The translations under genes were made by a program, and so were the position numbers. From Candidatus Saccharimonadota bacterium (GTDB lineage Bacteria > Patescibacteriota > Gracilibacteria > BD1-5 > UBA2023): 32,000 nt of DNA. Below, in pieces: positions 1 through 32,000 of the stretch. The notes under the pieces were generated by a model, which did no database searches, had not been told where the DNA came from, and worked only from the letters and a program-made list of their open reading frames with translations. How positions within the stretch are numbered: the first letter of the stretch is position 1; each line of letters opens with the position of its first letter. The stretch spans positions 180,001 to 212,000 of the forward strand of contig JAXLZO010000001.1 of assembly GCA_046350815.1 (NCBI GenBank), given 5' to 3'.

Positions 1-441
<441 letters not shown>

Positions 442-450
442 AGAGAAAAA

Positions 451-879
451 TTAGCTTTTACCAGTAGTACCAAACCCACCACGATCTGATGTATTCATGG
501 ATGTAACCACTTCAAACTCTGCACGCTCCACTGGAACAAACATAGCTTGTGCTATTCGATCTCCAGGATTGAGTGTAATGCTTTCTTTTCTCATATTTAT
601 AACAGCGCACTTGATCGTATCGTTATCACCACAATAGTCTTGATCAATAATACCAAAACTATTCACAAACATAAGTCAAAAATTCTTGAAAGTAGACGAT
701 CTTGGGCAGAGCATAAGTACATAACCAGGGGGTGTGGCAATGACAACACCCGTCTCCACAAGCGCATATTCACCCGGAGCAATCGTTTTTGTCTCACTCA
801 CGGGCATATCAAAAGCACACGCGCCAGCTGTCTTATACTCAAGCATAACTCACTCAGGAAGCTTTGTTCGAACTATCAT
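451..879 (-). CDS. dut: dUTP diphosphatase (dUTPase), 142 aa
   Basis: ATG at 877-879 and TAA at 451-453. Motifs are TAGACAFDM, GIIDQDYCGDND and the C-terminal DRGGFGTTG. There are two in-frame TGA codons (850-852 and 676-678, the latter in KNF-G-L). The gene ends 9 nt upstream of folA. Confidence 0.9.
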
Positions 880-915
880 AGTAATGAAAGGAAATGATAC
901 AAAGTTAGTATAGTA

Positions 916-955
916 AAATTTCCTGAAGTAAAAAATTTTTTACTTCAGGAAATTT
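916..955. terminator. Perfect 40-nt palindrome (20-bp arms) between the L,D-transpeptidase gene and dut
   Basis: aaatttcctgaagtaaaaaa / ttttttacttcaggaaattt. Every position from 916 to 955 was checked as complementary. It lies 44 nt downstream of the TAG at 999-1001 on the minus strand. Confidence 0.6.
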
Positions 956-998
956 ATCTTTTATCAAAGAGAAATTATTAAATACAAGGCATAAGACC

Positions 999-2243
999 CT
1001 AATCTATATAAACCGTTGTACCAATTTTTGACCAGTCGTAGAGCCATTTTACTGCTTCATAGGGAGTATTCACACATCCATGGCTTCCTGCAGATGTATA
1101 GCTCGATACTCAGAACTCTCTACGCCAACAATTATGCTTATTGCAGGCATCGTGAATACCATAGGCACCATAGAACGCAATCCAATAATCAACCCAGAGT
1201 TCGTATTTTTCATCTGGAAAAGGAGATTTTAAGATTTTATTCCGTTGTTTATTGTACACTTGAAATACCCCTGTTACGGTTTCATGTTTGTTACGGCCAC
1301 TTGTAATGGGTGTTGAGAGGACTAATTCCCCATCTTCATAAACGTACATTTTTTGATCCAAGAGTGAGATAAATACTTGTGAGTATATATCAAAAAATGG
1401 TGCGGCAGGAGGAGTATTGTTTCCCCATTTTTGTTTCTCAGAGAGAACAAGATCCTGTCGCTTGATACGTGCAATATTACGAAGCCTCTCAGACTCATCA
1501 CGATACTCTTGGAGTACACGAAAAGAAGACTCATATGACTCCTTCAGATTTTGATAAGAAACATTAGCTAAATTCTCCTCGGAAAATATATCATGATATG
1601 ATTGCAAGATAGTCACTTCATCAAAAGAGAGTTCACCATCATGATTGACGCGATAAAAAGAAGCGAGAAAATTAATCTCATGTTCGAGTGCGCGGATTTT
1701 TTGCACGAGTAATACCCTTTGAGCTGATTCAGATGCTCGTAGTGCTGATCGCACTTCTTGTTGAAATGGAATCATGGATCCAGAATCATCATCTCATGAT
1801 ACATCAGAAGCAATTTCAGTATTTTCTTGGGGAATATATCCTGAAGAGAGATTTGAATTCTGCGATTGTTGTATATGTCCTTCCTCTGCATTTGTCTTGA
1901 ACAAAATAGGTTCCTCAAGTTGGAGGACTTCTCATTTAAGAAAATGAATACACAAAACAACATATGACAGAGTTGAGCGTATACCTCATTGAATCACCAT
2001 CAAGCCGTAACTGGCTGGTGTATATTGAGATTGATTTTCTTCAGAAAGTTGAGTCCATCGATATCCGAGTAAACATCATAAAATTACAATAAAAGAAGCA
2101 CAAAGAAGGAGTATTGCTACCAAAATGCGAGATTTTTTGAAGGAACGAAGCGAGAAATTTGGAAACATCAGAAACATCAAGATCACTATTGGAGAATATA
2201 GTAAGATTTGTAGAAAAAAAGCAATTTTTCCTTTCTCTTTCAT
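999..2243 (-). CDS. L,D-transpeptidase (YkuD domain) with an N-terminal membrane anchor, up to 414 aa
   Basis: The C-terminus reads ...YGIHDACNKHNCWRREF-G-VSSYTSAGSHGCVNTPYEAVKWLYDW, the YkuD catalytic H...SHGC motif. The frame is open apart from TGA from 2243 down to the TAG at 999-1001. The N-terminal extension contains the TM segment SRILVAILLLCASFIVILGCLLGY. The start is ambiguous (ATG at 2241-2243, 2175-2177 or 2166-2168); the track ORF starting at 1775 would lack any export signal. Confidence 0.75.
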
Positions 2244-2275
2244 TAAACAATGCTCATTTTACGTAAAATTATTGA

Positions 2276-2314
2276 CATAATTATTTTAATATTTGCAATA
2301 TTAAAATAATTATG
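2276..2314. promoter_or_regulatory. Perfect 18-bp inverted repeat with a 3-nt spacer in a divergent promoter region (candidate operator)
   Basis: cataattattttaatatt-tgc-aatattaaaataattatg lies between the divergent starts at 2243 (-) and 2360 (+). A TTGACA hexamer at 2272-2277 overlaps the left arm. Confidence 0.4.
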
Positions 2315-2359
2315 ATAGAGTAATGACGTTTCAAACATTTTATCAATAAAAATACCAAT

Positions 2360-2938
2360 ATGATGAAACAATACAGTGTTCTTTTTCTCGTTGCTGCTGG
2401 CATGACACTCTCTAGTACACTTGCAGCATACGCCATGATGGACGCACCATCTTCTCGTGAGATGCGCACCGACAAAATTATGAACATGGAGAAATTACAT
2501 TCTACAAGTGGATCAGAAACATTCTCTGGAAATATAAAGCCACGTTGCAATAAAAATGCATCTGATACGGGCAGTGTTCGCTGCACTGAGCTGAAAAATG
2601 GAACTCTTTGAGAAAATAGACAAGAGAAGCTTCAAGAACGAAAAAAACTTCAACAAGAAAAGGAGCAAAAAATGAAAGCTCTTTGGCAAATGCGCGACAC
2701 TATCATCGACAAACTCCTTGCAGGAGAATCACTCTCCGATGCTGAAAAAGCAGAAGCAAAAGTGATGCTTGCTGAGCGAAAAGAACGTAAGTCAGAAGTA
2801 AAAGAACGAGTTGAGGAAATAAAATCAAGTGGAGAAAAAGTTGGACCAATAAAGCGAACTGAAATCCGAAAGGAAGTACGAAAGGATATGAGAGAGGAGC
2901 GGAGAAATGAAGAAAAAAGTTCGACGGAAACAAGGTAA
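2360..2938 (+). CDS. Secreted, highly charged, probably helical protein, 192 aa
   Basis: The Sec-type signal is MMKQYSVLFLVAAGMTLSSTLAAYA. One in-frame TGA at 2609-2611 joins track ORFs 2360..2611 and 2672..2938 in the same frame. The C-terminal half is K/E/R-rich. The gene ends in TAA and is followed by a strong terminator. Confidence 0.6.
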
Positions 2939-2951
2939 TTCTCTTCCAAAG

Positions 2952-2986
2952 AAGATACCCCACACCATTGGTGTGGGGTATCTTTC
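2952..2986. terminator. Rho-independent terminator between convergent genes
   Basis: Perfect 14-bp arms gataccccacacca / tggtgtggggtatc (2954-2981) are followed by a T-rich tail. Confidence 0.75.
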
Positions 2987-3137
2987 TAAGTATAACACTC
3001 TTGTTTTTGTGTTATTTTCCATTTTAGTGGAGATCTACTTTTCCTTTATTCATCGGAATGATCATCATGGTAGAAAATAAGAAACATTTCTCTTTTAATC
3101 AGACCAATAGAAATCGTATAGATAAAAGCTTTATATC

Positions 3138-4010
3138 CTATATTTTCTTTAATTCAATGACTCTACGAGGCGTGTCAACTATCAGGCGATATGTACCCGT
3201 TGTGAGGTTCGTAAAGCGACGGAAAAATGGATAGAATCAAGCAAACACCTTCAAGCTCAGGACATCCAGGAAATCAATATGGAATTCTTGGTTGGAAATA
3301 ATGTTGCCACCACGATCAAAACGAATCGATTTTGAATCGGTAATACGAAAATATCAACCATTTCCATCAAATCGAAAAAAATCGGATGTTGTTGGTATTG
3401 AAATAGTATCGCGAATATCATCAATGGGTTTTCCATTGAAAAGCATTCTATACTTTTCTTGTTGGATCTTTTTTATCGGATTTACAAGAAAGTGATACGC
3501 GCCGTCAATATTCGAGAGCTCAAAATACCCTATTTGTAAACGCAGTTTCCCTTCTGTCAAAAGATTAAATTGTTCACAAGATATGAATATCTCACCATGT
3601 CATTCTCATATGATGAGTCTGTAACCGATGCGTTCTACAAACACGTGTGGTTTGATAAATTGTCATCCGCCAATATGAAAAGATTGGGATATAAATCGAT
3701 CATAGGCTTGGGGATTGTTTGGACTGTATTTTTGTATAATTCGAAAATGCTTCTTCTTCCCATCTATTTCAATGATATTAATACCATCAGACACGACTTT
3801 TTTTGGATCTATCTTACATCGAAGTGGGAGACGTTGCTGGATTCCATCAATCCAGATTTGTGAGATGAGTCGATTTTCAAAAGAATTTCCTTTTGGAGAC
3901 TCAGAAATCACATAAAAAGACCCATCCTTTACCACAGACCATCAAAGATTGGCAAATAAGGATTCATATGTATTCGATGTGATATCTTGTACTTTTTCCA
4001 AACGTCACAT
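3138..4010 (-). CDS. Hypothetical protein, 290 aa, no recognised domain
   Basis: ATG at 4008-4010 and TAG at 3138-3140. Track ORFs 3663..3935 and 3354..3560 lie in one frame and are joined only through TGA codons (8 in the CDS, at 4005, 3942, 3663, 3606, 3600, 3354 and 3237). Confidence 0.55.
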
Positions 4011-4063
4011 ATAAAAAATAAAACACCACTATAGTGCCTTATTTTGATCAATTTATCAAATAA

Positions 4064-5179
4064 TTAATCACAAAATATTTTCTCAAAAAATCCTTTTTCT
4101 TCATCTTTTCAAATTCATCGCTCATGAGCGATCGCTTCGTAGAGTTCCCGTTCTTTTTTGGAAAGTTTCTTTGGGATTTCGACCTGAATATGAAGGTAGA
4201 GATCACCTCGATGATCGCGTCGAGAAATCGATGGAAATCCATCTCACTTGAGTCTAATGACATGATCTGGCTGAGTGCCAGCAGTAATATCAACACTACG
4301 ATCCCCAATTACTGGGATTTTTACACTTTTTTTAATCCCGAGAACCAGCTCTACTGGATGAAGAGGGAGAACAAAATGAATATCATCTTTCTCACGTTGC
4401 ATACCATGAGGCACATCGACAACACTAATATGAATGTAGAGATCACCTCGAGATTTACGCTTCGAATCGATTGATCCTTCGCCTCGCATTTTGAGACTTA
4501 CTCCATCAGAAATTCCTGCGGGAATTTCGACCGCCTGAGTTGTCTTTTTTCGAATGCGTTTTTTGCCATGACACGTACCACACGGATCCGAGATAGTCTC
4601 TCCTGATCCATGACATACGCCACAAACCGAGGCTTGTTCCATGACACCAAATATTGTCCTCACACGTTCACGCACTTGTCCCGATCCATGACAATGGCTA
4701 CATTTTACCGGCTTGGATCCTGATTTTGCCCCAGACCCATCACAAGTTCCGCAGAGATCATATCGCTCATATTTGAGTTCAAATTTTCACCCTTTGTAAC
4801 TATCAGCAAAATCGAGAACGAGTTCAGCTTCTTCATCTTCACCACCATGTGATTGTTCACGGGTACTGCCACCTGTAAAAAATTGCTCAAATATATCACC
4901 AAATCCGCCAAAACCTTGTGAGCTAAATCCTCCTTCAAATCATCCAAAGCCGCCTCATTGACCAGGAGGTGTACCAGTCTGATCATAGTACGCTTTCTTT
5001 TGAGGATCTGAGAGTGTCTCATATGCTGCGCCCACTTCCTTGAAAAGTGCCTCCTTTTCTTTGTCGCCACCAGTTCGATCTGGGTGGAGCTCCATAGCTT
5101 TTTTGCGATATGCTTTCTTGATCTCATCTGCTGTCGCATTTCGATCAACCCCAAGAATGCTGTAATATTCGTATGACAT
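4064..5179 (-). CDS. dnaJ: Molecular chaperone DnaJ, 371 aa
   Basis: The J domain is [31 protein letters not shown]. The G/F region is GQ-G-GGFG-G-FEGGF, with TGA at 4955-4957 and 4940-4942. There are four CxxCxGxG zinc-finger repeats, and RLK-G-DGFP has TGA at 4244-4246. TAA is at 4064-4066. Confidence 0.95.
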
Positions 5180-5213
5180 TTGATTTTTAAAAGTATTTAG
5201 ATACAAATCGTGC

Positions 5214-5924
5214 ATGGACTATACAGAAATCACCGAAAAAATCAAGCACCGAATGTGAATGCGTGCTATTCCAAATAGTCAAGAGCTTGGATTCTTTCAA
5301 CGTACACAGATTGTTACCAAGATTCTCACAAAGTTGACACCTGGTATTGAGTGTATAGCACTTGTTAATAGTACCGCTCTTTGTGCTACTCATCCTGAGA
5401 GCGATATTGATCTCCTCGTCGTAACCAAACCATGACATCTTATGTTGACACGAATCATACTTACACTCCTTCTCAAGTGGCGTGGCGAACTTCGACGATG
5501 AGATAATGATATTAGCAAATTCTGTCTCTCATTCTTCCTCGACACTGGTCATCTCGACATGTCGAAGATAGCACTCGAATGAAGTGATCCTTATCTCGCA
5601 CTCTGGACATCACGAATTGTCCCTGTTGCTATGACCGATCATTTCTATAAGAAATGGAAAACATCAAATCAATGGGTATGAATTCCATTTGAAAATCCAT
5701 TTCCAAAAGCACAAATCATCGAAGAACTATCATGTGTATCAAGGTTGATACGTCCAATCATATGATATATAGACCTTCTCATATACGGAATATACTCGCT
5801 CATAAGAAGAATGACAACGCTCAATAAAACTCCTATCAAAACGCCTTGGGGAATTGTTATCAATCGATGAATACAAAAACTCCATCCTGATGATAAGAGG
5901 ATGGAGTGGAGAAACTATAGATAA
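5214..5924 (+). CDS. Nucleotidyltransferase-domain protein (Pol-beta superfamily), 236 aa
   Basis: ATG at 5214 and TAA at 5922-5924. The NTase signature is [27 protein letters not shown] (G/S...DxD). The frame is open over 237 codons apart from 7 TGA. The specific substrate is unknown. Confidence 0.6.
5875..5906 (-). terminator. Rho-independent terminator of the giant-protein operon
   Basis: The minus strand reads ctccatcct-cttatcatc-aggatggag followed by ttttt, 19 nt after the TAA at 5925-5927. It lies inside the 3' end of the convergent NTase CDS. Confidence 0.7.
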
Positions 5925-8006
5925 TTATTTTGAGTGAGCTGATTGTTGAGCTCATGCTACTCATACAACAGCAAGACCACTAATAATCAACGAAATTAAT
6001 CAAATAGTTTTTGTGAATGGTAATACCTTGATTGCTGCAACTACTACTCCAGCACCAGCGACACCCGTCAATATCTTTTCAACGGTTGTGTCAATACCAA
6101 AAGATGCGAGCGTAGTATTAACAGCACTCATAATACCCGAAGTTATGGTATACGATGTTGTATAACTTGCTTTATTCAAGATCGAGTCCAACATGGCAGC
6201 TGTTTGTGCTACGATAGGATACTTATCAACACTATTCCTAAGATTATAAATATATTGACCAAAATGATCTGGATTTTTTTTCTGAAAGTATGCAAACAAT
6301 TTAAGAGATAGTATCGGCTTTTCTCAGGAACTTAGTGCTCATGCGTTAGGATTACCACCTGTAATCATGTAAATTTCAAATAAATCCTTCATCGTCATCG
6401 TATCAGGTCCAAGAAGATTGAGAAGATCCTGAGTGCACCCGAACTCTCTCGCTATCGAATTTCGAAAAGGATTGAGGAATTTTTCCGGATTAGCCATATC
6501 AACAACAAATTGCTTTTCTCAGGAATTTATATCAGTAACAGTATTGAGAAATTGGGTAACCGTCAGATCTCTTGTTGTCAGGAAGAACATTTTTTGTGTA
6601 AGCGAAGGTGATAATCAACGTGCCTTAAATGACTCAAATCTCTCGTCCATTAATGATCACTTTCCAAGAATAAATTTCCCATCTTGCATTTTCAGATCAA
6701 GAAATAAATCTGATGGAAGATCCGTAATATTATTAATAGATAAGTGTGAGATTTTTTCACTCATTTGCAAGAAATAATTATATCATTTTTTCGTATACAG
6801 AGTTGATATAAGTGAAATAATCTTTATATCTTTCCAGTTAGGATCCATACCGAATGTTTGAGCAAAGTACAACTCATTTTTTTGAAACATCTCTTTAATA
6901 AGTTTACAAGCCGATTGTCGCTTGGATCGGTCCACGTTACTTACTTTTCCGCTTCGTCTCACGAGATCATCAACAGATAATGATTGGATTTGTTTATAGC
7001 TAAGGTTTTGGAGTTCACTAGCAGTTAAAAGTGATACAGCATCTGTTTCAACATCCGTTCGAAAAGCAACTTCATCTTTATTTGTTGTTGCATCTCTCAT
7101 GCCTCAATAAAGAGCTCATAGATAATTGGAGTATATCATGGGATTCGTTCCTTGAATCAGAAATTTTGCAGTAAAGTTTGCCTGTTGCGCCGTGAGTATT
7201 TGTTGAGCCTCAATCTCCTCCTGATGAGTACTGTCTAATGTCTCTGGTTTATTGTCTTCAGTTTTCTTCTCATCATCCTTCTTTCCCGTATACTTCGCGA
7301 GAGCATCTTTGAGATTTCCACCGAAGAGCACAGCAAAAAAGAGTCATATACCCTTGCTAATATCACCTTTTTTGACGAGCTCCCATCCAGCATCCCAAGC
7401 ATCACCGATATCCGAAGACCATTTTTTGATCTTCTCTAGTGGCTTCATAATGCCTTTGACCGCCTCCTCAGCCTTCTTGCCGCCAGATTCAATAGTAGCT
7501 ACAACACCAGTTCCACCTGCAACCGCTACAGCTGCTTGTGCTGTAGTTGGAAGAGATTCAGTCTTAACATCGGGAGTTGTTTTTGGGGTACGTGCTACTA
7601 CATCTTGCTTCAGATCAGCCGCTTTTTGTTGTGTTTCAGCAATAGTCTGTGCATAGATTTGATTACGCAACTCAGAAACAAGTCGATTTGTCTCAGTCAG
7701 AGTCGCATCGTATTTTTTATCACGATCTTCTTTCTGGAGATATTTATTCAACTGAGTGAGAAATGTATCGATCTTCCCTTGAATCTTGGGATCATGTTTG
7801 AGTGCATCATCAGTAAAGGTAGTTCGAAGATCTGCGAGAAGTCATTCGTACGAACTTTTGATATTTACATATGCGGGATACACAAACTTCCCGGCAGGAA
7901 GTTGATGATCAAAATCCTCCCATCGTGCCGTGAGGGTAGATTTGAGTTTCTCAAGAAGTGTGTTTTCTGAAGATAAGGTGCGTTGTGTTTCTATTGAGGG
8001 AGACAT
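5925..8006 (-). CDS. Giant orphan protein C, 693 aa: helix-rich with Gly/Ala hydrophobic segments and a C-terminal TM pair
   Basis: ATG at 8004-8006 and TAA at 5925-5927. Track ORFs 7344..7751, 7116..7331, 6783..7100 and 6000..6299 share one frame; all gaps were checked codon by codon and contain only TGA. There is no signal peptide (MSPSIETQRTLSSEN). The C-terminus is ILTGVAGAGVVVAAIKVLPFTKTI-G-LISLIISGLAVV-G-VA-G-AQQ. Confidence 0.75.
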
Positions 8007-8018
8007 AATATACAAATG

Positions 8019-10886
8019 TTAGTGTGATTGTTGTGGTTTTGCTGCAGCGATGGCCTGTGCTGGAACTTCAAAAAGTGTCATAGAGAGTTTCTCACTCGCA
8101 TAAAGAACAGGAAACCCTATTGCGGCTGTCTTGCCGACAATTTCACCTCACTTAATCATGGTATTTGCAGCCTTGATTGCCTTTGATCACGTAACATAGT
8201 ATTTCATTGACTGACCAACAAATGGGAGAAAACTTACAGCTCATAATCATAAACGTATTGCTGCATCACGATTTGTCACCTTATTGCCAGCAATATCTTC
8301 ACCATATGCAAACATATTAATTGCTTGACCGATATCCCATCCTCCAGCAAGCATATTGCCAAAAATAGGTATAGCCATAGATCCAGCACTCACACCAAGA
8401 TCCAGAGCATACATGTTTGCTTTATGCTTATCTTCTTCTGTTTTAGCATTCAGCATCAGTTTTCCTATCTCATAAGCTCCTACACCCATCATACCAGCAC
8501 CGAGTCGTCCTGCAACTTTATCAGTTGCGGACATCTTTGCATGAAGTTTTTCTACGGACTCGATAGCAGCAGTATTTGCATATGATGTGCCTTTAATCGC
8601 TTTAATGAGATCTCATGGCACACTCTCAATCTGAGCACCATATTTTAAGATAGCTTTATTTTGTACGGTTACCCATGTATTGTACTCTCATACAAGCTGT
8701 GTAATTTTTTTCTTTGCGGTATCAATCTCAGATGGTGTCAACGATCCAGAATCAATCCGAGTCATCTCTGCTTTGATCGCATTGCGTCTCGCCTCAGCCT
8801 CAACACGTACTTTCTCAATAGCAGCAACCGACTCGCTGTATTGTCGCATATTTGCTTTGAGGTGTGCGTCAAGATTATTGATTGCAACAGAAGCTCGGTG
8901 TGCATCATAGGGAACATGATTTACTGCTCATTCTACTTGATCCAAAAGGAACTTTGTTGCAGGATCAGGCTTATTCTGAAGTACCACCATAAGAGCATGG
9001 GCTGATTTTGTTGTCATACCATTTTTTGTGAACCAATCTTCTAGAGTTGATTTCCAATTAGCTGGATGAGTACTGATACGATCTTGTGCTCTTGTAGCAG
9101 TGTCCAGTTGTCACTTTACTCACTTCGCCTTACCCTCGGCAGCTTGAACATCAGCATCAGAAATACCAGTTGCTGCGTCACGAATCCGTTTATTTGCAGT
9201 TCGCTGAGCTTCAATAGCATGTAATAGTCATTCTTTCACAGCTATATCACCCCAAAGATTATGAATAGGATCAGCTGGATTTCCAATTAAACGTCATACG
9301 GTTCATCTTTGTGTCGGAATTTTATTGCGATATTCATCAGTTAATGCAATTCTTGTTGCCTCCGTGCTTTGGATTTTTGCCTCAAGATTAACTAGTGATG
9401 GCGGACCCGCTTCAATATGAGTTTTTCGTGCATCAAATGCTGCCTGAGCTTTATTTCTCTCATCCAAATAGAGTTGAATAACAGCTGGATCCTTTTTCTT
9501 TGGATTTCTTCAAGTTATATAGTTATTTAATTTAAGATCTTCCCCTTGAAATACTCAATCAAGTCTTTTTAGTTCTGGATCACACCCTAAATTCGCAGGA
9601 GTTAGATCTAATAAAACTGAAATAGCTTGTTTACCTCTGGTCGCAGCCTGGTGCTCAATTTCATTTTTCTGATACTCACTACCAACACGGGGATGAGCTG
9701 GATCGCCGATTTCTGCGAGTCGTGTTTGAAGCGCTATCTCAATATCAGCAAGTGGCTTTCCGTGATATTGCGCATCAATACCAGCATTCCTGAGTGCAGT
9801 ATTATAAGCGTCTTTTGCATTCTGATGTTCGGTTTGTGCAGCTACTACTTTTGCATCATCTTCAGCAAGAGTGGTTCACAGCAGATCTGCAGCTCCTTTT
9901 CGATTTTGAAGATCTGCATGATGAGCATCAACTTGTTGTTGATCAAGCGTAAGATCTGCAACCAACTGATTACGATCAGCACTACTCAGTTTTTGACTCA
10001 TTTTAGCTGGATCGATACGAGCAACGCGAGCCAATTCAGATACATGATTATTAAATTCACTCAAAAGAACTCCTCGTTTTACTGGATCAGTTTCATGAAC
10101 AATATCCATCAGCATATTCTTAGTTGATTGAAGTTGATCTTGAAGAGATTTATTCTGAGGTAGTCCACCAATCGTTCGATCTAACTGATCCGTGATACGT
10201 TGTCCAGCTGCTGCTAAATCACGTTCAAACTGAGCCTTATTAGCACCAGTAATGGCAGCAAGTCTTGCTTCTTGTTGTGAATCGACCAATCAATCTCGCC
10301 ACTGTTTTCCATGAGCCCCAAGCCTCTGTGGACCTTGGAATATCCATTTACTTGCAAAACTTGGATCTCCTTTTTTCCACCAACGAACTTTTACGGCTTC
10401 AGCAGGATAATATCCCATAGCCATGAGCTTAAAGACTGCTATGAGTGTATTAGGTGTCTCTGGGAGATCTTCTGGATTCATCACGGCATATCAAGCATTT
10501 GTTGCATCTTCTTGAGTAATACTTCCTGACCCCTGAGCTTCAGCCGTACTCGGGAGAGAATCTCATGAATCTGAAGAGGAAGAAGATGTATCTTGATCTG
10601 CGGCAGGCGTCAAAACCGTGGTCGCAGCTACACTAGCCACGCCTGCTTGCACATCCTGTGCTACGTCACGCCTTCATGATGCAACGTTGAGATCTGCCTG
10701 ATATCGGCGAACCGCAGCCTGTTTTTCGGGGCTCAGTGCCTGAATAAGTCCCTCCTTTTGTTCAGAAGTCAGCAAATCAAAATTTTCTTGGGTAATATCA
10801 CCCGGAAGATCAACAAGAAAGCTAAATTCTGGTGCAAGGTGAGATTTCTCATCATCCGAGAGAACAATGGTTTCAAATGGAGTCAT
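8019..10886 (-). CDS. Giant orphan protein B, 955 aa: long Ala/Gln/Lys/Glu-rich region plus a C-terminal glycine-zipper hydrophobic block
   Basis: ATG at 10884-10886 and TAA at 8019-8021. Track ORFs 10674..10886, 10290..10484, 9876..10289 and 8247..8534 are in one frame, and the full 8535-9875 gap translates without TAA or TAG. The C-terminus contains AGRLGAGMMGVGAYEIG and LDLGVSAGSMAIPIFGNMLAGGWDIG. Confidence 0.75.
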
Positions 10887-10905
10887 AGTATTGATAATTT
10901 AGATA

Positions 10906-12978
10906 TTAAGCGTGTATTTTCTTGAGGAGATCTTTGACTGTCATGGTCTGAAGATCATTCTCGGTAAGGTTGTTTTTCTGAAGCCAACTATTGAGCTTAT
11001 CCATTGGGATACTTGATTTATTCGCTCGCATATCAATCAAACTTCCATTCAATACTGAGGGGACTGAATCTTCTCAGAGAATTACATGACGCAACATCGA
11101 TTTGAGAAGTGCTGAGTCAATATTAGCTGGGGTAGCCGCATAGAGGCTTGCCTCATTAGACCAGAGAGACTTGGACGGATCTCCGAGAAGTAGATCTTTT
11201 GCACGAAGGGTCGAGAGAAGAGCATCGCTCTTAAGATAATTCAAGTGTCCTTGATAACTATCAACGAGCGTTTTTCCATTTTGTGTTAAAAGTACATTTT
11301 TACCTGCAATCTTTTTATCAATCGTTGTCTGATCAATATTAGACGCGCTAAAACGACTCTCAAACCACTGCTGTAATTTATCTCACGTTGCTTCTTGTAA
11401 GGCTTGTGCGGCACCCTCCACTTTTGTGGCAACTTTCTTGGCAGCATCTCATAAACCACTCAAATTGTCACCAATTTTCTCCCAATTATTGATAGCTCAT
11501 AAGCCCAATACAGCAGTTAAGCCCCGTAAAAAACTGAACTTTCCCTCTGCTCATAAATGAAACATCTTGTAGATGGCATAAAAGAGAAATCAACCAATAC
11601 CAAGCATAGCAATGGGATCACCTTTACCAAGACGCATAATATCGCTAAATCATTGAGTAAAACCCTTCCCAGCGAGCGACAAAGAGGATGTAATTTTTCA
11701 TCAGGTTACACCATCTTGTGCAATGGATCAAGTAATGGTTGTATTTGTTTCCTTTGATCACTCTGACGAATGATGTTGAGTACTTGTATTTACATGAGCA
11801 CCGACCGAAGCAAGGAGTCCGGGATTTTTTTCAACAAATGCGCTTACCTGACCAAGATCTTGAAATCCCTTCATAGCTTGATTGAAATTAACTGACTCAA
11901 GCATGCCTGCTGAAGCAAGTAGTGAGGTAATATCAGGAGAATTCTGACCTGCCTTCTTCAGATCAGCTACATGTTCAAGAAAGGTTTTGCTACTCGCCTT
12001 TGGATCAATACCCACAATATTCCCTTGAGCATCTTTTGTGACACCGAGTTCCGTGGCATATTTCTTAAATATAGGTGAACTGTAGAGTAGTCCAGTTTTG
12101 AGTGTATCGATCGAGAGACGTCCGGTATTGACAAGTGTTTGTAATTTTGTCTGAAGCTCTACCACACTCACACCCGGTTTTGGCTGAATCTCCACTTTTC
12201 CATCTCGTATAGTGAGATTGTGTCCAGCTTGACGCAACATATTGAGAATGATAGCACCATGAACACCCTGAAGAGTTGCTTTTGTCTGAGCATCAGGCAC
12301 CAGATTAATAAATTTCTCACTGAGAGTCACTGCTTTATCAAGCGTCTCTGGATTGATTTCTTTGAGGGTTTCCTCGATTTCTTTGACACTTGTATCTTCT
12401 GAAGAAGTGATTCCAGAATTTCCCTTCGTTCCATCGGTAGATCAAATAGCAATCGTCCTTAAATACCCCTTCCCCCTCTCTGCTGAAGCTAAAAACTCAG
12501 GGTTTGAAAGTAAGTCTCCATGCTCTATGGGACGACCGTAATCCACAACTACATTTCCAGCCGCATCCGTACCAGTAAATGTTGTAGTAGGTACAGGAAT
12601 ATTAATTCATCCAGCGGTCTTTGGTTCCCCAACTGAGGCAGTCCGCACGTGTCTTGATTGATATGAACGTGTGAACTCAAAAGCAACATCTGTTGCATCT
12701 TTGACTTCAGGTTTTTGGTTATGTTGAAGAAGTATCAGGTATGCTTTTATATCTTCAATACTATCCTCCAATTCGGGATGCTCTCATTTCAATGAATCCA
12801 ACTGAGCAAATACTGTCTTCATTTTTGATGCGAGATTCCTTGATTCAACATCATTTTTAAGTTGGGCAAGGTTTTGACTTGTAAGACTTCACTGGAGCTC
12901 ACGGAGGGCTTGTACCGTATCTGGTGGAAGAGTAATCGATGATACTTCCTTATCTTTTGGTTTTTCAATTGGTGCCAT
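10906..12978 (-). CDS. Giant orphan protein A, 690 aa, with a central two-helix hydrophobic hairpin
   Basis: ATG at 12976-12978 and TAA at 10906-10908. Every codon was checked and only TGA interrupts the frame; track ORF 11758..12330 is an internal piece. The hairpin is DPIAMLGIG-G-FLFYAIYKMFHL-G-AEGKFSFLRGLTAVLGL-G-AINNW (about 11476-11620). There is no signal peptide. Confidence 0.75.
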
Positions 12979-13131
12979 AGGAAAAATATAATATACAACG
13001 ATATACTCTCATATTTTTCTCATTCACACAAATATTTGCGCTTCAGTTCGCTTGACAGATCAGAGATATAAAGTAATTGCAAGAGTTATCATTTGACAAA
13101 AGCAATGTGAATGAGAGAATGAGGAAAAATT

Positions 13132-13980
13132 ATGAAAATTTCTGCTCCAGTTATTACTATTCTTGTCGGGGTGCTCTGCATAGGTAGTCCACTCTACGCA
13201 ACCGATCCAACGCTCCCTGAAGCAATCGATAATCTCCAATGAGTTGATACCAGTGGGCTGCCAGGAACAACGCTCGTGGAAAAACGAGGACTTATTAGTT
13301 ATATTCTCACTCGACTCTTCTGGTCTCCGAGTGATAGCGGATATACGAGCGATAAATTCGGGCGCATCAAGAGTGAATATCTCGATGTCGGATCAAATAT
13401 TACGATTGGAAGTGTTCCAATGATTAGCAACAGTGGATCACTCACCGGATCAATCATCAGTGTTATCACAAATACTGTTTCACTCAATGGTGATCTTTCA
13501 CTTTCATGAAGCCTCTCAATCACTGGAAGTATCACACCAACAAGCAACGATACCTATGATCTCGGTGACAATTCTCTTCGCTGGAGAGATATCTATGTAC
13601 AACGAAACGCATTCAATGGTTCAGATCGCAGACTCAAGCATGATATTGAGACACTTTCAGGCTCCACTGATATCATACGTCAACTTCGGCCTGTACAATT
13701 TCGATGGAATAATTCTACTCCCTTCGATCCGCAATGATATGGATTCATAGCACAGGAAGTAGAGAGTATACTTCCCGATCTCGTAAAAACATCAAACGAT
13801 ATAATATTTACCAAGCTTCTCAACTACAATGAATTCATACCATTTATTGTTGCCTCGATGCAAGATGTACTACGTCAACTTGAAAATATTATAGCAAAAC
13901 AAGATGAAATCATTCATCGTCAAGAAGAAATTGAGAAACGACTTGATCGACTTGAAAATTCCCTATCATTACAAAAATAA
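13132..13980 (+). CDS. Secreted tail-fibre-like protein with a C-terminal peptidase S74 / intramolecular chaperone autoprocessing domain, 282 aa
   Basis: A GAGG sequence lies 8 nt upstream of the ATG. The signal peptide is MKISAPVITILVGVLCIGSPLYA. The fibre-like motif is YDLGDNSLRWRDIYV. The S74 hallmark follows: NG-SDRRLKHDIETL...IRQLRPVQFRW...-G-YGFIAQEVESILPDLV...LNYNEFIPFIVASMQDVLRQLE, then a coiled-coil tail. It ends in TAA at 13978-13980. Confidence 0.85.
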
Positions 13981-13989
13981 CTTTTTTCT

Positions 13990-14742
13990 ATGAAAAACTC
14001 TCTTGTGCGAATTATTATCAGTCTTATGACTCTCGGACTCCTTGCTAGCTGTACTGCAAAGCCTACCAATACTACCACACCAACTGGAAGTCCAGCAAAT
14101 GAAGCTTTTTCAGGTGTATCTCCAAAAATCCAATCTCTTGAAAAATTTCAATCATGTGTAAAAACAAGTGTGAAGACATGTGGGGAAGAAAGTGCTAAAA
14201 TCCAAGCAAGAGATGCAAATGATCTCTCTTGGTGCAACCTCATTGCTGATGAAAAAGCAAAACAATCATGTCAAACGAGCGTTATCTATAGTCATGCGAT
14301 CACTGCACAAGATGAAAATATTTGTAAGGATCTCGCTGATGATACAATGAAAAGTATGTGCCGATCACAAATCGTCTCAGCAAAAGCAACAAAAGCACAA
14401 GACATAACCCTCTGTGATACGCTCACGACAACCTCAGCATCCGGAGTGGTTGCAGGAGTAATGACTGGTGCAAATATAACAGCAACGGGTAGTAATTCGC
14501 ATGATAACAACGATAGAAATAGTGAGATGTGTCGCATGCGCGTTATTCAATCAATAAATGCTATTCATCCAAATGACAAGGCATGTGAGAAAATGAAAAC
14601 AGAAGAAGGGAAAACCAATTGTCAGAACTTCATGAAAACAATGAAAGAACGAGAAAAGGAGATGAATCAAGATATGCCACCAATGCCACCAATTCCTCCA
14701 ACTCTACCACTACCACTATCAGTCCCAACTCCAAAAAATTAA
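13990..14742 (+). CDS. Cys-repeat lipoprotein with a Pro-rich C-terminal tail, 250 aa
   Basis: The lipobox is LGLLAS-C. Cys-containing modules recur (D...C..L.D....K..C). The tail is PPMPPIPPTLPLPLSVPTP. The gene begins 9 nt after the S74 gene and has no TGA in frame. Confidence 0.8.
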   Translation: MKNSLVRIIISLMTLGLLASCTAKPTNTTTPTGSPANEAFSGVSPKIQSLEKFQSCVKTSVKTCGEESAKIQARDANDLSWCNLIADEKAKQSCQTSVIYSHAITAQDENICKDLADDTMKSMCRSQIVSAKATKAQDITLCDTLTTTSASGVVAGVMTGANITATGSNSHDNNDRNSEMCRMRVIQSINAIHPNDKACEKMKTEEGKTNCQNFMKTMKEREKEMNQDMPPMPPIPPTLPLPLSVPTPKN

Positions 14743-14743
14743 T

Positions 14744-14771
14744 AAAATCTCCATAACGGAGATTTTATTTT
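14744..14771. terminator. Rho-independent terminator, usable from both strands
   Basis: aaaatctcc-ataac-ggagatttt plus atttt. An A-run lies upstream, so the minus-strand transcript also ends in a U-rich tract. Confidence 0.75.
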
Positions 14772-14930
14772 GTGGTCTATGGATGTGTTATCCTATATTT
14801 GAAGTAACTGTCATTCCCGCGAAAGCAGGCAAGCCTCAGCAGCCCAAGTGAGTTCTTCCTCGTTGAGGGGGCTAGGGGGAGCTGTAGTATATTCATTTTT
14901 AAAAGAGCACTCATCCAACAACTCGAATAT

Positions 14931-17030
<2,100 letters not shown>

Positions 17031-17033
17031 AAA

Positions 17034-17057
17034 AATGCAGGAAAATTTTCCTGCATT
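17034..17057 (-). terminator. Hairpin plus U-tract directly abutting the ligA start codon
   Basis: The perfect palindrome aatgcaggaaaa / ttttcctgcatt is followed on the minus strand by ttt and then immediately by the ATG of ligA (17028-17030). It lies 31 nt after the TAA of the upstream surface-protein gene. Confidence 0.55.
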
Positions 17058-17087
17058 GTATTGAGTTTCACGTGTTGGTCGAGAGGA

Positions 17088-18776
17088 TTATGCTTGTTCT
17101 TGTCTGCGAACATACCAGTATCCACCGATAAGTGCAATCAGAAGCATTGCGGCCATAAGTCCTGGACCTGTTTGCACCTTTGTTGCCATACCAACATTTG
17201 GAGAAAGAGTTTTCCCATCACTACAAATAGCCTTGATGGCAAAATCTTCATATTTAATAGCACCGGATGCTATATAGATCTTATACATTGGCTCTTTTGT
17301 GTCAGCAACAAATTCGAGTTCCCCACTTCATGTCCTCTTATATACCTTGTATCCTTTGGAATTTTCAACACTCTTCCAGCTAATAATAGATACTCATTTT
17401 TCGCTTACTACTTTGATATCACCAACATCCCCCACCACACACGCCTGAGGGCCTGCAGCATTGAGTGTCATCGCAACTTCTTGCACATTAGACATGAGAC
17501 TAGAGATTTCAGCTCCCTCTTTATCAAGACCAGATACTTTTACAAAATAGGTTGCTGGGGTGATACCATCGATATACCAAGTATAGAGCCCACCGGATCC
17601 TATCTTCGATCGATCATAGGTAATACGCTCATTCGTGAGTGCATCCTTGCCTGTTCCATAGAGAATCTTGAATTTTGAGAGTTCTGCGGGAGGATTCGTC
17701 ACATTAAATTGAAAATTGAGTTTTGATCCTTGTTGTTCGATCTTGATATTCTCGAATTTTGTCTCTATTTTTGGTAATGTACAACCAATACAACCAGGAA
17801 TACCATCTTTAACTGATAAAGTTGCCGCTTTTGCAATCGTATTTGATTTACCAAGATCACTCTTTATGGTCACAGCTATATCATAACTTCCTGTTGCGGA
17901 TGGAGCAACGAGTTTACCTTCATAGAATCATTCTTTTGTCTCCTTAAAATTCTCTACGAAGTCACCAAGCATCACTCGGACCTCTGAAAGCTTTGGTTGT
18001 GCCTCAAACGAAACTTTCAATAGTCATTTTGGCCATATAGTTAAACCACCTTCAACATTAAAATTCTTGATCAACCCAACATCCTCTCACTTCTTCACAA
18101 CAATTTTCTGACTCTCACCAATAACCTTATCATTACCATCAAGAACTTTTACCTGAAGAACATTTTCAGATTGAGTAATATTTTTGAGAGATGCTATAAA
18201 TTGCCCCTGTTCATCACTTGTAACAGTTGTTAGAAGTGCACTACTGAGCCATATCTGTACTTTTGAATTCTTTTTTGTCGCACCAACAACCTCAATGGAA
18301 TCAGAAGAAAGTATCGTTCCACTCTCTGGAGAGATAATTGATACCTTTTCCGAAAGCGTTGATGAATTCTTTGGGGTTCACGAGCTGGGAGCAACATCTA
18401 TAATATAGGTTCCGTTGAGAGAGGTATTCACGAGATCACCAATATTCACCAACATTTTCCCTTCTTTTGTAAAAGACAATCCCTTCGAAAAAGTTTTTTT
18501 ACCAGCATCACCACTGGTAAATGTATATCCATCCTGTCCATATGGCACCGTAGCTTTCGAATCTTTATCCACGAAAATGAAGATGCTACCATCATAATTC
18601 TTATCGATGGAACCATCTTTTGCTACTGCTTTAACCGTAATATCAATCGCTTCTCCTACAGTGGTAGTCTTGACCGCTTCAATTTCAAAATGATCAGCAC
18701 TATCTGCAAAAGCAAATGGCGTAAATGGAGTACTCACAAGGGAAATGAGACTCAAGAGGGCAAGTATTCTTTTCAT
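17088..18776 (-). CDS. Cell-surface protein with Ig/FN3-like domains, an N-terminal signal peptide and a C-terminal anchor, 562 aa
   Basis: The signal is MKRILALLSLISLVSTPFTPFAFA. Track ORFs 18378..18776, 17394..17873 and 17088..17288 are in one frame and are joined only by TGA (all gaps checked). An FN3-like stretch reads VSIISWKSVENSKGYKVYKRT. The C-terminus is KVQTGPG-LMAAMLLIALIGGYWYV-RRQEQA. Confidence 0.8.
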
Positions 18777-18860
18777 AAAAACAAGAGATTTTATAGGGAT
18801 TGTATTCTCGAGAGAGAAAAAGAAAAATAGGATTTCAAAAAAACGATTGACGATGAGTTA

Positions 18861-19940
18861 TTATGCATTCATATAAATGATATTCCCATCATGAAGTAAT
18901 TTTTCAGGAACAAGAAATTCATGTTGTGTCGTAAAAAAGGTGAAATATGACTCATAAAGCGATGTGAGTGTCGCAATATGCTCCTTATCAAGTTCAGCAA
19001 AAATATCATCAAAGAGGAGAATAATCTTCTTGTCCGGACGGCTTGCAGCAATATAGCGAATTTGTTCAGATTTAAGAGCAAGAAGTAGTGTTTTGTTCTC
19101 TCATCGGGACAAATAATCACTACTTTGAATCTCTCCATGATGGGAATGAACAACAAATCAAAAATCATCGTGCTGTGGTCCAATACTTGTATGTCCGCTC
19201 GCAATATCATGTATTCGCTCTTTTCTCAGTGCCTTGAGAAAAGTTTGGGTATTATCGTGTGCATCTAGATCACCCGAATGATGCCAACTAACATAATGAG
19301 TCTTTCCAAGTAACAATTGAAGGTATTCACTCGAGAGGGAAATATGTTCAAAAAAACGATCCCGAAGCATTTTGAGATCCCATGCAGCATCAACGTAGAT
19401 TTGATCCCAATCATCGAGGAGATCTTCCGATTGGCCTTTATCTCGTATTTTTTTGAGAAGGGTATTGCGAGATTTGAGTGCAGTCTCAAATTTTTTTATC
19501 ACCTGAGCTGCACTCTGATGCGATATGAGAAGTGTTTGGTCAATAAAATTTCGACGCAAACTTGGTGAGAGGTAGAGAATATTCATCTCAAGCGGTGTAA
19601 AAAACACACTTCTATATTTTTGTTCTTCAAGATATTTTGCTCGAGAGAGTTTGTGTCATTGGAGATAGTATGTGGCATTCGCCTGATAAGAAATTTCATA
19701 TACACGAGGTATGATCATACTAGCATCTCTCATTTGGATATGAAATATATCACCTCATTCCGGAACAAAATCCCCAAACGAACGCTCTTTTGGCGGAAGA
19801 GCATTTGTCAGGAGAAATATTGCTTCTAGTAATTTGCTTTTGCCAGATCCATTGGGACCTATCAGAATATTGCTCTTTGGAGAGCAGGAAAATAGTTCTG
19901 ATGATCTATGAGCAAAAGGAGACAGATGAATATCAAACAC
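18861..19940 (-). CDS. recF: DNA replication and repair protein RecF, 359 aa
   Basis: Walker A is GPNGSGKS. The signature LSR-G-ENKTLLLALK has TGA at 19101-19103. Walker B is LLFDDIFAELD. A GTG start at 19938-19940 lies 3 nt after the gatC stop. TAA is at 18861-18863. Confidence 0.9.
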
Positions 19941-19943
19941 GCG

Positions 19944-20228
19944 CTAGATGATCGCAGGTAAAGCAATTTGGTGAGCAATAACTCGTTGTGGCGATACAGA
20001 CAGAAGTATATCTCATTTGGACCGATCCGGAGCTGATGGGATATCATTTCTCATCAAAAGTGGTGATTTAACAGTCGAGAGATCCACACTACTCGTATCA
20101 ACTGATGATAATTCCTGCATATAATCAAGCATATCATTAAGACTCTTGAGATACGGTGTTGGATCAATTACACTGCTGTTAAGAGCAGAGAGACGAAAGA
20201 GGGTTTCGATTCTTTCTTGAGTAAGCAT
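19944..20228 (-). CDS. gatC: Asp/Glu-tRNA amidotransferase subunit C, 94 aa
   Basis: The size and the pattern MLTQERIETLFRLSALN...LNDMLDYMQELSSVDTSSVD...LMRNDIP are typical of GatC. One TGA at 20013-20015 is read through. TAG is at 19944-19946. Confidence 0.8.
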
Positions 20229-20280
20229 AATTTTTATTTATAATCTCCATCATTATAGGATTTATTCTCTCAAATCAAGA

Positions 20281-20703
20281 ATGGCTTTTCAAGAATGACT
20301 CCCGCCCCCAACTCCAACAGTTACAAATCAAGGAGAATCACCAATTCTTCAAAAACTCACACCACCACCTCTGCATGAAGCAGTATTAGCTGGAGGTATC
20401 TATGTAAAGATTGACCGTACACTTGATGTTATTCGTCTTCTTTTTAGTATCATTGCACTTCTCTACTTTGGGACACGAATGATGGTGCTATCGGGAATCA
20501 TGAGTCAAGAGTGGGCAAAATACAGTCTCTATTTGGAGCCCGGACTCTTTCTTCTGGTCTGCCTCTATCTTGGTCAGTGGGTAGCAAAACTTGCAGTAAG
20601 TGCCTCTCTTCGATTCGCATCCATACGATTTGTAACTCTTTGAATATCAGCTCTCCTTACTCTGGCATATACACTCTATTGGAGTCATGTTCTTTCATTC
20701 TAA
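20281..20703 (+). CDS. Small integral membrane protein, 140 aa, hypothetical
   Basis: ATG at 20281 and TAA at 20701-20703. There are two in-frame TGA and three hydrophobic segments (IRLLFSIIALLYFG, GLFLLVCLYLGQWVA, ISALLTLAYTLYW). Confidence 0.55.
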
Positions 20704-20723
20704 TTTCATTTTCTTTGTTTGAT

Positions 20724-21311
20724 ATGTTTCTCTCTCATAAATGGCATCATATTTGTATCTTTGCCTGACTCCTCATTGGATTAACGGGTTGTGGATCAAG
20801 TAATAATAATGCGCTTTCCCAAGATACATGAGCAGCTACGAAAACTTTTGCCCCACTCGAAATTCAAGTACCATCGGCTTGGTCATGAGTGGATCTTAAT
20901 ATGAATCCCCCACCAAGACAATGAGAGCTCATTGCAACCTTTGTTGCTGATAAATCATATGCAGGATTTAAAGAAAATTTCACCATCCTGAAAGAAACAT
21001 ATCATACAAGCGGAAGTGGTCAAACCCTTCCGACACAAGCTAGTTATCTTGCTCGATCTGTTGAAAGTGCAAAGTCAAGCTACCTGAGTCACATGCTCAT
21101 AGCGGATAAAAAAACTGTCTTTGCTGATGATACGGAATGAATTACAAGTATATTTGATGCTCAATACAGTGATCAATTACCAAAAAGACGTTTTGTGCAG
21201 ACAGCGAAAATCTGTGGGGACAACATTTATTTACTCACCTATGCACTTTCGCTCAATAGCAATACAGATGAAGCGTTCACACTCCTCAAAACAGCAAAGT
21301 GCATTAAGTAG
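20724..21311 (+). CDS. Lipoprotein, 195 aa, hypothetical
   Basis: The lipobox is LLIGLTG-C-GSS. The frame was checked line by line, with 5 TGA read as Gly. TAG is at 21309-21311. Confidence 0.7.
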
Positions 21312-21442
21312 AAATACTTAAGAAGAATGTCAAGAAAAAGAAAATTGATTTCCGAAAAAAATACATATCCTGCAAATCCATTCGCTCCTGAATCCGTATC
21401 ACCCCGATACCTGACAGTAGCGACTGTGAATAAGGAGCAAAT

Positions 21443-21772
21443 ATGAAGGCTTTGTTTATTATAGGATTATTCATCATTAATGATGCTTTTGCTGATTTCA
21501 TCCTCGAAGCAAAATGCTTCGAGGATGAACACACTGGTATCATTCTCACCTATAATGAAGAAGGGAAACCTCTGGTGGTCAAAAAATGTGCAAACCCACA
21601 AATTGCCGAACTCTTTTACTGGAGAATTCGGCAAACTATTCCCACAAAGAATGGTGATAAATGGATTGCAAAATGCTTCGTGAGCGCCAACTCACCAATG
21701 GAAAGTACGAATACACCAAGTATTCCATGCAGTCAAGCCAGAAAAATCGTTGATCTCTACAACAGAGATTAG
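21443..21772 (+). CDS. Small secreted Cys-containing protein, 109 aa
   Basis: AAGGAG lies 6 nt upstream of the ATG. The signal peptide is MKALFIIGLFIINDAFA. The ORF is intact and ends in TAG. A terminator follows. Confidence 0.65.
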   Translation: MKALFIIGLFIINDAFADFILEAKCFEDEHTGIILTYNEEGKPLVVKKCANPQIAELFYWRIRQTIPTKNGDKWIAKCFVSANSPMESTNTPSIPCSQARKIVDLYNRD

Positions 21773-21790
21773 TGAAAATTTCTTAAAATA

Positions 21791-21818
21791 AAACACCAAC
21801 CGTTCGGTTGGTGTTTTT
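21791..21818. terminator. Bidirectional rho-independent terminator between convergent genes
   Basis: aaacaccaacc-gttc-ggttggtgttt is flanked by A-runs on the left and T-runs on the right. The alaS stop codon (21817-21819) sits at its edge. Confidence 0.8.
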
Positions 21819-23607
21819 ACTTTTTCTCAAGAACAGCTTTAATTCGTCGCACTCATGCACTCGATGCTTCTTCTTTGATAATTTTGAAGGTTCCCATATC
21901 TTGCGAACTCACTACATGAGGACCTCCACACAGCTCTTGTGAATAGATAGTTCCATCGATTCATTTCATAGTATAGACTTTCACAATATCTGGATATTTT
22001 TCCCAAAATGACCCCTCTACGCCACGATCTCGAGCCTGATTTTTTGACTCTTCCGTAATAATAGTATTGAATCCTGATTTTATAGTATTGTTTACATACT
22101 CCTCAACTGCTTTGATCTCCTCAGGAGTCATTTTTGCGGAATGTGTGAAATCAAACCTGAGTCGCTCTGGGGTAATATTTGATCCTGCTTGGTGAACATG
22201 ATCTCAGAGAATTTTTCTCAGCCCAGCAAGCATAATATGAGTTGCAGAATGGAGTGCTGTGGTATCCTCACCGCCATCAGCTAAACCACCCTTGAACATA
22301 CCAGCAGATGCTGTACGAGAAAGCTCTTGATGAGCTCGAAATTTCTCTTCAAACCCCTGATGATCAACAGTCATCCCGCGTTCCTTTGCAAGTTCTTCCG
22401 TCATCTCAATAGGAAAACCAAATGTATCAAAGAGACGAAAAGAATCATCTTTATTGATTTGGTCACCTGATTGACTTCAAAGTATCACCTTCTCAAATTC
22501 TTTCAGTCCATTTTTTAATGTACGAGTAAACTTTTCCTCCTCTCTTGAGAGTTCGGATTGAATCTTTTCTACATTCTTAGCAATACTCTCATAAACCAAT
22601 GAGAACTGTTCAATATATTTCTCTGCAACAAGGGTCGTAATAGGAGACTCATAACCCATCTTGTATGCTTCACGAATAGCTCGACGGATCAGGCGGCGGA
22701 GAACATATCCTTGATCAACATTTTTCGGTGCTGCTCCATCAGCGATCATATGAGTAGCTGCACGGAGATGATCTGCTATGATCCGAGCGCTTCGTTCGTT
22801 ATAGTTGTCCTCACCAACAATGTCTTTGATGAGAGTAAGCACTGGAATAAATGCATCTGTATCGTATACAGATTGCACTCCTGTAAGGGTTGCAGTGATT
22901 CGTTCCAACCCCATTCCAGTATCCACATTCTGAGCTGGAAGATTTTCAAGAGTACCATCAGCAAGACGGTTATATTCCATGAAGACGTTATTCCATATCT
23001 CCATCCATTTCTTTGGCTCTTTCGCAACATTGGAGTCAACGGGAGGATTTCCTTCTCCAACCCAATAGAATATCTCCGTATCAGGACCACATGGTCCGGT
23101 TGGTCCAGCCGCCCACCAGTTATCTTCCTTGGGCATATAGCAGATACGACTCTCAGGAATACCAAGAGAAGACCAAACACCCGCAGAAAATTCATCACGA
23201 GGAGCATCCTCATTTCCTTCAAATACCGTGACACAGAGCCAAGTAGGATTAATACCGAACCATTTTGGGTCTGTTAAGAGTTCATATGACCATTTAATCG
23301 AATCTTCCTTGAAATAATCGCCAAGTGACCAATTCCCAAGCATCTCAAAAAAGGTCAGATGCGTATTATCACCAACATCATCGATATCACCTGTTCGTAC
23401 ACACTTTTGTACATCGGCAATTCTCTTCCCAAGTGGATGCCGCTCACCAAGAAGGTATGGAACAAGAGGTTGCATACCAGCCGTATTGAAAAGCACAGAA
23501 GGATCGTTCTCTGGAATAAGTGGTGCTGATGGGATAATCGCGTGATTTTTCGATCGAAAGAAATCAAGATATTTTTGACGAAGTTCCGTAGAGGTGAGTC
23601 GTTGCAT
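21817..23607 (-). CDS. alaS: Alanine--tRNA ligase, short form of 596 aa that ends right after the editing domain
   Basis: The N-terminal catalytic core comes from track ORF 22477..23607. Downstream are [12 protein letters not shown], the editing motifs [23 protein letters not shown] and ELCGGPHV, and the final [14 protein letters not shown], with TGA at 21853-21855. TAA is at 21817-21819. Confidence 0.95.
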
Positions 23608-23630
23608 GAGAAAAACAATAATATTGTTAG

Positions 23631-23658
23631 ATTATACCAAATAACCCAGGAGAATCAA
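23631..23658 (-). promoter_or_regulatory. Candidate sigma70-type promoter of alaS
   Basis: The minus strand reads TTGATT, a 16-nt spacer ending in TGG, then TATAAT (23631-23636). The -10 hexamer ends 23 nt upstream of the ATG. This is sequence-pattern evidence only. Confidence 0.3.
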
Positions 23659-23673
23659 AGAAAAGAACACAAC

Positions 23674-23704
23674 AAAAAACCACTTCGTACCGAAGCAGAA
23701 GTGG
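23674..23704 (-). terminator. Hairpin plus U6 located 67 nt upstream of alaS on the same strand
   Basis: The minus strand reads ccacttc-tgcttcggtac-gaagtgg-tttttt. It either terminates the small upstream ORF or sRNA, or acts as an attenuator of alaS. Confidence 0.55.
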
Positions 23705-23719
23705 AGGTAGTTTTCTACC

Positions 23720-23863
23720 TTAAGAAATGACAATCAGAAATATTTCCTGTGAGTCACTTCACCACTCCGAAGAGAGTAAAGCATACTCAATTTGTTGCCT
23801 AATTTCTTGACGAATTTGTATATTTCTTTCTCGTAATTTATTTTTGGAAAGAAATCTCATCAT
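23720..23863 (-). CDS. Possible small basic protein, 47 aa (low confidence)
   Basis: The translation is MMRFLSKNKLRERNIQIRQEIRQQIEYALLSSEW-G-SDSQEIFLIVIS. TAA is at 23720-23722 and the terminator begins 16 nt later. There is no Shine-Dalgarno sequence, and a TTGACT-15-TATGAT promoter-like pattern overlaps the ATG, so this could instead be a non-coding transcript. Confidence 0.25.
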
Positions 23864-23967
23864 ACACAAATATATGCAAAGTCAAGACAAAATACAAAAA
23901 AAACGCCTTTATTTTTGTAAAAAACCTATACATAGGGTACTATCAGATACAAATAAAATCTTCGTTT

Positions 23968-24354
23968 ATGTCTTTTTTTCAACATCCTCAGAAGATCTTT
24001 CTTCTTATGGTAGGCCTATTCTCTATTTTAAGTTCATCCGCCTTTGCATCACTATGGCCGACACAAAATCCAACAACAGAATCATCTGGTGGGATAGCAG
24101 GGATATATTTTACCAATATGTTCGGGAATATTGAAGCTGGAACAGGGAAAATTTGTACCAATAGTTGAGTAATTATAGGATTTGATGCGAATGGTGGCAT
24201 CAAATGTCTAGAAAATATCACTGACAATTCCTTCATTTCAAATCCAACAACAAGTATTACTTATTCTGGGGATCAGACATGACCAACTGGTGAAATATCA
24301 GGTGGGGCATTCAAGCAGTATTTTACCAAGGGTCTAAACCAGTTGACAGGATAA
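23968..24354 (+). pseudogene. 5' fragment (signal peptide plus first repeats) of a giant surface protein, truncated by an IS insertion
   Basis: The signal is MSFFQHPQKIFLLMVGLFSILSSSAFA. The frame runs into the IS left end (..QYFT/KGLNQLTG) and stops at the TAA at 24352-24354, inside the element. Confidence 0.75.
24330..24344. repeat. IS left terminal inverted repeat
   Basis: gggtctaaaccagtt is the exact reverse complement of 25068-25082. Confidence 0.9.
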
Positions 24355-24376
24355 ATTATCCCATAAACTTGGCTCT

Positions 24377-25069
24377 ATGATCAGTAAAACTACCTATAGG
24401 AAAAAATCACGAATTTGAGATGCAAAAATAAGAGAAATTGTGAAATATTTTTCTCTGGATTTTACTTCAGATAAAACAGCGGTATTAACAGGTCTCAATC
24501 CAAAAACAACACAGGATTGGTATAGATATATCAGAAAGGCGATAGCCTTTCTCTGTGAGAGAGAAAAGAATGAAATATGGACTGGAAATGTTGAGATAGA
24601 TGAGAGTTACTTCTGACCAACAAGAGTCCGATGAAAGAGAGGAAGGTGAGCTGGTATGAAGACAATAGTCTTTGGTTTACTCAAAAGAAACTGAAAAGTA
24701 TATACTGAGATAGTTCCTGATGTAAAAGCAAGGACTCTCGTGCCAATCATTCGATGAAAACTTCGTATAGAAGAGTCTGAGATTAACAGTGATGGATGGT
24801 GAGCTTATGATGGGCTTGTAGATATTGGATATGAGAAACACTACCGTGTTCATCACGGAGCAAATGAATTTGCAAGATGAACTCAACACATTAATTGAAT
24901 AGAGTCATTTTGGAGTTATACCAAAAGAAGACTCTCTCAATTCAATGGAATCAAGAAAGTCTACTTCTACTATTTTTTGAAAGAATCTGAATTCAGATAT
25001 AATTGTCGTATTCAATGAAAAGATATTTATAAGGAAGTGCTAAAGTTACTTCGTCAATATAACCCGTAA
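24377..25069 (+). CDS. IS1595-family (ISXO2-like DDE) transposase, 230 aa
   Basis: The translation contains VEIDESYF-G-PTRVR-G-KRGR-G-AGMKTIVFGLLKRN-G-KVYTEIVPD...INSDGW-G-AYDGL...HHGANEFAR-G-TQHIN-G-IESFWSYTKRRL...FLKESEFRYNCR. It has 10 in-frame TGA codons, several at family-conserved Gly positions. The TAA overlaps the right inverted repeat. Confidence 0.9.
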
Positions 25070-25082
25070 CTGGTTTAGACCC
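25068..25082. repeat. IS right terminal inverted repeat
   Basis: aactggtttagaccc. Confidence 0.9.
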
Positions 25083-25084
25083 TT

Positions 25085-28000
25085 ACCAATATGTTCGGGA
25101 ATATTGAAACTGGAACAGGGAAAATTTGTACCAATAGCGGTGCAATCGTAGGTTTTACTCATGATGGCACCCCACAATGTGGAAAAGTAATACGAAATAT
25201 GGGGACTGCTTCTTGAATAGCATGAATAATTCCAGCATGAATTTCGACTCCAAATGTTGTAATGCAAGCAATGGGTATTCCAAATAGTAGGATTGCAGGA
25301 TTTTTTGGAAATATATTGAATCATTCATGCGATCCAAACTATGCGCTCGTTGGATTTACTTATACTGGCGCTTTAATCTGTAAAAATATTGATGATCTTA
25401 TATGATTTAAAGCTTGAGAGCTAAATATATCAAGTGATAATAACCAAGTTATATCTGGATCAGGCATAACGATAAGCTGGATAAGCCAGAATACAAAAAA
25501 CTGTAAATTACAAAATCAGCCAGTTAGTCCAAATGGGACTCAATACTTCATAGTTTCAGAAAAAACAGAATTCAAAATACAATGCTTCGATGAAAAAAAT
25601 ATATCTATCGAAAAACAAATTACTGTAGATATTATCACCGTACCAACACCTAATATAACTTTTCAGATTAAAGATTGAACAGATACAAGGTATGTATGAA
25701 GTACAATTGATCTGAGCTGGAATGTATCTGATGCTGATACGTGCTTTGCATCCAATGTAGGAAATAGACAGATGGCGAGCGAAAATAGTTGGTATGGGGC
25801 AAAGGGTTTTTCATGAACTACGACAGTATCTGTATATGAGAATGATATTTACTATTTAAAATGTAAAAAAACTACATCCTGAATAGAGAAAGAATCGCAA
25901 AAATATATCGCATTAAATACACTCAATCCTATACTATCATTCACATCTGATATCAACGATAGTATAGAAATATACAAAACTCTAACACTCAGTTGGAATA
26001 GTAATGAGTACATACCATCAGAAATAGTACAATCCGGTATGAATACCGCAAATCAAGTAGAAACACGCAATGTTCTTCCATGTACAATTTCCTGACCTGG
26101 AATAAGCTGAAATAAAAATGAATTCTGACACAATATTACGTGAAAGAAAGTGAGCGGAAGCGGTAGCATACTCGTGCAAGCAACGGTTGCGAATGATTTA
26201 GGCTATAATATCAGTTGCTTCTTAAGTAATGGATCCTCGGTACAGCGATCTGTCTGACCAATAAAAGTAACTCCTGCACCAAGAAATACACGTATAGACT
26301 ATTTTTATGATGCAAATGGGTATCAACGACCATATACTCAAGATTGAATGAATCGCATATACGCATCAGGGGATGAGGTACATCTTAATTGGGGAGCATA
26401 CTATCACGACGGATGTGAAATACTTGGGAAAACAAATATATCATACGATAATTCATATAAATTCACTATTTGACCAAACGATACATCCAGAACATATACA
26501 TTACGCTGTCATGACGCAGGAACAAAAAAATTCGTAGAAAAAGAGCTATCTATTTTTATACCATCACCAACTATTGCAACAAATCCAACACCAGAGATCG
26601 AGTATCTTTGGGCGACTTACGATAATACCCGAGTGGAAGCGCTATCATCTTTTGAAAAAACAACAAACCCTTACATCAATATAAGTTGGTCTGCAAAAAA
26701 CATTGAACACTGTGAAGCATCATGGGATCCTGTATATTGATCAAAGAATATACAAGCAGGAACATACAAAACAATGACATATACCCTACAAGATAAGTTA
26801 TCAAATAGTCAGAACAGTAAAAAATATAGCATTACTTGTTATGGGAATAGTGGAACATCCATTCAAAAATCAATCGATCTCAATTGGTATGATCAAACAA
26901 TACCAAAAATAACCCTTATTGGCCCAACAAGTATCACAAAAAATAATACATGAACAGTACTATGGTCGACGCAAAATGTCACTAATTGTGTGTGACTGTG
27001 AGATGAAAGTACGTGGATTGGAGATAAATCACTGAGTGGAAGCTTTGTAACATCAAAACTTTCTCAAACCACATCATATATCCTTCGTTGCAAAAAAGGG
27101 GATGGATCTATCATTGAAGAAAGTATAAAAATAGAGGTTGTATGATCATCAATTTCTCCATGATGAACACCAGCAATAAAAACATTTTGGGCAACTTTTG
27201 ATAATGAATCATACTATCATTTCAATGATCCAACAAAGAAAATATCATACAAAAATCCGTGATTTATTACGCTTTCATACCAAGCTGAAAATATAGAAAG
27301 TTGTTCAACCTCATGGAATCCGATCAATGGCGCCAAGCAAACAAATGCTGAAAATGGCATCATATCAAGTCAAACACAGGCATATACTTTGGGAGATGGT
27401 GCAAAAGAATATAGTATTTCTTGTCAGACAAAAAATGGGATAATTACAGAAAATCTTACGATATATCTAGAGCCATCATCATATTTAACCTTCGTAGGAA
27501 CATATATTGATAGCAATAATCAATACAGCCATGTTGAAATTCTTTCTGGTCAAACAGTAGCGCTCAATTGGAATACAACATCTGTAGACTTATGTGCGGC
27601 TTCTGAGGATTGGAGTGGTACAAAAGAATCGAGTGGATCATATACGACACCAGTACTTACATCCAACAAGAGCTATACACTTACTTGTAGTGGAAAAGAT
27701 GGGATTCAAAGAATTGAAACAGTAACAGTAAGTGTTATTACTTCAAAAAAACCCACTATTCTACTTGGAATCAAAAATGGTGAAGCTTATAAAAGAGCGT
27801 GAGATTCGGTAACTATAAGCTGGAATGTATCGAATGCCGATCGATGTGAAAGATCGTGATGGTGGGCAACTTGAGGCAACTTAGGCTCTAACGACTCATG
27901 GATGCAAACAGAAGGTTTTATTGGTGATATTTCAATACGTTCTCCATTTGCTACTACCTATGGATTAACTTGCTGGAAAGGAAACGAATACACCACGGAG

Positions 28001-28942
28001 TATATATCAATCACTATCAAGCCACATGTTTCTGTAGGTCTTACAGCTACCTACTTCACAGGTTTTGATGGAATACCAAAAACACAAATTAATTGGAATG
28101 CGGAAGATATATCGGGAATGAGTTGGGATACTAAAAGTGAAGTAATTTGTCATGGACAGGACGGTGATAATTCATGAAATTGGAATAGTTTACAGAAAGC
28201 AAGCTGAAGTTATATTATTCCAAAATTACTTACAACAGAAACTGTATACACAATGTATTGTAGTATTGATAATCAAACAACCTCTAATTCATCTTACTTT
28301 CAAGGAGTAAGCAAGTCCATAACGGTAGACCCTCAGTCAATACCAAAAGCATCATTGAGTATTAATATATCAAACGCAAGCTCTAATATGAAAAATGGAG
28401 AATATTGGGTATACAATAATAATGGTATAGTAAACTGGACTGCGAAAAATGTTTCAAACTGTAAAATATATAATATTAGTAATAATACGATGGTGGAAAA
28501 GGTAGATAACACATCGGATAATAACCATGAGAATGTTGGGCAATTTGTTATTCCTACAACACAATGAATATCAGATTACTATTTAATCTGTAGAGACCTA
28601 GTAGGAAATACTTTTGATGATTGAACAAAACATATTATCGTGGATACCGAAGTGCCAACTATCAAGTCTTATTCTGTATGCCCAGAACATCAACATGGCT
28701 CAAATTGAGTATGTTCATACCCTCTATTCTGTTTTAAAAGTAGTAATGCATTTGATATATTCGATATATTTGCATCAGATTGAAAAAAAAGACGTATTTA
28801 TTGGAACTGATGCTGACATTCTGAATACAGTGCTTGATATAGCAACAATGAACTAGTTGGTATAGTTTGAGAAAAAATTCCTTGTCCAGAAAACATAAGA
28901 GCACTGAGTAATGAACTTTGTAACTTCGACAGTCTCCACTAA
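25085..28942 (+). pseudogene. 3' portion (1,285 codons) of the IS-disrupted giant surface protein; about 11 tandem Ig-like Cys-containing modules
   Basis: The frame was checked line by line from 25085 and contains only TGA. It includes track ORFs 27389..27802, 27902..28177 and 28253..28567. A recurring module reads ..(I/V)x(I/L)SW(N/S)xxNxxxC...G(S/T)...Y.L.C...G... The 3' end (TAA at 28940-28942) is less certain because a second open frame overlaps 28614-28856. Confidence 0.75.
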
Positions 28943-28973
28943 ATGAAAAATCAGTATTTTTAATATTCAATAT

Positions 28974-29636
28974 ATGAAATATAACTACCTAATACTATGT
29001 CTCATTAGCCTCATTAGTCTGAGTTCTTGCTATAATTCAAAAATATCTCCTGGTCCATCCCCAGAGCAAAAAGAAGTATGGAAAAAACCAAGCATTAAAA
29101 ACTCTGACAGAGTAAATATCTCATATAAACTGCACAATGAAGCCAATGAAATTGTCGATAGCAGTGACAATATCACATTAGTTGTCTGAAGTGGATCTCT
29201 ACCATTCATTGGTCTTCACGAAGTCCTAATTGGAATGCAAGAGGGTGGAAAACAGATATTAAAACTTCCAGCAAGCAAGCTCTATGGAGATGAACGTCAA
29301 AATCGTATCTTTCGAGAGGAACAACTCCTAGAAATATCACAAAAAACGATACCAATAGAAGATCTACAAAAGTATAAAACTGAGTTTGAAGGGAAGAAAT
29401 TTATTGTCATCAATAAGACAAAAATTAATGCAACCATCAGATTAACTAACCCATCACCTCTTTTTCTCTGAGATACTCTTGTTATTGGACAAGAATCGGA
29501 TCAAGCATGGAACGGCGGAAAAATGAGAGTTGAAAAAATAGAATGAGAATACATAACAGTTTCATACCCGACAGGACATCCACTTTCCGGAAAATCTCTC
29601 AATCTTGAGGTGGAAATCAAGAAAATCCTCAAATAA
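28974..29636 (+). CDS. FKBP-type peptidyl-prolyl cis-trans isomerase lipoprotein, 220 aa
   Basis: The lipobox is LISLSS-C. The FKBP pattern is VNISYKLHNEANEIVDSS...LVV-G-SGSLPFIGLHEVLIGMQEGGKQILKLPASKLYG, and the SlyD-like end is ITVSYPTGHPLSGKSLNLEVEIKKI. Track ORFs 28974..29189 and 29235..29471 are in the same frame. Confidence 0.85.
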
Positions 29637-29641
29637 TCACC

Positions 29642-29675
29642 AAAAAAGAGCGACGTAAAAGTTCGCTCTTTTTGA
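29642..29675 (+). terminator. Rho-independent terminator
   Basis: aaaagagcga-cgtaaaagt-tcgctctttt followed by a T-tract. Confidence 0.7.
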
Positions 29676-29701
29676 CTTTTTGGATACACTCTGGGAAAAA
29701 T

Positions 29702-30904
29702 ATGCCATACTACATTTCTCATCTTGGTCACAACCAGGCACTCTCTATTGCAGAACTCTACAAAGCTCTCAAGGCAACTGATATGACTATCCACCATGGT
29801 GGATATCTGAGCTTTTCAAGTATCTACAATCGAAGCGAGGTACAAGCAAAATTTCCAACCCTCGGTGGACAACGTCTTATTGCAGAGATATTCAAAGATC
29901 ATGTATCGTGGAGAGATCAAGATCAAGCTCTCTTGGATGCTATAGATTCTACTATGGGTGATAATAAATATCAATTCGCACTCTCAAGCAACAAGCACAT
30001 GGAGCTACAAAATATAGCCATGAACTTTAAAAAGCAGCTCGTCAAAGAGGGAAAAAGCATACGAATCATCAATAAAAACAATTCTCCAATATCTCCAGCA
30101 CTTGCGAAAAAGGAGCGCATCGGAATAAAAGCATTTGAGTGGCACATTATCGATCGAGGAAATGACGAATGTATCATCGCCGAAACAATTGCCTTTCAAG
30201 ACATAGACAGTTATAGTGACCGTGATATGGGAAAAAGTCGAGATATGCAAGTTGGTATGCTTCCCCCAAAACTCTCACAAATACTCCTCAATCTCGCTGA
30301 ACTCAAACCCCATCAGGCATTCTACGATCCATTCTGTGGTCTTGGAACCCTTCCAATAGAAGCTCTTCGTTATGAAGACATACTTATTATCGGATCTGAT
30401 ATAGAAGAAAATCTTGTTACAAAGACACAATCCAACCTGGAACAAATGCAAGATCATCACAATCCACATCATATTGAGACATTCACGCGCAATGCTCTAC
30501 AGCCATCACATCACCTTAGTGAAATTCGAAAACGCTATCCAAATCGATCCTTGACTATTGCTACAGAGTGATATCTTGGTCCTATTATTCGAAAATACAG
30601 CAATTATCGTGCGATCGAAGAAGCTCTCGATGAGACAACTCCCATTACCCATGGATTCATCAAACAACTTGCAAAAGATCTACAAAAATGAGAGCGAGCC
30701 TGTATTTGTATGCCTTGTTGGTTTTACAGTGAAAAATACACCTATATTCCACAAATAGTATCACTTCTGAGCGCATCTTGATTTGCTATTGAACGCATCG
30801 AGCATCCACTCTTAGATCGTTCGTATACAGCACGATGATCTCTTATCTACCGTCGTTCAACACAAAACGTCGGACGAGAAATCTTTATACTTGTGAAGTC
30901 ATAA
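29702..30904 (+). CDS. SAM-dependent methyltransferase (UPF0020/Trm11-like, probably RNA-modifying), 400 aa
   Basis: ATG at 29702. SAM motif I is FYDPFCGLGTLPIEA. The motif IV-like stretch is TIATE-G-YLGP, with TGA at 30569-30571. The frame was checked to the TAA at 30902-30904. The exact substrate is unknown. Confidence 0.65.
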
Positions 30905-30940
30905 TAAAAAGCGTGATTTCTCACGCTTTTTATTATGACT
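30897..30940. terminator. Bidirectional terminator: perfect 20-bp arms with a 4-nt loop
   Basis: agtcataataaaaagcgtga-tttc-tcacgctttttattatgact. It overlaps the methyltransferase stop codon and ends 4 nt before the TAA of the convergent gene. Confidence 0.8.
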
Positions 30941-30943
30941 GAA

Positions 30944-31318
30944 TTATTTCTTCATAATCTTTGCCCAGATTCCACCAAGCAATGATTTCGGTTCTTTTGT
31001 TGCCTTTTCATCGAGAGTTTTTTGTACATCATGCATCTTATCCATCGCAACCTCTTGAAGCTCTTCTGCCTTGTCTTTTGCTTCCTCAAGCACATCTTTA
31101 CTGATCTTTTGAGCCTTTTCAAAAAGTAATTCTGCCGGGGTTTTCGAGTGATCCTCTTTCTTTTCCTCAGCGACTACCTCAGATGTTTTTGGAGCATCTT
31201 CTGAGGGAGTTTCTGTGACTACCTCAGCAACAACTAGAGTTTCAGGAGCATTCGTTTCTGTTGAAGCAACTACGGTTTCTTCTTTTTTCGTAGCTTTTGG
31301 TTCTTTTGCAGCAGGCAT
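30944..31318 (-). CDS. Acidic, Lys/Glu-rich hypothetical protein, 124 aa
   Basis: The protein runs MPAAKEPKATKKEE...LLGGIWAKIMKK and ends in TAA at 30944-30946. An alternative upstream ATG at 31358-31360 would add a short hydrophobic N-terminus. Confidence 0.5.
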   Translation of the reverse strand: MPAAKEPKATKKEETVVASTETNAPETLVVAEVVTETPSEDAPKTSEVVAEEKKEDHSKTPAELLFEKAQKISKDVLEEAKDKAEELQEVAMDKMHDVQKTLDEKATKEPKSLLGGIWAKIMKK

Positions 31319-31384
31319 AACAAAATGAAAAATAATAAAAGATGCTTTGATACTAGTCATTCTCACGAAAAATGCAAGAGTGAG

Positions 31385-32000
31385 CTACCACATTACGACA
31401 AATTCTCACTTTGGCGGATGATTTTGAAAATGTTTTCTCATATCAGCTACACTCATTCGGAGAAATTCTTCGAATTTTTTTGTAAGTTCACGACCAATAA
31501 CTATTGGCGTATCTCCCCCAAAATATTCCTCGATGTCTTCAAGTGTTCGATCAATACGATGTACTGACTCATATATAGCAACGGTATAATCCTTTGTTTT
31601 AAGGCTTGTCAGAAGGGTATGGCGTCACTTTTTAATAGGTATAAATCCGAGAAAACGAAAATCATGCATATGAAGACCGCTCGCACAAAGTGCCGTGATA
31701 ACAGCTGATGGTCCAGGAATTGGTGAAATATCGACTCATGCCTCGATAGCACGACCAAGGAGAGTGTAGAGCGGATCGGATATACCAGGCGTTCCAGCAT
31801 CACTGATAATAGCCAGATGTTCTCCAGCAAGAAGCCTGGATATGATTACTTCAATCTTCGCGGGTGAGGAATGAGCATGAAAAGACACAAGCGGACGTTT
31901 GATGTCGTAATGATTGAGAAGATTGCTCGACGTTCGTGTATCTTCGCAGAGTATAGCATCCGCCTCAGAGAGTATTCGTACTGCTCGATAGGTTATATCT
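31385..32000 (-). CDS. rsmI: 16S rRNA (cytidine-2'-O)-methyltransferase RsmI; the 5' end runs off the right edge
   Basis: The translation reads DITYRAVRILSEADAILCEDTRTSSNLL...ISDAGTPGISDP...PIPGPSAVITALCASGL...FLGFIPIKK-G-R...VAIYESVHRI...IGRELTKKFEE...PPK-G-EFVVMW. TAG is at 31385-31387. Track ORF 31609..31830 is an out-of-frame shadow. Confidence 0.9.

Follow-up and report, generated by a model that had tools for sequence, protein, structure and literature searches.

What function would call for three large proteins that carry no export signal, are encoded back to back, and diverge deeply between sister genomes whose neighboring genes are conserved? A preliminary description of the locus had proposed a membrane-inserting or cell-contact machine. 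The window analysed here (the whole stretch of DNA, 32,000 nucleotides) gives only short ORFs throughout when translated with table 11 and long ones with table 25 or 4. Because TGA sits at conserved Gly positions in LigA, in AlaRS ('gVRRIKAV') and in the G-rich linker of DnaJ, code 25 is correct. ORF calling under this code returned the three genes at the coordinates previously claimed, with gaps of 19 nt (A-B) and 12 nt (B-C):

10906..12978, minus strand: gene A, 690 aa, without signal peptide; N-terminal helical region, conserved alpha/beta core, Gly-rich hydrophobic hairpin, C-terminal helical domain
8019..10886, minus strand: gene B, 955 aa, Ala-rich, with many helix-forming residues and without signal peptide
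5925..8006, minus strand: gene C, 693 aa, without signal peptide

The products are identical to the NCBI MAG proteins U0518_00940/00935/00930, all annotated as 'hypothetical'. Their N-termini are hydrophilic and, as had been noted, have neither a Sec nor a lipobox signal; clear signals are found in neighbors (the S74 protein, a lipoprotein and the 17088-18857 protein). A, B and C form a single transcription unit, hereafter the cassette, which lies between two conserved elements:

12979..13131, minus strand: divergent promoter/5' leader of the cassette, common to the plus-strand S74 gene and conserved up to codon 2-3 of A
5875..5907, minus strand: intrinsic terminator with a 10-bp stem, a 9-nt loop and U5; downstream breakpoint of the variable unit

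The leader was delimited by aligning the window's own cassette (W) with L010, L015 and L003 (L001–L017 are other loci; P0003 and P0012, below, are individual homologues), the blastn flank matches stopping at window 12973/12955 and resuming at 5914 on the terminator side. The terminator already proposed 3' of the trio is real: its stem pairs 5907-5898 with 5888-5879 ahead of U5 at 5879-5875, its folding energy is -14.8 kcal/mol (z = -4.9, none of the shuffled sequences folding equally well), and it is almost invariant across 7 loci. In a correction to the earlier picture, it lies within the 3'-terminal part of a plus-strand ORF (5214-5924) convergent with the cassette. The variable DNA stops ~15 nt past the stop codon of C and is directly followed by the conserved terminator and a conserved convergent gene.

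The three proteins had been called orphans, which does not hold at the level of the lineage: the A family (640-910 aa) comprises 98 clusters at 50% identity among 1.84 billion representatives. The trio is conserved beyond its source genome: at least 12 further contigs carry it, each of them TGA-recoded. Those that are taxonomically labelled all belong to the Gracilibacteria, to which the cassette is restricted. Its order, an A-like protein followed by one of 800-1000 aa and one of 600-750 aa, is preserved across differing genomic contexts (L001, L003/4, L005, L006 and L009-L017). In four sister genomes the cassette occupies the same LigA-S74-[cassette]-DnaJ slot, and this LigA-DnaJ slot contains a cassette in every genome examined for it. 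The S74 gene, which encodes a signal peptide and had been considered as a possible part of the unit, lies outside it, since its divergence resembles that of the flanks and cassettes at other genomic sites lack it. A, B and C are real genes under constraint, given that their ORFs are intact in every locus, that dN/dS is low in B and in C 150-245, and that one domain of C is modelled confidently by AF2.

Hypervariability is limited to the cassette and stops at its conserved flanks. Between sister genomes, protein identity is 0.81-0.85 for LigA, 0.87-0.89 for DnaJ and 0.83-0.85 for S74, against 0.23-0.39 for A, 0.32-0.52 for C and either 0.25 (L015) or 0.83 (L010) for B, this one shared B allele being the exception to the 23-52% identity of the cassette. 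The nucleotide breakpoints fall at 12973 (the start codon of A) and 5914 (the terminator), and between them anchor islands alone can be aligned. Gene content also varies, A-B-C or A-X-Y-C, two other genes (X and Y) standing in some genomes in place of the entire B. These comparisons show that whole modules have been replaced between the conserved promoter/leader and terminator: the N-terminus and core of A; a block made of the A C-terminus, B and the C N-terminus; and the C-terminal domain of C. A few strongly constrained anchors, the core of A and aa 150-245 of C, are kept amid the replacement. Purifying selection acts on each allele (dN/dS 0.14-0.17 in B), and the shared B block, with a dS of 0.55 against 0.8-2.0 in the flanks, indicates recombinational exchange. 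Such a pattern of swaps is the one to expect from a system of cell contact or conflict, not from housekeeping genes. The hypervariability is also compatible with a phage-exposed or defence function.

An anti-phage or abortive-infection system would use the variable domains as sensors of phage components and, through the Gly-rich hydrophobic segments, make the producer's own membrane permeable. A hypervariable locus between conserved genes, encoding signal-less proteins with membrane-active-looking segments, agrees with this proposal, as do the Fic and AbiEii genes that adjoin the L006 cassette. Nonetheless, PADLOC-DB 2.0 gave no match for 8 family members (A, B, C and five homologues; a lone E = 0.034 is noise), and the proteins show no domain of the nuclease, NTPase, TIR, SIR2 or cyclase type. 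Moreover, the three-part architecture is held across deep divergence, as opposed to the presence/absence turnover usual in defence islands, and the LigA-DnaJ slot is occupied in all genomes examined. We regard a defence role as distinctly unlikely.

In protein C, whose AF2 model has a mean pLDDT of 65, four regions can be delimited:

7593..7970, minus strand: C N-terminal helical bundle, aa 13-138, AF2 pLDDT 65-84
7272..7559, minus strand: C near-invariant segment, aa 150-245, running from LPTTA through a hydrophobic stretch and a K-rich amphipathic helix to GIGLFFAVLFGG (alignment A2)
6087..7265, minus strand: C polymorphic domain, aa 248-640, all-helical, pLDDT 70-91 (alignment A2)
5934..6086, minus strand: C C-terminal hydrophobic hairpin, aa 641-691, Kyte-Doolittle up to 2.5, Hessa-type sum ~0 kcal/mol for 668-686

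For the N-terminal bundle, Foldseek returned only a generic four-helix-bundle likeness. The near-invariant segment is 82-84% identical at the nucleotide level to L003, L015 and L016, within unalignable surroundings; with a dN/dS of 0.04-0.09 (dS being saturated), it doubles as a recombination anchor. A sortase substrate was considered on account of the invariant LPTTA (152-156), the hydrophobic stretch 155-172 and KK 176-177, and was rejected: the motif is internal, unlike the C-terminal LPXTG, hydrophobic helix and basic tail of a sorting signal, 520 aa follow it, and the protein has no signal peptide. Among homologues aa 1-245 are conserved and the C-terminal domains fall into at least 3 unrelated types, the switch between the two parts occurring sharply, right after ...LKDALAKYTGK (nucleotide breakpoint at about window 7267-7273). 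The polymorphic domain of W has no nucleotide similarity to L010, L001, L003 or L015 and no structural match in PDB or BFVD at E < 1e-3, and which C-terminal type a locus has is independent of its A and B alleles.

Protein A has two regions of interest:

11839..12393, minus strand: A core, aa 196-380, best-conserved part of the A family
11488..11622, minus strand: A Gly-rich hydrophobic helix-loop-helix, aa 453-497, PIAMLGIGGFLFYAIYKMF...FSFLRGLTAVLGLGAIN, marginal on a Hessa-type scan

Residues invariant in the core (A-family alignment A1) include E200, N209, P210, H240, G241, R249, H253, N254, P266-G269, D349 and D374. Window 12400-11561, which includes the core, is 74% identical in nucleotides to L003, the remainder of A being unalignable. 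The AF2 model has a mean pLDDT of 48.5, with 60-89 in the core, and A itself matches nothing in Pfam, PDB sequences or Foldseek.

In the homologue P0012, the helix-loop-helix region gave a weak, sub-threshold match to Pfam TrbC. The cassette might encode divergent parts or substrates of a type IV secretion system, with the A hairpin as a pilin module like VirB2/TrbC or with the trio in place of a VirB6-type channel not found in Gracilibacteria. P0012 is named 'TrbC/VirB2 family protein' by NCBI, with TrbC matching its residues 397-439 at E = 0.0097, and the report that Patescibacteria lack VirB6 homologues and vary greatly in their VirB2-like genes (PMC12102498) is in keeping with this idea. 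The match nevertheless reaches 16.5 bits against a cut-off of 27.9 and spans one helix, and none was seen in A or the other scanned A-family members at E <= 0.01. A-family proteins of 640-910 aa are devoid of a pilin signal peptide, no virB4, virD4 or virB3 lies near any cassette, and VirB6 is polytopic, whereas cassette proteins have one hairpin at most. This derivation strikes us as very improbable.

Protein B, without a Pfam or PDB-sequence match of its own, contains two segments that could be delimited by comparison:

10347..10886, minus strand: B N-terminal module, aa 1-180, 65% identical to P0003 (phmmer)
8202..8414, minus strand: B C-terminal Gly-rich hydrophobic region with a PT-TG-like loop, aa 825-895, ...IPIFGNMLAGGWDIG...YGEDIAGNKVTNRDAAIRLGLG...

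Beyond the shared N-terminal module, the remaining ~650 aa of P0003 are unrelated to B, and the variable part of B is the middle of the protein, not its C-terminal tip. Despite its richness in helix-forming residues, B is not a long coiled coil, the heptad signal being significant at 701-770 only. Toward the C-terminus, D/P/D/G-x-D/G/R/G columns are invariant across B-type proteins (alignment A4), which share a conserved Gly/Asp/Arg loop with invariant G76, D78, G81 and R92, preceded by P54 and D65 (numbering of the first row, the fragment of the window's B, or W_B, in which the loop reads 'YGEDIAGNKVTNRDAAIRLGLG'). A loop of conserved G, D and R residues within a span of ~15 characterizes PT-TG (PF14449), which occurs as a module in polymorphic toxins of the T6SS, T7SS and CDI types (PMC13483458). 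The B-position homologue L005_B scored 20.5 bits against PF14449 as a whole protein and 24.1 bits (E = 3.6e-5) as an excised 134-aa fragment, the gathering cut-off being 23.5 bits. A fragment of L009_B scored 12.9 bits (E = 0.12), and W_B, whole or in fragments, gave no match at E <= 10. With hhalign, W_B 779-883 aligned to the PT-TG-matching L005_B 667-753 at E = 5.8e-4 but with a probability of only 29%. A putative PT-TG (pre-toxin) region near the C-terminus of B is the sole link of the trio to a known family, a borderline one that runs, for W_B, through one homologue.

Hydrophobic hairpins had been claimed for all three proteins. The claim stands for C 668-686 (~0 kcal/mol on a crude Hessa-type scale), which is predicted to form the only hairpin of TM grade in the trio; A 453-497 and B ~790-895 are Gly/Ala-rich, only marginally hydrophobic, and too polar for autonomous or classical TM helices. 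The trio might stay in the producer, hairpin-anchored on the cytoplasmic side of its membrane, as a lineage-specific envelope, attachment-organelle or cytoskeleton-like structure whose variability would reflect co-evolution with phages or other variable components of the envelope. The tail-anchor-like TM hairpin at the C-terminus of C, the lack of signal peptides and of linked secretion genes, and the large hydrophilic helical domains that flank short hydrophobic hairpins all suit such a cytoplasmic topology. Against it, allele replacement, or the exchange of B for X+Y, is rare for internal structural proteins when flanks are 81-89% identical, and a PT-TG-like motif is typical of delivered toxins. 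We judge this scaffold unlikely, if less so than a defence role.

Searches of Pfam, NCBIfam, PHROGs, PADLOC, PDB sequences and Foldseek yielded no explanatory match for A, B or C. The earlier statement that catalytic signatures are lacking holds for domains (none in Pfam, PHROGs, NCBIfam or PADLOC) and needs amending for motifs: B has a Walker A-fitting string, GGEIVGKT (913-920), within its Gly-rich tail, most likely a chance match since no P-loop domain was detected (no Pfam P-loop family matched). No homology to a housekeeping complex emerged. Neither Pfam nor NCBIfam matched a trafficking domain (LXG, WXG, PAAR, Rhs, CdiA or signal peptide), the flanks of ~12 loci contain no secretion gene, including any secretion ATPase, and no co-varying immunity-like gene lies downstream of C, where conserved DNA starts ~15 nt past the stop. 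These absences speak against contact or effector proteins, as does the variation of B in its middle, unlike classical polymorphic toxins.

Phage ancestry was considered as well, the trio being tape-measure or minor-tail proteins of a prophage remnant, as long helical proteins with hydrophobic Gly-rich segments next to a gene with an S74 (tail-fibre chaperone) domain could suggest. The best BFVD Foldseek matches bear tape-measure or minor-tail names; they are unspecific, with TM scores of ~0.1 and E >= 1.4e-3. PHROGs gave nothing significant, and A and C had no relatives in pattern scans covering the 2.9 million viral contigs of IMG/VR. The surroundings are not those of a tape-measure or tail gene: capsid, portal, terminase and tail genes are absent from every locus, the flanks encode LigA, DnaJ, RecF and AlaRS, and the S74 gene encodes a signal peptide, shows divergence like that of these flanks and is missing from cassettes at other sites. 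A prophage remnant is effectively refuted.

The proposal of a membrane-inserting or cell-contact machine therefore survives in part: none of the contrary findings named with it turned up, and variability, purifying selection and the PT-TG-like motif favor it, while the weak hydrophobicity of most hairpins does not. Our tentative working hypothesis, to which we assign a probability of roughly 0.35, is that the cassette is a recombination-shuffled, Sec-independent and membrane-active contact or effector module. A, B and C would be made in the cytoplasm without Sec signals and would act jointly at a membrane through Gly-rich amphipathic or hydrophobic helices and the C-terminal hairpin of C. The PT-TG-like loop of B would be of the kind that adjoins delivery and toxin modules in polymorphic toxins, and the cassette would be a polymorphic module for cell contact or effector action in a bacterium that lives as an episymbiont or predator. 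Its variable domains may face a variable outside partner, the envelope or membrane of a host or competitor, with diversity sustained by recombination at the anchors and by frequency-dependent selection. Candidate means of export are self-insertion and the type IV secretion system of the lineage; such systems are widespread in Patescibacteria and essential for the epibiotic lifestyle of one cultivated Saccharimonadia strain (PMC12102498), which makes them one conceivable Sec-independent route for the cassette proteins.

A more specific version, which we hold to be rather doubtful, is a novel contact system specific to the code-25 lineage, in which three Sec-independent proteins would assemble by way of their Gly-rich helices into a structure that penetrates or bridges membranes at the episymbiont-host interface. 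The swappable modules (the N-terminus/core of A, B or X+Y, and the C-terminal domain of C) would then set host range or strain identity. If true, this would be a modular 'host-range cassette' at a constant site of expression, lacking the immunity genes and secretion ATPases by which known polymorphic toxin systems are defined.

The ways in which Gracilibacteria, Absconditabacteria and other CPR bacteria recognize their hosts, attach to them and drain them are poorly understood, and almost no lineage-specific effectors are known. The cassette offers a concrete, testable candidate, with three constrained protein families that have no known relatives, one of them with a confidently predicted helical domain lacking a PDB match, and with modules swapped inside a frame of conserved expression signals, which in population-genetic terms is the mark of an interaction interface. 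The near-invariant segment of C and the A core are exact metagenome markers for the cassette, and allele types could be matched against host identity. The poorly understood PT-TG motif is tentatively extended to CPR bacteria, and the conserved promoter and terminator slot is a possible natural expression site, if genetics prove feasible in these organisms.

Among known systems, phage tape-measure proteins resemble the trio in length, helix richness and Gly-rich hydrophobic stretches, but there is no homology, phage context or viral-scan relative, and the cassette encodes three different proteins rather than one. With TrbC/VirB2 pilins (PF04956), A shares a helix-loop-helix that is rich in Gly and whose loop is short and basic; membership of that family calls for at least 27.9 bits in a small protein with a signal peptide, two TM helices and a T4SS neighbourhood, whereas the cassette protein is 7-9x as long as a pilin, with neither signal peptide nor T4SS neighbors. 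The comparison with secretion-system translocators (here those of T3SS), pore-forming toxins (here colicins) and Inc proteins, already drawn in the preliminary description, is apt in that all are signal-less helical proteins with one moderately hydrophobic hairpin, compatible with a soluble-to-membrane switch. The resemblance is one of layout only, there being no Pfam, PDB-sequence or Foldseek homology and no T3SS.

Proteus Ids and Myxococcus TraA are allelic self-recognition or identity loci. The cassette differs in having no sequence or domain similarity to them, no linked delivery system and no co-variation between modules, the C-terminal types of C being independent of the A and B alleles. 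It is like them in its fixed chromosomal locus, its deeply divergent alleles under purifying selection, its variable regions in putatively membrane-associated proteins and the reshuffling of diversity by recombination. Finally, polymorphic toxin loci with PT-TG (LXG/WXG-T7SS, T6SS and CDI; PF14449) differ from the cassette, which has no adjacent co-varying immunity gene, trafficking domain, linked secretion apparatus or known toxin domain, consists of three large co-operonic proteins instead of one toxin, and varies centrally in B, the match of W_B being borderline and indirect. Like those loci, the cassette lacks a Sec signal and exchanges modules by recombination between close relatives, C joins a conserved N-terminal part to a sharply bounded, swappable C-terminal domain, and the B-position proteins carry a PT-TG-like G-x-D...R loop between Gly-rich hydrophobic helices.

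With translation table 11, only short ORFs are obtained from the window, whereas long genes emerge once TGA is taken as sense. TGA encodes conserved glycines at a LigA site, in the AlaRS motif gVRRIKAV, and in the Gly-rich linker of DnaJ, and the code is therefore 25 (TGA = Gly) and not 4. Under this code, the coordinates that the preliminary description had assigned to the three genes of the cassette are reproduced exactly, including the spacers of 19 nt (A-B) and 12 nt (B-C):

10906-12978, minus strand: gene A, 690 aa
8019-10886, minus strand: gene B, 955 aa
5925-8006, minus strand: gene C, 693 aa

The products are identical to U0518_00940/35/30, "hypothetical proteins" of a Candidatus Gracilibacteria MAG on a 1.28-Mb contig, and in-frame TGA codons are abundant in the cassette genes of all retrieved contigs. 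The open frame that continues 5' of the ATG of A (to 13869) is noncoding; it runs across the conserved intergenic region and into the S74 gene of the plus strand. Because stops are limited to TAA and TAG, spurious long antisense ORFs occur throughout the window, such as:

4064-5200, plus strand: spurious antisense ORF opposite DnaJ
13969-14703, minus strand: spurious antisense ORF opposite the lipoprotein gene

In related contigs, public gene calls sometimes translate TGA as Trp (as in the homologous database protein P0003) or lie on the wrong strand.

A, B, and C form a single operon whose expression signals are conserved: all loci keep the promoter/leader (12979-13131) and a terminator block of ∼55 nt. 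The hairpin followed by U5 that had been proposed as terminator is real: its 10-bp stem (5907-5898/5888-5879) closes a loop of 9 nt, and its stability is -14.8 kcal/mol (z = -4.9); a consensus terminator scanner missed it solely on account of the loop, which is longer than 8 nt. A, B, and C have no Shine-Dalgarno motif upstream; the region contains no tandem repeats, and no tRNAs or Rfam families were found there or in the whole 32 kb. The hairpin and ∼25 nt beyond it (5859-5910) are near-invariant in seven loci, the window and the homologous L001, L003, L004, L010, L015, and L016, the surrounding flank being just 76-80% identical, and a single stem change (A to G) retains pairing as G-U. The same block codes for the final residues of a convergent plus-strand ORF (5214-5924), which has no Pfam match. 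The block may serve as a terminator in both directions, as a recombination boundary, or in both roles.

The proteins had been labeled orphans, a term that no longer applies, as a lineage-restricted ordered trio recurs in other contigs; the synteny envisaged for relatives is found, in the same order, in every retrievable contig. The cassette lies on one strand, tightly packed, with an A-like protein (637-913 aa) followed by a protein of 800-1000 aa and one of 600-750 aa. Pairwise and profile comparisons define the families A, B-I (the window's B), B-II, X, Y, and C, and the loci fall into two architectures:

Three-gene cassette: L001, L005, L006, L009, L010, L011, L012/13, L014, L015, L017
Four-gene cassette A-X-Y-C: L003/L004, L016

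Since the flanking genes vary between lineages (LigA/S74...DnaJ; S1/PG-binding...SSB; ABC/Fic...AbiEii; EF-G), what is conserved is the cassette itself, and the S74 gene lies outside that unit. Word-indexed searches returned 2-10 homolog clusters per protein, and an exhaustive A-family profile search gave 98 clusters (50% identity), of which 26 lie below 1e-30 and many are fragments. Pattern scans retrieved two loci in GTDB species representatives and two in metagenome contigs, an underestimate of the distribution, given that exact motifs were required. All named records are Gracilibacteria. A second small module (L011 9940-12577; L018) encodes a 300-aa protein and then a protein of ∼540 aa with the family-A hairpin and downstream region (L011_E versus L011_A 468-589, E = 7e-41); the C-terminal module of A is thus also used outside the trio.

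The cassette occupies the same chromosomal position as in the window in four other loci (L003/L004, L010, L015), in the order LigA, lipoprotein, S74, cassette, convergent gene, DnaJ.

Protein identity to the window's products at the same chromosomal position
LigA (flank): 0.81-0.85
DnaJ (flank): 0.87-0.89
S74 (flank): 0.83-0.85
A: 0.23-0.39
B: 0.25 (L015) or 0.83 (L010)
C: 0.32-0.52

In L003 and L016, an unrelated X+Y pair takes the place of B. Nucleotide alignments of the flanks end at 12973/12955, the start codon of A, and restart at 5914, just beyond the stop codon of C and within the terminator. Modular allele replacement is confined to the cassette. Versus L010 and L001, there is one alignable block (11407-7267, 81-83% nucleotide identity) spanning A aa ∼524-690, the whole of B, and C aa 1-247; versus L003, the core of A (12400-11561, 74%) and C aa 150-245 (7559-7273, 83%) can be aligned; versus L015, the alignable part is limited to C aa ∼157-253. 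As these islands span or split genes, the module boundaries ignore gene boundaries. Which C-terminal type a given C carries is independent of the A and B alleles: A and B are shared by L001 and L010, which differ in the C terminus of C, and the L001 type of C is common to the X+Y carriers L003 and L016.

The cassette genes show no decay: between allelic partners, B has a dN/dS of 0.14-0.17, and the value is 0.04-0.09 for C 150-245 and 0.05-0.12 for the flanks. For the shared B block, dS is 0.55 against 0.8-2.0 in the flanks, a lower value that indicates more recent recombinational exchange. Recent gene conversion was considered as sole cause of the near-invariant segment of C and rejected, since 30-50% of the identical residues use different codons and dS is ∼1. 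Hypervariability is specific to the cassette, since housekeeping-like evolution extends even to the secreted S74 protein and the lipoprotein beside it; the tempo of these two genes is unrelated to that of the neighboring cassette. The locus behaves like an interaction or conflict locus.

The two adjacent genes are syntenic and their products ∼83-85% identical in sister genomes:

13132-13980, plus strand: secreted 282-aa protein with a C-terminal Peptidase_S74 domain (tail-fiber/endosialidase chaperone), E = 1e-16
13981-14742, plus strand: Cys-rich lipoprotein, next after the S74 gene

The S74 gene is a case of a self-cleaving chaperone domain of phage type in cellular service. Farther along, the window carries a mobile element:

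24328-25084: IS1595-family insertion sequence with 17-nt perfect terminal inverted repeats (24328-24344 / 25068-25084)

It encodes a 230-aa DDE transposase (Pfam DDE_Tnp_IS1595, E = 5e-27) in whose gene TGA occurs in frame 11 times. The 5' coding segment 'TNMFGNIE[AT]GTGKICTNSG' is present twice, in a direct repeat of 74 nt with 89% identity (24110-24183 and 25083-25156), which explains the N-terminal motif common to a short signal-peptide ORF (∼23968-24354) and the 1287-aa surface-protein ORF (25079-28942). The insertion sequence may have separated the giant gene from its signal peptide, or the two copies may have recombined.

A, B, and C gave nothing above noise against Pfam, PHROGs, NCBIfam, and PADLOC, nor did their homologs against Pfam and PADLOC, except for a PT-TG match in L005_B, the B-position protein of locus L005. 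Likewise, 27 diverse A-family members had no match in Pfam, and the X, Y, and B-II proteins gave nothing above noise there. An abortive-infection or defense module is a rival reading that, in view of the PADLOC result, we regard as distinctly unlikely. Profiles of A, C, and the C terminus of B, as well as B alone, retrieved only helical-bundle noise from PDB sequences; Foldseek found no match with the model of A and no PDB or BFVD match at E < 1e-3 with that of C. The BFVD list for C was led by "tape measure/minor tail" proteins with TM scores of ∼0.1, names that reflect long helical proteins in general and not homology. We reject a prophage or tape-measure remnant as extremely improbable, given that there is no phage context, no PHROG match, and no relative of A or C in IMG/VR pattern scans. 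Among the six families, hhalign detected only a weak link between B-I and B-II, and together with pairwise comparisons it gave no evidence for X or Y as a diverged form of B or C, nor for paralogy among A, B, and C. Targeted term searches of papers on secretion and proteomics in Gracilibacteria and Patescibacteria (PMC11452946, PMC12102498, PMC8406219) yielded no description of the A-B-C trio. For the A, B, and C families, as for the alternatives X and Y, there are no characterized relatives by sequence or predicted fold.

As the preliminary description had stated, A, B, and C all lack an N-terminal export signal; such signals are present in the neighboring S74 protein, lipoprotein, and 17088-18857 protein. 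The shared N-terminal (M-x-P/S...E-T) and Lys-rich C-terminal ends were considered as export signals and are too loose to count as evidence. Three further claims called for correction. Hydrophobic hairpins had been proposed, and on a crude Hessa-type scale only the last helix of C (668-686) reaches the grade of an autonomous transmembrane segment, whereas the Gly/Ala-rich hairpin of A (453-497) and C-terminal segments of B are of marginal hydrophobicity; the proteins combine Gly-rich hydrophobic segments with one transmembrane-grade C-terminal hairpin. Catalytic signatures had been reported absent, but B contains a Walker-A-like string, GGEIVGKT, at 913-920, although no P-loop domain. Of the long helical stretches, heptad periodicity in B is limited to 701-770. 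The three proteins are largely helical, A and C by AF2 models and B by composition only. The model of A (9-sequence alignment) is poor (pLDDT 48.5), the core 210-380 alone reaching 60-89; that of C (11 sequences) is better (pLDDT 65), with a helical bundle at the N terminus (13-138) and, at 270-600, a domain made up entirely of helices (pLDDT 70-91). A scaffold in the producer's own membrane, or an attachment structure, would suit such signal-less proteins with hydrophobic segments and is a reading we consider unlikely.

After an invariant LPTTA at C aa 152-156 (window 7541-7553) come a hydrophobic stretch of 17 residues and then KK, to aa 177. In its three parts the segment resembles a sortase sorting signal, but it differs in being internal to a protein with no signal peptide; it could be a putative processing site or N-out anchor. 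Several A homologs (L003, L006, P0005-P0008, P0010, P0011), but not the window's A, carry an extra C-terminal β-rich extension (∼70 aa; ...V.V.Y....MYI....LK) reminiscent of SH3b-type wall-binding domains, with no Pfam match. If this extension is real, the C terminus of A would be extracellular.

The B-position proteins have in common a C-terminal region in which Gly-rich hydrophobic helices surround a conserved loop, with D...(I/V)P...(W/Y)D...G-x-D-x-x-G...R...G as the invariant columns of their alignment. L005_B matches the Pfam family PT-TG (pre-toxin TG, PF14449) at E = 4.6e-4 as a whole protein and at 24.1 bits (cut-off 23.5; E = 3.6e-5) as a fragment, and L009_B scores 12.9 bits (E = 0.12); the window's B has no direct match. 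Aligned by hhalign, residues 779-883 of the window's B and the PT-TG region of L005_B (E = 5.8e-4, probability 29%) place 'GEDIAGNKVTNRDAAIRLGLGA' over 'GTDLNGRPLKGLDRFERAAWGT'. A tblastn search of plasmids with the PT-TG-like fragment gave no match. According to a 2026 survey (PMC13483458), PT-TG is a little-understood module that occurs in polymorphic toxins of the T6SS, T7SS, and CDI types, and its most conserved feature is a Gly/Asp/Arg loop. This loop matches the invariant columns of the B-position proteins. The link between B and PT-TG is suggestive, not established.

The most economical reading, to which we give a probability of about 0.35, is a polymorphic contact or effector cassette of an episymbiotic or predatory lineage. 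In such a cassette, the variable domains would face a variable external partner and the proteins would act at a membrane, the producer's own or the target's; B would bear the pre-toxin-type loop, and recombination at conserved anchors would keep up diversity. Type IV secretion systems (T4SS) are widespread in Patescibacteria, and one cultivated Saccharimonadia strain has been shown to depend on its T4SS for epibiotic life (PMC12102498). No T4SS is linked to the cassette, however, and that its products are T4SS parts or substrates seems very unlikely to us. The NCBI name "TrbC/VirB2 family" on the homolog P0012 reflects a subthreshold single-helix match (16.5 bits versus 27.9) and was rejected. 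The analogy with polymorphic toxins is weakened by the lack of a downstream immunity gene, a trafficking domain, and a toxin domain; with function inferred only from anatomy and evolutionary pattern, we rate it as a locus outside known systems.
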